Below are positions 1-64,000 of a stretch of DNA of 64,000 nucleotides, one piece after another (position 1 is the first letter of the stretch; the number at the start of each line of letters is the position of its first letter). The notes below the pieces were generated by a model. The model ran no database searches. It was not told the origin of the DNA and saw only the letters and a list, made by a program, of their open reading frames with translations. Both the position numbers and the translations under genes were made by a program. Source of the stretch: Bacteroidales bacterium. Lineage in GTDB: Bacteria > Bacteroidota > Bacteroidia > Bacteroidales > GCA-2711565. Location of the stretch: NCBI GenBank assembly GCA_963678785.1, contig OY787449.1, positions 768,704 to 832,703 on the forward strand, read 5' to 3'.

Positions 1-1197
1 ACCGAAGTATTCAAAGATTGTAGTTTAACTTTAAGCATTCCCATAAAAAACGGTGAACTAAAAAAGCATTATAAATACGTTTCTGAATTTATACCCGGAG
101 CCACCTCTGCATCGGGAACAGTAAGCGCTGAAGTTGTTTATGCGGGCTATGGAATAACTGCTCCAGAATTTGGATATGACGATTATAAAAATGTGGATGT
201 AAAAGGTAAGATTATTTTAATCGAAAGAGAAATCCCTATAAGTGCTCGTGAAGATCGTGAAGCATTTATCAAATGGGCCCCATATTCTTATCATCAATAC
301 AAACTACACAATGCTGTAAAACATGGTGCCATCGGAATGATCTACAATTATGGGCCGATCTCAAATCCCAACAATGATTTTGTTGAAGATTTTGTTTATA
401 CCCATGTTGGAGATTCGGTAGTTGCTGATATTTTTGAAGGAACAGGGAAAACTCATGCACAAACTGTTCAGAAAATAAAGGACAAATTAAAGCCCCAATC
501 TTTTTACAGCAAAAAAACGATCACGATTAAGAATACTACCAAACATCATGCCGATGGAATGGGTAGCAATGTAGTTGGATATATAGAAGGCAATGACCCT
601 GTATTAAAAAACGAAGTCATCATCATTGGTGGTCATCTCGATCATTTGGGTTATTGTTATGAAATGATGCCCGGAGCCAACGATAATGCTTCTGCTGTTG
701 CAGTCATGATGGAAGTTGGTCGTGCCCTTAAAAAATACGACATTCAATTAAAGCGCTCCATCTTATTCTTAGGTTTTGGTGCTGAAGAAGCCGGAGTTGC
801 TGGTTCTAAGGCCTATGTTGAAAATCCTGTTTTTCCCTTGGATAAAACAGTTGGCCTTATCAATATGGATGGTGTAGGTGTCGGAAATAAAATTTCGGCC
901 CTTGCAGGCAAAACATTTCCAGAGTTATTCCAACCTTTTGCCGATGCCAACAACAAATATGTACATCGGGTGATGCGATCCAGCGAATTTGAAAATTTAG
1001 CGCGCCCTCGTTTGGATGCTGCACGTTTTATGACAGCAGGAGTTCCAATCATTAGTTATTCAACTTATGGGATTAATTACCCAGGACCCTCTGTTTATCA
1101 CACACCTGGCGACGACATTGACCGAATCACTCCTGAAATTATGGAAGATTTAGCTCAAATCGTTTTATTGGGAGTGATCGAATTAGCGAATAAATAA
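1..1197 (+). CDS. M28 family metallo-aminopeptidase with PA domain (5' end cut by window edge)
   Basis: Frame 1 is open from base 1 (no stop before the listed GTG at 193). Motifs GGHLDH, GANDNASAVAVMMEVGRAL and GFGAEEAGVAGS are typical of M28 Zn peptidases. The upstream part (VVYAGYGI, DVKGKIILIER) resembles a PA domain. Confidence 0.85.
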   Translation, partial: TEVFKDCSLTLSIPIKNGELKKHYKYVSEFIPGATSASGTVSAEVVYAGYGITAPEFGYDDYKNVDVKGKIILIEREIPISAREDREAFIKWAPYSYHQYKLHNAVKHGAIGMIYNYGPISNPNNDFVEDFVYTHVGDSVVADIFEGTGKTHAQTVQKIKDKLKPQSFYSKKTITIKNTTKHHADGMGSNVVGYIEGNDPVLKNEVIIIGGHLDHLGYCYEMMPGANDNASAVAVMMEVGRALKKYDIQLKRSILFLGFGAEEAGVAGSKAYVENPVFPLDKTVGLINMDGVGVGNKISALAGKTFPELFQPFADANNKYVHRVMRSSEFENLARPRLDAARFMTAGVPIISYSTYGINYPGPSVYHTPGDDIDRITPEIMEDLAQIVLLGVIELANK

Positions 1198-1229
1198 TGA
1201 GTTAAGGGATATCTAAAATTTACTTAAAT

Positions 1230-1322
1230 CGTCATTCTGAATTTATTTCAGAATCTCTAAATATTTGACTTTGGGATTCCGGAACCCCGCCTGATCGGAC
1301 GGGCAGGAAGTCCGGAATGACG
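1230..1322. repeat. Double-hairpin REP-like intergenic repeat, copy A (CGTCAT...ATGACG frame)
   Basis: cgtcATTCTGAAtttatTTCAGAATctctaaa...gATTCCGGA(long loop)TCCGGAATgacg. Same architecture as copies at 14290-14359 and 45482-45552. Lies between convergent genes. Confidence 0.75.
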
Positions 1323-1361
1323 GGACTAAAAAACATTTACCCTTTTTGAACAGCCTATTTC

Positions 1362-2279
1362 TTATTCCTTGGATACAGTATCAAATTCAGGAAATAACTT
1401 AGTAAACTTCTTAGGCAAAGCAGCCTGAATAAACATCTTTTTTTTCGTAAAAGGATGAACAAAAGATAAAGAAGAAGCATGCAAATAGAGGCCTTTTCCT
1501 TTTAAGATCAGCCCCTCTTTTCCATATTTCAAATCTCCGAAAATAGGGTTTCCTATTCCCGACATATGAATTCTTAATTGATGACGACGACCTGTGTGAG
1601 GTTTTAATTCTGTCAGATTTAAAAATTTAAATTTTGGAGATTCAATACTGCTCATAACTTTATATTCAGATCTGGCATCTTTATTTTCAATTTTTGATTG
1701 AATGATTCCAGCCTCTTTAAGCGAACCGATAATAACAGCATGATACACTTTGTCAATTTTTCGATCTTCAAATAGTTTGTTCAGTAATAAAACAGATTGT
1801 GAAGTTTTGGCGATCAATACTACGCCACTAGTCGGGTAATCCAGACGATGCACGGGTTCGGGGCGCAATAAAGCATCATCTCTTGAACTTTTTTTCAGAT
1901 TCCCTGACAGGGCATTTTCCAGCGTCCACCTTTTATTTCCGCTTACAACAATTCCGCAAGGTTTATTCACAACTGCCAGGTCATCATCCTCATAAAGCAC
2001 CTCAATTTTTAATGGAATATCAGGTTTAACCGTTTGTTTAATGTTCTGATAGATTTCTATGCATTCCCCACCTCTTAGGTGATCACCTGTAAATCCCGTC
2101 TTGCCATTGATCTTGATTAAGCCATTTTTTATGGCTTTTTTCATGGCCGCGCGAGAATTGATGGTTATAAAAATGCCCGCTTGATAGAAGTCAGAAAGTC
2201 TCACAATCGCATCCAATTCGGGTACGGTATATGACTCTACTTTTTTTAAATCATTTGCAGAATCCACTCCTTTACTCAT
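1362..2279 (-). CDS. RluA-family pseudouridine synthase with N-terminal S4-like domain
   Basis: 305-aa ORF. Catalytic motif HRLDYPTSGVVLIAK. RluA-type C-terminal core (GRRHQLRIH). Confidence 0.85.
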   Translation of the reverse strand: MSKGVDSANDLKKVESYTVPELDAIVRLSDFYQAGIFITINSRAAMKKAIKNGLIKINGKTGFTGDHLRGGECIEIYQNIKQTVKPDIPLKIEVLYEDDDLAVVNKPCGIVVSGNKRWTLENALSGNLKKSSRDDALLRPEPVHRLDYPTSGVVLIAKTSQSVLLLNKLFEDRKIDKVYHAVIIGSLKEAGIIQSKIENKDARSEYKVMSSIESPKFKFLNLTELKPHTGRRHQLRIHMSGIGNPIFGDLKYGKEGLILKGKGLYLHASSLSFVHPFTKKKMFIQAALPKKFTKLFPEFDTVSKE

Positions 2280-2430
2280 CCTTTAAAATCAATAATTTCT
2301 TTTTGTAAAAGTACGATTAATGTGATCTTAAAAAGAATGATGTTTTGAATAAAATATTTATTCATTAAAGATTAAGAATTCCATAAGAAGCCTTTTCAAT
2401 ATTCACTATTTTTGCTCAAAACCTTAAACC

Positions 2431-3792
2431 ATGTTTCAAAGCATCAACCCTTATACACAAAAAATCATAGCAGAGTATTGTCCATTAAATTCTGAAGAGC
2501 TTCATGATAAAATTCAGAAGACAGCCAAAAGTTTTCACAAATGGAAACAATGTAGCTTTCAGGAAAGATCCATCCTCTTTCTAGAAATGGCCAAATTACT
2601 CAGAGAGAATCAAGAAAAATATGCCCGTTTAATTACGGCTGAAATGGGTAAAATCATGAAAGAATCAAAGGCTGAAATCGAAAAATGTGCCTGGCTTTGT
2701 GAATATTATGCTAATAATACGGAGAAACTTTTAAGCGAAGAAAAAACAGAAAGCGATGCCATAAAATCCTACATTCTATTTGAACCTATGGGAGTTGTTT
2801 ATGCCATCATGCCCTGGAATTTTCCGTTTTGGCAAGTACTCAGGGCAGCCGTCCCCACCATGATGGCCGGGAACACCATGCTTTTAAAACATGCTCCAAA
2901 TGTAATGGGCTGTGCCGAGACCATTCAGGATTTATTCCTTGAATCGGGTTTTCCTGAAAATGCTTTTACCAACCTAATCATTCCGGTTGAGCTTTCTGAG
3001 CAGGTTGTAGCACATCCATCTGTCTGTGGAGTAACACTTACAGGGAGTGTGCAAGCTGGGAGTACTGTAGCAGCTCAAGCAGGTAAACATCTGAAAAAGT
3101 CGGTCATGGAATTGGGCGGTTCCGATCCTTTTATTGTTTTAAAAGATGCTGATTTAGATCAGGCCTGTAGTGCAGCAATTGCATCCCGGATGTTAAATGC
3201 CGGTCAGGTATGTATTGCTGCAAAACGATTTATCGTGGCAAAAGAGGTTCATGAACAATTCATTAATAAATACAAAAGCCTAATAGAAAAATTACAATTA
3301 GGCGACCCGCTGTTAGGAACAACAGATATAGGGCCAATGGCTCGCGAAGACTTGTTATTTAACATTGAAGATCAAGTTAAAAAATCAGTGGAGATGGGAG
3401 CTAAACTTCTTTCTGGAGGAAAACGTTTTGATCAAAACAGCTACTTTTATGAACCAACTCTTCTATCAGAAGTCACCAACAAAATGCCTGTTTTTAAGGA
3501 AGAAACCTTTGGTCCGGTTGCAACAATTATCAAAGCAGAAGATGAAGATGATACCATAAAAATTGCCAATGATTCAAGCATGGGTTTAGGTGCCAGTATC
3601 TGGACCCAAAATCTTGATTTAGCCGAAGAAATAGCGAGGCAGATTGAAGCAGGCGCTGTATTCATCAATGGGATGGTAAAATCCGATCCGAGAATCCCAT
3701 TCGGCGGAATAAAACAATCAGGTTTTGGCCGGGAACTGGGTTCTTACGGAATCAAAGAGTTTTTAAATATTAAAACGGTTTGGGTGAAATAA
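2431..3792 (+). CDS. NAD(P)-dependent aldehyde dehydrogenase (succinate-semialdehyde dehydrogenase-like)
   Basis: 453-aa ORF. ALDH motifs PWNFPFWQ, MELGGSDPF (catalytic Glu), GQVCIAAKR (catalytic Cys), EETFGPV. Confidence 0.85.
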   Translation: MFQSINPYTQKIIAEYCPLNSEELHDKIQKTAKSFHKWKQCSFQERSILFLEMAKLLRENQEKYARLITAEMGKIMKESKAEIEKCAWLCEYYANNTEKLLSEEKTESDAIKSYILFEPMGVVYAIMPWNFPFWQVLRAAVPTMMAGNTMLLKHAPNVMGCAETIQDLFLESGFPENAFTNLIIPVELSEQVVAHPSVCGVTLTGSVQAGSTVAAQAGKHLKKSVMELGGSDPFIVLKDADLDQACSAAIASRMLNAGQVCIAAKRFIVAKEVHEQFINKYKSLIEKLQLGDPLLGTTDIGPMAREDLLFNIEDQVKKSVEMGAKLLSGGKRFDQNSYFYEPTLLSEVTNKMPVFKEETFGPVATIIKAEDEDDTIKIANDSSMGLGASIWTQNLDLAEEIARQIEAGAVFINGMVKSDPRIPFGGIKQSGFGRELGSYGIKEFLNIKTVWVK

Positions 3793-3799
3793 TCATCAC

Positions 3800-3814
3800 A
3801 GGGACGTCGTCCCT
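3800..3814. repeat. AGGGACGTCGTCCCT palindrome followed by T-rich tract (terminator-like), copy 1
   Basis: 7+1+7 palindrome 8 nt after the ALDH stop, followed by ATCCTATTATTTTTT. The same 17-mer AGGGACGTCGTCCCTAT recurs at 28161-28177. Confidence 0.5.
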
Positions 3815-3887
3815 ATCCTATTATTTTTTAAAATATTCTTTCAAGAATAAAAATAAAAGACCACACAAGTTGCCAAATATTTTTTCA

Positions 3888-5675
3888 CTATTTGTTTTCT
3901 TCCAGAAGTAGCTGATTTAGTTTATCTTCCAGCATCCCATACTTTTTTTGAAGGTCTTCAAGAATACTTCTTTGCGTCTCAAAATCCTCGCCTGACAATT
4001 TTTGATCCGGAGGCTCAGATGATCCATCAATGGATCTTTCGATCCTCTTTCTAACAGTTTCACTCTTTTGGGCAAGCATTTCCTTTGTTACCATTAATGC
4101 CTGCGGCGCAAGGCCAGATCCACCTGTTGGGATATAAATTACAGTCAAATTTACATCTTGAAGTTCTGTAATAGATGATGAATTATATTTATTCACCCAA
4201 AGAGTAAAAGTATGAGCACCTTCCGTTACAGGAAAACATCGATGCTGTGCAAAAGAAGTATATTGATCTGAAGAATCTGTACAATTATAATCGGTAATGA
4301 GATTCAAATAGCTATACCATTCATTTTCAGCAGCCCAAGAAGAGTTTGGATCTTTATCCATTAATAGGCCACCTAAGTATAAATCCCAACCCGTGCTTTC
4401 CCACCTAATAAATCCACTGGCCATAACAAAACAAACCCCATTTGCAGGCACCGTTAATACAACCGATCTGACATTATCATAGGATGCATAATTAGATTGA
4501 ACCTGAAATCTTTGATTTCCGCCTACATAATTAATTAATGATTTTACATTCTTTAAGCCACTCCCATCTCCCATCATTTGCCCGGCACCATTTACTTTAA
4601 AAACATTAGATCCATTGCTTTTCTGAATCTCAATGCTACTCGTTTGATCGTTAGTGTTTAGCTTAATAACTTTCGAATTGGTTGTATTTGCAAGATCAGG
4701 AGCGTTCGTTAATTTAGAATAATTTGTTTTATTCCAATTGGTGGTATCAGCGGCTGTTATTCCTTTGGCAATAGAAGCATTAAAAACAGGATCGGTTTCT
4801 AAAAACGAGTCCAATTTATTGGTCCATTCTTCAATTTGGCTTTGTGTAATTCCGGCAGCAACCGAAGCATTAAAAACAGGATCGGTTTCAGTTGTCAAAT
4901 AACCTCTTTCATTAGTGGTATACCAAACCCATAGCGCTTTCCATTTGGTGATATCATCAGCGGTAATTCCTGCACTTGGATGAGCCATAAATGTTGGATC
5001 ACTTTCCACGAAATCATCAAGCTTACTGTTCCAATAGGCTGTGTCAGTTACAGTAATTCCTTTAGCTAAAGAAGCAGCAAACTCCGGATCAGTTTCTAAA
5101 TACTCGTCTAATTTATTGGTCCAACTTTCAATTTGGGTCTGAGTAATGCCAGCCGCAACTGAAGCACTAAAACTTGGATCCGTTTCAGCAAACTCACTTA
5201 ATTTATTCGTCCAGTTTTCTATTTGAGTTTGGGTTATTCCTGAGGCCGATGAAGCTGAAAAAACTGGATCAGTTTCATTAATTCCTCCTGAAATGTTTTC
5301 AGCCGTTTGTGCGTGCAAGGCATAAGGCACACTTAAGAGCTGGCTAGTTCCAAACTCAATTCCATCCACTACTATTTTAATAAAATAAGGTCCATTGGCC
5401 CAATCAATCATATTAAAATCTGAAGGGTTTTGCGATCCTATTGTGAGGTTCACCAATCCGAAGCTATTGGAAACTACGGAATGAGTCTCTGAGAAAGCTA
5501 AAGTTCCTTCTGCTGTGCCTTCCAAAATGGAAATCTCCATATTTACACTGGCATTGGCATTTACATTTCCAGCAGCATCACGAATGATGGCTTGATATTT
5601 AAAGCCTTGAACATTCTGTGAAAAAAGCATAGAACAAACAATTAATGCCAGAATTAATAAAGCTAACTTTTTCAT
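3888..5675 (-). CDS. Secreted tail-fibre-like repeat protein (signal peptide, Ig-like N-domain, 6x30-aa repeats, globular C-domain, C-terminal coiled coil)
   Basis: ORF 3888-5741, with the likely true start at the ATG at 5675 (MKKLALLILALIVCSMLFSQ signal peptide). GDGSGLKNV motif as in bacterial tail-fibre-like proteins. C-terminal heptad segment. Confidence 0.7.
   Translation of the reverse strand: MKKLALLILALIVCSMLFSQNVQGFKYQAIIRDAAGNVNANASVNMEISILEGTAEGTLAFSETHSVVSNSFGLVNLTIGSQNPSDFNMIDWANGPYFIKIVVDGIEFGTSQLLSVPYALHAQTAENISGGINETDPVFSASSASGITQTQIENWTNKLSEFAETDPSFSASVAAGITQTQIESWTNKLDEYLETDPEFAASLAKGITVTDTAYWNSKLDDFVESDPTFMAHPSAGITADDITKWKALWVWYTTNERGYLTTETDPVFNASVAAGITQSQIEEWTNKLDSFLETDPVFNASIAKGITAADTTNWNKTNYSKLTNAPDLANTTNSKVIKLNTNDQTSSIEIQKSNGSNVFKVNGAGQMMGDGSGLKNVKSLINYVGGNQRFQVQSNYASYDNVRSVVLTVPANGVCFVMASGFIRWESTGWDLYLGGLLMDKDPNSSWAAENEWYSYLNLITDYNCTDSSDQYTSFAQHRCFPVTEGAHTFTLWVNKYNSSSITELQDVNLTVIYIPTGGSGLAPQALMVTKEMLAQKSETVRKRIERSIDGSSEPPDQKLSGEDFETQRSILEDLQKKYGMLEDKLNQLLLEENK
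4710..5276 (-). repeat. In-frame tandem repeat array: five 90-bp units plus one 117-bp unit (30-aa consensus ETDPxFxASxAxGITxxQIExWTNKLxxF)
   Basis: Repeats counted directly in the translation: five 30-aa units and one expanded 39-aa unit. DNA-level identity is visible, e.g. ggcagcaaccgaagcattaaaaacaggatcggtttc. Confidence 0.85.
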
Positions 5676-5724
5676 TATTGATTTATTTTTATAAGGTTGT
5701 ATGTTAATACTTAATTTATGATCA

Positions 5725-6204
5725 TCAATTTGACTTAACAATTTTAAAAGTCTTTTGCTCGCTTTGTTGATTTATAATTTTCAGATAGTAGATAGATGGA
5801 ATCAGAAAATTAAATGGGATCACTGTCTCTTTATCAACAATTTGTTCCATTTTAATCAATCGTCCATTCATGTCAAAAAGCAAATATTTAAAATCGTTCA
5901 AATGATCTTTATTAACTTTTAAGATCACAAAATCTTTGGTTGGATTGGGATAAACTGATAATTCGTAATCAAGGTCTTGAATTTTATTGATGGCAGTAAC
6001 CGTTATATTGGCCTGGCAGAATCCTTGGGTCAAGCAACAATCGCCATGCGTCAGGGTTTCAATCACAATTTCTCCAATTGAAAAAGTGATAGATCCTTCA
6101 TTGTTTTCATGACAGCCACCCCCGGAATTTACAACTTCAAGTTGTTGCGCCCTTAAATTAATACCCAATAAAAATAAAACAATAATGATAGAAACAGGTT
6201 TCAT
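5725..6204 (-). CDS. Small secreted protein with T9SS type-A C-terminal sorting domain
   Basis: Likely start MKPVSIIIVLFLLGINLRAQ (ATG at 6204). The C-terminus LSVYPNPTKDFVILKV...YYLKIINQQSEQKTFKIVKSN matches the Por secretion tail pattern. Directly upstream of the tail-fibre-like gene. Confidence 0.7.
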   Translation of the reverse strand: MKPVSIIIVLFLLGINLRAQQLEVVNSGGGCHENNEGSITFSIGEIVIETLTHGDCCLTQGFCQANITVTAINKIQDLDYELSVYPNPTKDFVILKVNKDHLNDFKYLLFDMNGRLIKMEQIVDKETVIPFNFLIPSIYYLKIINQQSEQKTFKIVKSN

Positions 6205-6429
6205 AGACTTAAATTTAACTGACAATACACCAATGATTCTCACTGATATACAGTTTATTCGCTTCTAATATTAAACAATTTTAGTGGGGACAGTTAAATT
6301 CAGTCAATCTAGGCTTAAACAGGAAAGATAAATTGCATCATATTTTCGGTTACTAGTGATGAAGGTAATAATATAATTTATATTTTCAAAATCATTAAAA
6401 ACAATTCAAAGAAAAGTTTTAAATAAAGA

Positions 6430-6449
6430 GACTTGATAATCATCAAGTC
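6430..6449 (-). terminator. Hairpin downstream of tricorn-like protease gene
   Basis: gacttgat-aatc-atcaagtc, followed on the minus strand by a T-rich run (tctctttattt). Confidence 0.4.
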
Positions 6450-6474
6450 CCTTTATATTATATTTAAAGCAAAA

Positions 6475-9400
6475 TTATTTTAATTTTTCTAAAATAAAAT
6501 TGATGGCTTTATCCAATTGAGGATCATCTCCATTAATTCGATCTTTAAAAGTATTTTCGATATAAATATCAGGTTTTACACCTGTTTTTTCCAAGTCTTC
6601 GCCATTTAAGTTGAAACATCCCCAGGTTGGCAATCGGGTATAAGAACCATCAACCAAAGGCCATGCCGAAGTAAAGATAATCCATCGATAGGTCTCGGTA
6701 CCAATGATGGTTCCTAGATTCAAATTCCTAAAACCAGCAGCTGTCATTTCGGCATCGCTTAAACTATGTTCGTTAATAAGTAAAACAATGGGTTTACCTG
6801 AAGGCGCAAAATTAGGTTGAGGACTCATTTTACCATGACGCTGTTTCCACATCAAATAAGGAGATTGTGATAAAAATTGCAGCACAGCATCATGCACATT
6901 ACCACCTCGGTTATACCTCAGATCAAGAATAAGTGCATCCCGATGGACGGATTCGGTGGTCATATCAATCATAAAATCTGAGAGACTTCCTGTGCCCATA
7001 TCTTTCATATAAGCATAAGCTACTTTATTGCTGGTCTTGCTGTCAACCCTCTTTTGATTATTGGCAATCCACTCATCATAAAGCAAGGTATTCATGGCTC
7101 TTGAACTGATTGGGTGAATATTAACCACAAATTCCTGCTTATTTCTAACAAAGGTCAAACTTAATTCCGTAGGCAATTTTGCAAAACTGAAATAAGATGA
7201 TCGATTCAACTTTTCATTAACCTCAACTCCATTCACTTTAAGCAGTTTATCTCCTTTCTTTACCAAAGTTTCGGTAAGATCAAGTGGAGATTTATCCAGA
7301 ATACGGGACACCACAAAAGGATTATTTTCATCAAAAACAATTCCTGTTTCAGCATTGGCCACCCGGTAAAATGTTTTCTCTTCTTCTCCATTTGAACGGA
7401 ACGATAAATGCGAACCATTCAATTCGCCCAACATATCATTCAACAACAACCTCAAATCACTTCTACTTTTTATATGTGGAAAAAACTTTTCGTTTCTCTT
7501 TAAAACATTGGCCCAATCGGCACCATGGAAATCACCATCATAGAAGTTCTCATCTAAGGCCGCCCAGTTTTCATAATACATCTGCACAAATTCCTGGTTT
7601 AGCATTTTGCTAAACTGATGGGAAACATCAATTTTAGATGATTTATTTTGAACCAGATTTAAGGCATGTATGCTTCCTGAAACCAAGGCATAAACTTTAT
7701 CTTTCGCCTTTACAATATGAGCAATTCTGCCATTTACAATTTTATCTGTTTTTGGTCGATCGAATGGATCAATGGTCATCTTCCATAATCCATTAACCCC
7801 TTTATCATGATTTGACTGGAATAAAACAATGGTCTTGCCTTTTTGGTCTAATACGAAAGGCGCATATTGTTCTCCTCCTCTAACAAACAACCTTTCCCAT
7901 CTTTGGGTGATGTTTTTAGTATCAATAATTATTTCAGGCTTTAAAGAATCTTTTTTATTTTCAGCTTTGAATAAATCATCGTATTTATCCAGTTTAAAAT
8001 CTTTTGCAAAACGATATAAGGGGATTCTGTACATCCAATTGTTTTCAGTTCCTCTTGGGAAACCAGTACTAAATCTGTCGGCTGTAAAGTATAGATATTT
8101 ACCATCGGGTGACCAAGAAGGGTCATCTTCTGCTACACCATTATTGGTAAGGTTAATACTTTTCTTGGCTTTGATGTTAAACACAAAAATGTCACGCTCA
8201 AAATTTCGATAAGCCGTATAACTTAAATACTCATCATTTGGAGAAAATCTTGGGCCTTCGCCTCTAAACCAAAATTCATCATCGATCCAATTTTCAATTT
8301 TGAAAGTTTTTAAATCGATCATTTTTATGTGCCTGGTTCCACTGATATAAACCGCCTGGGTTTTTGCGTGGTTGAGTTCAAGCTCGCGTATGGTTGCATT
8401 TCCAGAGCTTAACTTTTTCTCTGCACCTGCAGTAGAACTGGCATCAATGGTGTATAAATTAGCCCAACCTTCTTGCGTTCGTGTATAGATTAGAGATTGA
8501 TTATCTTTCATCCATTTTACTTCACGAACCCTTTCGGCAGGATTCGTATTCATTTCCTTTATAAACTTTCCTTTGATATCAGAAACAAACAATCTACCTC
8601 GCGAAACAAAGGCAATTTTTTTATTGTCGGATGAAATGTCAAAAAAGGAGATTTTCCCTTTCACCTCATAATTTTTCACCGTATTTAAAACATCTGCTTC
8701 AAACAGATTAATTTGTGGTTGAATGGTTTTATTGCTTTTTACATCGTAAACAAAAAGCTGGTAATCTTTTGAGAAAACAATTTTATCACCATTTGCACTC
8801 ACCTGAGGGCGATTCATCGAAGATTTAAATCGAGTCAATTGCTTTTTTGTTCCGTTTACAAAAGTGTATAAATTATATTGTTCATTGTAATCATCCGAAA
8901 CGAAATACAATTTGCCGTTTCTGTCGACAGTTGGCCAAAAATCCTTACCAATATATTCGGTAAGCATTTTGAAATCGCCTGCTTTAGGGTCAAAATATTT
9001 TATATCCGGATTGTGATCACCTTTATATCTTTTACGATTTGGGAACATAAAACTCTCCCACGATTCGGTAAAATAAAATCCATTTGAAACTGGGTCTTTC
9101 ACCAAATGATGAGGCATATTAAAATAGTTATCTCCGAACATTCTGGTAGGTGTTCCGCCATCCACAGCTACTTCAAAAGAAGTAAAAGTGTTGTATCGGT
9201 TGGAGGTAAAATAGATGGATTTTGAGTCCCACGACCAGCTTTCAACAATGTCGTTTCCATCATGCACCGTAAGTTGTTTAATGTCTCCTCCCTCCCAGGG
9301 CATCACATATACATCGGCATTTCCGTTTTGGGTTGAAGAAAAAGCCAACCATTTTCCATCTGGAGAAAACCTGGGATTTGATTCAACTCCTTCAAAGGCA

Positions 9401-9588
9401 GTTAAGCGGTAAGCCGTACCTCCTGTAGCATTGATTTTCCATAAATCGTTTTCATATACAAAAACGATATTGGATGCATCAGGAGAGATGGTTGGATTTG
9501 AAATAAAGAATGGACCATCATTCGCGGCATAAACACCATTAAAAACAAGAATAATCCAACTCAACAAGAATAAAGTTCTTTTTTTCAT
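6475..9588 (-). CDS. Tricorn-like protease (beta-propeller/TolB-like repeats + PDZ + S41 peptidase domain)
   Basis: 1037-aa ORF with signal peptide. Repeated PRFSPDGK/SWSPDGKYLYF propeller motifs. C-terminal S41 core (LDLRYNRGG, LINEHSLSDAEMTA). Confidence 0.85.
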   Translation of the reverse strand: MKKRTLFLLSWIILVFNGVYAANDGPFFISNPTISPDASNIVFVYENDLWKINATGGTAYRLTAFEGVESNPRFSPDGKWLAFSSTQNGNADVYVMPWEGGDIKQLTVHDGNDIVESWSWDSKSIYFTSNRYNTFTSFEVAVDGGTPTRMFGDNYFNMPHHLVKDPVSNGFYFTESWESFMFPNRKRYKGDHNPDIKYFDPKAGDFKMLTEYIGKDFWPTVDRNGKLYFVSDDYNEQYNLYTFVNGTKKQLTRFKSSMNRPQVSANGDKIVFSKDYQLFVYDVKSNKTIQPQINLFEADVLNTVKNYEVKGKISFFDISSDNKKIAFVSRGRLFVSDIKGKFIKEMNTNPAERVREVKWMKDNQSLIYTRTQEGWANLYTIDASSTAGAEKKLSSGNATIRELELNHAKTQAVYISGTRHIKMIDLKTFKIENWIDDEFWFRGEGPRFSPNDEYLSYTAYRNFERDIFVFNIKAKKSINLTNNGVAEDDPSWSPDGKYLYFTADRFSTGFPRGTENNWMYRIPLYRFAKDFKLDKYDDLFKAENKKDSLKPEIIIDTKNITQRWERLFVRGGEQYAPFVLDQKGKTIVLFQSNHDKGVNGLWKMTIDPFDRPKTDKIVNGRIAHIVKAKDKVYALVSGSIHALNLVQNKSSKIDVSHQFSKMLNQEFVQMYYENWAALDENFYDGDFHGADWANVLKRNEKFFPHIKSRSDLRLLLNDMLGELNGSHLSFRSNGEEEKTFYRVANAETGIVFDENNPFVVSRILDKSPLDLTETLVKKGDKLLKVNGVEVNEKLNRSSYFSFAKLPTELSLTFVRNKQEFVVNIHPISSRAMNTLLYDEWIANNQKRVDSKTSNKVAYAYMKDMGTGSLSDFMIDMTTESVHRDALILDLRYNRGGNVHDAVLQFLSQSPYLMWKQRHGKMSPQPNFAPSGKPIVLLINEHSLSDAEMTAAGFRNLNLGTIIGTETYRWIIFTSAWPLVDGSYTRLPTWGCFNLNGEDLEKTGVKPDIYIENTFKDRINGDDPQLDKAINFILEKLK

Positions 9589-9767
9589 AATTTTTTTTTG
9601 AATGTGTTATTACAAGATTTTTTGTAAGTAAAATTCAGGATTTAACTAAAATTTTTTTGTATTTTTAGAATTATAAATTTACAAAAAGCTGGATACTAAT
9701 GGCTTTTATCGCCACTTTGTTCATAATTCAGAAAAAACACCAACATAAATAATTAGAATTACAAACT

Positions 9768-9784
9768 GAATTAATTATAAATTC
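9768..9784. promoter_or_regulatory. Imperfect AT-rich inverted repeat (Fur/PerR-box-like) upstream of rubrerythrin
   Basis: GAATTAATTATAAATTC: 7 of 8 arm positions are complementary. It sits 70 nt upstream of the rbr ATG. The AT-rich context makes chance occurrence plausible. Confidence 0.2.
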
Positions 9785-9853
9785 CATATTTTTAATATTC
9801 ATCATCATTATTTATAAGAATACATTAACCGATTAAAATTTAAATAAAAAACC

Positions 9854-10429
9854 ATGAAAAGTATCAAAGGAACCCAAACCGAGCAAAATTTATTGAAAGC
9901 TTTTGCAGGAGAATCTCAAGCCCATATGCGCTATAACTATTTTGCCAAACAGGCAAAGAAAGAAGGATTAGTTCAAATTTCAGCCATTTTTGAAGAAACC
10001 GCAATCAATGAAACAGCTCACGCCAAGCGCTTTTTTAGGTTTCTAGAGGGAGGCATGGTAGAAATTACTGCAGCCTACCCAGCCGGGGTTATTGGAACCA
10101 CCATGGAAAATTTAAAAGATGCAGCTGATGGTGAAAATGAAGAATGGACTGAATTATACCCAGCTTTCGCTAAAACTGCTGAAGAAGAAGGATTTAAAGA
10201 AGTAGCTACCGCTTTCAAAATGATTGCAAAAGTGGAAAAAGCCCACGAAGCCAGATATCGTCAACTTTATAACAATTTGGAAGAAGGAAAAGTTTTTGAA
10301 AGAGAAGAAGTTTATGTATGGAAATGCCGAAATTGCGGTTTCTTACATGAAAGTAAAAAAGCCTTAAAAACATGCCCTGCTTGTTTACACCCCCAAGCTT
10401 ATTTTGAAATAGAAGCAGCAAACTTCTAG
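9854..10429 (+). CDS. rbr: Rubrerythrin
   Basis: 191 aa. Ferritin-like di-iron domain (two ExxH motifs, ETAHAKRF and EKAHEARY) plus a C-terminal rubredoxin-like CRNCG...CPAC. Confidence 0.9.
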
Positions 10430-10560
10430 ACGAATCATAAACATATAGCTATTCTTTTTCTCTTCCTCATTTGAAAGTTTTAGAATAGCTTATCGACAGA
10501 ATATCTGTTATTTACAATCAAAAATATTACTTTCGCATCTAATAATAAATTATCAACAGT

Positions 10561-12597
10561 ATGAAAAAATATAAAATTTACCTGCTGTCGTTTAGCATAT
10601 TGGCAGTAATATTGGGAGGCTGTGCTCCCAAAAAAACAAACACAGCCATCGATGTTAACAACATGGATTTAAGTGTAAAACCAGGTGACGACTTTTTCCG
10701 TTACGTGAATGGTAATTACCTAAAAACATTGGAAATTCCTGACGACAAAACCAGTTATAATGTTTTCAATATTTTAAGAGAAAATGCCGATCGGGACATC
10801 AATAATATTCTGAAAGAAGTTTCAAACATTGAAGGTGCCGAAAAAGGAAGTGCTGCTCAGCAAATCAGCGACTTCTATTATACCGGAATGAACATTGAAG
10901 AGATCAATAAAGTTGGCATCAAAGCCCTGGATAAAGAGTTTAAAATGATTGATGACATTGAAACTTTAGGTCAGTTTCAGGACATGGTCGCTTATATGCA
11001 TCTTAACGGATTGGATCCATTTTTTGGTGGCAGTGTAATGCAGGATTTGGCCGATAATACCAAACTCAAATATTACCTGGGACAATCAGGAACAGGATTA
11101 CCTGATGTTGAGTATTATTATAAAGAAGATGATCGATCCAAAGAAATCAGAACCGAATATGTGAAATACATTTCAAAAATGCTTGGTTTTACTGGCGAAG
11201 ACGGACCTCAGGCTTCAAAATGGGCAAAAACCATCATGAGAATTGAGACTTTTATGGCCAAGAATGCCAAAACCCGTTTGGAAATGAGAAACATTCCTGG
11301 CCTCTATAACCTGATGAGCATAGACTCTGTACAAACCCTCATCCCTGACTTTGACATGGAGCGTTATTTTTCAAAAATAAGCGATCAGGATTTTGGAGAT
11401 TTAGTGGTTACAGATCCAAAATACTTCAGTGCTCTTGGAAACTTAATGGCCCAAAACAAACTTGAAGATTTAAAAATCTATTTGAAATGGAATTTATTGA
11501 ATCGTTCGGCTAACTTCTTAAGTGATGCCATTGTTAATCAAAGATTTCAGTTTTATGCAGCCTTTTTATCTGGAAGCAAACAAATTCAGGATCGATGGAA
11601 AAGGGTTACTCAAATGACCAATGCCATGATGGGCGAACAATTGGGTCAATTGTATGTTGAAAAACATTTTCCTCCATCATCCAAAGAAAAAATGTCGGCT
11701 TTGGTAGCGAACCTAAAAGTTGCACTAAAACATCGTTTGGAAACCTTAACCTGGATGAGTGAAGAAACCAGAGCTTCTGCATTGGAAAAATTAGCAAACA
11801 TGCGCGTTAAAATTGGTTATCCCGATAAATGGGACGACTATACTGCATTGGTTATTGAACGAGATTCATATTTAGAAAATGTAAGACGGGTAAGTTATTT
11901 TGAAACCCAAAAGAACCTGAAGAAATTCAACGAACCCATTGACCCTGATGAATGGCCAATGACGCCTCAAACCGTAAATGCAGGTTATAGTCCACTGAAG
12001 AATGACATCACTTTCCCGGCTGGAATTTTGCAGCCACCTTATTTTAATCCGGATGCTGATGATGCTGTTAATTATGGCGCAATCGGTGTTGTTATCGGAC
12101 ATGAAATGACCCATGGTTTCGATGATCAAGGACGTAATTTCAATAAAGATGGGGTAATGACCAATTGGTGGACCGAGGAAGACTCGAAGGAATTTACCGA
12201 ACGTGCTCAATTACTAATTGACCAATACGGAGCATTTAAAGTGAATGAAGAAGTAAATATTGACGGGCATCTGAGTTTGGGTGAAAACATAGCCGACTTT
12301 GGAGGTTTAACCATTTCTTTGGAAGCTTACCATAACAGTATGGAAGGCAAAAACACACCTGCAGATATTGATGGTTTTAACCATATGCAGCGCTTTTTTA
12401 TCAGCTACGGACAAATTTGGAGAGGAAAAATCAGAGAGAAAGCATTGATTCGAAAAGTGAAAGAAGATGTTCACCCATGGGGAGAATATCGTGTAAACGG
12501 GGCACCTTTTAATGTTCCTGAATTTTACGAAACTTTTGATATCAATCCTAAAGACGAACTATACAGAACCATTGAACAAAGACCAGTTATCTGGTAA
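10561..12597 (+). CDS. M13 family metalloendopeptidase (PepO/neprilysin-like), lipoprotein/secreted
   Basis: 678 aa. N-terminal signal with GGC lipobox. VIGHEMTHGFD (HExxH), GENIADFGG, C-terminal PVIW. Confidence 0.9.
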   Translation: MKKYKIYLLSFSILAVILGGCAPKKTNTAIDVNNMDLSVKPGDDFFRYVNGNYLKTLEIPDDKTSYNVFNILRENADRDINNILKEVSNIEGAEKGSAAQQISDFYYTGMNIEEINKVGIKALDKEFKMIDDIETLGQFQDMVAYMHLNGLDPFFGGSVMQDLADNTKLKYYLGQSGTGLPDVEYYYKEDDRSKEIRTEYVKYISKMLGFTGEDGPQASKWAKTIMRIETFMAKNAKTRLEMRNIPGLYNLMSIDSVQTLIPDFDMERYFSKISDQDFGDLVVTDPKYFSALGNLMAQNKLEDLKIYLKWNLLNRSANFLSDAIVNQRFQFYAAFLSGSKQIQDRWKRVTQMTNAMMGEQLGQLYVEKHFPPSSKEKMSALVANLKVALKHRLETLTWMSEETRASALEKLANMRVKIGYPDKWDDYTALVIERDSYLENVRRVSYFETQKNLKKFNEPIDPDEWPMTPQTVNAGYSPLKNDITFPAGILQPPYFNPDADDAVNYGAIGVVIGHEMTHGFDDQGRNFNKDGVMTNWWTEEDSKEFTERAQLLIDQYGAFKVNEEVNIDGHLSLGENIADFGGLTISLEAYHNSMEGKNTPADIDGFNHMQRFFISYGQIWRGKIREKALIRKVKEDVHPWGEYRVNGAPFNVPEFYETFDINPKDELYRTIEQRPVIW

Positions 12598-12640
12598 TCG
12601 TATTTAGGATTGACACCCTTCAGGCTGTCACCCCTAAAAT

Positions 12641-12684
12641 AAAAAAAGGACGTTGTTCCCTTTCGGGGATGCCGTCCTTTTTTT
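12641..12684 (+). terminator. Intrinsic terminator (A-tract/GGACG...CGTCC hairpin/T-tract)
   Basis: aaaaaGGACGttgttccctttcggggatgcCGTCCttttttt, 44 nt after the M13 stop. Close sequence relative at 14394-14430. Confidence 0.65.
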
Positions 12685-12720
12685 ATTAACTTTAAGCTCC
12701 AAACTAAACCCTTACTCACT

Positions 12721-13296
12721 ATGAAAAAGTTATTTCTGATACTAACAATACTTATAAGCAGCCAAATTTTTGCACAGGAGCAAGAGGCTAAAACAGCACT
12801 CATCATCATCGACATCCAGGAATTTTACTATCCCGGAGGATTCTCCGAATTATATCAACCTGAAGCAGCAGGAAAAAATGCACAAAAAGTGTTGCATCAA
12901 TTCAGGAAAAACAATGATCTGGTCGTTCATATACGCCACAATGCCAAAGAGGGTGCAGACATTCATAAAGATGTAGCACCATTGTCGGGAGAGAAAGTGA
13001 TTAGCAAAAACCAGGTAAATAGTTTTCGCGATACCGACTTACTTGAATATTTGCAAAAGCATAAAATCACAGATTTGGTTTTGGTTGGAATGCAAACGCA
13101 TATGTGTTTAGAGGCAGCAACCCGGGCTGGAGCCGATTTTGGATTTAGATGCACGGTCATTGAAGATGCCTGCACCACCAAAGATTTGAAATTTGGAGAT
13201 CATATTATAAAAGCCATGGATGTTCATTATTCCACACTTTCAACCTTAAAAAGTTATGCAAAAGTTACTGATGTAGAAACTTATCTAAAAAAATAA
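12721..13296 (+). CDS. Isochorismatase-family cysteine hydrolase with N-terminal signal peptide
   Basis: 191 aa. MKKLFLILTILISSQIFAQ signal. ALIIIDIQ (Asp), the conserved Lys region, and VGMQTHMCLEAT (catalytic Cys). Confidence 0.8.
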   Translation: MKKLFLILTILISSQIFAQEQEAKTALIIIDIQEFYYPGGFSELYQPEAAGKNAQKVLHQFRKNNDLVVHIRHNAKEGADIHKDVAPLSGEKVISKNQVNSFRDTDLLEYLQKHKITDLVLVGMQTHMCLEAATRAGADFGFRCTVIEDACTTKDLKFGDHIIKAMDVHYSTLSTLKSYAKVTDVETYLKK

Positions 13297-13297
13297 A

Positions 13298-14251
13298 ATG
13301 AATAAAGATTTATTAAAAATTGGATTGGCACAAATCGCACCCGTTTGGCTCAATCGGGAAAAAACTACTGAAAAAGTTATTGAATACATTAAAAAAGCAG
13401 CGGCAGAAAAATGTGAGCTTGTCACTTTTAGCGAAGCCATACTTCCGGGTTATCCTTTCTGGATTGAGCGAACCAATGGCGCTGAATTTAATTCAAAAAC
13501 CCAAAAAGAACTCTACGCAAATTACCTCGATCAAGCCGTACAAATTGAGTCGGGTGACTTAAACCCGATTTGTGAAGCAGCCAAAGACCATCAAATTGCG
13601 GTTATTGTAGGAATTATGGAAAGGGCTGAAAATCGTGGAGGGCACAGCGTTTATGCTTCTTTGGTTTATATTGATCAACAAGGTGAAATAAAAAGTGTTC
13701 ACCGCAAAATGATGCCTACTTACGAAGAAAGATTATGCTGGGCCCCCGGTGATGGTCATGGATTGCAAACCCATAAATTGGGGAATTTCACAGTTGGCGG
13801 ACTCAATTGCTGGGAAAACTGGATGCCTTTATCAAGAACTGCGCTGTATGCACAAGGTGAAGATTTGCATGTGGCCATTTGGCCCGGTGGGTTGCACAAC
13901 ACCCACGATTTGACAAAGTTTATCGCCAAAGAAGGCCGTTCATTTGTGATTTCTGTTTCCGGAATTATGCGAAAATCAGATATCACAGATGAGGTGCCTC
14001 ATGCTGAACAAATCAGAAAAAACAGCAATAATTTTCTGGCCAATGGCGGAAGTTGCATTTCCGGCCCGGATGGAGAATGGGTAATTGAACCTCAACTTGA
14101 AAAAGAAGGTCTATTCACAGCCATCATTGATCATCAGAAAGTTCGGGAAGAACGACAGAATTTTGACCCTGTGGGGCATTATTCACGTCCGGATGTAACC
14201 AGATTGGTGGTGAACAGAAAACGACAATCCATCATTGATTTTGAGGATTAA
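13298..14251 (+). CDS. Nitrilase (carbon-nitrogen hydrolase, branch 1), paralogue 1
   Basis: 317 aa. Glu-Lys-Cys triad contexts FSEA, HRKMMP and GGLNCWENWMP. The start is 1 nt after the preceding stop. Confidence 0.85.
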   Translation: MNKDLLKIGLAQIAPVWLNREKTTEKVIEYIKKAAAEKCELVTFSEAILPGYPFWIERTNGAEFNSKTQKELYANYLDQAVQIESGDLNPICEAAKDHQIAVIVGIMERAENRGGHSVYASLVYIDQQGEIKSVHRKMMPTYEERLCWAPGDGHGLQTHKLGNFTVGGLNCWENWMPLSRTALYAQGEDLHVAIWPGGLHNTHDLTKFIAKEGRSFVISVSGIMRKSDITDEVPHAEQIRKNSNNFLANGGSCISGPDGEWVIEPQLEKEGLFTAIIDHQKVREERQNFDPVGHYSRPDVTRLVVNRKRQSIIDFED

Positions 14252-14289
14252 TCCGTTTACGGATACCACACTTTTTTTTATTTTCTAAT

Positions 14290-14359
14290 CGTCATACTGA
14301 ACTTGTTTCAGTATCTAAAAAATTGATTAAGGGGATTCTGAAATAAATTCAGAATGACG
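14290..14359. repeat. Double-hairpin REP-like intergenic repeat, copy B
   Basis: cgtcATACTGAActtgtTTCAGTATctaaaaaattgattaaggggATTCTGAAataaaTTCAGAATgacg. Confidence 0.75.
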
Positions 14360-14393
14360 TGTGCACGCATAGACAGCCTTATAAGTAGGATTT

Positions 14394-14430
14394 AAGGACG
14401 TTGTCCCCTTTTGAGGACTCCGTCCTTTTT
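14394..14430 (+). terminator. Intrinsic terminator of the GGACG...CGTCC type
   Basis: aaGGACGttgtccccttttgaggactcCGTCCttttt. Near-identical arms to the 12641-12684 hairpin. Confidence 0.6.
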
Positions 14431-14447
14431 AAGTTCTAATAAAAAGA

Positions 14448-15326
14448 TTAGACTCCAAGCCGGAAATAACTGCCGTAAAACAAATACCTGCCCACCACTT
14501 CTTCGATGAGGATTAGAATTGAGATGACTAAAAGGTAAGCTTGAATATCCGCGTAGGTTTGAGAATGTTTTGAGATTTGAAGCATTACATAAAACAGGCC
14601 CAGAAACACCACAATCAGCAAAACAATTCTAACCAAAAACAAGCTCAGAAACACCCCACTGCCGAATTGAATTTGCTCAATTCCGGTATTGCTTAATTTT
14701 GAAATTTGATATTGATGAAAAACGGAGGTCAGGATCATTAAAGTCGAAACGATCATCATTATTCGGATCATTTGAATCATCATTGAATGACTGATTTGTG
14801 AAGGATTTGAGGTTCCCAAAAACAGGAGCATCCCTGCGAATCCGAGCAAGAATACAGAACCCCAAAAGCTAAGCGGCGTATTAAAGCTATTCCAAACGGG
14901 GACAACTGAAATCATATAAATCCCAACCATAGCAAAGATAAAAATAATGCCACTGATCGCGCTTAAAGCAAGCAATATTTGACTTAGCACAGGAGGCCAA
15001 TTTAACAACCTACTCAAAAAATATAAGAGTACGAAAAATCCAAAAACCGACAGTGTTAATATTTCACGACTGATCCATGAACCACCTATATTATTTAATG
15101 AATGATAAGAATGCGCTGGACTTCCTAAATGCAAAAGCGATAAAAGAGTGGCAACCAAAATAAGAATCAAAATAATTATTTCGGGGGATTTAAGACTAAA
15201 ACCTGAATTCAGGTTCGCAAAGACAGATTGATGCATTAAAAAGATAAATCCCAAAGCAAGCACCAAACCAACACTGAGCTGACTCAGCAAGGTAAATGAA
15301 ATCAACGACCATTCTCCATTATGCAT
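14448..15326 (-). CDS. DmsC-like membrane anchor subunit of a DMSO-reductase-family oxidoreductase
   Basis: 292-aa, highly hydrophobic ORF with about 8 predicted TM segments. Overlaps the preceding Fe-S subunit gene by 8 nt. Confidence 0.7.
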   Translation of the reverse strand: MHNGEWSLISFTLLSQLSVGLVLALGFIFLMHQSVFANLNSGFSLKSPEIIILILILVATLLSLLHLGSPAHSYHSLNNIGGSWISREILTLSVFGFFVLLYFLSRLLNWPPVLSQILLALSAISGIIFIFAMVGIYMISVVPVWNSFNTPLSFWGSVFLLGFAGMLLFLGTSNPSQISHSMMIQMIRIMMIVSTLMILTSVFHQYQISKLSNTGIEQIQFGSGVFLSLFLVRIVLLIVVFLGLFYVMLQISKHSQTYADIQAYLLVISILILIEEVVGRYLFYGSYFRLGV

Positions 15327-15942
15327 GTTTTACTTCCTCCATATTTACCACCTCCGGATTCATTTCTTTTGCCATATGAGCATCTTTATGAGGTTCAATA
15401 ACCAAAGATGGTTTTGTAATATTGGGATTTGGCAAAGGATAGATGTGTTCCTTTTCGCCATACTTTGCTACCAAGTCATCATAATCGCCAAAATCCAAAC
15501 TTCGTGTAGGACATGAATCTACACATACCGGGTTTTTCCCCTGATCCACATAATCGGCACACAAATCGCATTTGCCCATCACCCCTCTTTCATCATCATA
15601 TTGAGGAGCTCCGTAAGGGCAAACCCACGAACAATATTTACACCCAATACAGACATCCTGATCAATGGTAACAATTCCATCTTCACGTTTTTGAATGGCT
15701 CCGGTCGGGCAATTTTTCATACATATCGGATCTTCGCAATGATTGCACGAAAGTGAAATATTATAAGCATAAATATGAGGTTCCCATGCTTTACCTTTCT
15801 GCACCCAGTCTCCCCCACTCACTTCATAAACACGTCTCCACAAGCTTCCAACTAAAAGATTATTCTTGTCTTTACAGGCCACCTGACAGGTTTTACATCC
15901 TGAACAATTTCGAGAATCAAAATAAAAGGCTAAGCGTTTCAT
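15319..15942 (-). CDS. DmsB-like 4x[4Fe-4S] electron-transfer subunit
   Basis: 207 aa. Cys clusters CSGCKTCQVACK, CNHCEDPICMKNCP, CIGCKYCSWVCP, CDLC...C...CP. Confidence 0.85.
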   Translation of the reverse strand: MKRLAFYFDSRNCSGCKTCQVACKDKNNLLVGSLWRRVYEVSGGDWVQKGKAWEPHIYAYNISLSCNHCEDPICMKNCPTGAIQKREDGIVTIDQDVCIGCKYCSWVCPYGAPQYDDERGVMGKCDLCADYVDQGKNPVCVDSCPTRSLDFGDYDDLVAKYGEKEHIYPLPNPNITKPSLVIEPHKDAHMAKEMNPEVVNMEEVKHA

Positions 15943-16030
15943 AAATTTTAATATAATCCCTTAAATATTTATCACTTACATTTAATCATTTCCATATTTC
16001 TTTTATTAAAAAGAACATGAATCTTTCATT

Positions 16031-18406
16031 TTATGCTTTATATTTTACAGCTTCCGCCATAATCGTATGTTGTGCATTTCCAAATGCCATCGGAGTCCAA
16101 CGCTCAGACGTTAAAGTATTTACTGAACCTCCCACATCGTTTCCGTTTTTATCAGGCTTCCACCAGGCACCTTGCGGAATGGCAATGACACCGGGCATGA
16201 TTCTTTTTGTTAATCTGCTTTTTAATATCAGTGCCCCTCTTTCATTATATACTTTTACCAAATCACCATTTTTAATCTTCCGTGTTTTGGCATCTATTTC
16301 GTTGATAAAAATTCGTTGCGGAAAAGCCTCACTCAACCAACTGTTATTGTCGTGAGTAGAGTGCACCCTTGGCATATAATGAGGACCAATGACCTGAAGC
16401 GGAAACTGTTCAGCTTCCGAACCAAATGGGCTTTCCCACTCCTGAATGTATTTGGGTACTGCAGGAATTTCAACAGGGTTATTCTTCTCAAAATATTGTT
16501 TCGAAAAAAATTCAATTTTCCCTGATTCAGTCTGTAAAGGATATTTTTCAGGATCTTTTCTAAAATCCCTAAAAGCAATTTTGGGTTCAGTTACAGGCAA
16601 TGAGTAAACACCCACATTGCTTTCTTCCATCTCAGCCAGTGATGGAATATCCGGGAAACGCGTTTCCCGATATCGACCGATTAAATGTTCAATCCATTGC
16701 TTTTCATTTCTCCCTTCGGTGTATGCTTCAGCAATTCCAAGTTTTTCGGCTATGGCAGCACAAATGGCATAATCACTCTTTGTTTCCCAAGGCGTTTCCA
16801 GGATCTGTGGTTGAAGAATTAATTCATCTCCATATTTCCATCCATCCTCCATCCCCCAGGTTTCGAATTGGGTACAAGCAGGAAGAATCAAGTCAGCAAA
16901 TTGAGCCGTTGGTGTCAGAAAGTTATCCTGAACCACAAAAAACTCAACCTTACTTTCATCTTTGATAATTTCAATGGCCCGATTGATGTTTCCATGCTGG
17001 TTAATGATCGCATTAGATGCTACCGCCCAAATCATTTTTATATCGGTGCCCAATTTTTCAACACCGGTCACACCATCTTCAGCACCCATATTTTTTCCAC
17101 GTAGCACAGCTTCCGTCCATAAAAAGGATGGGATTTTTGCTTTCACCGGATTTTTTAAGGTTGGAAATACATTCCAAAACGGGCCTCCATCATCGGCTTG
17201 CAAGGCAATTCCACTGGCCCAACCACCTGAAATTCCAACATTTCCGGTAATCGCCGCCAAAACACAACCACCTCTAACTACTTGCTCGCCATAAGCCCGG
17301 CGTTGCATTCCATAACCCTGATAAAGCATGGCAGGTTTTGCATTTGCATATTCCCGGGCAATCCGGGCAATGGTTTCTTCCGGAATCCCGGTAATTTCTT
17401 CAGCCCAAGCCGGAGTTTTAGGAATTCCGTCTTTCGCTCCCAGTATATATTCTTTATAATTTTCTTCTTTTTCAAGTCCTTCAGGCATTTGATTTTCATC
17501 AAATCCCATGCAGTGAGACGACACAAAACCCTGATCGTACAATTTCTCATTAATCATGACATAAGCCATAGCACTCATCATGGCTACATCGGTACCCGGC
17601 CTGATCGGAATCCATTCATCGGCCAAAGAAACAGCACTCATGGTCATGCGGGGATCGATGCAAACAAGTTTGGCTCCATTCTCTCGTGCTTTCCTTAAAA
17701 AATATTCAGTATTGGTACCATCCCTTAATTCAGCGGGATTCCATCCCCACATCAAAATGTATTTGCAATTCAACCAATCTTGACGCTGATTTCCGGTAAC
17801 CCTTGTTCCATAAACCGTTGGTGTTGCCTGATTGATGCAAGCCCAACTGTATGAATTATAATAGCCCAAGGCACCACCATACATATGCATTAATCGATCG
17901 GCCGGCCATTTACCACATACCTGATTATATCCTCCCGTTCCGTAAGGAATGTATAAGGCTTCATTGCCATAAGCTTCCTTAATGCGATTGATGTTTTCAG
18001 CCATTAAATTGGTGGCCTCATCCCAGCTAATGCGTTCAAATTTTGCTTCGCCTCTTTTACCAACCCTTTTCATAGGGTATTTCAAACGGTCTACATGATC
18101 TTGTCGTGGACGGTAGCCCCTGCCTCGAATACATGCCCTCAGTTGTGGATCCTCAATGGAATCGTTGGGGCGATCGTCGGTTTCAATTCGGGTAATTACA
18201 CCCTCTTTAACATAAACTTTTAAAAGGCATCGGCCACCACAATTATGCGATGGACAACCTACCCTTACCATTTTTTCATCTCCCGAAAAAGTTGAAGCTA
18301 AATCTTTGATCTCTGCAGTAGTCATTAATTTAGCTAATAAAGACTTACCTGCAAGTAAACTCCCAGTGCCCAAAGCACTCATTTTTAGAAACTTTCTTCT
18401 TTCCAC
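16031..18406 (-). CDS. DmsA-like molybdopterin (bis-MGD) catalytic subunit with Tat signal; substrate unknown
   Basis: ORF 16031-18622. Twin-arginine motif ERRKFLKMSALGTGSLLAG. N-terminal Fe-S motif CPSHNCGGRC. MopB/dimethylsulfoxide-reductase-like core. The start is uncertain: GTG 18406, TTG 18412 or ATG 18466 (ATG 18382 would lose the RR motif). Confidence 0.85.
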   Translation of the reverse strand: MERRKFLKMSALGTGSLLAGKSLLAKLMTTAEIKDLASTFSGDEKMVRVGCPSHNCGGRCLLKVYVKEGVITRIETDDRPNDSIEDPQLRACIRGRGYRPRQDHVDRLKYPMKRVGKRGEAKFERISWDEATNLMAENINRIKEAYGNEALYIPYGTGGYNQVCGKWPADRLMHMYGGALGYYNSYSWACINQATPTVYGTRVTGNQRQDWLNCKYILMWGWNPAELRDGTNTEYFLRKARENGAKLVCIDPRMTMSAVSLADEWIPIRPGTDVAMMSAMAYVMINEKLYDQGFVSSHCMGFDENQMPEGLEKEENYKEYILGAKDGIPKTPAWAEEITGIPEETIARIAREYANAKPAMLYQGYGMQRRAYGEQVVRGGCVLAAITGNVGISGGWASGIALQADDGGPFWNVFPTLKNPVKAKIPSFLWTEAVLRGKNMGAEDGVTGVEKLGTDIKMIWAVASNAIINQHGNINRAIEIIKDESKVEFFVVQDNFLTPTAQFADLILPACTQFETWGMEDGWKYGDELILQPQILETPWETKSDYAICAAIAEKLGIAEAYTEGRNEKQWIEHLIGRYRETRFPDIPSLAEMEESNVGVYSLPVTEPKIAFRDFRKDPEKYPLQTESGKIEFFSKQYFEKNNPVEIPAVPKYIQEWESPFGSEAEQFPLQVIGPHYMPRVHSTHDNNSWLSEAFPQRIFINEIDAKTRKIKNGDLVKVYNERGALILKSRLTKRIMPGVIAIPQGAWWKPDKNGNDVGGSVNTLTSERWTPMAFGNAQHTIMAEAVKYKA

Positions 18407-18740
18407 AATCAAGTATTGATTTATTGACAACGATAGAATTGTATAAAAGTATAAAAAAAGAATCATGGATGATCCTAGAAAGCCTAATATGAAGCTATTC
18501 TTAATTAGACAAAATTGGTTTTCATTTTTAATCTCATTCAACCTTCTAGCTCTTGAATACTCCTGATAACAGCGATTTTTAAAACTACGTAAACAAAATA
18601 ATTCTTCGAATCTAAAACTCATAAATTTGCTTAAAGTTTTAAAAATGAATCATCAGAATTAGGGTATTTCCCTCAATCTTCATCCTTATAAGTAAGTTTG
18701 TCAAATTCATGATGAATTTCAAAACCTAATCAACCTAATT

Positions 18741-20996
18741 ATGAAATTCCACTTTCTCATTTTCTTACTTCTATTCATAAACAATGTAGTTTACTGTCAG
18801 GAGTCAAAGAATACTTTTGCTCAATCGAATGAAAATGACATCAGACATTTTGTGCTTGAAAAGTTATATTTGCACACCGACCGATTGAGTTATGTTGCCG
18901 GTGAGGATATTTGGTACAAAGCTTATTTAGCAGACGCCGAAAACAACCAACTCACTTCACACAGCAACAATTTGTATGTTGAACTTATTTCACCTGAAAA
19001 CAAGATTATCCAGCGACAAAATATTCATGTTTACCAGGGTGGTGGAAATGGAGATTTTAAATTAAGTGAGGATTTATCAACAGGAACTTATCATTTACGA
19101 GCTTATACAAACTGGATGCGAAATTTCAAAGAAACACTTTATTACAAACCCATCCACATTGTGAGTGTTAAGAATAATAAAGAGTTAAATGAAGCTATTC
19201 ATTACAAAGCGGATGTTGACTTACAGTTTTTTCCTGAAGGAGGATCTTTAACCCATGAAGTAAATTCTACGATCGCCTATAAAGCTATCAATCCACTTGG
19301 ATTAGGTATTGATGTCCAAGGGTTTATTACCAATTCATTGGGAGACACGATCACAGATTTTGCAAGTAGTCATCTGGGTATGGGAAAATTTGATTTTGCA
19401 CCAAATATCAATCTTGAATACTTCGCCATTGGATCAACAAAAGATGGATTTATTTTCAAGAAAGAATTGCCCAAGATTCAGTTTACAGGTATAAACATAA
19501 AAATTCTATACGTATATGAGAACCAAATTATACTTAGTGTTAATACCAACTCTGAATGTTTAGCAGATTTAAAAAACAAAAACTTAATCATTCAAAACAG
19601 CTGCAATAAACTTTTATCACAAACCCGATTAAATTTAAACTCACTTTCAGACACCATCATCCTTCCTGTTTTTTCATTTCCTGCCGGGGTTTCTAAATTG
19701 AGCTTAATGACTGAAGAGGAAATTCCTATTGCAGAGCGACTTGTCTTTATTCCAAAAAATCAGGATGCAAAAATTCAAATTCAAGCTGATAGTCAAATTT
19801 ATCATACCCGATCAAAAGTGAATTTAGATTTGAAGATTGAAGGGGATTTTGATGACAATGCCGAAGCAAATTTTTCACTTGCAGCAGTTAATCAAACTTC
19901 AATAAACCCAAACGATGTATATGCTTCAAACATCTCATCTTATTATTTGATTGAATCGGAAGTAAAAGGTTTTATTGAACAACCGGGATATTATTTTGAT
20001 GCTGAAAATGAAGATCGACTAGAAAATCTGGATCTATTGCTAATGACGCAAGCTTGGCGCGATTTCAAATGGAAATATCAAACCGATTCAATTTCAAATT
20101 TAGTTTATGCCGTTGAAAATGAATTTAGTATAATTGAGCGTTTAAGAATTTATATAGATTCTACCGTCAATCCACCGCCCGATATAAATCCAATGTCTTA
20201 TATAAAAACTAAGATTAGTAAGGGAGTGATTGATGATATTCGAGAAGATGCATTTTATAAAAAAATGATCAAAACCAGATATGGATTAAACGACACGGTG
20301 GTTTTGAATGAATTCGAAAAAATAGCAAGTAGAATTGAAGCAGAAAAGAAAGATGAACACCTACGAATATATGAACCCCTCAAAAAAAGTGACACTCATG
20401 AAATGGATGGTTATGAATTGGGCTACAAAAATATCATTGAATTTTTAAGGGGCCGGTTTGCCGGACTTGAAATACTCGGACAGGAGCCAAACATCATTAT
20501 TCAGATTAGAGGCCCAGGAAGTCTAACCCAAGGTTCTGAGCCGCTGTGGTTGCTTGATGGAATGCCGGTTGAAAGAGATCGCATTCTTGATTTTGAAGTT
20601 GAAGAAGTAGATAAAATTGAAATATTGAAGGGTGCTGGTGCAGGTATATTTGGAGTAAGAGGTAAAAACGGGGTTATAAGTGTTCTGAGTAAACAAGCCA
20701 GATACGGGCTGGATACATTTGAAAATCAGGACAAACAAAAAGCATTAGGTAAGTATGACTATTTCAAGCAAAGAAAGTTCTATGCTCCGAAATACGACCA
20801 TACCCAAACTGAAAATAAAGCACCTGACTACAGAAACACCATCCATTGGGAGCCTTTTATTTATAGTGATGAAAATGATGAAGCCCAAATTAGTTTTTAT
20901 AATTCAGATGGTAGCGGTACCATCCAGATCTGTGCCGAAGGTTTAACAAGATCAGGAATTCCAATCATGGGTAAAGCCACTTATAAAGTGAAGTAG
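18741..20996 (+). CDS. Secreted protein with C-terminal TonB-dependent-receptor Plug-like domain but no barrel
   Basis: 751 aa, signal peptide MKFHFLIFLLLFINNVVYCQ. Plug-like segment LWLLDGMPV...VDKIEILKGAGAGIFGVRGKNGVISVLSK, with only about 100 aa after it. Confidence 0.55.
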   Translation: MKFHFLIFLLLFINNVVYCQESKNTFAQSNENDIRHFVLEKLYLHTDRLSYVAGEDIWYKAYLADAENNQLTSHSNNLYVELISPENKIIQRQNIHVYQGGGNGDFKLSEDLSTGTYHLRAYTNWMRNFKETLYYKPIHIVSVKNNKELNEAIHYKADVDLQFFPEGGSLTHEVNSTIAYKAINPLGLGIDVQGFITNSLGDTITDFASSHLGMGKFDFAPNINLEYFAIGSTKDGFIFKKELPKIQFTGINIKILYVYENQIILSVNTNSECLADLKNKNLIIQNSCNKLLSQTRLNLNSLSDTIILPVFSFPAGVSKLSLMTEEEIPIAERLVFIPKNQDAKIQIQADSQIYHTRSKVNLDLKIEGDFDDNAEANFSLAAVNQTSINPNDVYASNISSYYLIESEVKGFIEQPGYYFDAENEDRLENLDLLLMTQAWRDFKWKYQTDSISNLVYAVENEFSIIERLRIYIDSTVNPPPDINPMSYIKTKISKGVIDDIREDAFYKKMIKTRYGLNDTVVLNEFEKIASRIEAEKKDEHLRIYEPLKKSDTHEMDGYELGYKNIIEFLRGRFAGLEILGQEPNIIIQIRGPGSLTQGSEPLWLLDGMPVERDRILDFEVEEVDKIEILKGAGAGIFGVRGKNGVISVLSKQARYGLDTFENQDKQKALGKYDYFKQRKFYAPKYDHTQTENKAPDYRNTIHWEPFIYSDENDEAQISFYNSDGSGTIQICAEGLTRSGIPIMGKATYKVK

Positions 20997-21091
20997 AATA
21001 TAGATAATCAATTCATAGTTTATGAAAACAGAAAATATTTTTGCTCATAAATAACTGATTATCTATACAAAACTCAATTTTTAACATTTTT

Positions 21092-21107
21092 TACGAAATT
21101 TTTCGTA
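21092..21107. promoter_or_regulatory. Candidate BlaI-family operator 1 (TACGAAA-TT-TTTCGTA)
   Basis: Perfect 7-bp arms. Located just upstream of the -33 region of the blaI-like promoter. Confidence 0.55.
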
Positions 21108-21138
21108 CTTATTTCTTGACTTCTGTAAATTACGCCAT

Positions 21139-21146
21139 TACTTTTG
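21139..21146 (+). promoter_or_regulatory. Bacteroidota-type -7 promoter element TACTTTTG (TAnnTTTG)
   Basis: Matches TAnnTTTG. A TTG-containing -33-like element (tcTTG, 21114-21118) lies about 20 nt upstream. It is 32 nt before the blaI-like ATG. Confidence 0.45.
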
Positions 21147-21148
21147 TT

Positions 21149-21164
21149 TACGAAAACATTCGTA
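21149..21164. promoter_or_regulatory. Candidate BlaI-family operator 2 (TACGAA-AACA-TTCGTA)
   Basis: 6-bp arms identical to operator 1. Lies immediately downstream of the -7 element, over the expected transcription start. Confidence 0.55.
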
Positions 21165-21177
21165 GAATAAAAGAGCA

Positions 21178-21564
21178 ATGAAAAAATCAGCCATAAAACC
21201 CACCGAATCGGAACTGGAAATTCTTCAAATACTCTGGGAATCAGGACCAAGTACCGTAAGATTTATTAATGATCGCCTCAACCTCAGCAAAAAAGTTGGC
21301 TATACAACCACCTTAAAGATCATGCAGATCATGGCCGAAAAAGGAATTTTGAGTCGAAATACTGAGAGCCGGACTCACATATATTCATCCAACATCAGTC
21401 AGGATGATGCCCAGCAACAAATGCTTGATAAACTGCTAAAAACCGTTTTTGGTGGCTCAGCTAAAAAGCTGGTCATTCAAGCTTTGGGAAATCACAAATC
21501 GACTCAAACCGAACTGGAAGAAATAAAAAAATTAATCAATGATTTGGAAGGAGGTGAAAAATGA
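21178..21564 (+). CDS. BlaI/MecI/CopY-family winged-helix transcriptional repressor
   Basis: 128 aa. N-terminal pattern ELEILQILWESGPSTVRFI...GYTTTLKIMQIMAEKG is typical of the penicillinase-repressor family. ATGA overlap with the downstream M56 gene. Confidence 0.85.
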   Translation: MKKSAIKPTESELEILQILWESGPSTVRFINDRLNLSKKVGYTTTLKIMQIMAEKGILSRNTESRTHIYSSNISQDDAQQQMLDKLLKTVFGGSAKKLVIQALGNHKSTQTELEEIKKLINDLEGGEK

Positions 21565-23891
21565 ATTTTACGCAAAGCATTTTCTCATCCGACTTATTAA
21601 CCTCTTTTGGTTGGACCATCCTTCATTCCATCTGGATTGGAGGAATCATATTCATGTTTGCTTGGGTTCTTCTATATTTGCTCAGAAATAGCAAAGCCAA
21701 CTACCGCTATACAATTGCTGTTGGCTCTTTACTCACCTTTCTGCTTGCCGTGATTATTGCATTTTTTAAAATCTATTCACTGCAATCCATTCAATACAAT
21801 TTAAATATTCCGATAGGCGAAAACTTTATCCTCATTTCAAATAACTTACTCGATGCCAGCAATCTCTCTAAGTTCACAGATAAGTTTTCGTTATCAGGCA
21901 TCGAAAACTATGTAAACCAAAACATCCCATTGATGGTTGTAATTTGGTTACTCGGATTATTGTTTTTCAGTTTCAGGTTTCTTGGGGGATTAATTTATAC
22001 CTATCGCTTACGATCTCGATCAAAGAAGGCTGAGAATAAAGATTTCAATGCAATCATTCATCAGGTAAGTAAAAAGATTGGACTTCGATCAAGAGTTCAA
22101 CTTCGAGAATCATCCATCATCAGCAGCCCCATGGTCATTGGTTTCATCAAACCAATTATTTTACTCCCATTGGGCATGGCTAACGGGCTTTCCTTGCACC
22201 AGGTCGAAGCCATACTTTTTCATGAAATTGCCCACATTTACAGGTTTGATTACCTCGTAAATTTAATTCAATCTATTGTTGAAGTTGTACTATTTTATCA
22301 TCCTGTGGTTTGGTGGTTGTCTGCACATATTCGCGCCGAACGCGAAAACATTTGCGACGATATTGCCATTAAACACACAGGTAATGCGATAAATTATGCC
22401 AAAGCTTTAACAAGCCTTCAGGAATTAAACAATCAAACACCAGACATCGTGCTGGCATTTTCAAACAAAAAATATCGCTTTATGAACAGAATCAGAAGAC
22501 TATTGGGTTTACCCCAAATTAATAACAACCTCATGGAAGGATTGATTTCCTCTCTCTTATTAATCGTAAGCATTATTCTCTTCACGACCCATGCAGGTCC
22601 TGTTTTTGCTGAAAACAACATAAGTAATATCGGGGAAGAAATTTCGCTGATTGAATCAAGTTCAATACTTCAGATGGATGTTGATCAACAAAAGAAAGTT
22701 AAACAGCAAAAAAATGAGGCTATTGATAATGCAAAGAAAGTTGAAATTAAGTTACTCGAAAATCAAAAGATGATTGAAACCACTACAAAGAAATTAAGTA
22801 GTGCACAAAAATCATTCATGTCGAATTTGGAGAAAATGAAGCAAAAAGATGCGAAATCGGGCAATACAGACGAAGCTTTGTTTGAGCAATTTCAGAAAAA
22901 ATCGATGGCTCAAACAAAAGCCATTCTGAAAGATCTTGATCTCCAGAAAAAGAACTTCGTTTTGATTTCAGAGAAACTTAAAGAAATATCTCCTCAACTG
23001 GATAAAGTTAAAGCTAAGCAGCTCCAATCAATGTTGAAGAAAAATAAAGAGATGCTGGTTAAAGCCATGGATAAATCGGAATACCTGACCCAATCTTTCA
23101 AAATCAAACAAAAAAAGATGTCAGCAAAGTCAAAAGACATCATAATGAAAGAAAAGCTGAAGCAGAAAGAAGAAAAGCAAGCTCAGTTGATGAATGAAAT
23201 GCAATATAAGATGCAAAAGATGGAGGAAGTCTCTATGAAAGAGATGCAGAAAAAAATGGAGTTTTTAAGACAATCGCAACAAAAGCTTGAACAGGCTCAA
23301 AAACAAAACATGGATAAAGAAAGCATAAAAAAAATGCAGAAAAAGCTGCAAATCCAGGAGATGGAGCTAAAGACCAGGCAAAAAGAACATGAACGCAAAT
23401 TAAAAGATTTGAAATCGAAAATGAAGGATCGAATTGCTGACCTGCAAGAAATTGAAGAAGTAGCGGAAATTGAGATGACTGAAGTTTTAGAAGTGGAAAG
23501 TGAAGCAGAAATGATGGAAAAGGAGAATATGACCAAAGAAATTGAGATGGCTGAAAAAGAAGAAATGGTTGCTGAAGCTGAAATGCCAGAGGAAGTAGAA
23601 ATGGAACGCGAAATGAGTGAAGATCTGGAAATGGCCAGATTAAAAGATAAAGAAATGATTAAGAAAGAGATGACCTATAAAAAGGTAATCGAAGCTTTTT
23701 CAGAGCAATTAGCCGTAGATGGATTATTAAACTCAAACGGACAAACAGAAGTGGTATTAAGCGGCAAAAAGCTAAACGTTAATGGAAAGGCGCAGTCAAA
23801 AAAACTATTCCGAAAATACAGCAAATTATTAAGTGACACCCGCGGAGATAAATTATCGGGAGACAAAAAATTCATATTAAATCTGGATTAA
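21561..23891 (+). CDS. BlaR1-like M56 family membrane metalloprotease/signal transducer with long K/E/Q/M-rich coiled-coil C-terminal region
   Basis: 776 aa. TM segments, then the zinc motif FHEIAHIYRFD (HExxH). The region downstream of the last TM (about aa 350-700) is low-complexity and coiled-coil. No recognisable penicillin-binding sensor domain. Confidence 0.8.
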   Translation: MNFTQSIFSSDLLTSFGWTILHSIWIGGIIFMFAWVLLYLLRNSKANYRYTIAVGSLLTFLLAVIIAFFKIYSLQSIQYNLNIPIGENFILISNNLLDASNLSKFTDKFSLSGIENYVNQNIPLMVVIWLLGLLFFSFRFLGGLIYTYRLRSRSKKAENKDFNAIIHQVSKKIGLRSRVQLRESSIISSPMVIGFIKPIILLPLGMANGLSLHQVEAILFHEIAHIYRFDYLVNLIQSIVEVVLFYHPVVWWLSAHIRAERENICDDIAIKHTGNAINYAKALTSLQELNNQTPDIVLAFSNKKYRFMNRIRRLLGLPQINNNLMEGLISSLLLIVSIILFTTHAGPVFAENNISNIGEEISLIESSSILQMDVDQQKKVKQQKNEAIDNAKKVEIKLLENQKMIETTTKKLSSAQKSFMSNLEKMKQKDAKSGNTDEALFEQFQKKSMAQTKAILKDLDLQKKNFVLISEKLKEISPQLDKVKAKQLQSMLKKNKEMLVKAMDKSEYLTQSFKIKQKKMSAKSKDIIMKEKLKQKEEKQAQLMNEMQYKMQKMEEVSMKEMQKKMEFLRQSQQKLEQAQKQNMDKESIKKMQKKLQIQEMELKTRQKEHERKLKDLKSKMKDRIADLQEIEEVAEIEMTEVLEVESEAEMMEKENMTKEIEMAEKEEMVAEAEMPEEVEMEREMSEDLEMARLKDKEMIKKEMTYKKVIEAFSEQLAVDGLLNSNGQTEVVLSGKKLNVNGKAQSKKLFRKYSKLLSDTRGDKLSGDKKFILNLD

Positions 23892-23920
23892 ACCATAAAA
23901 GTCGGCAATTAAATATAATC

Positions 23921-23953
23921 AAAAAAATCCGTTCAAATTGAACGGATTTTTTT
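23921..23953 (+). terminator. Intrinsic terminator after the blaR1-like gene
   Basis: aaaaaaATCCGTTCAaatTGAACGGATttttttt: perfect 9-bp stem flanked by an A-tract and a T-tract. Confidence 0.75.
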
Positions 23954-23986
23954 ATAAAGTTTTCATACATTTACCGCTAAAAACGC

Positions 23987-25159
23987 ATGGCCTACAATTT
24001 TGATCTAATCATCGACAGAAAGAACACCAATTCTTTAAAACACGACATCACCAAAAACATTTTCGGAACCTCAGATTTACTCTCAATGTGGGTTGCAGAC
24101 ATGGACGTTGCAACACCTCCATTTGTGATTGAAGCCTTAAAAAAAAGATTAAATCATGAAGTTTTAGGATATACTTTAAGAACAGACACCTTCGATGATG
24201 CCATCATTAATTGGATGGATAAAAGGCATGCTTGGAAAGTAGAAAAGGAATGGATAAAATACACTCCGGGTATTGTGCCTGCAGTTAACATGAGTGTTAT
24301 TGCATTAAGTGAACCTGGCGACAAAATCCTGATCCAGCCACCTGTGTATCATCCTTTCTTCCCTGCGGTGACTGATCATAAGCGGGTACTTCTGTATAAT
24401 GAATTAAAACAAAATGAAGAAGGCTCATACGAAATTGACTTTATCGATCTGGAAACAAAATTAAAAGAAGCCAAATTATTTATCTTTTGTAACCCTCACA
24501 ATCCTGTCGGAAGGGTTTGGACGATGGAAGAATTACAGAAGATTGGTGACTTATGTATCAAGCATGAGGTCATTATTTTATCAGATGAAATTCATTCCGA
24601 TTTAATTTTACCCGGTTACAAACACATCCCAATGGCTTCAGTTTCGGAAGAAATTGCACAACAAACCCTTACTTATATGGCGCCAAGTAAAACATTCAAT
24701 TTGGCAGGTTTGGCAACTTCATTTGCCATTTCAAAAAATGAAGACCTGATTAACGGTCTTCAAAATCAGATAAATATTTTACATTTAGGAATGGGAAATT
24801 TATTTGGAGCCATCGCTTTGGAAGCAGCCTATAATAATGGGGAAGGCTGGATTGATGAGCTAAATGCTTATATTGCAGAAAATGCCAAATACATTGATGA
24901 GTTTTTAAAAGAAAACCTCCCGCAAATAAAGCTGATCAAACCAGAAGCAACCTATTTGATGTGGTTGGATTTTAGAGCACTTGGGATGGAGGAAGAAGAA
25001 TTAAAGAAGTTCATGACCGATAAAGCAAAATTAGGTTTTAATAATGGTTCAATGTTTGGATCGGGAGGTTCAGGTTTTCAACGAATGAATGTTGGTTGTC
25101 CAAAATCAACGGTAATCCAAGCCATGAATCAGTTAAAAGAAGCCATAAATAATATTTAA
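23987..25159 (+). CDS. PatB/MalY-type PLP-dependent C-S lyase (aminotransferase class I/II)
   Basis: 390 aa. PLP-lysine context YMAPSKTFNLAGL. The overall pattern is typical of cystathionine beta-lyase PatB. Confidence 0.8.
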   Translation: MAYNFDLIIDRKNTNSLKHDITKNIFGTSDLLSMWVADMDVATPPFVIEALKKRLNHEVLGYTLRTDTFDDAIINWMDKRHAWKVEKEWIKYTPGIVPAVNMSVIALSEPGDKILIQPPVYHPFFPAVTDHKRVLLYNELKQNEEGSYEIDFIDLETKLKEAKLFIFCNPHNPVGRVWTMEELQKIGDLCIKHEVIILSDEIHSDLILPGYKHIPMASVSEEIAQQTLTYMAPSKTFNLAGLATSFAISKNEDLINGLQNQINILHLGMGNLFGAIALEAAYNNGEGWIDELNAYIAENAKYIDEFLKENLPQIKLIKPEATYLMWLDFRALGMEEEELKKFMTDKAKLGFNNGSMFGSGGSGFQRMNVGCPKSTVIQAMNQLKEAINNI

Positions 25160-25160
25160 G

Positions 25161-26081
25161 ATGAAAATTCAAGCTGCTGTTGTTCAGGCAAGTCCGGTGT
25201 TTTTTAACATCGACAAAACCATTGATAAGGTAGAGAAAATTGTAAAAGAATATGCTGCCAAAGGTAGCCAACTCATTTTATTTCCTGAATCTTTCATTCC
25301 GGGTTATCCCAGAGGTTTTGATTTTGGATCAAATGTGGGGAAAAGAACTGAAGCAGGCCGGGAAGTTTATAAAACATACCGCGATAACAGCCTTGAAATT
25401 GGAAGCAAGGAATTTTTAAGATTAGAAGAAATTAGCAAGAAGAATAAAATTTACTTGGTTATCGGCGCTACTGAAAGAGAAGCCAACAATGGCAGTTTAT
25501 ATTGCTCAATGTTTTATTTTTCGCCAACGGCAGGATATCTGGGTCGTCATCAAAAAATTAAACCTACCGGCGTTGAACGCTTAATTTGGGGCGAAGGTGA
25601 TGGAAAATCATTGGTCAGCTTTGACACCAAAATTGGCAAAATGGGTGGATTGATTTGCTGGGAAAATTACATGCCTCCGGCCCGTATGAGCATGTATCAA
25701 AAAGGAGTTGAGATTTATCTAGCTCCAACGGCAGATGCCCGACCAGCCTGGACAGACAGCATGAAACACATCGCATTGGAAGGTCGATGCTACGTGCTGG
25801 GATGCAACCAATATTTCGAAAAGAAGGATTATGCTCCTGAATACCAAAAACTGGCCAGTAACGAAGCAGAAGTTTTATCTGCCGGAGGAAGTGTTATTGT
25901 AGCACCAAGCGGTGAAGTTATTGCTGGCCCTTTGTTCGGAAGCGAAGGAATTTTAACGGCCGAATTGGATTTAGAAGCGCTTTACAAATACAAACTCGAT
26001 TTTGATGTAAATGGTCATTATACGCGCAACGACATCTTCAATTTTGAGGTTAAAAATCAACCAGATTCCATCAAAGAATAG
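25161..26081 (+). CDS. Nitrilase (carbon-nitrogen hydrolase, branch 1), paralogue 2
   Basis: 306 aa. Triad contexts FPES, HQKIKP and GGLICWENYMP. The start is 1 nt after the patB-like stop. Confidence 0.85.
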   Translation: MKIQAAVVQASPVFFNIDKTIDKVEKIVKEYAAKGSQLILFPESFIPGYPRGFDFGSNVGKRTEAGREVYKTYRDNSLEIGSKEFLRLEEISKKNKIYLVIGATEREANNGSLYCSMFYFSPTAGYLGRHQKIKPTGVERLIWGEGDGKSLVSFDTKIGKMGGLICWENYMPPARMSMYQKGVEIYLAPTADARPAWTDSMKHIALEGRCYVLGCNQYFEKKDYAPEYQKLASNEAEVLSAGGSVIVAPSGEVIAGPLFGSEGILTAELDLEALYKYKLDFDVNGHYTRNDIFNFEVKNQPDSIKE

Positions 26082-26269
26082 AAATTCTAAAAACTTCAAC
26101 AAATTTCGTCCATTTGTTATCTACTTTTGTAGAACAAATGTCCATATTTGAATATTTACATAACATTATAAAGCAAAGACTTATATATTGCCCGTTTTAT
26201 TTGTAATTAAGGCTCCATAATGTATTAACTTTGTAAGATAAAAGCAACTAAAAAATACTTACTTTTATC

Positions 26270-27016
26270 ATGATTGAATTGGCCTTTTTCCCCATCTTAT
26301 TAACCATCGCAATCATTTTTGCGGCCTCTACACTTAAGGGAATTACCGGCTTTGGATTTGCACTTTTTTCAGTACCACTTCTCTCATTTATTTTCCCGAT
26401 GAGTATGTTGGTTCCGGCCATTGCTTTGTTCAATGTGGTAACCAGCACCTATATTTTATTTGGGTTGAAAGAAAAAGTTAAATGGTATTATATCGTTCCA
26501 ATGTTTGTTGCCAGTCTGGGTGGAATTCCGCTTGGAATCTACGCTTTAGAATATTTAAACGAAGATACCCTAAGACTCATTGTGGGAATCATGGTGATTA
26601 TCTTTTCTCTAAAACTATTAAAAGGGGTTAATCTAGCCAAGCGATTTAAAAAAATGCCTTTATTTTTTGCAGGCTTTTTAAGCGGAATACTTACAAGCAG
26701 CGTTTCTATTGGTGGGCCACCACTGGTCATTGCCATGAGTCGTAAAGGCTATCATAAAGAATTTTTCAGAGCTGTTTTTTCCTGGTTTACCGTTTTTAGT
26801 TCAACTTTTGCTTCTGTAGCCTTTTATGTAAAAGGATTCCTTACTCCCGAATCTATAAAATTTGCCGCTTTGGCAATACCATTGCTTATTTTAGGATCGG
26901 GATGGGGAAATAAAATTGCTCAGAAAATACAACAGGAACAATTCCGGAAATTAGTTATTTATGTAAATGTTTTAACGGGCTTGATTATTATTATTACAAG
27001 CATACTTGCCAAATAA
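26270..27016 (+). CDS. TauE/SafE-family (sulfite exporter-like) permease
   Basis: 248 aa with about 8 TM segments. Characteristic GITGFGFALFSVPLL and GGPPLV motifs. Confidence 0.75.
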   Translation: MIELAFFPILLTIAIIFAASTLKGITGFGFALFSVPLLSFIFPMSMLVPAIALFNVVTSTYILFGLKEKVKWYYIVPMFVASLGGIPLGIYALEYLNEDTLRLIVGIMVIIFSLKLLKGVNLAKRFKKMPLFFAGFLSGILTSSVSIGGPPLVIAMSRKGYHKEFFRAVFSWFTVFSSTFASVAFYVKGFLTPESIKFAALAIPLLILGSGWGNKIAQKIQQEQFRKLVIYVNVLTGLIIIITSILAK

Positions 27017-27018
27017 AT

Positions 27019-28089
27019 TTACTCCCAGGGTTTAATTAAAACATCAATGGCACCCAAGCCGAATTTTGAAATAGAAGCTGTTTGATTCTCAACATTATCA
27101 TAATCCTTCAGAATTTTAATAATCGCATTCTTTAAAATTCCGTTGCCTACTCCATGAATAAAAGTGACCTTTTTATAATTATTTGTAATGGCACTTTCCA
27201 AACAATCGGTAAAATATTTCTTCTGCAAAGCAAACATATCGCGGCTTTCCATACCTGAAATATTATCGATTAATTCTGCAATGTGCAAATCAACTTCAGC
27301 CATTCGAGGCAAAGTTTGATGTTTATCAATTAAAGGGGATTTTTTCTTTTCAGTTGCTTTTTTGATCACTCTTTCGGGTTCTTCATCTTTAATTGGAACG
27401 TTTCCTATTTTATCCTGATTCAGAATCTCATTTAAAGAATAAACCAAAGCTTTTTGATTTACCAAAGGAGAATATTTATAACTATTCTCATTGTTTAATT
27501 TATTGCTTTTTATTTTGAAGACCGTATTGGCCGGCATGATTGCCGTACCGGCTTCATTATTATGATAAAGCACCTGAACAATTCCTTCTCGCCATGCTTC
27601 AATTTCTTCCCGGTCGAGGCTGTTGATCAACAAAGCATTTTCCGATTCAATGGAATTATAATCATATCCATAATAAGCGCCCTGATCATCTTTTAACATC
27701 AAATTAAAAAGGATGTCGTAAGGGGTATGATTTACAAGATAGATATCCAGTATTCCGGTAATCATCCATTTTTGATCCTGAGGAACCAAAGCCAGATAAA
27801 TACCATTGGCCTCATTTTTGGCGTAATCAACTTTCAGAATTTGTGCATCCGAATCTTCACTTTCCGACACGGCAATACTGGAGGGCAAATCGACCTTAAA
27901 ATCTTCCTTAAACATACTTTCGGCATGTGTTACAACAGGCTCAACCAAAACCAAATCAGTAACCATGGTTGGGATATCGAAACCATCTTCAACCGCAACA
28001 TTTACCATTTTCGAACTAATAACCTTACTCACAACTCCGCCACCTGCTTCGTTCAAAAATTTAACCTTATCTCCTACTTTTAATCCCAT
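27019..28089 (-). CDS. Smr domain protein (DUF2027 N-terminal region + C-terminal Smr/MutS2-like nuclease domain)
   Basis: 356 aa. C-terminal VDLHIAEL...VTFIHGVGNGILKNAI matches the Smr fold signature. Confidence 0.7.
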   Translation of the reverse strand: MGLKVGDKVKFLNEAGGGVVSKVISSKMVNVAVEDGFDIPTMVTDLVLVEPVVTHAESMFKEDFKVDLPSSIAVSESEDSDAQILKVDYAKNEANGIYLALVPQDQKWMITGILDIYLVNHTPYDILFNLMLKDDQGAYYGYDYNSIESENALLINSLDREEIEAWREGIVQVLYHNNEAGTAIMPANTVFKIKSNKLNNENSYKYSPLVNQKALVYSLNEILNQDKIGNVPIKDEEPERVIKKATEKKKSPLIDKHQTLPRMAEVDLHIAELIDNISGMESRDMFALQKKYFTDCLESAITNNYKKVTFIHGVGNGILKNAIIKILKDYDNVENQTASISKFGLGAIDVLIKPWE

Positions 28090-28158
28090 TTTTATAAACT
28101 TTAATCATTCAATTTTAATTGGCCGCAAAAGTACAATATTTAAATCAATTTCAGCAGA

Positions 28159-28177
28159 TATAGGGACGTCGTCCCTA
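28159..28177. repeat. ATAGGGACGTCGTCCCTAT palindrome, copy 2
   Basis: Shares the 17-mer AGGGACGTCGTCCCTAT and the downstream TTATTTTT with the copy at 3800-3816. Here both flanking genes are on the minus strand. Confidence 0.5.
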
Positions 28178-28180
28178 TGG

Positions 28181-30148
28181 TTATTTTTGAGATGGGCTTA
28201 AAATCGCAGCCCATCCCCCACCCGGAGCAAGTTCTAGTTTAAATTTTTGATCTCGATTCACATTGGTCATTTCCATTATATAATCACTACCATAGCGATG
28301 TGCATTTTTGCCATCTTTAAAAATTTCAGCTTTGTAGCTTCCTTTCTCTAAAAAGGATAAATCAATTTCAAGGTTCCTGGCATCCAAATTGGTCATCGCA
28401 CCCACATACCATTTTTCTCCTTTTCTTCTGGCGATGGCTATCACCTCTCCAATCTTGGCTTTCAGCACTTTGGTTTCATCCCAAACCGTTGGTATTTTTG
28501 CGATAAACCGGGTGCATTCCTCTTCTTTCATATAATTGGAAGGATTATCAGCCATCATTTGAAGCGGGCTTTCAAAAACCACATACATGGCCAATTGATG
28601 ACAGCGGGTTCCCATGCTCATGGGGCGGTTCCAGGATATTCTAAAGTTTTTCTGCTGGGCGTTAATCATGGCACCCGGAGTATAATCCATTGGACCAGCC
28701 AGCATTCGAATAAACGGAATGGTTACATTATGGGTTGGGGTTTGGGTATCTGCCCACTTATTGTGCTCCAAGCCCCGAAGGCCTTCGCGGGTGATAACGT
28801 TTGGATAAGCACGTCGGAGTCCTGAGGGTTTATAATTCCCGTGAAAATCAACCAATAAATGATGGTCGGCCGCTTTGCGTGCAATTTTGTGATAATAATT
28901 TACCATCCATTGATCGTCGCGCTGCATAAAATCAACCTTGATTCCTTTCACTCCCCATTTCTCAAATTGCGCTAAACTTTCATCCAACTGATCATCCAGG
29001 GTTTTCCATACGACCCACAAAATGACTCCCACTCCTTTTGATTTTGCATAAGTGGTAATTTCTTCCATATCAATCTCAGGAACTATTTTTGACAAATCGC
29101 CCAATTCATACCAGCCTTCATCCATGATGATGTATTCAATTCCGTATTTAGCCGCAAAATCGATGTAATATTTATAGGTTTTTGTATTGACACCGGCCTC
29201 AAAATCTACGCCATAAATATTGTTATAATTCCACCAATCCCAGGCAACTTTACCGGGTTTTATCCAGGAAGCATCTTTAATTTGATTTGGTTTTGCAAGA
29301 ATATACGAAAGCTGATTTGTAATTAAATCGGCATCGTTTTCGGCAATGGCAATTATTCTCCACGGAAAAGATCTTTCACCTTTGGTTTTCGCCAAATAAT
29401 CCTCTCTTTCAGTAACCCTCACACTTCGATCATTTTCCTGTACTTCTTTTGAAGGGTAAGCCGGGAAGATTCCGGTAAATTCAAAATATCCGCTCGAAGG
29501 TTTTAGCCACATCCCAGGATAATCTTCTAAATCTGTTTCAGTAATCACCATTTTCACACCACCCTCGGCCTCAACCAGCATGGGCAAACTGCAAAATTGC
29601 TCGTCTTTTATTTCTGAAATTTTATAATTTTTATAATAGCGTTCATTGTGCGAATGAAAGCTGGTTTCTTCGGGGAAATAGGTCATAAAATCATTGGGAA
29701 AACCAAAATCAGCTTCTTCGTTTTTAACGACAATTTCACCTTTCATACGGGTTTTAAATCGATAAGCTACTCCTTCATTAAAAGCCCTGAATTCAATACT
29801 AAATTTCTTTTTAAAAACAATTTCCAGAGAATTAAAATTTTCGGAGATGCTTGAACTTTTTACCGAAACCACCGGATATAAAACACCTTCATGATGATCT
29901 TTTATCACTTTTTTTACCTCGGGCATACTCCCCAGCACCACATCCTGATCGAGGCTGAGAGAGATACGGGAATAATCAAGCACCAATTTATCCTTGAACT
30001 TCACGGCATAATGAATGTCATTTTCAATAATGATGCTAACTTCTATTGAGTTATTAGGTGATTTTAAATTGAAAATCTGAGCTTCAGCATCAAAACTTAG
30101 GAAAGCAATAATGAGGATGGCAGATAAGCTAAAAAATGATTTTTTCAT
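28181..30148 (-). CDS. Glycoside hydrolase family 97 (SusB-like alpha-glucosidase/alpha-galactosidase)
   Basis: ORF 28181-30214, with the likely start at ATG 30148 (MKKSFFSLSAILIIAFLSFDAEAQ). GH97-like blocks GIEYIIMDEGW, WGVKGIKVDFM, LVDFHG. Confidence 0.8.
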   Translation of the reverse strand: MKKSFFSLSAILIIAFLSFDAEAQIFNLKSPNNSIEVSIIIENDIHYAVKFKDKLVLDYSRISLSLDQDVVLGSMPEVKKVIKDHHEGVLYPVVSVKSSSISENFNSLEIVFKKKFSIEFRAFNEGVAYRFKTRMKGEIVVKNEEADFGFPNDFMTYFPEETSFHSHNERYYKNYKISEIKDEQFCSLPMLVEAEGGVKMVITETDLEDYPGMWLKPSSGYFEFTGIFPAYPSKEVQENDRSVRVTEREDYLAKTKGERSFPWRIIAIAENDADLITNQLSYILAKPNQIKDASWIKPGKVAWDWWNYNNIYGVDFEAGVNTKTYKYYIDFAAKYGIEYIIMDEGWYELGDLSKIVPEIDMEEITTYAKSKGVGVILWVVWKTLDDQLDESLAQFEKWGVKGIKVDFMQRDDQWMVNYYHKIARKAADHHLLVDFHGNYKPSGLRRAYPNVITREGLRGLEHNKWADTQTPTHNVTIPFIRMLAGPMDYTPGAMINAQQKNFRISWNRPMSMGTRCHQLAMYVVFESPLQMMADNPSNYMKEEECTRFIAKIPTVWDETKVLKAKIGEVIAIARRKGEKWYVGAMTNLDARNLEIDLSFLEKGSYKAEIFKDGKNAHRYGSDYIMEMTNVNRDQKFKLELAPGGGWAAILSPSQK

Positions 30149-30323
30149 AGGGTTTAGTTTCAAGATTAGAATTAAACTCATTTTGTCCCTCGACTGCATT
30201 TCGACTTTTCTCAATGCTTAGCTCGGGATCAGTTCGACTGAATAATTTTATTAAACAAAATTTTAGTCTCACTGAATTAAAAACGTAAATTTAACCAATC
30301 CAAAGTGAATAAAAAATTTTACC

Positions 30324-31205
30324 ATGAAGAAGCAGATTTCAGTTGAAAGAATTTTCCAAATTGATTTAAACAGCGGAAAAAGTGAAGCAGATAACAGTAC
30401 CCTTACCAAAGAGCGGCTTTTTGATGAGCAAGGAAATACCACAAAGGAAGTTAGCTACAATCCTCCTGGAATTGTTGATCAAACGATTGAAAGCCAATAC
30501 GACGAAAAAAACCGGTTGATTGAAGAATCTTGCTTTGATGAAGAAGATGAATTATTGGAGAAAACCATTTTTTATTGGGATAATGACAAAAAAATAAAAG
30601 AGGAAAAACATTATCTGGACGGGTCCATTGACACCACTACTTTTACGTACAATACAAATGGTCAGCTCACCGAAAAAATGTGTAAAGACGACGAAGATGA
30701 AATAGAGAATAAGGAGTTATTTAACTATGATGGTAAGCGACTTAATGAGCACATGCTTTTTGAAGGAGAAGATGAACTTATTGAGAAAAAAACCTTTGTT
30801 TTTGAAAATGACAAGTTGATTTCTGAAACCCATTTGGATGCCATAGAAGGTGATGAAACCAGAAAAGAATTTCGTTATGATGCGGATGGAAATATTGCGA
30901 AAGAATTGAATTACAATCCAAAGAACCAACTCATCAAGAAAACCGAATTCTTAAAATACAAAGGGCAATATGTAATAGAATTCCGAGAGGAAGATCGCTA
31001 TAAAAACAACATAACCAAACTCACATACAATGAATATGACAACATCATACTTCAGGAGCAATTTAGCATTGATGGGGAGCTGAATCATCGGATTGAGCGC
31101 AACTTTGATGATGGGCAACGATTGCTTGAAAGTTTAACTTTTGTAAATACACAAGGTCAGGGAGTGAATCTACATTTCAAAGAAGTGCATAAATATGAAT
31201 TCTGA
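30324..31205 (+). CDS. Acidic cytoplasmic protein made of YD/RHS-like short repeats; function unknown
   Basis: 293 aa, no signal peptide. Recurrent motifs of about 20-24 aa: FDEQGNTTKEV, YDEKNRLIEES, YNTNGQLTEKM, NYDGKRLNEHM, RYDADGNIAKEL. Confidence 0.5.
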   Translation: MKKQISVERIFQIDLNSGKSEADNSTLTKERLFDEQGNTTKEVSYNPPGIVDQTIESQYDEKNRLIEESCFDEEDELLEKTIFYWDNDKKIKEEKHYLDGSIDTTTFTYNTNGQLTEKMCKDDEDEIENKELFNYDGKRLNEHMLFEGEDELIEKKTFVFENDKLISETHLDAIEGDETRKEFRYDADGNIAKELNYNPKNQLIKKTEFLKYKGQYVIEFREEDRYKNNITKLTYNEYDNIILQEQFSIDGELNHRIERNFDDGQRLLESLTFVNTQGQGVNLHFKEVHKYEF

Positions 31206-31229
31206 GACTAGATTAATCAAAAGCTAAAG

Positions 31230-32570
31230 TTATACCGTTCTGGAAACCACGGCTTTGGTTTTCCATCGACCGGTCAGATAATACAGATAAGAAAGTGACA
31301 TTCCAACAATCCAAGCGATAGGGATACCCCACCAAATACCTACAACTCCAAATCTTTGCGACAAATAATAACAAACCGGAATACGCACCACCCAAAGTGC
31401 AATAAAGGTAATAAACATTGGAATTAATGTATCTCCGGCTCCACGCATCACAGCGCCGATGGTAAACATGGTTGTAAAGCTAATATAGAAGAAACTTACG
31501 ATCCGCAAATATTCAACCCCAATAGCAATCACATTTTCATCAGAAGTAAAAAGCTGCATTAGAGGTCTGCTAAAAGTGAAAGCAATAGCTGCCACAGTTA
31601 ACGCAATGGCCATCGTCATATATAAAGTAGAAACCAAACCTCTTTTTACTCTTTCGGGTTTATTGGCTCCGATGTTTTGCCCAACAAATGTTGAAAGCGC
31701 AGCGGCAAACATCATGGCCGGCATCGAAGCAAAAGCATCCACCCTGAAAACCACAGAATATGCCGCAGTTGTATCCGTACCAAACGGATTAACCAGCCAA
31801 TACATCACCATCATACTTAAGGCAACAAAAACCTGTTGAAATCCGATGGGAAATCCAATACGAGAACTTTGCTTAAAAATAAACCTGTCAAAAACCAGCC
31901 GTCTCCACGAAAGATTAATAACCTCGTGGGTATTGTTTAAATAGATAATGGCCGTAATAAAAGCCCCACCCTGAGCAATAAGGGTTGCCAAAGCAACTCC
32001 GGCTATTCCCCACTTAAACCAAAGTACAAAAATCAAATCAAAAATAATATTGGCGATGGTTGACAAGATCATAAAATAGAGTGGCGTTTTTGAATCACCC
32101 AAACCCCTTAATATGGCACTTGTACCATTAAAGCCAAAAAACAACACCAAACCCGATAAATAAATCCGAAGATAGGTCACGGCACCAGGAATTACCTCTT
32201 CCGGCAATTTGGTTAAACGGAATATTTGTTCAGCAAAGGTAATGCCTAAAAGGCTAACAAGGATGGAAGCAAAAAATAAAAAGATGTATAAAGTATCGAT
32301 GGCCCGAAGTACTTTTTTCATATCCTTGGCCCCAAAAAACTGGGCAATCACAATGGTTGATCCGGTGGCAATACCAATGATTAATGAAATAAGTGTAAAA
32401 ATGATTGGGAAGGAAGCTCCAACGGCTGCCAGTGCTTCTTTACCAATATAATTACCCACAATGGCGCTATCAATAACATTATAAAGTTGTTGAAAAATAT
32501 TACCCAATAACATGGGCATCGCAAACTTAAAAATGAGGGGGCCTTCTTTCCCTATGCTTAAATCTTTCAA
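31230..32570 (-). CDS. MATE family efflux transporter
   Basis: 446 aa, 12 TM-like segments. N-terminal IFKFAMPMLLGNIFQQLYNVIDSAIVG signature. Confidence 0.85.
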   Translation of the reverse strand: MKDLSIGKEGPLIFKFAMPMLLGNIFQQLYNVIDSAIVGNYIGKEALAAVGASFPIIFTLISLIIGIATGSTIVIAQFFGAKDMKKVLRAIDTLYIFLFFASILVSLLGITFAEQIFRLTKLPEEVIPGAVTYLRIYLSGLVLFFGFNGTSAILRGLGDSKTPLYFMILSTIANIIFDLIFVLWFKWGIAGVALATLIAQGGAFITAIIYLNNTHEVINLSWRRLVFDRFIFKQSSRIGFPIGFQQVFVALSMMVMYWLVNPFGTDTTAAYSVVFRVDAFASMPAMMFAAALSTFVGQNIGANKPERVKRGLVSTLYMTMAIALTVAAIAFTFSRPLMQLFTSDENVIAIGVEYLRIVSFFYISFTTMFTIGAVMRGAGDTLIPMFITFIALWVVRIPVCYYLSQRFGVVGIWWGIPIAWIVGMSLSYLYYLTGRWKTKAVVSRTV

Positions 32571-32625
32571 ATATTTATAATTTCGAGATTATGTATGATT
32601 TTAGTTAATCTTAGTCGTTTTTACC

Positions 32626-32895
32626 TTACTTTTTCTTTTTCAATATCCGTGAAGGTGAAGTCATATCCTTTAAACCAGAACTAACGTTATTTATCTCTGA
32701 TGAAATATCCTTAATATCTTTGGCCAGTTCATTTTCTTCGGTCATTTTCTTAACATCCTTAATTCCCGACCCCAAACCTCTCATCAATTCAGGTATCCGT
32801 TTGCTTCCGAACAAAATCACCAAAACCAAAACGATAATAATGATTTCGGGTCCACCCATTAATCCAAGAAGTACAAAACACATTGACATATTCAT
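32626..32895 (-). CDS. tatA: Twin-arginine translocase subunit TatA/E
   Basis: Single TM plus amphipathic helix GGPEIIIIVLVLVILFGSKRIPELMRGLGSGIKDVKK. The true start may be one of the internal Met codons near 32883-32889. Confidence 0.85.
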   Translation of the reverse strand: MNMSMCFVLLGLMGGPEIIIIVLVLVILFGSKRIPELMRGLGSGIKDVKKMTEENELAKDIKDISSEINNVSSGLKDMTSPSRILKKKK

Positions 32896-33033
32896 TTTAT
32901 TTGTGACAAAAGTACTAAAACAAATGCAAAATGTTTAAAACGAATAAAAGTTCAAAACAGAAAACTTTAACAATTCAAATTTCTTCTGATTCCAGAATAT
33001 CTTTCATTTGTATAAATAATGTAATTTTGCAAT

Positions 33034-33434
33034 GATTTTCAAACGATTCTATCGCTGTTTCGCCTCTGGCGAGAGAGAGGAAAGTCGGGACAACATCGAG
33101 CACCATACTTCCTAACAGGAAGGCTTCAATCATTGATTGAATACAGCAAGTGCCGCAGAAAATAACCGCCCTGAGCAAGTCGAAGGGCAAGGGTGAAAAT
33201 GTGAGGTAAAAGCTCACGGGTTGCTAAGGTGACTTAGTAATCGGGTAAACCTTATGGGTTGAAAAGCCAAATATACTCCGGCCCCGCTTAGGCGGGATAG
33301 AAGTTGCTCACTAAATTATGTACGCATAAACCGGAGCGGGTAGGCTGCTAAAGCTTAATGGTAACATTAAGTTTAGATAAATGATAGAAAGTCCGGTTTC
33401 GGATTACAGGATCCCGCTTATCAGTTTGAAAATT
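33034..33434 (+). ncRNA. rnpB: RNase P RNA, bacterial type A
   Basis: Conserved blocks GAGAGGAAAGTCGGGAC (P4 5' strand), GCCGCAGAAAATAACCGCC, GGGTAAAC and ACAGGATCCCGCTTATC (P4 3' strand). 5' gattttcaaac pairs with 3' gtttgaaaat (P1). Ends are approximate. Confidence 0.9.
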
Positions 33435-33439
33435 ATTAA

Positions 33440-33470
33440 TAAGGCTGTTTAAAGATTTAAAACAGCCTTA
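33440..33470. terminator. Hairpin between rnpB and the 3' end of the hybrid kinase gene (possible bidirectional terminator)
   Basis: AAGGCTGTTTaaagatttaAAACAGCCTT: perfect 10-bp stem with AT-rich flanks on both sides. Confidence 0.5.
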
Positions 33471-33560
33471 TTAATTAAATTAAACTTTTTTCTTCCCCAA
33501 TAATTATACTTTGATATATAAGCTTTATTTAAGCCAAACTACTAATAATGTATGGGTTGT

Positions 33561-36500
33561 TCAAACATATCTTGTTAGGAGTTTGAAGAGTCGGGTTTTA
33601 TCAATGGGTTTGGAAATGTAATCATTGCAACCCGCTGCCAGACATTTTTCACTATCGCCGGCTATGGCATAAGCCGTTTGAGCAATAATGGGCAGATCGC
33701 TTCTAAATTCTCTTATTTTCCTGGTTGCCTCCAATCCATCCATGATAGGCATATTTATATCCATTAATACCAAATCAATGTCAGGATTTTCTTTACATTT
33801 CTGAACTGCCAATTTTCCGTTACTTGCCCAAATCAAATCAACTTCTTCATTTTGGAGAAAAACGTTAATCAGTTCAACACTGGTTTCATCATCTTCAACA
33901 AATAGTATTTTTTTACCTTTAAATTTCAATGCTTTATTATCTAATTTGGGAGTCTTCTCTTGACTTCCTATTTCAACCTCCTTATAGGGAAGGGTAAAGT
34001 AAAATGTACTCCCTTGGCCTACAATTGAATCAACACCCATACTTCCTCCCAACAACTCTGTAAGCCTTTTAGAGATAGCTAAACCAATCCCAGTACCTCC
34101 ATATCCGCGTACATGTGTATCATCTACCTGTCTGAAAACCTGAAAAATAATGTCATAATTTTCTTTTGGAATACCAATTCCTGTATCCTTAACATAAAAC
34201 TTCAACACAGAAGGAACAGCTGATTTATCAATACTACATCCGCATTCAACGATGCCCTGATGGGTAAACTTAAGTGCATTTTTCAATAGGTTGATCAAAA
34301 TCTGTCGAAGCTTCACAGCATCCGTAACTATTTCCAATTTTTGGATGTTTTTGGGGATAACAAAACTCAGTTTAATTTGTTGCTTGTTTTTGGTTTGCTG
34401 TTCTTTAATTATTATTTCCTGAACTTCGTTGAAGAATGACGAAAGGTTTACTTTCGCTTTTTGCACCTTCATTTCCCCTGATTCGATGAGGGTAAAATCA
34501 AATAGGCCCTCCACAATTCCGAGTAAATGATTACCACTAACATTTATCGTATTTGCAAAAACAACCAAATCCTTTTTTGTCATTTCTTCACTCATGAGAT
34601 CGGAAAAACCAATGATCGAATTTAAAGGTGTTCTGAGTTCATGAGACATGGTTGCCAGGAAAACAGATTTTAAACGATCGCTTTCTTCAGCTTTTTCTTT
34701 TGAGAGTATCAATTCTCTTTCCTTGTTTTTTCGTTCAGTAATATCAGAGGCAACCCCAATAAGTCCAAGAGTGTTTCCTTCTTTATCTTTTATGCTTGTT
34801 GTGGAGAGAGAGATGGGAAATTCGCTTCCATCTTTTCTTTTATTCATCAACTCTCCCCTCCATGAATCCTTTATCGTGTCAGGCAGGATTTTACTGACTA
34901 CTTCAAGAGAATTCTTTTCTGAACGAACTATACTCATAGGTTTTCCTATAATTTCATCTTTTTCAAACCCATAAGTGGTTAAGAAAGTTTCATTCACAAA
35001 TAAAATTTTATCGTCAGTATCTGTAATACTCACACATTCATTTACACTTTTTAATGAATGAGCTAACATTAAAATTTCCTCTTCGGTTTTTTTTCTTTTT
35101 GTAATATCCCACAAATACGATTGTGTCCCTTTACATTTTTTATTCTCATTGTAAACTTCACTGATGTCAATTTCAATATGTATGGTTGTACCGTCTTTTC
35201 TGATGGCCCTAAATTCATATCTGGATGGTACTTCTTCACCTTTAACCCTTTTTAAATGAAGATCTCGAACAAATTCATAATCATCGGGATGAACCAAAGA
35301 CTTATGAGATAAGCCCTTTAATTCTTCTTTGGTGTAACCAAATAATTCCAAAAATTGATTGTTGCAATAAATCAAGTTACCTTTAACATCATCAATTCCT
35401 ACACCGATGTTTCCTTTCTCAACAAGGTCTTTATACTGATCTTTAATCTTGTTTAATTCCTGCTCAGCTTTCTTCCGATCTGAAATATCGCGCACAGCAA
35501 CAACACGCAGATTTTTATTCTCACCATTAACACTCATGTCCTTCCCTTCAATCTCAATCGGGAATAAAGAGCCATCTTTTTTTATCCCAATAGCTTCATA
35601 TGGTTTTGCATGTTTCTGTTTAACTTTTTTTGAAATCAGAATGTGTGAATCTTTATGAATTAATTGTTGAATGATATTTTTCCCAACCAATTCATCATAT
35701 TTATATCCAAACATCTTCGCTGCTGAATCATTTGCATCAATAGCAATTCCATTCTGATGGATAACGATTCCTTCAAAAGTAATTCCAGATAGTTTTTTGA
35801 ATCGTGATGTGCTTTCATTTATGGTTTGCTCCGCTTTTTTCATTTCAACAGCTGTAGAAATCTGACCAGCAACAAACTCCATTAAATCAAGATCTTTTTG
35901 AGTATATGCATCTGATCGTTCATAATTCTGTACACTGAACAAGCCAATGACCTCACCTTTCCTGATTAAAGGCACGCCCAACCATACTTCTGAAAGTGTA
36001 CCATAAATTTCAATTTCCCCATCTTCTTGCATCTTCAGAGCCTTCTGTTTGTCTACCAGCAGTGGCTTAGCCGTTTTTAACACATAACCGCTAATGGAAT
36101 TATCAGCAGGCCAACTGCCAAATTCATCTTTTTCATCCTTAACATTGGGTGATGAGAAAGAATTGGTTTCATGATCATAAAGGGCAATGTAAAAGTTACC
36201 AGTATCAATGAACTTTGATAAAGATTCTCTGATTTTATTTACTAACTCTTTGAGATTTTTAGAAGTAATGGTAGCTTGTGTGATATCAAACAACACCTCC
36301 TTAACTTTATCAGCATACTTACGGCGGCTAATGTCTCGGTTATTACCTCTTCGTCCTTTAAGATTTCCATCTTGATCAAATATTGGGATACAAGTATGCT
36401 CAAGCCACTTTTCTTCACCACTTTTTGAAATGATTCGGAACTCCATAGAAAACTCATCTAATTCATTGAGGCACTCACTTTCGTAATGGTCCCTGACTTG

Positions 36501-37064
36501 ATCAAGATCATCAGGATGTACCATCTCAAACAATAAGCTTGAATTCGCCATAAATTCCTCAGGATTATAACCGCTAATATTCTTGCATGAAGGTGAAACA
36601 TAAAGGTAACTTGAATGAGGATTTATCCAATATTCCCAATCGTGGGTATGATCAGCCAGAAGTCTGAATTTGGTTTCACTTTTACTTAAAGCCATCTCTG
36701 TTTCCTTCCGGATTGCAATCTCATTTTGAAGTGGTTCAATTGCAAGCCTTTTTAAGATCAACCATAGAGATCCTATAAAAATTATTACAATAATCCCTGT
36801 TATTGCAACAAAAAGCCCCATCAACTTAAACTGGCCTCTTCTTGCATCAGACATATCATACCTTATTTCAAATTTTACGATTTGCCCAATCGGTGATTTA
36901 AATGAATGTTTAAGATCATAATAATAAACGACCTCCCTGTCCTTTAAAAATTCAATCAATGGTTTATCATCATTGAGACTCATGTTCAGAAGCAAAATGT
37001 TTGAATCTTTTTCGCTCCACAACATCATTTGCTCTTCAATTTTCTCATAATCATTTGTGATCAA
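33561..37064 (-). CDS. Hybrid sensor histidine kinase (TM, multiple PAS, GAF, HisKA, HATPase_c, receiver); main ORF downstream of an in-frame stop
   Basis: 1167-aa ORF. H-box SHELRTPLNSIIGFSDLM, G-boxes DTGIGIP and GGTGIGLAISKRLTELLGG, receiver DLVLMDINMPIMDGLE. Several PAS-like blocks and a GAF-like block. The listed start is a TTG, in frame with the fragment at 37095-37223. Confidence 0.85.
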   Translation of the reverse strand: MITNDYEKIEEQMMLWSEKDSNILLLNMSLNDDKPLIEFLKDREVVYYYDLKHSFKSPIGQIVKFEIRYDMSDARRGQFKLMGLFVAITGIIVIIFIGSLWLILKRLAIEPLQNEIAIRKETEMALSKSETKFRLLADHTHDWEYWINPHSSYLYVSPSCKNISGYNPEEFMANSSLLFEMVHPDDLDQVRDHYESECLNELDEFSMEFRIISKSGEEKWLEHTCIPIFDQDGNLKGRRGNNRDISRRKYADKVKEVLFDITQATITSKNLKELVNKIRESLSKFIDTGNFYIALYDHETNSFSSPNVKDEKDEFGSWPADNSISGYVLKTAKPLLVDKQKALKMQEDGEIEIYGTLSEVWLGVPLIRKGEVIGLFSVQNYERSDAYTQKDLDLMEFVAGQISTAVEMKKAEQTINESTSRFKKLSGITFEGIVIHQNGIAIDANDSAAKMFGYKYDELVGKNIIQQLIHKDSHILISKKVKQKHAKPYEAIGIKKDGSLFPIEIEGKDMSVNGENKNLRVVAVRDISDRKKAEQELNKIKDQYKDLVEKGNIGVGIDDVKGNLIYCNNQFLELFGYTKEELKGLSHKSLVHPDDYEFVRDLHLKRVKGEEVPSRYEFRAIRKDGTTIHIEIDISEVYNENKKCKGTQSYLWDITKRKKTEEEILMLAHSLKSVNECVSITDTDDKILFVNETFLTTYGFEKDEIIGKPMSIVRSEKNSLEVVSKILPDTIKDSWRGELMNKRKDGSEFPISLSTTSIKDKEGNTLGLIGVASDITERKNKERELILSKEKAEESDRLKSVFLATMSHELRTPLNSIIGFSDLMSEEMTKKDLVVFANTINVSGNHLLGIVEGLFDFTLIESGEMKVQKAKVNLSSFFNEVQEIIIKEQQTKNKQQIKLSFVIPKNIQKLEIVTDAVKLRQILINLLKNALKFTHQGIVECGCSIDKSAVPSVLKFYVKDTGIGIPKENYDIIFQVFRQVDDTHVRGYGGTGIGLAISKRLTELLGGSMGVDSIVGQGSTFYFTLPYKEVEIGSQEKTPKLDNKALKFKGKKILFVEDDETSVELINVFLQNEEVDLIWASNGKLAVQKCKENPDIDLVLMDINMPIMDGLEATRKIREFRSDLPIIAQTAYAIAGDSEKCLAAGCNDYISKPIDKTRLFKLLTRYV

Positions 37065-37094
37065 CGATCCTTGAGAAATTGCTTCGAGGATATT

Positions 37095-37223
37095 TTAATC
37101 CCAATATACCTTATCTTCGATATTTTTGATCAAATTATTGTTCACCACCTTGTTTAAAATGGTGCCAATCAACATAAATGAGATAATGATAAAGAAACTT
37201 AAGGCCCAAAATGCTTTTTTCAT
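37095..37223 (-). pseudogene. 42-codon N-terminal fragment (first TM helix) of the hybrid kinase, ended by an in-frame TAA
   Basis: ATG at 37223 (ATGA overlap with the upstream gene) encodes MKKAFWALSFFIIISFMLIGTILNKVVNNNLIKNIEDKVYWD, then TAA at 37097-37095. The same frame continues NILEAISQGSLITNDYEK... into the 1167-aa ORF. Confidence 0.7.
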
Positions 37224-38230
37224 AACATTTCCTCCTTCTCTTCTTTAAAATTCATTTCATCCGCTCTTACTTTTACTATTATGCTTCTTAAACTATTGTA
37301 GTCAATATCATTTGCTGATACCATTTTTATGATTTTAGCATGAATTGGTTTCAGGATTTTATTTACAACTTCTGTTTTTGTAATATTTAATAATGCTTCT
37401 TGAATTCGGTTATTCAATTCATCATCAAGACTATTTGCTGAAACGAATAAATGTTCTGGTGAAGGTGGTGATACAGCAATCACTTTTAAACCTTTATCTT
37501 TATAAACAGCATAAGTATTTTCGCAAACTGCGCCAGCATTTATATTACCTGATAAAATATTAAGGCATACATTGCTGTTACTTCCTACAACTTTTAAATG
37601 CTCCTTAGGAAACCTTACTCCAGCCTCAATAAACATATAACGAGGTATTATATAGCTCATGGTTGAAATTAAACTGCTTGAAGCAAAACTTTTATCCTTT
37701 AAGTCAGCAATACATTCTGCAGGATTATCAGATCGCGTTATGATATACCCACCAAACTCATGCTTTTCATTGGTGCTGATGTTACTAAGTAATCTTTTTG
37801 CACCAAACCTTTCTACCATAATTACATAGGCCGCAGGCCCCATATAAGCCAAATCTACTCGATCACTTCCTATCTGTTCAATATGTTCCTCATATGTCTT
37901 AGATATGCTTAGTGCGAATGGTCTTCCAACTTTTTCGGTTAAATAATCGATTAGGGGCTGGTAATTGCGTGCCAGTTCTATTGGGGAATTATAAGAGTGT
38001 ACAGCCAGGATAATGGGTTGCTTGGTATCCTTTACCTTATCTTCAACTTTTATAATTCTAAAAGCATGTTTGTATAAACTTTGATTAAATGAAATAATGG
38101 CCATCAGACCAATCACCACAACAATCATGAATAAAAACAAATTCCGCCTTTTATTGAAAAAACCCTTTGTTTTATTATATCTCATTTTAGGACAATTTCT
38201 ATCATCTACAATAAAATCGTCACATCGCAT
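37220..38230 (-). CDS. PhnD-like (phosphonate/phosphite ABC-type) periplasmic substrate-binding domain protein
   Basis: 336-aa ORF (the true start is possibly an internal Met). N-terminal TM/signal anchor. PhnD-like pattern ILAVHSYNSP...YQPLIDYLTEKVGRPF...RVDLAYMGPAAYV. No ABC permease or ATPase genes adjacent. Confidence 0.65.
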   Translation of the reverse strand: MRCDDFIVDDRNCPKMRYNKTKGFFNKRRNLFLFMIVVVIGLMAIISFNQSLYKHAFRIIKVEDKVKDTKQPIILAVHSYNSPIELARNYQPLIDYLTEKVGRPFALSISKTYEEHIEQIGSDRVDLAYMGPAAYVIMVERFGAKRLLSNISTNEKHEFGGYIITRSDNPAECIADLKDKSFASSSLISTMSYIIPRYMFIEAGVRFPKEHLKVVGSNSNVCLNILSGNINAGAVCENTYAVYKDKGLKVIAVSPPSPEHLFVSANSLDDELNNRIQEALLNITKTEVVNKILKPIHAKIIKMVSANDIDYNSLRSIIVKVRADEMNFKEEKEEML

Positions 38231-38584
38231 ACTCCATAAACAATATGACTATTTGAGTCTATTGCACCCAATATCAAACGCTTGCCCTCTTTATCTCAAC
38301 ACTTTCCACTAAAAAAATGCGAAAGATCATTGTCAGCAAAACTCCATTTTTGTATGAATCTGAAATTTAAACAATTGATCCTTAATTAATATAGGTAAAT
38401 TACCTAAATAATTCTATTTCTGCGAACTGGAGAATAAGTATGAAGATAATAATTCACAAATGCTCCAAAATATTACAATAATTTCGCCGTTAATTGTTAA
38501 AACTTGTATGTTAATAAATTAGTTTTGTAGTCGAAGCAGCAAGAATCATATTATTTACCTTTATTTGGTACAAAATTTTTTATC

Positions 38585-41500
38585 ATGAACAACGTTTGGA
38601 AATTCTTAATAATTTTCATTTTTCTGATTAATCTAAGCCCATTATCCGCCCAAAAATCGGGACTTAATCAGGATATTGAATCATCATACAAAACTGCAGT
38701 TGACCTCTTTCAAAAAGAAAAATATGGGGCTGCTCAGGCTATTTTTGAGAAAATCATTAATGAGAGTTCAGATAAAGATCAATCAATGGTGGTAGATGCT
38801 ACTTATTATGATGCCATTTGCGCCCTTGAACTTAAGCACAAAAACACCGAATTTAAATTAAAAAACTTCATCAACAAATATCCCACCAGTTCAAAAATTA
38901 AAAGAATATATTTTCAACTTGGAAAATATCAATTCAATAAAAAAACTTACCGAAAATCGCTTCAGTCTTTCCAAAAAGTTGACCGCAATGATCTAACCAG
39001 AAATGAATTGGACGAATACAATTTCAAAATCGGGTATTGTTATCTAAAGCTAAAGGATGAAAAAAATGCACGCTTTGCATTTGATAAAGTGATCAGTTCA
39101 AATTCAATTTATACGCCCCCTTCAAAATATTATGTAGCTCATTTAACTTATCTTGAAAAAGATTATTTAACAGCATTGCCCATTTTCGAAAGCCTGAAAA
39201 AAGATCGCTCCTATAAAAACATTGTACCTTTTTATCTATTGCAAATCTATTATTATCAAAAGAAATTTGACAAAATATTAGCTGATGGACCCGAATTATA
39301 CAAAACGGCAAAAAACAATTTAAAAGCTGATATGGCCAAACTACTTGGAGGGGTATATTATCAAACTGCTGATTTTGCTTCTGCCCTTACCTATTTTGAA
39401 AACTATGAACGATTTTCACGAAAGAAGCTTGAGCGGCAAACCGCCTACCAGATGGCCTTCAGTTATTTAAAAGTAAAAAGATATAAAGATGCCATCAGGT
39501 ATTTTCAAGATGCCATTTTACAAAGAGATGAACTGGCTCAAAATGCCTATTACAACCTGGGGTTATGCTATCTTGAAACCGACCAGAAGAAGTTTGCAAG
39601 CAATGCACTTTTGTCTGCTTCAAAAATGGATTATAACTTAGAGATTAAAGAGGAAGCTCTTTTTAGTTATGCCAAATTAAGCATTGAACTTTCTCACGAC
39701 CCCTATAACAATGCCATCAATTCATTAGAGCAATATTTAATAACTTATCCGAATTCAGACAGAAAAGATGAGGCTAATAATTATTTGGTACAATTATATG
39801 TATCCACCAAAAATTATAAAGCAGCATTAAGTTCAATGGATCAATTAAAATCGAAAGATCCAACTTTTATGGAGTCCTATCAAAAGATTTATTATTACAG
39901 TGCAATTCAGCTCTTTAATGATAAAAAATATGATGAGTCTATTGATTTATTTAAAAAAACCATTGAGAATCCTTTCAATAAAAATATTGCAAGTGTTTCG
40001 AATTATTGGATAGGTGAAGCCTTTTACCGGCTTCAAAACTTTTGGGGTGCCAATAAATATTATAATGAATTTTTAAGAGACAAAGATGCGCGTGAATCGG
40101 AATATTATGGTGTTACAAAATACAATCTTGCTTACATCCATTTTAATAAAAAAGAATATGATCAGGCCATCAATTACTTTAAAGATTTTTTAGTTTCAAA
40201 CAGAAATTACGACATCCGTTTTATCAACGATGCCAACCTCCGAATCGGGGATTGCTATTATATCACAAAAAGATACAGAGATGCTGTTAAAAGTTATGAT
40301 GCAGCATCCAAACTCAAACAAGCGTCGAGCGATTATGCCATTTTTCATAAAGCTTTAGCTTACGGCGCCATGAGTAGATATAGCGAAAAAATTTCAACCT
40401 TAAGTCATTTAATCAGCATCAACCGAAACTCTTCATATTATGATGATGCACTTTATGAGCTGGGTACCACTTTTCTGATCCGCAATGATAACAAGGGTGC
40501 GCTTCAATATTTTAATAAGTTGGTTCAGGAAAAACCCAGAAGCAGTTTTTCGAAAAAAGCCTTGCTTCGAAGTGGTCTTATCTATTATAATGACAATAAA
40601 AATTCGGCGGCCATCACAGCACTTAAAAAAGTAATCTCAGATTATTCGGGTACAGCCGAATCAATTGAAGCTTTGGCCAGTTTAAAAAACATTTACATCG
40701 ACATGAATAATGTGGATGAATATTTCAGATTTTCAAACAGTATGGGAATTACATCTGTACAACCATCCGAACAAGATTCACTCTCCTATTCCATTGCAGA
40801 AAATCAATACATGGAAGCAAATTACGCTGAAGCAAGCAGGCTGTTCAAAAGATATCTGAACAATTATCCTCAGGGCAACTATTTAGTAAATGCCAATTAT
40901 TATTTGGCCGAATGTGAATTTCGGAACGAAAATTTTTCAGAAGCTTTAAAAGGCTATGAGTTCATCATTGAACGACCTGCCATGAGGTTTACAGAAGATG
41001 CTTTACGGAAAGCTTCCCGCATCAATTACAATTTAAAAAATTACGCCCAGGCACTAAAAAACTATGATTTATTGGCAGAGTTAGCCGAAAGCAAAGAAAG
41101 TCGACTAGAAGCACTGGAAGGCCAGATGCGCTGCAATTTTTTATTAAAGAACTACCCTCTGAGCATCAATGCTGCAAACGGCGTTTTAAAAAGTGACAAG
41201 GTAAGCAGCGATCAAATCAATGAAGCCCATTTTTTACTTGCTCAATCTTATTATGCTTATGAGCAACTGGGAAAAGCTTTAGAGCAATTCAAAATATCTG
41301 AGCAATTGGCCGAAAACGAAATTGGGGCCGAATCAAAATTTATGATTGCCCAGATTAACTACCAGCAGAAAAATTATCAGGAGTCTGAAAAAGTGATCAT
41401 GGAGTTATCCAATAATTATGCTTATTACGATTTCTGGGTAGCCAAAGGATTTATTTTACTATCAGATGTTTATATTGCCTTGGACAATACTTTTCAAGCA

Positions 41501-41602
41501 AAGCAAACCCTAATGAGTATTATTGAGAATTATGAGGGCCAGGATCTGGTAGAAATTGCTCAACAAAAATTAAAGAACATTAACGAACAGGAAAATATTT
41601 AA
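38585..41602 (+). CDS. Large secreted tetratricopeptide-repeat (TPR) protein
   Basis: 1005 aa, signal peptide ...LSPLSAQ. TPR-like A/Y/L periodicity throughout (e.g. AxxYxxxGxxYYxxxxYxxA blocks). Confidence 0.7.
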   Translation: MNNVWKFLIIFIFLINLSPLSAQKSGLNQDIESSYKTAVDLFQKEKYGAAQAIFEKIINESSDKDQSMVVDATYYDAICALELKHKNTEFKLKNFINKYPTSSKIKRIYFQLGKYQFNKKTYRKSLQSFQKVDRNDLTRNELDEYNFKIGYCYLKLKDEKNARFAFDKVISSNSIYTPPSKYYVAHLTYLEKDYLTALPIFESLKKDRSYKNIVPFYLLQIYYYQKKFDKILADGPELYKTAKNNLKADMAKLLGGVYYQTADFASALTYFENYERFSRKKLERQTAYQMAFSYLKVKRYKDAIRYFQDAILQRDELAQNAYYNLGLCYLETDQKKFASNALLSASKMDYNLEIKEEALFSYAKLSIELSHDPYNNAINSLEQYLITYPNSDRKDEANNYLVQLYVSTKNYKAALSSMDQLKSKDPTFMESYQKIYYYSAIQLFNDKKYDESIDLFKKTIENPFNKNIASVSNYWIGEAFYRLQNFWGANKYYNEFLRDKDARESEYYGVTKYNLAYIHFNKKEYDQAINYFKDFLVSNRNYDIRFINDANLRIGDCYYITKRYRDAVKSYDAASKLKQASSDYAIFHKALAYGAMSRYSEKISTLSHLISINRNSSYYDDALYELGTTFLIRNDNKGALQYFNKLVQEKPRSSFSKKALLRSGLIYYNDNKNSAAITALKKVISDYSGTAESIEALASLKNIYIDMNNVDEYFRFSNSMGITSVQPSEQDSLSYSIAENQYMEANYAEASRLFKRYLNNYPQGNYLVNANYYLAECEFRNENFSEALKGYEFIIERPAMRFTEDALRKASRINYNLKNYAQALKNYDLLAELAESKESRLEALEGQMRCNFLLKNYPLSINAANGVLKSDKVSSDQINEAHFLLAQSYYAYEQLGKALEQFKISEQLAENEIGAESKFMIAQINYQQKNYQESEKVIMELSNNYAYYDFWVAKGFILLSDVYIALDNTFQAKQTLMSIIENYEGQDLVEIAQQKLKNINEQENI

Positions 41603-41605
41603 ACA

Positions 41606-43303
41606 ATGCCATCAACCCCATTGATCAAAAAACTAGGATTCATCTTTATTTGTCTCCAGTTCATCGCCATTTCATCAGTACAATTGCAGGCACAAACAAC
41701 CAAACACACTGAAGAGATTACCATTGTTGGGGCCTTCGATCCCAAAATATCCAATGCCTTTAAAATTAATCTAAACCCAAAAGTTAAGGATGATCAAATT
41801 GGCTTGCCTGCATTAAGTTATTTTCTGAATCCCATTCAACTCTCCACCTGGTTTGACCTTGATCCAATTAAACCAGCAAATATTAGAGGAGAGCAGCTTT
41901 CTCAGCTTTACAAAAATTTCATCAAGGCAGGATATGGAAATTTCACCACACCATACCTCGAATTTTTCGCCTCAAATTTACGTTCAGATGACTTTGCTTT
42001 GGGTGTTCATGTTAAACACCAATCCTCAGCTGGCAAAATCAAGTACTATCCTAAAAGCGCCTATAGCAAGAATTTAGCAGAGGTCTTCGGAAAGAAATTT
42101 TATAAAAATCACACCTTGAGCGGAAGAGTTGTTTATGATCACCAAATCCTGCATCGTTACGGATATGATCCCATACTTTTTGTGACTGATCCACTGCCGG
42201 ATGAAGCCATAAAACAGCAATATCAAATGGCAGGAGCCAATGTTTTATACAATAGTAATTTCATTGAAACAGGAAAAGTAAATCATTCATTCGGATTGAA
42301 TTATTATTTCTTAAAAGACATCAACCAGACCGCTGAACACAATGTGAATTTTATCAGTCGTTTCGATAATACTTTTAATTTTTCAAACCTCACAGAGGAA
42401 CAAAAACTAGGCTTGGTTGTGAGTGCAGATTATTATAATTATTCTGACACACTGAACAATGAGAACAAGGTTTTAATAAGCGTAAAACCCTACATTCAAA
42501 CAGAGCTTGAACAGTATCAGTTTTATGCAGGCATCAATGCCATGGCCGAAATTGACACCAGCTCAACCTTTCACATCTATCCGGAAGTTAAGGCCGGAGT
42601 AGAAATTGTGCCAAAGTCTTTTATTGCAAGTGTTGGAATTACCGGAGGTTTCACAAAAAACAGTTTTAACAAACTAAGGAATGAAAATCCATACATGAAT
42701 TCGGTGATTCCGCAAACTTACCAGAATAATAAATTTGAGGTCTATGGGCAACTGAAAGGTAAAATAATACAAGGATTCGACTTTGATGTCACTTTGTCTA
42801 ATTCAACCATTAGCAATATGCCATTTTTCGTGAACGATAGCTCCACAAAATATGCCAATACTTTTGAGGTAGTTTTTGATGATGTAACCCTTTTGCATGC
42901 TCGATTCACCTTCAGTTATCAATCTAAGGAGTCCATCAAAGTACTTTTTAAAGCTAACTACTATGATTACACCATGACCACAGAATTCAGGCCATGGCAT
43001 AAGCCGGAGTACGACCTTAGTCTTTCTGCAAAATTTGCCATACGCGATATCATTTTTATCCGAGGAGAAATTACCAATTATGGTAAGAGTTTTGCCAAGA
43101 CTTATTCCACCTCCGGACTATCCATAAAATCTGAACCTATGGACAGTTGGACAGACATAAATTTAGGGATTGAGTACCGATACACTAAAAATCTTTCAAT
43201 ATTTGCTGATTTCTACAATCTTGGCAACACTTCTTATATGCGATGGTATAATTATCCGGTGCAGAAATTTAGCATTATTGGCGGTTTAAGCTACTCATTT
43301 TAG
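41606..43303 (+). CDS. Putative outer-membrane beta-barrel (Bacteroidota 'putative porin' type)
   Basis: 565 aa, signal peptide ending QLQAQ. Alternating beta-strand pattern. C-terminal GGLSYSF with terminal Phe. The start is 3 nt after the TPR gene stop. Confidence 0.55.
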   Translation: MPSTPLIKKLGFIFICLQFIAISSVQLQAQTTKHTEEITIVGAFDPKISNAFKINLNPKVKDDQIGLPALSYFLNPIQLSTWFDLDPIKPANIRGEQLSQLYKNFIKAGYGNFTTPYLEFFASNLRSDDFALGVHVKHQSSAGKIKYYPKSAYSKNLAEVFGKKFYKNHTLSGRVVYDHQILHRYGYDPILFVTDPLPDEAIKQQYQMAGANVLYNSNFIETGKVNHSFGLNYYFLKDINQTAEHNVNFISRFDNTFNFSNLTEEQKLGLVVSADYYNYSDTLNNENKVLISVKPYIQTELEQYQFYAGINAMAEIDTSSTFHIYPEVKAGVEIVPKSFIASVGITGGFTKNSFNKLRNENPYMNSVIPQTYQNNKFEVYGQLKGKIIQGFDFDVTLSNSTISNMPFFVNDSSTKYANTFEVVFDDVTLLHARFTFSYQSKESIKVLFKANYYDYTMTTEFRPWHKPEYDLSLSAKFAIRDIIFIRGEITNYGKSFAKTYSTSGLSIKSEPMDSWTDINLGIEYRYTKNLSIFADFYNLGNTSYMRWYNYPVQKFSIIGGLSYSF

Positions 43304-43407
43304 GCAAGATATAACACCTTTTACTTCAACGCTTTTTCAGCTAAATACAGGACCACTTTTTTCAACGAATTCTTGTTAAAAAAAACAAGCATTTTCGCTC
43401 CATTTAA

Positions 43408-45438
<2,031 letters not shown>

Positions 45439-45481
45439 AATATAATGTAGCTGTCTGAAAAGATTAAATTATTCTATGTTG

Positions 45482-45552
45482 CGTCATTCCGGACTTGTTC
45501 CGGAATCTAAAATTCAGTCATTTACAGATTCTGAAGTAAATTCAGAATGACG
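45482..45552. repeat. Double-hairpin REP-like intergenic repeat, copy C
   Basis: cgtcATTCCGGActtgtTCCGGAATctaaaattcagtcatttacagATTCTGAAgtaaaTTCAGAATgacg. Confidence 0.75.
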
Positions 45553-45588
45553 GATTAGACACTTTCTAGACAGCTCCTTTTTATTATA

Positions 45589-46269
45589 CTACATTGACAA
45601 CCCCCGATTGATAAATTTAACCATCGGACTCATTTGTTTAAACAATTTCAAAACATAAGATTCAAAATCTGCTTTCATGCATTGTGCATTCGAAACATGA
45701 TGAATAAAACCGTAAGACTTAAATTTTAGCAATTCGATGTCCGGAAAATCAGCTGGGAAATCTTTGGGGGGACGAATCAGTTTATCACCACTAATTTCTT
45801 TAAAATATTTAATGTTTTTCGGATCATTAATGATGCCTTTAAATTCATCAATATTGTAATAAATTTCCTGTCGCACTTTTTTAAGCATGGGACCTGGTGG
45901 CATATAAACTCCACCCACAATAAACGAATTATGATTTTCAATATGTAGGTAATACCCAGCATTTCCTGTACTTTTTCCGCCCTTCACCATAAAGCCGCCA
46001 AAGTTTAATTTATAAGGCGATTTATCCTTAGAAAAACGAACATCACGATAAATTCGGAACATACATTTTTTAGCTTCTAAATTCTTTACATCTTCATCTA
46101 TTTCTCCAACTTTAGGGATTAAATTTTCCAAAACTTCAAGCATGTCTTTTTGAGCCGCAATAAACAAAGGCTTGTTTTCAGTGAACCATTCCCGATTATT
46201 GTTCTGAGCCAGATGCTCCAAAAAATCAAATACATTTTTCTTAATCATCACCTCTTCATTTTGATTCAA
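45589..46269 (-). CDS. DUF2461 (TIGR02453) family protein
   Basis: 226 aa. Characteristic NNNREWF...RIYRDVRFSKDKSPYK...GGYYLHI pattern. Confidence 0.75.
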   Translation of the reverse strand: MNQNEEVMIKKNVFDFLEHLAQNNNREWFTENKPLFIAAQKDMLEVLENLIPKVGEIDEDVKNLEAKKCMFRIYRDVRFSKDKSPYKLNFGGFMVKGGKSTGNAGYYLHIENHNSFIVGGVYMPPGPMLKKVRQEIYYNIDEFKGIINDPKNIKYFKEISGDKLIRPPKDFPADFPDIELLKFKSYGFIHHVSNAQCMKADFESYVLKLFKQMSPMVKFINRGLSM

Positions 46270-46376
46270 TGTAAAAATAAAAAAATAAAACTCAAACCTT
46301 CAAATATTCAACATCAATTCAAAACTTACTGAGACAAAATCTCAATTCGGGTATTAAAAGCAAAAGTGATATTTAC

Positions 46377-47198
46377 ATGAGAATCATCAAAGTAATAGCT
46401 CTCTATATTTTACTACTTCTAAAAACCAGCTCCGCTTCTGGCACTGACCTTTTCAATAACAGCAAAGGTAGCCAATCGGCCGCATTGGGATACACCGGAA
46501 TTTGCTTAAACAATGTTTGGTCGACCATGAATAATCAGGCTGGTTTGGCATCACTAAAAAAAATTACGGCAGGAATTTACATCGAAAACAAATTCCTCAT
46601 TCAGTCGCTCAACACCAAATCTCTTGCCTTTGCAATTCCAGCCTCATCCGGAACCTTTGGTGCTTCATTCATACAATTTGGCGAATCGGAATATAATGAA
46701 ACCAGTATTGGTTTATCTTATGGAATGACCTTATCGCCAAAATTTTCAGTGGGCATACAGCTGTTTCATTATGCCATAAATCAAACTCAGGAATTGGGTC
46801 ATGCAGGTGTTTTTAGCTTTCAGGGCGGTTTTATCTTTAAATACAATAATGAATTAAAAATTGCATTTCACATTTTCAATCCACAATTCATTGTAAAAAA
46901 CAACAACCAGCCCCAATTAGCTGAGATTGTCAAACTAGGACTACTTTACCAAATTTCAGAAAACCTAAACAGTTACCTCGAATTCCACAACCATTCAATT
47001 TATAAAAGTGGCATAAATTCCGGATTGGAATATTTGGGTCAAAATAATCTGGCCTTCAGAATTGGCTATTCTACAATTCATCATAAACTAACCTTTGGTG
47101 CAGGTTTTCGACTTCAAAAACTGCTCATCAACTTTGCTTCATCCATACATGATGTGCTCGGATACAGCCCACAAATCTCATTGACATATGAATTTTAA
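46377..47198 (+). CDS. Small outer-membrane beta-barrel protein (PorV/PorQ-like size and pattern; unassigned)
   Basis: 273 aa, signal peptide. Alternating hydrophobic beta-strand pattern. C-terminal ISLTYEF. Followed 2 nt later by the next gene. Confidence 0.5.
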   Translation: MRIIKVIALYILLLLKTSSASGTDLFNNSKGSQSAALGYTGICLNNVWSTMNNQAGLASLKKITAGIYIENKFLIQSLNTKSLAFAIPASSGTFGASFIQFGESEYNETSIGLSYGMTLSPKFSVGIQLFHYAINQTQELGHAGVFSFQGGFIFKYNNELKIAFHIFNPQFIVKNNNQPQLAEIVKLGLLYQISENLNSYLEFHNHSIYKSGINSGLEYLGQNNLAFRIGYSTIHHKLTFGAGFRLQKLLINFASSIHDVLGYSPQISLTYEF

Positions 47199-47200
47199 TT

Positions 47201-49300
47201 ATGAAAAGCCGCCATTTCATTTTCGTCACTTTGTTAATTTTCAGTTTCGCTAGAATTAGTGCACAAGAGCAAATCGAAGAAACCATCGAGAAAAAACTAG
47301 AGTCGATTGCCGAAAATACAGACGACAACATAGAATTGACAGAGCTTTATGAACAATTGCTAGAATTAACACACAACCCTATCAACATCAACGAATCCCG
47401 GGTTTCACTTTTAGTTGAAAATTACTTAATCAATGATTGGCAATATCGTTCACTAATGGAATATAAGAGAGTGGTCGGAAGGATTCAGTCGACTCAGGAA
47501 TTACAGTTTCTTGAAGGATTCAGTCGGGAGGTTCTTAATTCCTTAGAGCCATTCATTTATGCCGGAGAAACAAAGAAAAGCAAACAAAATTTGGGAGACT
47601 TGATCAAATACGGACGGCATCAACTTTATCTTCGCCATCAGCAAATTCTACAAAAAAAAGATGGCTATTCAACATTAGAAGAAGCAGATATACTCGATCA
47701 TCCATCGAAGTACTATTTTGGTTCACCCTCAAAATTTTATAGCAGGTATAAATTTAACAGTGGAAATAAGTTCACTGCCGGATTTGTTATTGAAAAAGAT
47801 GCGGGGGAACCCTTCTTCACAAAAAAGTATAAAAACATCTCGAATCAGCTGGATTTAAAAATCCCATCAATCGACTTTAGTAGTTTTCATTTCAGCTTAT
47901 CAAATACCGGAATTATACAAAAATTTGTCATGGGCGACTACCATCTGCAATTTGCACAAGGCTTAACTATGTGGTCGAATTTTGCCTTCAACAAATCTTC
48001 AAATACAACTTCGGTAAACAGAGCACCCAAAAATATTATTGCAAGTACTTCAAGCATTGAAAATAATTTCTTCAGAGGAGCTGCCCTTTCACTATCGAAG
48101 GGCTCCGTATCAGCCATCCTTTTCTATTCACTTAAAAATCGTGATGCCAATGTAATTGAACAAAACTCAAAAGGTGAAATCATTTCATTTAGCTCATTGC
48201 AAAATAGCGGTTTACACAGAACCATTAACGAACTTAAGGACAGAAATAAGCTGAGAGAGCAAGTTTATGGTTCAAGACTCACTCTTAATTTAATGTCAAT
48301 AAAACTGGGAAATACACTATACGTTTCAGAATACAACGCCATGTTTCTTCCTTCCAATCAGGCTTATAAAAAATTTGATTTCACAGGTACCCGTAATGTC
48401 TGCATGGGATTTGATTATCAATGGAATATAGGTTCACTGAATTTATTCGGAGAATATTCGATGAGTAAAAATAAGGGTTATGCCTATTTGATGGGATTGA
48501 ATTTTTATCTGGATTCTTATTCAAAGTTGAGTCTCATGAAACGGGATTATGAGGCTCAATATCAAAACTTGTATGCAAATGCTTTCGCAGAAAACTCATA
48601 TTCAAAAAATGAAAAGGGCCTATATTTAGGTTTTGACAGTTGGATTTTTCCAGGTTGGCAAATTCAAGCCTATCTCGATATTTTTAAATTTCCGTGGTTA
48701 AAAAGCAGCTCGGATGGCCCATCAAAAGGACTGGATTTTTTTCTTCAAATAAACCATAAACCCAGCGACAGTTTTCATGTATATTTAAAATACAAACGAA
48801 AGAACAAAGAACTTAATTCGTCAGTTCCGGCCTGGACCAGCAATCTGGTTAATGAAGTCAGAGAAAACATTCGAATGGATTTAAGCTACGATCTGAATCC
48901 CCGCATAAGATTAAGGAGCAGGGCTGAATGGGTAAATTTCAGCAATGATATTTCACAAAACAAACATGGGTTTTTAATCTTTCAACAAGTAACTTATTCT
49001 AGCACAAATCAAAGAGCCAAATTACATATCAGATTTACCAATTTTAATACGGATACTTATGATACCAGAATTTACACTTATGAAAATGACCTTTTGTATT
49101 CTTTCAGTATCCCTGCTTTTTACGATCAAGGGAATCATGCTTACTTACTCTTAAAATACACGATTAATTCTTCAATAAGCTGTTGGATGAAACTGGCTCA
49201 CACTTTTTACGCGAATAAGGAAACGATTGGATCAGGAACTGAAAAAATAAATGGATCGGGGAAATCAGAATTAAAACTCCAAATGAGGATTCAATTTTAG
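47201..49300 (+). CDS. Outer-membrane beta-barrel protein with N-terminal ComEA-like helix-hairpin-helix region
   Basis: 699 aa, signal peptide ARISAQ. The N-terminal ININESRVSLLVENYLINDWQYRSLMEYKRVVGRIQSTQELQFLEGFSREVLNSLEPFI resembles tandem HhH (ComEA-type). Barrel-like remainder ending LKLQMRIQF. Confidence 0.55.
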   Translation: MKSRHFIFVTLLIFSFARISAQEQIEETIEKKLESIAENTDDNIELTELYEQLLELTHNPININESRVSLLVENYLINDWQYRSLMEYKRVVGRIQSTQELQFLEGFSREVLNSLEPFIYAGETKKSKQNLGDLIKYGRHQLYLRHQQILQKKDGYSTLEEADILDHPSKYYFGSPSKFYSRYKFNSGNKFTAGFVIEKDAGEPFFTKKYKNISNQLDLKIPSIDFSSFHFSLSNTGIIQKFVMGDYHLQFAQGLTMWSNFAFNKSSNTTSVNRAPKNIIASTSSIENNFFRGAALSLSKGSVSAILFYSLKNRDANVIEQNSKGEIISFSSLQNSGLHRTINELKDRNKLREQVYGSRLTLNLMSIKLGNTLYVSEYNAMFLPSNQAYKKFDFTGTRNVCMGFDYQWNIGSLNLFGEYSMSKNKGYAYLMGLNFYLDSYSKLSLMKRDYEAQYQNLYANAFAENSYSKNEKGLYLGFDSWIFPGWQIQAYLDIFKFPWLKSSSDGPSKGLDFFLQINHKPSDSFHVYLKYKRKNKELNSSVPAWTSNLVNEVRENIRMDLSYDLNPRIRLRSRAEWVNFSNDISQNKHGFLIFQQVTYSSTNQRAKLHIRFTNFNTDTYDTRIYTYENDLLYSFSIPAFYDQGNHAYLLLKYTINSSISCWMKLAHTFYANKETIGSGTEKINGSGKSELKLQMRIQF

Positions 49301-49373
49301 GCTGCTTTTAAAACACCAAATCCCGAATCAGAAACTGATCCGGGTTTGATTTAAGTCTCTTTTAAATGAGGAA

Positions 49374-49691
49374 TTAGAGAATGGCTTCTAATTTATTTAC
49401 AAGCACTTGTTTTGGAACAGCTCCAACTTGTTTGTCAACAATTTCGCCATTTTTGAAGAATAAAATGGTAGGGATGTTTCTAATTCCAAATTTTCCAGAA
49501 ACACCTGGATTGCTGTCTACATCAACCTTACCAACAATTGCTTTGCCCTCATACTCGTTTCCAATTTCTTCAACAAGTGGACCAACCATTCTACATGGAC
49601 CGCACCAAACTGCCCAAAAATCAATTATCACAGGTTTATCTGCTTTTAAAACAATCTCTTCAAAATTCGCATCTGTAATTTCTAATGCCAT
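49374..49691 (-). CDS. trxA: Thioredoxin
   Basis: 105 aa with the WCGPC active site and a canonical thioredoxin fold pattern. Confidence 0.95.
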   Translation of the reverse strand: MALEITDANFEEIVLKADKPVIIDFWAVWCGPCRMVGPLVEEIGNEYEGKAIVGKVDVDSNPGVSGKFGIRNIPTILFFKNGEIVDKQVGAVPKQVLVNKLEAIL

Positions 49692-49755
49692 AATTTTACT
49701 TTTTTTAGTTTAATGAATTGCAAAATTACTATTTATTTAAATAGAACCTGCTTTT

Positions 49756-52700
49756 TTAGTTTATTTTATAATTAAAAGCTTCCTCCGCTTCTAAAGCCTT
49801 AATAATGCCGGAAGCATCAACTCTATTAGTTCTAGATTTAAGTTCAATAGCCTTGTTTTCAGAGCGATCAAACAGTTTTATTTTTAAAGGGACATTTCCT
49901 TTATTTTCACTTATAATGGTTTTAAGTGTTTGCGTAGTTTCGCTATTTACTTTTGCGCTGTCGATTAAAACACTAATTTCTCTGGTGTTATTTTGAATGG
50001 CTTCGGCCAAAAGGCTAATCTTCGTAATCTTAATCTCAAGGTTATTCTCCATATTGTAACGACTCTGAATTCTGGCTTTGATCAGGATATAATTTCCTTC
50101 TACCAGAAAATGTCGCATTCGCAAATAATCTTCTGAAAACATTGCCAGCTGAATACTGTCATCAAAATCTTCAAGTTGAAAAGTACCAAAAGGTGAACCT
50201 CCTTTGGTCAATCGGGATGCCGCATTGGTAATCATTCCTGCAAAGGTGACATTTCGATTTTTATGAGCCTTCAGATTTTCCAACAAATCACCAATCTGAA
50301 CATCGCAAAAGTGCTTCATTTCAATTTTATAGTCATCCAAAGGATGCCCCGACATATAAAAACCTGTAACTTCTCTTTCAAACTTTAATTGCTGAAGCTT
50401 GCTCCAGGGCTCACAAGCAGGTAATTCAATGGCCGGGATTTCGATTTCATCAGACTCTCCAAAAAGTGATGCCTGAGCAGAGTTTTGACGTTCCTGAATG
50501 GCACCGCAATGTTTAATGATCTTTTCGAGGAAAATACTGTCGTCCGTATTTTGGCGATAAAAATACTGCGCACGGTGTGAATTATTAAAACAATCAAAAG
50601 CACCAGCTTTTGCAAGAGCTTCAAAACTTCGTTTGTTTACAGCCCTCAGGTTTACGCGCGTTGCAAAGTCAACAATATCCTGATACGGTCCATTTTCAGT
50701 TCTTTCATCAATCAGTGAATGAACAGCTGCCTCACCAACTCCTTTAACAGCCGCCATTCCAAATCGAATTTCATCCTTTTTGTTCACATTGAAACTCAAT
50801 CTACTTTCGTTCACATCCGGACCAACAACGGGTATTCCCTGCCGTTTACATTCATCAATAAAGAATGTAATTTTTTTAATGTCATTTAAATTATGGGTAA
50901 GCACAGCAGCCATATATTCTGCAGGGAAATGTGCTTTTAGATAGGCCGTTTGATAAGCGATAATAGAGTAAGCAGCTGAATGAGAACGGTTAAATCCATA
51001 TTCGGCAAATCGAGCCATTGTTTTAAAAACTTCTGCAGCAGTTTCTGTTTCAACCCCCTTTTCTTCGGCACCTTTTATGAAAACCAGCTTTTGCTGATCC
51101 ATAATCTCCATCTGCTTTTTACCCATAGCTCGGCGAAGTAAATCCGCTCCACCCAAAGTAAATCCTCCCATGATTTGAGCAGTTTGCATAATCTGCTCCT
51201 GATAAACCATAATTCCATGGGTCGGTTTCAATATTTTTTCGAGCCATGGATGCGGATATTCAACCGTTTCCTTGCCCTGCTTTCGCTGAATATAAACCGG
51301 AATATAACTCATTGGCCCCGGTCGATACAAAGCATTCATCGCAATAAGATCTTCGATATTGGTCGGTTTCAGATCCTTTAAATAAGTACGCATTCCTTCA
51401 GATTCAAACTGAAAAGTTCCAACAGTATCTCCTCGTTGATAAAGCTCAAATGTTTTTTGATCATCAATGGGAATGGTGTCTATATCAATATGAATACCTC
51501 TTCCCTGTTCAATATTTTTTAATGCATCTTTAATGATGGATAAAGTCTTCAATCCCAAAAAGTCCATTTTGAGCATTCCAACAGACTCCACAAATTTCCC
51601 ATCGTACTGTGTAACAGCCAAACTAGAATCTTTTGCAATACTGAGGGGCACATGATCAATCAGGTCATCCGGACCAATAATTACTCCGCAGGCATGCGTT
51701 CCTGTATGGCGGGCTGAGCCCTCAAGCGTTTGAGCAAAGTTTAAAGTTTTGCGCGATAATTCATCCCCATTCAATTTGATATCAGCCAATTCTTTTACTT
51801 CTTTGAAGGCTTTATCTAAGGTAATTCCGGGTCGCTCGGGAACCAATTTGGCAATTCTGTCGGCTTCTGATAAAGGCAATTTTAAAACCCTTGCAACATC
51901 ACGGATGGCCAATTTGGCTGCCATGGTTCCAAAAGTAATAATCTGCGCTACATGACTACTTCCATATTTTTCAACCACATAATTTAAAACTGCTTCTCGC
52001 CCTTCATCATCAAAGTCGATGTCAATATCAGGCATTGAGATTCGTTCGGGATTTAAAAACCGTTCGAAAAGTAAGTTGTATTTGATGGGATCAACATTGG
52101 TTATTCCGGTACAATATGCTACTGCCGATCCAGCTGCTGAACCTCGTCCGGGGCCAACCAGAACGCCTATTTCACGGGCTTTGGTTATAAAATCCTGAAC
52201 AATTAAAAAATATCCGGGAAACCCCATATCTTTGATAACTTTCAACTCATAATCCAATCGATCAGTAACCTCTTTACTTAATTCAGGATATAAGGTCTTT
52301 GCACCTTCATAAGTCAGGTGTCTTAAATAATCATCTTCGGTTTCAAATCCTTCAGGTAGAGGAAAGTGAGGCAATAAAATTTCCTTGGTGGTAATATCGT
52401 AATCATCAATCTTATCAACGATCTCACGGGTATTTGACAAGGCCTCCGGAACATCTTTAAACAGCTCAGCCATTTCATTCGGGCTTTTCAAATACTCATT
52501 GCCCGTATAATGCATCCCCGTAACATCATCTAAATCTTTCCCTGTATTTAAGCAAATTAAAATTCGATGTGCTTCAAAATCCTCTTTATTTACAAAATGT
52601 ACATCATTGGTGGCAATTACCTTCCGATTAAATTTTTTGGCAAGTTCAATTATTTTCTTGTTAACAGGTTTTTGCTCTTCATGCCCATGATCCTGTAATT

Positions 52701-53217
52701 CTAGATAAAAATCATCGCCAAAAATATCGATAAATTCCTGGACTACTGCATCCACATGCTCCTCATCCTGATTCATGATTGTTTGAGGTAATTCTCCACC
52801 CAGGCATGCCGTTGAAGCAATAATGCCTTCAGAATATTTGGAAAGTATTTCTTTATCAATTCTTGGCGTATAATAAAAACCTTCAATAAAACCCAGCGAA
52901 ACCAATTTTGATAAATTTCTGTATCCATCCAGGTTTTTTGCCAACAATATAAGATGGTGACCAGATCGATCGTGCTTACCCCTTTTATCATGTCGGCTTT
53001 CTTTAGCTACATAAACCTCACAACCAATAATGGGTTTTATGCCCTGCTTTCTGGCCTCCTTCATAAACTTAAGCACCCCAAACATATTGCCATGATCGGT
53101 AATGGCAATAGAATCCATCCCATTGGACTTAACTTTTGAAATCAGCTCGTTTATTTTAGCGGCGCCGTCCAGAATAGAATATTGCGTATGTACATGTAAA
53201 TGAGTAAAGTCAGGCAT
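49756..53217 (-). CDS. dnaE: DNA polymerase III alpha subunit
   Basis: 1153 aa. PHP domain FTHLHVHTQYSILDGA. Palm motifs GPGRGSAAGSAVAYCTGIT and PDIDIDF. OB-fold C-terminal part. Confidence 0.97.
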   Translation of the reverse strand: MPDFTHLHVHTQYSILDGAAKINELISKVKSNGMDSIAITDHGNMFGVLKFMKEARKQGIKPIIGCEVYVAKESRHDKRGKHDRSGHHLILLAKNLDGYRNLSKLVSLGFIEGFYYTPRIDKEILSKYSEGIIASTACLGGELPQTIMNQDEEHVDAVVQEFIDIFGDDFYLELQDHGHEEQKPVNKKIIELAKKFNRKVIATNDVHFVNKEDFEAHRILICLNTGKDLDDVTGMHYTGNEYLKSPNEMAELFKDVPEALSNTREIVDKIDDYDITTKEILLPHFPLPEGFETEDDYLRHLTYEGAKTLYPELSKEVTDRLDYELKVIKDMGFPGYFLIVQDFITKAREIGVLVGPGRGSAAGSAVAYCTGITNVDPIKYNLLFERFLNPERISMPDIDIDFDDEGREAVLNYVVEKYGSSHVAQIITFGTMAAKLAIRDVARVLKLPLSEADRIAKLVPERPGITLDKAFKEVKELADIKLNGDELSRKTLNFAQTLEGSARHTGTHACGVIIGPDDLIDHVPLSIAKDSSLAVTQYDGKFVESVGMLKMDFLGLKTLSIIKDALKNIEQGRGIHIDIDTIPIDDQKTFELYQRGDTVGTFQFESEGMRTYLKDLKPTNIEDLIAMNALYRPGPMSYIPVYIQRKQGKETVEYPHPWLEKILKPTHGIMVYQEQIMQTAQIMGGFTLGGADLLRRAMGKKQMEIMDQQKLVFIKGAEEKGVETETAAEVFKTMARFAEYGFNRSHSAAYSIIAYQTAYLKAHFPAEYMAAVLTHNLNDIKKITFFIDECKRQGIPVVGPDVNESRLSFNVNKKDEIRFGMAAVKGVGEAAVHSLIDERTENGPYQDIVDFATRVNLRAVNKRSFEALAKAGAFDCFNNSHRAQYFYRQNTDDSIFLEKIIKHCGAIQERQNSAQASLFGESDEIEIPAIELPACEPWSKLQQLKFEREVTGFYMSGHPLDDYKIEMKHFCDVQIGDLLENLKAHKNRNVTFAGMITNAASRLTKGGSPFGTFQLEDFDDSIQLAMFSEDYLRMRHFLVEGNYILIKARIQSRYNMENNLEIKITKISLLAEAIQNNTREISVLIDSAKVNSETTQTLKTIISENKGNVPLKIKLFDRSENKAIELKSRTNRVDASGIIKALEAEEAFNYKIN

Positions 53218-53380
53218 AAAATTGCAACAATTAATCGAATGAAAAAATGTTAATTTAGGTCTTGTAAAATTAGCTAAAAACTATGTGAATAAACCCAATG
53301 TTGATAAGTTGTGTATAGATTAAAATAAGCTTTTCAGAACTCATTGGTCCTTAATTAAAAGAAAGACTATTTTTGCAAGA

Positions 53381-53749
53381 ATGAAAACAATAAGTACAAA
53401 ATTAGCCCAATGGGCCTACCAACAAATTGAAGCTAAGCAAGACAAAATAGATACAAAAGATTTGTTTACCTATTATACCGAGAAGTTAGCTGTAGATTTC
53501 CCCGAGCAAGCGCAGCTCATCATTGATTATAAGAACTCGGAGCAGCAGTTAAGGTTTTTTAAGATGGATAAAGAAATGTGTATAAAGTTCCCCGACATCT
53601 GGAAAATGCAAATGGATCAGGAAGAAGTTAAGTTAGAAAACATCAAACAAAACCTGATCAAATCTGACTCTGAAAACCAATTAAACATTTCGGGATTCTT
53701 TGACATGCTTGCAAAAGAAAAACCAAATCTGGCTGATCTTTTTGATTGA
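53381..53749 (+). CDS. Hypothetical protein (122 aa, acidic, no recognisable motif)
   Basis: ORF only. Divergent from dnaE. No family recognised by eye. Confidence 0.4.
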   Translation: MKTISTKLAQWAYQQIEAKQDKIDTKDLFTYYTEKLAVDFPEQAQLIIDYKNSEQQLRFFKMDKEMCIKFPDIWKMQMDQEEVKLENIKQNLIKSDSENQLNISGFFDMLAKEKPNLADLFD

Positions 53750-53848
53750 TAAGAAAGTAAATCTAAAATTGCTTTTATTTTTCAAAAAATAGTCGGATAT
53801 TTGCAGCCATTTTCAAAAAAACATTAAACAATTTAAAACTAAAGTTTT

Positions 53849-54469
53849 ATGCCAGCAAAGATTAGATTACAACGTAAAGGTAAAAAAGGCATGCCTTTTT
53901 ACCATATCGTTATTGCGGATGGTCGTGCACCACGGGACGGAAAATACATTGAAAGAATTGGCACTTACAATCCACTAACCAAACCAGCTGATATCAAATT
54001 AGACGTTGATAAAGCCGTTGATTGGTTAAACAAAGGAGCTCAACCTACAGATACGGTACGAGCAATTTTATCTTACTCAGGAGTTCTTTATAAGAACCAC
54101 CTCAGAAAAGGTGTTCTTAAAGGAGCTTTAACAGAAGAGCAAGCAGAAGCTAAATTCCAAATTTGGCAAAAAGAGAAGGATGCTAAGATCCAAGGTAAGA
54201 TTCAGGAAGTTGAGTCTTCAACCAAAGAAGAAAGCAAAAAGCGTTACGATGCTGAAGTTAAGATTAAAGAAGACAGAGCAGCCGAATTAGCTAAAAAACG
54301 CGCAGCTGAAATCGCAGCAGCTCAACCAGAGCAAGCTGAAGAAGAAGCTCCGGTAGCAGAAGAAACTTCGGAAGAAGCTCCTGCAGAAGAAGCTAAGGCA
54401 GAACCAAAAGCTGAAGAAGCCAAGGAAGCACCTAAAGCAGAAGAAACTGAAGAAAAAAAAGCAGAATAA
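53849..54469 (+). CDS. rpsP: 30S ribosomal protein S16 with long A/E/K-rich C-terminal extension
   Basis: N-terminus [42 protein letters not shown]. About 115 aa of low-complexity tail, as is common in Bacteroidota S16. Confidence 0.95.
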
Positions 54470-54488
54470 ATTGCTGCTAAAACACCTT

Positions 54489-54521
54489 AAAGGCTGAATG
54501 ATTCATTCAGCCTTTTTTTTT
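54489..54521 (+). terminator. Intrinsic terminator/attenuator between rpsP and rimM
   Basis: aaAGGCTGAATGattCATTCAGCCTttttttttt: perfect 10-bp stem and a 9-T run, 20 nt after the rpsP stop. Confidence 0.7.
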
Positions 54522-54540
54522 ACATTTGAGCAAAAAAAAT

Positions 54541-55062
54541 ATGGACACAAGCAATTATTTTTATTTTGGATATGTTGTAAAAACAATTGGAAACGATGGT
54601 GTGTTAAGGGTTCAAATGGATGTTGATAATCCATTCGATTATGCCGGACTGAAAGAACTGAAAGTGGTCATTAAAGATCAATTGATTAATTACCCCATTG
54701 AAGAGATAAAAATCATTGAAGATAAAGCCAACATCTCCTTTAAAAACATAGACAATCCGGTTATTGCTAAATTACTACAAGGTTGTTCTCTCTATCTTCC
54801 ACTATCAAGCTTGCCTAAATTAAAAGGAAATCAATTTTATTTTCATGAGGTAACTGGGTTTCAGGTTAGTGATCACAAACACGGGATGATTGGAAAAGTT
54901 GAAACCATTATTGATCAAACCAGTCAGGCCATCATTCAAATTGATTTTGAAGGTCGAGAAATTCTGATTCCCATAACGGATGAAATCGTCAAAAATGTTG
55001 ACAGAAAAAACAAGATCATTGAAATTGAAGCCCCTGAAGGACTAGTCGAAATCTATCTCTAA
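54541..55062 (+). CDS. rimM: 16S rRNA processing protein RimM
   Basis: The ORF is listed from TTG 54526; ATG 54541 is the more plausible start. RimM N-domain plus PRC-barrel pattern (ILIPITDEIVKNVDRKNKIIEIEAPEGL). Position after rpsP. Confidence 0.85.
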   Translation: MDTSNYFYFGYVVKTIGNDGVLRVQMDVDNPFDYAGLKELKVVIKDQLINYPIEEIKIIEDKANISFKNIDNPVIAKLLQGCSLYLPLSSLPKLKGNQFYFHEVTGFQVSDHKHGMIGKVETIIDQTSQAIIQIDFEGREILIPITDEIVKNVDRKNKIIEIEAPEGLVEIYL

Positions 55063-55110
55063 ATAAAGTTTTGATTAACAATTTCAAGAATGCTAATCAT
55101 CAATTAAACA

Positions 55111-55812
55111 ATGGCATTTCAATTTAAACAGTTTAGCATAAACGATGACCAATCTACCATGAAAGTTGGAACCGACGGTGTTTTACTAGGAGCATGGTGT
55201 GATATCAGAAATGCTAAATCAATTTTGGATATTGGTTCAGGATCTGGACTTATTTCTTTGATGCTGGCTCAACGCACTGAAGCCTTGATATCAGCCATCG
55301 ACATTGATGAAAACTCTGTCAACCAAGGCAAACAGAATTTTCAAAACTCAGACTGGGGCAATCAATTGACAGCAATACATTCTTCTCTCAAAGATTTTAC
55401 TAAATCAGAAAATAAAAAATTTGATCTGATTGTAAGCAATCCTCCTTTCTTTATAAACGCATTAAAGTCGCCTTTTAAAAATAAAACCCGCTCAAAACAT
55501 ACCGACGAATTATCATACCAAGAATTAGCTCATGGCATTGCAAACTTCATGGCATCTGATGGAAGGGCATGTTTAATACTTCCGTACACAGAGAGTAAAT
55601 TCTTTATCGATCTGGCTTTAATTGAAAATATTTACCTGAATAAACAGCTCATAATTAAACCAAAAGCCTCAAGAAAATTCAATCGGATTTTGATGGAATT
55701 TAGTTTTCAAAAATCAAAGCTTGAAGAAAAAGAGATTTACCTGAGAGAAGAAAACAATGAATATTCAGAAGCATATAAGTCTTTATGCAAAAATTACTAT
55801 CTGAATTTATAG
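55111..55812 (+). CDS. tRNA1(Val) (adenine37-N6)-methyltransferase (YfiC/TrmN6-like)
   Basis: 233 aa. FKQFSI...DGVLLGAW N-terminus, SAM motif ILDIGSGSGLISLMLAQR, catalytic NPPF. Confidence 0.8.
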   Translation: MAFQFKQFSINDDQSTMKVGTDGVLLGAWCDIRNAKSILDIGSGSGLISLMLAQRTEALISAIDIDENSVNQGKQNFQNSDWGNQLTAIHSSLKDFTKSENKKFDLIVSNPPFFINALKSPFKNKTRSKHTDELSYQELAHGIANFMASDGRACLILPYTESKFFIDLALIENIYLNKQLIIKPKASRKFNRILMEFSFQKSKLEEKEIYLREENNEYSEAYKSLCKNYYLNL

Positions 55813-55877
55813 TGCTTTTTTGCTTCTCAAATGTCTTATTTAAAATAAACTTCATAAATTAACAAAAAATCTTTGTT

Positions 55878-56654
55878 ATGAGATCTCATTTTAAATTCAT
55901 CACCTATCTACTTTTTTCATTTCTAATCATTTCTTGTTCAGGCCCTGCCGAGAAAACATTAACAATAGCATTATCCAAAAACAGCAAAAATTGTCGTACA
56001 TGGATTGCATCTGCTGACTCCACAGCACAAGTTATTGAGCTCTATACCTCATCATTGGATGAGGCCCTGGCAACATTTCAAAGTTGTGATGCCTTGATCA
56101 TCACCGGTGGATCAGACATTAATCCTGCATTGTATGGAAAGGAATCAGATACAGCAAGATGTGGGCGCATCGATTTCAGACAAGACACCCTTGAACTTGC
56201 TTTGATTGATAAAGCTTTAGAACTGGGTATACCTATATTGGGAATTTGTCGAGGTTCGCAAATGATAAACGTATCCTTTGGTGGTAGTTTAATCATTGAT
56301 ATTCCGACAGATGTCGATACGATTGTCAAACATCAATTAAGAAAAGGTTTCCACAAAGTCACCTTGGAACCCGGAACCAAATTGGCCTGGGCAACGAACG
56401 TAACCCATGGCATGGTAACCACCAATCACCATCAGGCCGTAGATGAACTAGGTAAAGAATTGAAGATTATTGCCAGATCTCCAAAAGATGGGGTTATTGA
56501 AGGTGTTGAATGGAAAGACCCCGAAGGAAAATCATTTCTGATGGGTGTACAATGGCACCCTGAACGTGATATGTACGATAATCCACTTGCAGTAGATTTA
56601 CTGGAATTACTGCTTCATGAAGCACGTCGCTATCAAGAGAAAAATCTCGATTAA
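55878..56654 (+). CDS. Class I glutamine amidotransferase-like, peptidase C26 (gamma-glutamyl-GABA hydrolase family) lipoprotein
   Basis: 258 aa. Lipobox LIISC. Nucleophile context GICRGSQMINV. QWHPE His motif. Confidence 0.8.
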   Translation: MRSHFKFITYLLFSFLIISCSGPAEKTLTIALSKNSKNCRTWIASADSTAQVIELYTSSLDEALATFQSCDALIITGGSDINPALYGKESDTARCGRIDFRQDTLELALIDKALELGIPILGICRGSQMINVSFGGSLIIDIPTDVDTIVKHQLRKGFHKVTLEPGTKLAWATNVTHGMVTTNHHQAVDELGKELKIIARSPKDGVIEGVEWKDPEGKSFLMGVQWHPERDMYDNPLAVDLLELLLHEARRYQEKNLD

Positions 56655-56960
56655 TTAGTCATAATTTTTATTTGATCTCAGCATTTACAAATATTTCCTT
56701 TATTAAGGAATAATCATCTCTTGCTACCTGGATTTACATTCAGCTTTTGATCCTGATAAAGAATTAAATGATAGAAATTTAATTTCTTCTTAAGGGCTTT
56801 AAATTTTACATATATCCGTTTTTTTACTTTCAAACAGATAGCGACCCCATATCTACCTATATTCCTGTCAGTTACCGGAACTTCAGTGTTGATTGTAAGC
56901 AATTTTAAACCTTGATGAAGTCGTCAATACTTTCAATTGGGCTAAAAAAAATTAAAAAAG

Positions 56961-56993
56961 TTTGCTATTATGCACATATGTTCATTATCTTTG
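56961..56993 (+). promoter_or_regulatory. Bacteroidota-type promoter (TTTG -33 / TATCTTTG -7) of the DUF134 operon, enclosing a 16-bp near-palindrome
   Basis: TTTG at 56961-56964, a 21-nt spacer, then TATCTTTG at 56986-56993 (TAnnTTTG). The spacer contains ATGCACATATGTTCAT (56970-56985), with 7 of 8 arm positions complementary. The ATG is at 57020. Confidence 0.45.
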
Positions 56994-57019
56994 CTGCATA
57001 AATCAAACTAATTTTTACA

Positions 57020-57490
57020 ATGCCAAGACCAAAAAATAATCGAATCGTTCACGAGCCTCCTCGTTTTTCAGCCTTTAAACCGGTTGGAGTAAGAGGTGTG
57101 GGTTCAGAGCAAATTTCATTAAGCTTGGACGAATTTGAAGCCATTAGACTGGCTGATCAACAAGGTTTATCGCATGCTGAAGCTTCTGACGAGATGGAAA
57201 TCTCACGATCTACTTTTACCCGACTTATTGAACAAGCAAGAAAAAAAATTGCCGATTTTCTGATACAAGGAAAGATGTTGGTCATTGAAGGTGGAAACAT
57301 CCACTTCAGGAAAAATCTAATCCGCTGTCAGGATTGTGGCCATATGTTCAATATAAATTTTAATGACTCATTTAATGAGTGTCCATCATGTAAATCTAAA
57401 AACCTGCTAAATCTTGCAGGTGGGTTTGGTCATGGACATTGCTGTTCAAATAAAAATTTTAATAAAGGAGGTAATTATGCCAAGAGGTGA
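57020..57490 (+). CDS. DUF134 (UPF0251) family putative DNA-binding regulator with C-terminal zinc ribbon and His/Cys tail
   Basis: 156 aa. Family-typical N-terminus MPRPKNNRIVHEPPRFSAFKP. Sigma-70 region-4-like HTH LSHAEASDEMEISRSTFTRLIEQARKKIA. CQDCG...CPSCK. GHGHCC. Confidence 0.8.
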   Translation: MPRPKNNRIVHEPPRFSAFKPVGVRGVGSEQISLSLDEFEAIRLADQQGLSHAEASDEMEISRSTFTRLIEQARKKIADFLIQGKMLVIEGGNIHFRKNLIRCQDCGHMFNINFNDSFNECPSCKSKNLLNLAGGFGHGHCCSNKNFNKGGNYAKR

Positions 57491-57794
57491 CAAAACAGGG
57501 CCAGAAGGTAGAGGCTCTATGACCGGCAGAGGACTTGGCTCCTGTGCAGGCGAAAATTCTACTAATTTAAATTCTTCAACATTCGGGTTGGGTTTAGGCC
57601 GGCGACTTGGAAGAGGAATGGGAAACGGAAGAAGTTTTGGAAACCGGTTTCAATCTGGAAACAGATGGTTTAATCGTGGATTTAACAGCTCAAGTGATTC
57701 GGAAAAAAGTCTGCTTGAAAATGAAATCAAGACTTTAAAAGAAAAACTTGGGAACTACGAGAATCGGCTATCTCAACTTGAAAAAAACAACTAA
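57477..57794 (+). CDS. DUF5320 family protein (Gly/Arg/Asn-rich N-terminus + C-terminal coiled coil)
   Basis: The ORF is listed from 57414. The likely start is ATG 57477, preceded by GGAGGT. MPRGDKTGPEGRGSMTGRGLGSCAG is the family-typical N-terminus. C-terminal LLENEIKTLKEKLGNYENRLSQLEK. Overlaps the DUF134 gene by 14 nt. Confidence 0.75.
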   Translation: MPRGDKTGPEGRGSMTGRGLGSCAGENSTNLNSSTFGLGLGRRLGRGMGNGRSFGNRFQSGNRWFNRGFNSSSDSEKSLLENEIKTLKEKLGNYENRLSQLEKNN

Positions 57795-57798
57795 ATCT

Positions 57799-57828
57799 TA
57801 AGGCAGGTTTGTAAACAAACCTGCCTTA
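57799..57828 (+). other. Perfect 13-bp stem-loop inside the operon (no T-tract)
   Basis: tAAGGCAGGTTTGtaaaCAAACCTGCCTTa, 5 nt after the DUF5320 stop and 19 nt before the next ATG. Confidence 0.6.
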
Positions 57829-57846
57829 TAAAAATTAAATAAGAAA

Positions 57847-58071
57847 ATGAAAAATTCATCAGCAGGAGGAAACGCAGGCCAGGGTCGTGGGTTAGGAAAA
57901 GGTGGTGGTAGAGGTCGCAATAAAGGTGGAAGTTTTGGAGTAGGAGGTTATTGCATTTGTGCAAAATGCGGAACCAAGGTTCCTCACCAACAGGGTGTTA
58001 AATGCACAAACCTGAAATGCCCAAATTGTGGAAAAACAATGATTAGAGAAGAATTATTAAATCAAAAATAA
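57847..58071 (+). CDS. Small Gly/Arg-rich protein with 6-Cys zinc-ribbon-like C-terminus
   Basis: 74 aa. GNAGQGRGLGKGGGRGRNKGGSFGVGG followed by CICAKCG...H...C....CPNCG. This type commonly accompanies DUF134/DUF5320 genes in anaerobes. Confidence 0.65.
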   Translation: MKNSSAGGNAGQGRGLGKGGGRGRNKGGSFGVGGYCICAKCGTKVPHQQGVKCTNLKCPNCGKTMIREELLNQK

Positions 58072-58089
58072 ATCTATTAAAAAACAATT

Positions 58090-58428
58090 ATGAAAATAAA
58101 ATTTGCCATACCAACCTTAAATGGAGAGCTAACAGCACATTTTGGGCACTGCGAAAAATTTGCAGTTGTAGAAGTGGAAAATAATGCCGTAATAAACGAG
58201 GAAACTTTAACACCTCCAGTTCATCAACCTGGGGTTTATCCTAAGTTTTTAGCAGACCAGGGTGTCAATGTAATTATTGCAGGAGGAATGGGTCAGCATG
58301 CACAAAATTTATTTGCACAGAACAACATTGAAGTTCATATGGGAGTCGTAAATGGCACACCTAAACAACTGGTTGAAAACCTTTTAAACAACCAATTAAA
58401 AACAGGTGATAACCTTTGCGATCATTAA
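58090..58428 (+). CDS. NifX/NifB-C-terminal (dinitrogenase FeMo-cofactor-binding fold, ORP-like) family protein 1
   Basis: 112 aa. MKIKFAIPT..G.L..HFGHCEKF...VIIAGGMGQHAQNLF is the typical family pattern. Confidence 0.75.
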   Translation: MKIKFAIPTLNGELTAHFGHCEKFAVVEVENNAVINEETLTPPVHQPGVYPKFLADQGVNVIIAGGMGQHAQNLFAQNNIEVHMGVVNGTPKQLVENLLNNQLKTGDNLCDH

Positions 58429-58431
58429 TAA

Positions 58432-58917
58432 ATGAAAAAAATTGAACTTAGCCCGATAGGGGTGATTCATACACCTTATAAGGAAGCACAGAACATCCCT
58501 ATTCAGGCATCCTTCGGGAATGGTATTGAAGCGCATTGTGAGCTATTTGATAAATATACTGATGGATTGAAAGACCTTGATGGCTTTAGTCATGCCATTC
58601 TAATCTATCATTTTCATAAATGCAAAGATGAAAAGCTCATTGCCAAACCATATCTTGAAAACAAAGAGCACGGAGTTTTTGCAATTAGAAGTCCATACCG
58701 ACCCAATAAGATTGGATTTTCCATTGTCAAAATAAAAAACATCAATCATAATATCTTAAATTTTACAGAAGTCGATATGCTTGATGGCACACCCCTGCTT
58801 GATATAAAGCCCTATGTGGCACATTTCGATTCCAGACCAAACACAAAAGCCGGTTGGATTGATAAGCACTTTATTGATGGAGAAATTCCTTCACAAGTAA
58901 TACTTAAGAAAAAATGA
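58432..58917 (+). CDS. TsaA/TrmO-fold (UPF0066/YaeB) protein
   Basis: 161 aa. IGVIHTPY, RPNKIGFSIVKI, DMLDGTPLLDIKPY are signature blocks of the TrmO N-terminal domain. Confidence 0.75.
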   Translation: MKKIELSPIGVIHTPYKEAQNIPIQASFGNGIEAHCELFDKYTDGLKDLDGFSHAILIYHFHKCKDEKLIAKPYLENKEHGVFAIRSPYRPNKIGFSIVKIKNINHNILNFTEVDMLDGTPLLDIKPYVAHFDSRPNTKAGWIDKHFIDGEIPSQVILKKK

Positions 58918-59780
58918 AAATAGCCATTGCCAGCGGAAAAGGTGGAACAGGAAAAACAACCCTGGCCGTCAACTTTGCCAATTTTCTGGCCGAGGATCAA
59001 AAAGCAGTTTTGGTTGATTTAGATGTTGAAGAACCCAATTCTGGATTGTTCATCGATGCGAAATTGGTAAATCAGGAACATAAATATAAAATGCATCCCG
59101 AGTGGAAAGAAGACCAATGCACCCTATGTGGAAACTGCCAGAAAGTATGTAATTTTCACGCAGTCATACAGCTGGGTAATCAAATAATGGTTTTCCCCGA
59201 ACTATGTCATAGTTGCCACGCCTGTTCAGAATTATGTCCAAGCAGTGCTTTACCTATGAAACAGCAAAAAATGGGTGAATTGAGGCATTTCCAGAATAAC
59301 AACCTTACCTTTATCGAAAGCAGATTGGATATTGGACAAGAACAAGCTGTTCCTTTAATAGCTCAAACACAGGAATATGTAGACAAAAACATTAAGAATT
59401 CAGAATTCATTCTCTTTGATTCTCCACCCGGCACATCCTGCCCTGTGATTGAAGCAACAAAAGATGTTGATTACATTATTCTGGTTACCGAACCAACTCC
59501 CTTTGGCTTTCATGACTTAAAGCTCGCGATTGAAACCATGCGTGAACTTAAAAAAGATTTTGGAGTGGTTGTTAATCGTGATGGAATTGGAAATGATGAT
59601 GTTATTAATTATTGTGAGGATCAAAAAATTCAGGTATTAGCAAGAATTCCAAACGATAAAGAAATTGCAAAACTTTATTCCCGTGGAGAATTGATCTATA
59701 AAAAACACCCAGCCTTTAAAGAAGAGCTAAAACACATCAATCAAGCCTTATTAAAAATAAAAAACGGAGGTGAACAATGA
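58914..59780 (+). CDS. MinD/ParA-type P-loop ATPase with inserted 2x[4Fe-4S] ferredoxin domain, paralogue 1
   Basis: 288 aa. Deviant Walker A SGKGGTGKTT. CTLCGNCQKVCNFHA and CHSCHACSELCPSSA. Walker B FILFDSPPG. ATGA overlap upstream. Confidence 0.85.
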   Translation: MKIAIASGKGGTGKTTLAVNFANFLAEDQKAVLVDLDVEEPNSGLFIDAKLVNQEHKYKMHPEWKEDQCTLCGNCQKVCNFHAVIQLGNQIMVFPELCHSCHACSELCPSSALPMKQQKMGELRHFQNNNLTFIESRLDIGQEQAVPLIAQTQEYVDKNIKNSEFILFDSPPGTSCPVIEATKDVDYIILVTEPTPFGFHDLKLAIETMRELKKDFGVVVNRDGIGNDDVINYCEDQKIQVLARIPNDKEIAKLYSRGELIYKKHPAFKEELKHINQALLKIKNGGEQ

Positions 59781-60655
59781 AAGAAATTGTAATTATTTCG
59801 GGCAAAGGTGGAACAGGAAAAACCTCCATTACAGCTTCATACAGCTGCTTAGGAGGAGAAGATTTGGTAGTAGCTGACTGTGATGTAGATGCTGCCGACA
59901 TGCATCTATTATTAGAACCCGACTTCGACATGAGGGAAGATTTTTACAGTGGGGAACTAGCCATCATTAACCCGGATGAATGTATCAACTGTGGTTTATG
60001 CCAAGAAGTTTGTAGGTTTAATGCCGTTTCCATTGTGAAGAAACAATATGTAATTGATCCATTAAACTGCGAAGGTTGTGGTTACTGTGCAAGGGTTTGC
60101 CCTTCTGAAGCAATAAGCAACCAACAATTAAAAGTTGGTCAAAGCTATATTTCCAAAACCCGTTTTGGCAGTACCATGGTTCATGCCCATTTAGGAATAG
60201 GTGCAGATAATTCCGGCAAACTGGTTGCAAAAGTTAAAAATGATGCCAAAAAAATTGCCACCGATACCCAAAAAGATTTTGTACTTATCGATGGTTCTCC
60301 AGGACTAGGATGTCCCGTTGTTTCATCTCTATCGGGTGCCAATTTTGTGGTGATGGTTACCGAGCCAACCGTTTCAGGCTTGCATGACTTAAAACGTGTT
60401 TATGAGTTGGTTAAGAAATTCAAAATAAAAGCAGGTTGTATCATCAATAAGTGTGACATCAATCCCAAGATTAGTCTTGAAATTGCCGCATTTTTATGTC
60501 AGGAAAACATCATTCACCTCACCAATCTGCCTTATGATGAAAACTTCACCAAAGCAATGACCGAAGGAAAAACCATTGTTGAATTTGATCATGATGAGTT
60601 AAAAACACTTTTAACAGACAGTTGGGAAAAGGTTAAAGAACAAGCTCTTCAATAA
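59777..60655 (+). CDS. MinD/ParA-type P-loop ATPase with inserted 2x[4Fe-4S] ferredoxin domain, paralogue 2
   Basis: 292 aa. SGKGGTGKTS. CINCGLCQEVCRFNA and CEGCGYCARVCPSEA. VLIDGSPGLGC. ATGA overlap preceded by GGAGGTG. Confidence 0.85.
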   Translation: MKEIVIISGKGGTGKTSITASYSCLGGEDLVVADCDVDAADMHLLLEPDFDMREDFYSGELAIINPDECINCGLCQEVCRFNAVSIVKKQYVIDPLNCEGCGYCARVCPSEAISNQQLKVGQSYISKTRFGSTMVHAHLGIGADNSGKLVAKVKNDAKKIATDTQKDFVLIDGSPGLGCPVVSSLSGANFVVMVTEPTVSGLHDLKRVYELVKKFKIKAGCIINKCDINPKISLEIAAFLCQENIIHLTNLPYDENFTKAMTEGKTIVEFDHDELKTLLTDSWEKVKEQALQ

Positions 60656-60711
60656 ATACAAAAAACTTAAGCTTTGATAATATCATAGCTGCAAACATAA
60701 AAAACAAAAAA

Positions 60712-61050
60712 ATGAAAATAGCATTTACAGCAAAAGGAAATGAATGGGATTCAAAAATGGATCCTCGATTTGGAAGAACTGAATTCATTTTGATTTATGA
60801 TAATGAAAAAGAAGAGATGACTCATTTTGACAACCGCGCCATCGAGAATGAAGCCCATGGTGCAGGTCCAAAGACATCTCAAAAACTATTTGAACTGGGA
60901 GCCAATGTATTGATTACAGGAAATGGTCCCGGCGGAAATGCAGCCGCAGTTCTAGAAAAGGCAGGCACTAAAGTTTTCATTGGTGCAGGAGAAATGACAG
61001 TTAAACAAGCTTATGAAGCTTACAATAATAAATCATTAAAAGAATTATAA
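60712..61050 (+). CDS. NifX/NifB-C-terminal (ORP-like) family protein 2
   Basis: 112 aa. MKIAFTAKG...DPRFGRTEFILIYD...VLITGNGPGGNAAAVLEKAGTKVF is the typical family pattern. Confidence 0.75.
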   Translation: MKIAFTAKGNEWDSKMDPRFGRTEFILIYDNEKEEMTHFDNRAIENEAHGAGPKTSQKLFELGANVLITGNGPGGNAAAVLEKAGTKVFIGAGEMTVKQAYEAYNNKSLKEL

Positions 61051-61052
61051 GA

Positions 61053-62420
61053 ATGAAATCATATGATGTTATCATAATTGGAGCAGGTCCTGCAGGCATC
61101 ATTACGGGAGTAACAGCAAAATCACAATTTCCAGAAAAATCAATGCTGATGTTTAAGGAAGAAGACAAAGGATTGGTTCCTTGTGGAATTCCTTACATTT
61201 TTCATCAGTTAAATGATGTAGATAAAGATGTTATGGGGCCTAAACCATTCATCGACATGGGAGGTGAAGTATTAAAGGAGAAGGTGACTGAGGTTGATGC
61301 AAAAAATAAGACCTTAAAAACAATATCTGGTGAGGAATATAAATTTGAAAAATTGGTTTTTGCAACGGGTTCACAAGTAGTAGTCCCAAATTTTATTCCT
61401 GGAAATGAGCTAGAAGGTGTATACTATATAAAGAAAAGTTATAACTACATCAAACAGATTTTTGATCACTTAAAAACCAAAAAGAAAGTAGTGGTTATTG
61501 GAGGAGGTTTTATCGGTGCAGAGGTAGCTGAACAGCTCTCAATGAATGATAATACAGAAGTTACACTTATCGAAAGTGAACCTCTTTGCTTCTCAAAAGC
61601 TTTTTCGAAGGAATTAAGCCAAATTGCAACTGAAGCCTTAAATGGTACAAAAACCAATGTACTCACAAATACACGCGTTCAAAAAATTACAGGCATGAAT
61701 GGAGCTGCATCTGCTGTTGTTCTGGATAATGGAGAAGAAATCAAATGTGATGCAGTGGTAATGGCCATTGGATACAAACCCAATACAGATCTTGCAAAAA
61801 AAGCAGGACTGGAGCTTAACGAAACCGGAGCCATTATTGTAGATAATTATGAGCGCACCAAATATGAAGGAATTTGTGCTGTTGGAGACTGCTCTCAAAC
61901 CATTGGTTTTCTGACAGGCAGAATCGATCATGTGATGTTGGCATCAACCGCAACAGCCGAAGCTCGAGTGCTTGGACATAATTTATTTGGCATCAAGATA
62001 AGAAAACCTTTTTCTGGAACCATCGCCGTTTTCTCAACCAAAATAAATGGAATTGCCATGGCAGCAGCCGGAGTAAATGATTGTAATGCAGAAGAAGGAA
62101 ACATCGAGTTTATTAGCGCCAAGTTTAGTGATTTTGACAGGCATCCGGGTTCTTTCGTAGATACCTCAGCTTTAACGATGAAACTCTATGCCTCACCTTA
62201 TGATGGTTCCATCATTGGTGGTGAAGTTTGGGGTGGAGATTCATCCGGTGAAATTATTAATACCATTAGTTTAGCCATACAAAAAGGCGTTACAGTGTAT
62301 GAATTGATTTCATTCCAAATCGGCTCGCATCCTTTATTAACAGCAGCTCCAACAAAAACAATATTAATTAAAGCCGCTGAAGGAATTATTAAAGAAATCG
62401 CCAAAAGAAACGCAAAATGA
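61053..62420 (+). CDS. FAD-dependent pyridine nucleotide-disulfide oxidoreductase (CoA-disulfide reductase/NADH oxidase-like)
   Basis: 455 aa. YDVIIIGAGPAG (FAD), single redox Cys context LVPCGIPY, VVVIGGGFIGAEVAE (NAD(P)H), AVGDC. Confidence 0.8.
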   Translation: MKSYDVIIIGAGPAGIITGVTAKSQFPEKSMLMFKEEDKGLVPCGIPYIFHQLNDVDKDVMGPKPFIDMGGEVLKEKVTEVDAKNKTLKTISGEEYKFEKLVFATGSQVVVPNFIPGNELEGVYYIKKSYNYIKQIFDHLKTKKKVVVIGGGFIGAEVAEQLSMNDNTEVTLIESEPLCFSKAFSKELSQIATEALNGTKTNVLTNTRVQKITGMNGAASAVVLDNGEEIKCDAVVMAIGYKPNTDLAKKAGLELNETGAIIVDNYERTKYEGICAVGDCSQTIGFLTGRIDHVMLASTATAEARVLGHNLFGIKIRKPFSGTIAVFSTKINGIAMAAAGVNDCNAEEGNIEFISAKFSDFDRHPGSFVDTSALTMKLYASPYDGSIIGGEVWGGDSSGEIINTISLAIQKGVTVYELISFQIGSHPLLTAAPTKTILIKAAEGIIKEIAKRNAK

Positions 62421-62794
62421 AACTCGAGCACATCGCTTTAAGCATTAAAGATGAACATGATATCAATCTGTTTTATAAACAGATCTTGGGGATGCAGGAA
62501 GTTAGAAATTTTACACTGAATAAAACACTTTCAGGAAAAATTTTCGGCATCGCCACCGAAACCAATGTTCATCTGTTGAAAAAGGGAGATTTGACTTTTG
62601 AAATTTTTATAAACCCAAATCAAGCTGATTTGGGTTTTAACCACATTTGTTTTAAAACCAATGATCGGGATTCATTAATTGACAAAGCCAGAGAAGGAAA
62701 TTATGAATGCATACAAATTGAACGTGAAAACTCTGATTTGATATTTATTAAAGATCATAGTGGGAATGTTTTTGAAATAAAAAACGGCGTTTAG
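62417..62794 (+). CDS. VOC (glyoxalase/bleomycin-resistance/dioxygenase) family protein
   Basis: 125 aa. MKLEHIALSIKD...FNHICF...DHSGNVFEI pattern. ATGA overlap upstream. Confidence 0.65.
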   Translation: MKLEHIALSIKDEHDINLFYKQILGMQEVRNFTLNKTLSGKIFGIATETNVHLLKKGDLTFEIFINPNQADLGFNHICFKTNDRDSLIDKAREGNYECIQIERENSDLIFIKDHSGNVFEIKNGV

Positions 62795-62840
62795 ACACAA
62801 AACAATCAGGTTCTGTTGAAATAACAAACAAATAAGCGTT

Positions 62841-63629
62841 ATGAAACTTACAGTATTAACAGAAAACACAGCCTCAGGCAATTATACTGCCGAACATGGA
62901 TTGTCTTATTATATTGAACAAGACACCAACATCCTTTTTGACACTGGTCATTCGGATGTATTTTTAAAGAATGCTGAAAGGTTAGGAATAGAACTTGATG
63001 ATATTGAAAACATTGTACTAAGTCATGGGCATTGGGATCATGGGGATGGCCTAAAATATTTGAAAAATAAAAACCTTATTTGTCATCCCTATGCTTTCAT
63101 CAAACGGTACAGAAAAATTGATCATCACTACATCGGGCTGAAATTAAATTATTATGAACTAAATAAAAGGTTTCGGCTCATCAATACACGAAGGCCCTAT
63201 TACATTCACGAAAACATGATATTTTTAGGTGAAATTCCACGGATAAACAGATTTGAAGCTCAATCAACACCTTTTGTTGATGAGCACCTGATCGATGATT
63301 ATGTTCCGGATGATTCGGCTTTAGCTGTAATACAAGATGATGAGTTGATTGTTGTTTCGGGTTGTGCGCATGCCGGCATTTGTAACATTATCGAACATGC
63401 AAAAAAAGTAAGCGGAATAAAAAAGGTGTTGGCTGTCATCGGAGGATTTCATTTGAAAGAAATTAATGAACAAACCAAAAAAACCATTGCATACTTTAAA
63501 AAGCAAAAAATAAAACACATTTATCCATCACATTGCACTGATTTACCTGCCTTATCTGCTTTTTATGAAGCTTTTAACATCAAGCAACTAAAATCAGGAA
63601 TGCATTTAAATTTTGGGGAATCAGCATAA
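62841..63629 (+). CDS. MBL-fold metallo-hydrolase
   Basis: 262 aa. HGHWDHGDG metal-binding motif, later SGCAHAG and HC. Resembles the small MBL proteins found in archaeal and anaerobe clusters. Confidence 0.75.
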   Translation: MKLTVLTENTASGNYTAEHGLSYYIEQDTNILFDTGHSDVFLKNAERLGIELDDIENIVLSHGHWDHGDGLKYLKNKNLICHPYAFIKRYRKIDHHYIGLKLNYYELNKRFRLINTRRPYYIHENMIFLGEIPRINRFEAQSTPFVDEHLIDDYVPDDSALAVIQDDELIVVSGCAHAGICNIIEHAKKVSGIKKVLAVIGGFHLKEINEQTKKTIAYFKKQKIKHIYPSHCTDLPALSAFYEAFNIKQLKSGMHLNFGESA

Positions 63630-63663
63630 AAACCCATAATTAATATTTTGAAATCATACTAAA

Positions 63664-64000
63664 TTGAAGATAAATTATTCCAAAAATATTGACCCTCTGA
63701 AATTGCTATTATCAAAGCATTCCTTTGATTTATCTATCATTAAAGAAATTGCCACGGGCCAAAAATATACAGGCATTATGCTCACAAATGGGCAAATTGG
63801 GGTTTGTGCAAACTTGAACAATAAGGTTAGTTCTGATAAAAAAGAATATCAAAAAATAGACCTCCAGAGCCTTTCTCATCGCATCATACTAACATCTTAT
63901 TATAATGCCTTGCTTAATTATTCAAAATTTACAACGGAAAGTAAGGACATCGCTGAAGATATAGATTTTAGAAAATACGAAAAATTGGTAATGATTGGAT
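63664..64000 (+). CDS. DUF4213/DUF364 (putative metal-chelating Rossmann-like) protein, 3'-truncated by window edge; start uncertain
   Basis: The frame is open from 63631 to the window end. There is no ATG before 63778, so candidate starts are TTG 63649 or TTG 63664. The translation ...GQKYTGIMLTNGQIGVCANL...HRIILTSYYNALLNY...KLVMIG matches the DUF4213 N-domain pattern. Confidence 0.55.
   Translation, partial: MKINYSKNIDPLKLLLSKHSFDLSIIKEIATGQKYTGIMLTNGQIGVCANLNNKVSSDKKEYQKIDLQSLSHRIILTSYYNALLNYSKFTTESKDIAEDIDFRKYEKLVMIG

Follow-up and report, generated by a model that had tools for sequence, protein, structure and literature searches.

A DUF134-led operon with an ORP-like core of NifX-family proteins and paired ferredoxin-insert ATPases in a Bacteroidales genome

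Gene content and layout of the locus

The window analyzed here, a 64,000-nt stretch of a Bacteroidales bacterium contig, ends in a run of 12 co-directional + strand genes that starts at position 57020 and continues up to the window edge. The ORF listing contains 11 complete ORFs, at exactly the coordinates given by a previous sequence-only reading of this DNA, and a twelfth that is open from about 63664 through the edge. Intergenic distances calculated from the ORF coordinates are −14, +52, +18, +3, −4, −4, +56, +2, −4, +46, and +34 nt, with ATGA stop/start overlaps at 58914, 59777, and 62417. The twelve-gene arrangement described by that reading, with its −14 to +56 nt junctions and three overlaps, was thus reproduced, and every family label it proposed agreed with Pfam/NCBIfam. 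No + strand T-tract terminator is present within the operon, again as read before. In two close relatives (L001 and L002), the unit extends past the position of the window edge by four genes, which encode a DUF89/ARMT1 phosphatase, a methionine-gamma-lyase-like enzyme (Cys_Met_Meta_PP), a CGGC protein, and a Radical_SAM protein. Judging from these relatives, the operon should comprise about 16 genes, off-window part included; the earlier proposal of a single operon stands, its size of 12 genes does not. The locus is a real single regulated operon in an anaerobic Bacteroidota-type genome.

Gene 1 (57020–57490) encodes a DUF134/UPF0251 helix-turn-helix (HTH) regulator (PF02001, 90.6 bits; Sigma70_r4_2, E = 2e-7; weak matches to Zn-ribbon/HypA) with a C-terminal CxxC...CxxC ribbon and a GGFGHGHCC tail; the ribbon and the tail, as GGFGHGxCC, are kept in relatives. 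Our literature search found no experiment on any DUF134 protein or on this organism. Gene 2 (57477–57794, ATG start) encodes a DUF5320 protein (PF17253, 83.7 bits) composed of a Gly/Arg/aromatic N terminus with one conserved cysteine, Cys23, and a C-terminal coiled coil. Its conserved motif is MPxgDxtGPxGxGxxTGRxxGxC, and its N-terminal 72 aa have a pI of 12.0, 25% Gly, six aromatic residues, and one Cys. The 74-aa product of gene 3 (57847–58071) joins a Gly/Arg-rich N terminus to a CxCxxCG-x5-H-x5-C-x4-CPxCG domain and matches no Pfam/NCBIfam family above threshold. None of its 256 homologues carries a precomputed Pfam domain; of those with a name, most are called “hypothetical protein,” and a few bear JGI automatic labels of ribosomal protein S26 or DUF1610 Zn-ribbon. 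The six Cys and one His are at least 98% conserved, and in four related loci the Cys domain is fused to DUF134.

Genes 4 and 8 were previously assigned to the NifX/NifB-C family, and the Nitro_FeMo-Co profile (PF02579) recovers both, at 69.3 and 58.2 bits, respectively. Their NifX domains are 112 aa long, with pI values of 5.6 to 5.7 and no tail. The gene 4 product (58090–58428) is of the Orp9/MrpORP C-terminal (Di-Nase) type: It matches NF041136 MrpORP at 124 bits over positions 264 to 365, the C-terminal Di-Nase domain, and has the HFGHCE, TPPxHxPGxxP, and CDH motifs given for that domain of MrpORP/Orp9 (PMC6345978). Residues H17, C21, H45, C110, and H112 are conserved, and the nearest Protein Data Bank (PDB) entries are TM1816 (1T3V/1O13) and PH0822. 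The gene 8 product (60712–61050) has no cysteines and is of the orange protein (ORP)/Orp8 type, matching the Desulfovibrio gigas ORP structure 2WFB (E = 1.2e-12) and TM1290 (1RDU, E = 6e-13). These matches bear out the ORP-like identity proposed for the core.

Genes 6 (58914–59780) and 7 (59777–60655) encode paralogous MinD/ParA-class ATPases that are 30% identical. As anticipated from the sequence, both combine a CbiA/ParA domain with two Fer4 motifs, forming a 2×[4Fe-4S] insert (residues about 57 to 120 in ATPase 1). Each ATPase has eight conserved ferredoxin cysteines and an intact deviant Walker A motif (GKGGTGKT); additional invariant cysteines are Cys176 in ATPase 1 and Cys179 and Cys35 in ATPase 2. 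An AF2 model of ATPase 1 (pLDDT 83) gave MinD as the top Foldseek match, followed by BchL, HypB, and NifH. D169 and C176 of ATPase 1 align with D125 and the switch II cluster ligand C132 of NifH; in ATPase 2, C179 likewise follows its switch II Asp by seven residues. The alignment makes C176/C179 a candidate site for a further cluster.

The remaining genes encode likely accessory proteins. Gene 5 (58432–58917) encodes a single-domain TrmO_N/TsaA-fold protein (PF01980, 133 bits; TIGR00104, 144 bits) with AF_0241 as the nearest PDB entry. The product of gene 9 (61053–62420) is a CoADR/Nox-class single-Cys flavoprotein (Pyr_redox_2, 188 bits), which scores 208 bits against CoA-disulfide reductase models, under their cutoffs, and is nearest in PDB to Archaeoglobus fulgidus NoxA-3 and CoADRs. 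Gene 10 (62417–62794) encodes a VOC/glyoxalase-fold protein (PF00903, 34.8 bits) and gene 11 (62841–63629) an MBL-fold protein of the uncharacterised TM1679/2P4Z type (PF00753, 41.3 bits; 2P4Z and 3H3E, E about 1e-32). Gene 12, a DUF4213/DUF364 gene with an uncertain start codon, is cut by the window edge (63664–64000). Its truncated product matches DUF4213 weakly (21.9 bits against a cutoff of 23.5), and it is collinear with full-length L001 and L002 orthologues, which carry DUF364.

Promoter, predicted operator, and hairpin

In the region searched (56500–64000), the Bacteroidetes −33 TTTG/−7 TAnnTTTG consensus has a sole match, on the + strand at 56961–56993, consisting of a −33 TTTG box (56961–56964), a 21-nt spacer, and a −7 TAtcTTTG box (56986–56993). 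A promoter-like motif is therefore found before the first gene only, as had been noted. No sigma-54 promoter is present at the operon, which agrees with its earlier description as differently regulated from the D. vulgaris ORP system.

The promoter spacer is filled by the palindrome ATGCACATATGTTCAT (56970–56985), the core of which, TGCACATATGTTCA (56971–56984), follows the consensus TG[A/C]ACATATGT[T/G]CA and lies between the −33 and −7 boxes. In relatives, the same palindrome is flanked by equivalent boxes or, in other phyla, by TTGACA/TATAAT. In counts that allowed at most one mismatch and covered the 200 nt preceding DUF134, the palindrome was found at 36 of 44 genome loci and 71 of 73 independently retrieved metagenome loci. 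It directly adjoins the −10/−7 box, with a median distance of 38 nt to the start codon. Across 1.26 Mb it has 103 matches, 42 of them within the stretches upstream of DUF134, which make up 0.7% of that sequence. Since it is present upstream of DUF134 in 110 of 126 pooled loci (77 unique sites, more than 10 phyla), the palindrome is probably the DUF134 operator, a prediction that is new here. It also precedes six ATPase operons without an adjacent DUF134 gene. The LexA (Cheo) box of Gram-positive bacteria is similar to the operator core, GAAC-N4-GTTC, and binding of the core by another protein is therefore conceivable in principle. A second operator-like site, TGGCCATATGTTCA (57337–57350), is located inside gene 1 (+317), where it encodes CGHMF. 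In 13 loci, which are not independent, codon choice is biased toward the DNA motif (TGT, 13/13; CAT, 13/13; TTC, 8/13; backgrounds of 0.61, 0.77, and 0.27), and a function of this site is uncertain.

A perfect 13-bp stem-loop (57799–57828, + strand; ΔG of −20.4 kcal/mol, z of −6.4) without a T-tract follows straight after the gene 2 stop codon. Strong hairpins of other sequence occupy the same position in 10 related loci. The element is a candidate attenuator, partial terminator, or RNA-stabilizing element, and this conserved hairpin probably subdivides operon expression. It was absent from the sequence-only reading.

Conserved core and variable accessory genes

We compared about 160 related loci, with some counts made on 80 or 44 genome loci. 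The conserved core consists of seven genes, encoding DUF134, DUF5320, the Gly/Arg + 6-Cys miniprotein, the Orp9-C-type NifX protein, the two ferredoxin-insert MinD-type ATPases, and the ORP-type NifX protein. ATPase 2 adjoins ATPase 1 in 77 of 80 loci; the ORP-type NifX is present in 68, the Orp9-C-type NifX in 53, and DUF134 in 43 of the 80. Core genes are co-stranded in all but two NifX hits. In the reverse test, starting from DUF134, the ATPase pair is directly downstream in 20 of 28 loci. As expected from the earlier reading, gene order is kept in relatives, in full in close ones and as core order across phyla.

Accessory content differs greatly between loci. Of 146 tblastn hits to accessory genes, all but 3 to 4 share the strand of the core, and the exceptions include two CoADR-like hits and one ARMT1 hit. 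The flavoprotein, DUF364, and TrmO-fold genes, which had been described as joined to the core, are so joined in this operon; together with the VOC and MBL genes, they form a variable accessory pool and are not fixed partners. Only 6 of 80 loci have a TrmO_N gene beside the core, and VOC and DUF364 occur in just 2 of 80. Because accessory genes vary in this way, they may share regulation only and not a pathway. It could even be that the unit is the seven-gene core and that genes 5 and 9 to 16 are unrelated, merely co-stranded in this lineage and served by their own promoters. The 46- to 56-nt gaps ahead of genes 8 and 11 would fit this, as would the restriction of the full order to L001 and L002 and, in part, two other loci. 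We nevertheless consider it highly improbable: ATGA overlaps tie genes 5-6-7 and 9-10, and neither a second promoter consensus nor a + strand terminator separates the genes. In addition, Planctomycetota, Desulfobacterota, Thermoplasmatota, and Campylobacterota again have ARMT1, CGGC, radical SAM, MBL, CoADR-like, and TrmO_N genes beside the core, arranged in varying order and co-stranded apart from three hits (two CoADR-like, one ARMT1).

The variability of the accessory pool would also fit a second alternative, in which DUF134 controls a stress regulon of loosely related defence genes and not a biosynthetic machine. The targets would be sulfide/polysulfide, thiomolybdate/copper or metalloid toxicity, or redox damage; the NifX and Gly/Arg proteins would serve to sequester reactive metal-sulfide species, with detoxification or removal of these left to the flavoprotein, MBL, VOC, DUF89, methyltransferase, and exporters. 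At five loci, DUF134 and the operator indeed precede ARMT1-CGGC, radical SAM, or VOC sets without ATPases. Related operons repeatedly contain ArsP_2 heavy-metal exporters (12 loci), ChrR-like cupins (15 loci), a peroxiredoxin, and ArsM/TehB-like methyltransferases. The ORP of D. gigas carries a Mo-Cu sulfide cluster (PMC6345978), and IssA is produced under conditions of abundant iron and sulfide (PMC5524996). However, ATPases that are about 70% identical across phyla and nearly always paired point to a dedicated, energy-requiring machine and not simple sequestration, and the operon in this window has no exporter. Genes for Fe-S carriers, Mrp/NUBPL (24 loci) and DUF59/FeS_assembly_P (4 loci), occur in related operons and indicate cluster delivery. 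Overall, we regard a stress regulon as unlikely. The carrier genes strengthen the earlier suggestion of metal-sulfur cofactor handling, which would be the biochemical function of the system.

Relation to known systems and proposed mechanism

The closest known system is the ORP complex of D. vulgaris Hildenborough (Orp3/DVU2103, Orp4/DVU2104, Orp5, Orp8/DVU2108, and Orp9/MrpORP/DVU2109, with the regulator OrpR). The two share paired MinD-like ATPases with two [4Fe-4S] ferredoxin motifs each, an ORP-type single-domain NifX (gene 8), the Orp9 C-terminal-type Di-Nase module with its HFGHCE, PPxHxPG, and CDH motifs, and confinement to anaerobes. In contrast to the two divergent D. vulgaris operons, the genes described here form one co-directional operon with a DUF134 repressor candidate and predicted palindromic operator in place of OrpR and sigma-54 control. 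The Di-Nase module is free-standing, with no Mrp domain in the operon or elsewhere in the 64-kb window, and the Gly/Arg-rich DUF5320 and 74-aa Cys proteins and about nine accessory enzymes are extra. As with Fe-S- or redox-sensing transcription factors in control of cluster biogenesis (OrpR, IscR-type logic), a Cys-bearing DNA-binding protein is encoded beside its putative target genes and a predicted autoregulatory operator overlaps the promoter; DUF134 is, however, an unrelated uncharacterised family with a sigma-70 region-4-like HTH and a Zn-ribbon-like Cys4 motif.

The Pyrococcus furiosus protein IssA stores iron-sulfur as thioferrate via a cationic Gly/aromatic tail attached to a NifX-type domain (PMC5524996). 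The operon's NifX proteins share this globular domain (IPR003731), and the strongly cationic Gly/Arg/aromatic N terminus of DUF5320 is similar in composition to the tail. In the operon, by contrast, the cationic stretches belong to polypeptides other than the NifX proteins, where a coiled coil or a Cys6 domain adjoins them. Paired ATPases are not part of the descriptions of IssA.

The operon ATPases resemble NifH/BchL in their SIMIBI-class dimeric fold and deviant Walker A motif, and NifH acting with NifX/NafY/NifB-C carriers in nitrogenase cofactor assembly in combining redox-active Fe-S clusters on an ATPase with NifX-family partners. They are not NifH family members, however: The Fer4_NifH match is under cutoff, an inserted 2×[4Fe-4S] ferredoxin domain that holds the clusters stands in for the Cys97 region, the operon encodes nothing like NifEN/NifDK as a partner, and the fold is nearer MinD. 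With Mrp/NBP35/ApbC/NUBPL they share a P-loop ATPase domain and the D-x-PPGT switch II motif, but differ in their ferredoxin inserts and in having no CxxC bridging motif; in vitro, MrpORP loads Orp3/Orp4.

The resemblance to MinD invites a further reading, first proposed for the D. vulgaris complex, that the ATPases are MinD-like positioning or cell-division proteins made redox-responsive by their clusters, with incidental neighbors. Orp depletion causes morphological defects, MrpORP is located at the cell pole, and Orp3/Orp4 end in a predicted amphipathic helix (PMC8359166, PMC6345978). In our set, none of the 160 loci contains MinC, MinE, or division genes, recurrent neighbors are all metal, sulfur, or redox proteins, the ATPase 1 C-terminal helix is modeled with high confidence within the fold, and MinD lacks the invariant Cys at the NifH cluster-ligand position (assigned by alignment in ATPase 1 and by spacing in ATPase 2). 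We give this reading very little probability.

We consider it reasonably probable that the operon encodes a DUF134-repressed, ATP-driven machine for metal-sulfur cluster assembly or trafficking, an ORP variant that has neither sigma-54 control nor a fused Mrp domain. The gene 1 product, with its HTH, Cys4 ribbon, and His/Cys tail, would act as a dimeric repressor that binds the palindrome between the promoter boxes and so blocks RNA polymerase; a metal or Fe-S ligand state on its cysteines would probably release or tighten it. DUF134 and DUF5320 would be transcribed first, and the hairpin would then limit or stabilize read-through into the structural genes. The two ATPases may form an ATP-dependent heterodimer with four [4Fe-4S] clusters in the ferredoxin inserts. 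If this heterodimer works as NifH does on NifEN/NifX, its ATP-gated electron transfer could serve to assemble, reduce, or pass on a metal-sulfur cluster. In D. vulgaris, Orp3, Orp4, and Orp8 co-purify, MrpORP supplies them with Fe-S clusters, and a [3Fe-4S] cluster resides on the Di-Nase domain (PMC6345978); the complex has been linked there to cell morphology and not to a proven role in cluster assembly (PMC8359166). The putative cluster carriers here are the gene 4 protein, through Cys/His ligands, and the cysteine-free gene 8 protein, through non-covalent ORP-type binding. One possible role of the cationic proteins of genes 2 and 3 is to retain anionic metal-sulfide species in the manner of the IssA tail; another is to work together with the regulator. 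The accessory enzymes (CoADR-like flavoprotein, methionine-gamma-lyase-like enzyme, radical SAM, TrmO_N, DUF89, CGGC, MBL, VOC, and DUF364) could supply or recycle sulfur, thiols, or SAM-derived groups. With a likely repressor, DUF134, and its predicted binding site known, the ORP-like system becomes directly testable.

Extent and composition of the gene cluster

The sequence-only reading had proposed a DUF134-led operon of twelve co-directional genes built around a core resembling the orange protein (ORP) complex. Eleven complete plus-strand open reading frames (ORFs) were recovered at 57020–63629, with the same coordinates as in that reading, and a twelfth frame is open from ~63664 to the window edge. 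The junctions measure, in gene order, −14, +52, +18, +3, −4, −4, +56, +2, −4, +46, and +34 nt, and the three ATGA overlaps (58914, 59777, and 62417) were confirmed. The family labels proposed earlier were all borne out by profile searches, weakly so for DUF4213 on the cut gene 12.

Gene 1 encodes a DUF134/UPF0251 protein (PF02001; 90.6 bits over residues 3–95, cutoff 27) with a sigma-70 region-4-like HTH; its C-terminal third gave weak Zn-ribbon/HypA matches. Gene 2 is a DUF5320 protein (83.7 bits), and gene 3 (74 aa) was placed in no family by the profile searches. Genes 4 and 8 both belong to the NifX-type family Nitro_FeMo-Co (PF02579). Gene 5 scored 144 bits with TIGR00104 (cutoff 93.25) and is closest to the single-domain protein AF_0241; TrmO consists of TrmO_N and a C-terminal domain, whereas the 161 aa of gene 5 contain TrmO_N only. 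Genes 6 and 7 (ATPases 1 and 2) are CbiA/ParA ATPases with two Fer4 motifs in each. Gene 9 is a Pyr_redox_2 flavoprotein of the CoADR/Nox/Npx class that stays under every equivalog cutoff (the best CoA-disulfide reductase models gave 208 and 204 bits, with cutoffs of 458 and 579); its single cysteine lies in VPCGIPY. Genes 10 and 11 have a glyoxalase and an MBL fold, respectively. The truncated gene 12 matched DUF4213 weakly, and its full-length orthologues in two related loci, L001 and L002, have DUF364.

The L001 and L002 contigs, whose ATPase 1 proteins are 87 and 79% identical to that of the window, are collinear with it from the upstream rpsP-rimM-methyltransferase-amidotransferase genes through all twelve genes. 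(One protein, P0001, is 100% identical to the window’s ATPase 1.) Downstream of gene 12, both contigs carry four more same-strand genes, followed by a convergent tex. The four encode an ARMT1/DUF89 protein (damage-control-phosphatase-like), a 394-aa Cys_Met_Meta_PP enzyme for which methionine gamma-lyase models score best, below their cutoffs, a 149-aa CGGC-domain protein, and a radical SAM protein of 311 to 312 aa. L002 has, in addition, a methyltransferase gene between the flavoprotein and VOC genes. Since L001 and L002 run on with four same-strand genes, synteny suggests that the true unit comprises ~16 genes in the window’s own genome as well.

Two features of the upstream region were also recorded. 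The product of the ribosomal protein S16 gene (53849–54469) is 206 aa long and ends in a lengthy C-terminal extension rich in Ala, Glu, and Lys; its orthologues in L001 and L002 have 217 and 224 aa. The 365-nt gap between the amidotransferase gene and DUF134 (56655–57019) holds a 62-aa minus-strand ORF (56714–56902), and an 87-aa minus-strand gene is called in the equivalent gap of L002.

A candidate DUF134 operator

DUF134 is, to our knowledge, among the oldest uncharacterised protein families. Literature searches on DUF134, UPF0251, COG1342, DUF5320, COG1149, and the CGGC domain found nothing relevant. A Bacteroidetes promoter precedes gene 1 (TTTG at 56961–56964, a 21-nt spacer, and TAtcTTTG at 56986–56993). 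It is the sole match to the Bacteroidetes consensus in the region, in agreement with the earlier claim that a promoter-like motif occurs only upstream of this gene. A sigma-54 scan revealed no −24/−12 match near 57020, and a scan with the sigma-70 consensus, which is uninformative for Bacteroidota, gave no more matches than shuffled sequence.

The promoter spacer is occupied by a palindrome, ATGCACATATGTTCAT. In the alignment of 80 genome loci found via ATPase 1, the same element, TGnnCATATGnnCA, lies between the −35/−33 and −10/−7 boxes upstream of other DUF134 genes. It is present in Bacteroidota, Calditrichota, Spirochaetota, Marinimicrobia, Campylobacterota, Cloacimonadota, Zixibacteria, Dehalococcoidia, and Smithella, and in some loci a second copy is located just downstream. 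A site with at most one mismatch was found within 200 nt upstream of DUF134 in 36 of 44 loci; of 103 sites counted over 1.26 Mb, 42 fall in the 0.7% of the sequence that these 200-nt regions make up. Loci lacking an adjacent DUF134 gene can carry the site directly upstream of an ATPase or DUF5320 gene (L017, L031, L038, L042, L062, and L076).

As an independent test, 80 metagenome loci were retrieved with DUF134 alone, using a narrow alignment of one DUF134 clade because a broad alignment was too divergent for a metagenome scan. The site was present in 71 of the 73 loci with enough upstream DNA. Of the 28 loci whose downstream sequence reached 3.5 kb or more, 20 have the ATPase pair after DUF134; five of the other eight have DUF134-DUF5320 and then ARMT1 plus CGGC, radical SAM, or VOC genes, without the ATPases. 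When both sets were pooled, the site was found in 110 of 126 loci, with the consensus aTTATG[A/C]ACATATGT[T/G]CATTA, a center lying 38 nt (median) ahead of the start codon, and a boundary abutting the −10/−7 box.

This layout is typical of a repressor that controls its own gene through an operator, and the palindrome is therefore a candidate, predicted from sequence, for the DUF134 operator. One variant, TGAACATATGTTCA, includes GAAC-N4-GTTC, the core of the Gram-positive LexA box. DUF134 is favored over LexA by the high frequency of the GCAC and GAGC variants and by the site's almost perfect co-occurrence with DUF134 in different phyla. This predicted operator is the new element reported here and the most useful new handle on the system.

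A second operator-like site, TGGCCATATGTTCA, occurs with zero mismatches inside gene 1 at +317 (57337–57350), where it codes for CGHMF of the zinc ribbon. Pure codon coincidence was considered first; synonymous codon choice favors the DNA motif in 13 loci and so leans against coincidence, but these loci are phylogenetically related to one another, and the site may or may not be functional.

A perfect 13-bp stem-loop (57799–57828; ΔG of −20.4 kcal/mol, z of −6.4) follows immediately after the DUF5320 stop codon. Ten other loci have strong hairpins of unrelated stem sequence at this position, some of them followed by T-runs. The conservation of position with differing stems suggests a function at the RNA level, such as attenuation, partial termination, or stabilization. 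We read the hairpin as an attenuating or stabilizing element that would set the ratio of the regulatory pair to the structural genes. The interval between the hairpin and the start codon of gene 3 is only 18 nt, so a separate promoter there is unlikely. An Rfam scan of 56500–64000 detected no riboswitch or known RNA; its two weak matches were far under threshold.

The regulator itself varies between lineages. DUF134 proteins of the Bacteroidota/Spirochaetota/Calditrichota group have a C-terminal CxxC...CxxC followed by a conserved LAGGFGHGxCC tail, while those of other lineages have N-terminal CC/C motifs or Gly/Arg-rich tails instead. The gene 3 domain (CxCxxCG...H...C...CPxCG) is a separate 74-aa protein in the window; its six cysteines and one histidine are at least 98% conserved, and Pfam has no model for the family. 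In an archaeal locus (L067, 11690 onward) and in Lentimicrobium-type loci (L023:6184, L044:7627, and L026:5157), this domain is fused to DUF134. These fusions are a Rosetta-stone link between the DUF134 regulator and the Cys-rich miniprotein.

The ORP-like core and its ATPases

The ORP complex, a group of Fe-S ATPases and NifX-like proteins specific to anaerobes, was recognized over 10 years ago. In Desulfovibrio vulgaris, it contains the MinD-like Orp3 and Orp4, with two [4Fe-4S] motifs each, Orp5, the orange-protein type Orp8, homologous to proteins with a non-covalent Mo-Cu sulfide cluster, and Orp9 (MrpORP), in which an Mrp P-loop domain is fused to a Di-Nase (NifX-type) domain that binds a [3Fe-4S] cluster and carries the motifs HFGHCE, TPPPHxPGxxP, and CDH (PMC6345978). 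The role of the complex is still described as unclear (PMC8359166).

Orp3 and Orp4 are matched in the window by ATPases 1 and 2, which share their double Fer4 architecture and are adjacent in 77 of 80 loci. The counterpart of Orp8 is gene 8, a single-domain Di-Nase that matches the D. gigas ORP 2WFB (E = 1.2e-12), TM1290, and MTH1175 (1EO1) and has no cysteine, as expected for a non-covalent cluster binder. Gene 4 aligned with the MrpORP model NF041136 at positions 264–365 only, i.e., its Di-Nase part (124 bits, cutoff 450). It contains HFGHCE, TPPVHQPGVYP, and a C-terminal CDH, and H17, C21, H45, C110, and H112 are kept in 83 homologues. The 2WFB, NF041136, and Fer4 matches thus support the proposed core of two NifX-type proteins and two ferredoxin-insert ATPases. 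Unlike the fused MrpORP, gene 4 is a free Di-Nase without Mrp, and no Mrp/NUBPL homologue was found in the operon or the whole window. Regulation differs too: the D. vulgaris orp genes form two divergent operons under sigma-54 and OrpR, whereas the genes of the window are all co-directional and have, in place of sigma-54, a sigma-A-type −33/−7 promoter with the DUF134-linked palindrome.

ATPases 1 and 2 are 30% identical. Both have a deviant Walker A motif (GKGGTGKT) and keep the switch I and switch II aspartates, and the eight ferredoxin cysteines are at least 98% conserved in each. Beyond these, C176 (100%) and C234 (94%) are conserved in ATPase 1 and C179 (100%) in ATPase 2, where C35, H43, H136, and H203 are also invariant or nearly so. 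No full-length solved homologue of the ATPases was found by sequence. An AF2 model of ATPase 1 (pLDDT of 83), modeled without cofactors and of lower confidence in the ferredoxin insert, had MinD as its closest Foldseek neighbor, followed by McdA, FlhG, BchL, HypB, and NifH. ATPase 1 was aligned with the Azotobacter vinelandii NifH sequence, in which Cys97, Asp125, and Cys132 were confirmed to have the expected numbering. D169 and C176 fall on NifH D125 and C132 without gaps, the same +7 spacing separates the switch II Asp from Cys179 in ATPase 2, and the ferredoxin insert sits where NifH has Cys97. This correspondence supports the possibility that, as in NifH, the nucleotide state is coupled to an Fe-S center at the dimer face. 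Membership of the NifH-like family itself was rejected (family score below cutoff, Cys97 loop missing), as was an Mrp-like assignment (family score below cutoff, CxxC motif missing).

Overall, we consider it probable that the locus is a DUF134-repressed operon for an ATP-driven machine of the ORP type that assembles or traffics metal-sulfur clusters. MinD shares the deviant Walker A ATPase fold, which raises the alternative of a MinD-like role in cell division. The ferredoxin insert is, however, foreign to MinD, the minD_arch and minD_bact models gave 59 and 41 bits (cutoffs 202 and 213), and no MinC/MinE-like gene is among the recurrent neighbors of the related loci; we regard such a role as very unlikely.

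If the operon handles metal-sulfur clusters, the protein IssA offers a comparison. Its cationic tail binds anionic thioferrate, and it was modeled on the MTH1175 structure (PMC5524996). IssA shares the IPR003731/NifX-type globular domain with genes 4 and 8 and has a Gly/aromatic cationic C-terminal tail, whereas genes 4 and 8 are tailless (112 aa, pI of 5.6 to 5.7). A composition resembling the IssA tail is found at the DUF5320 N terminus, which has the conserved motif MPxGDxTGPxGxGxxTGRxxGxC and, in its first 72 residues, a pI of 12.0, 25% Gly, six aromatic residues, and one Cys; in the window, tail-like composition is confined to the separate polypeptides of genes 2 and 3. These proteins may bind metal-sulfide, nucleic acid (DNA or RNA), or the regulator. 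Elsewhere, L074:8714–9163 encodes a NifX-type protein with a Cys-/Arg-rich tail, GCCRKRRQVRRRHRRGG, the nearest to an IssA-like domain-plus-tail architecture among the operons surveyed; similar genes are present in L014, L058, and L069.

Core and accessory genes across phyla

The ATPase 1 family has more than 8000 matches, with ~70% identity across Bacteroidales, Calditrichales, Spirochaetes, and Cloacimonadota MAGs. The 80 genome loci, collected from many phyla by an alignment-based scan with one genome per species, were searched by tblastn with 17 queries: the eleven complete window genes, DUF364 and the four downstream genes of L001, and the L002 methyltransferase. ATPase 2 was found, adjacent to ATPase 1, in 77 loci, the ORP-type NifX (gene 8) in 68, the Orp9-C-type NifX (gene 4) in 53, DUF134 in 43, the 74-aa Cys protein in 34, and DUF5320 in 19 (further, divergent copies in 18 of all 160 loci). 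The accessory genes were far rarer: ARMT1 in 15 loci, CoADR-like in 14, CGGC and radical SAM in 13 each, MBL in 11, TrmO_N, adjoining the ORP-like core, in 6 distant ones, Cys_Met_Meta_PP in 5, the methyltransferase in 4, and VOC and DUF364 in 2 each. They reach Smithella (L069), Pirellulales (L055), Thermoguttaceae (L058 and L074), and Thermoplasmata (L063).

These data show that a core of ~7 genes is ancient and that the other genes are a recurrent accessory pool. The 12- or 16-gene order is limited to close relatives; elsewhere, the accessory genes are rarer and differently ordered. The operon proposed earlier is therefore kept across phyla in its ~7-gene core, and its full 12-gene order holds only in close relatives. 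Accidental juxtaposition of unrelated genes would be one explanation for an accessory set of varying order; 82 of the 85 accessory hits share the strand of the core (the exceptions are two CoADR-like and one ARMT1), and we consider this explanation very unlikely.

Clustering of the unassigned ORFs of these operons revealed further recurrent members: Mrp/NUBPL Fe-S carrier ATPases (24 loci; 288 bits to PF10609), ChrR-like cupins (15 loci), ArsP_2 putative heavy-metal exporters (12 loci), a third NifX-type protein (9 loci), DUF4405 (8 loci), and DUF59/FeS_assembly_P and a CobO-type adenosyltransferase (4 loci each). No Mrp/NUBPL, ArsP_2, ChrR-like cupin, or DUF59 gene was found within the window. 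The Mrp/NUBPL loci include L006, L023, L026, L035, L044, L048–L050, L053, L055, L060, L063, L065, L066, L068, L076–L078, and L082, among others; the L053 gene has a NifU-like N-terminal extension.

DUF134 also heads sets that lack the ATPases. In L085, L104, L107, L147, and L149, ARMT1/DUF89 comes after the operator, DUF134, and DUF5320, with CGGC, radical SAM, or VOC genes further downstream. These sets begin at position 8001 or 231/545 of their loci. ARMT1 and CGGC also adjoin in L015, L023, and L026, and the CGGC protein is 56 to 85% identical across phyla in all loci but one.

The main rival reading is that DUF134 controls a stress or detoxification regulon against sulfide or metal-sulfide species. 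The variability of the accessory genes, the exporters and cupins in related operons, and the DUF134-controlled sets without ATPases all speak for it; set beside the conserved pairing of the two ATPases, we judge it unlikely, and continue to favor the metal-sulfur cluster machine.

A broader proposal would join these observations, and as a whole we offer it as a speculation with the odds against it: DUF134 would be a metal-sulfide- or Fe-S-sensing repressor whose pan-anaerobe regulon, marked by TG[A/C]ACATATGT[T/G]CA, encodes an unrecognised ATP-driven route that assembles, stores, or delivers metal-sulfur clusters. A NifH-like heterodimer of the ferredoxin-insert ATPases would work on the NifX-type carriers, while anionic Fe-S (thioferrate-like) material would be held by cationic Gly/Arg proteins that are IssA-like but detached. 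If true, cluster handling would have a third kind of system beside ISC/SUF and NIF.

This locus and its ~160 relatives tie DUF134 to the ORP system and provide this family with a candidate operator and with a candidate regulon extending over Bacteroidota, Spirochaetota, Calditrichota, Campylobacterota, Cloacimonadota, Planctomycetota, Desulfobacterota, and archaea. The comparison also sorts core from accessory genes, indicates that the ATPases may have a switch II cysteine like that of NifH, and connects the ORP-like system with Mrp/NUBPL and DUF59, which are recognised Fe-S carriers. All four contributions are open to short, direct experiment.
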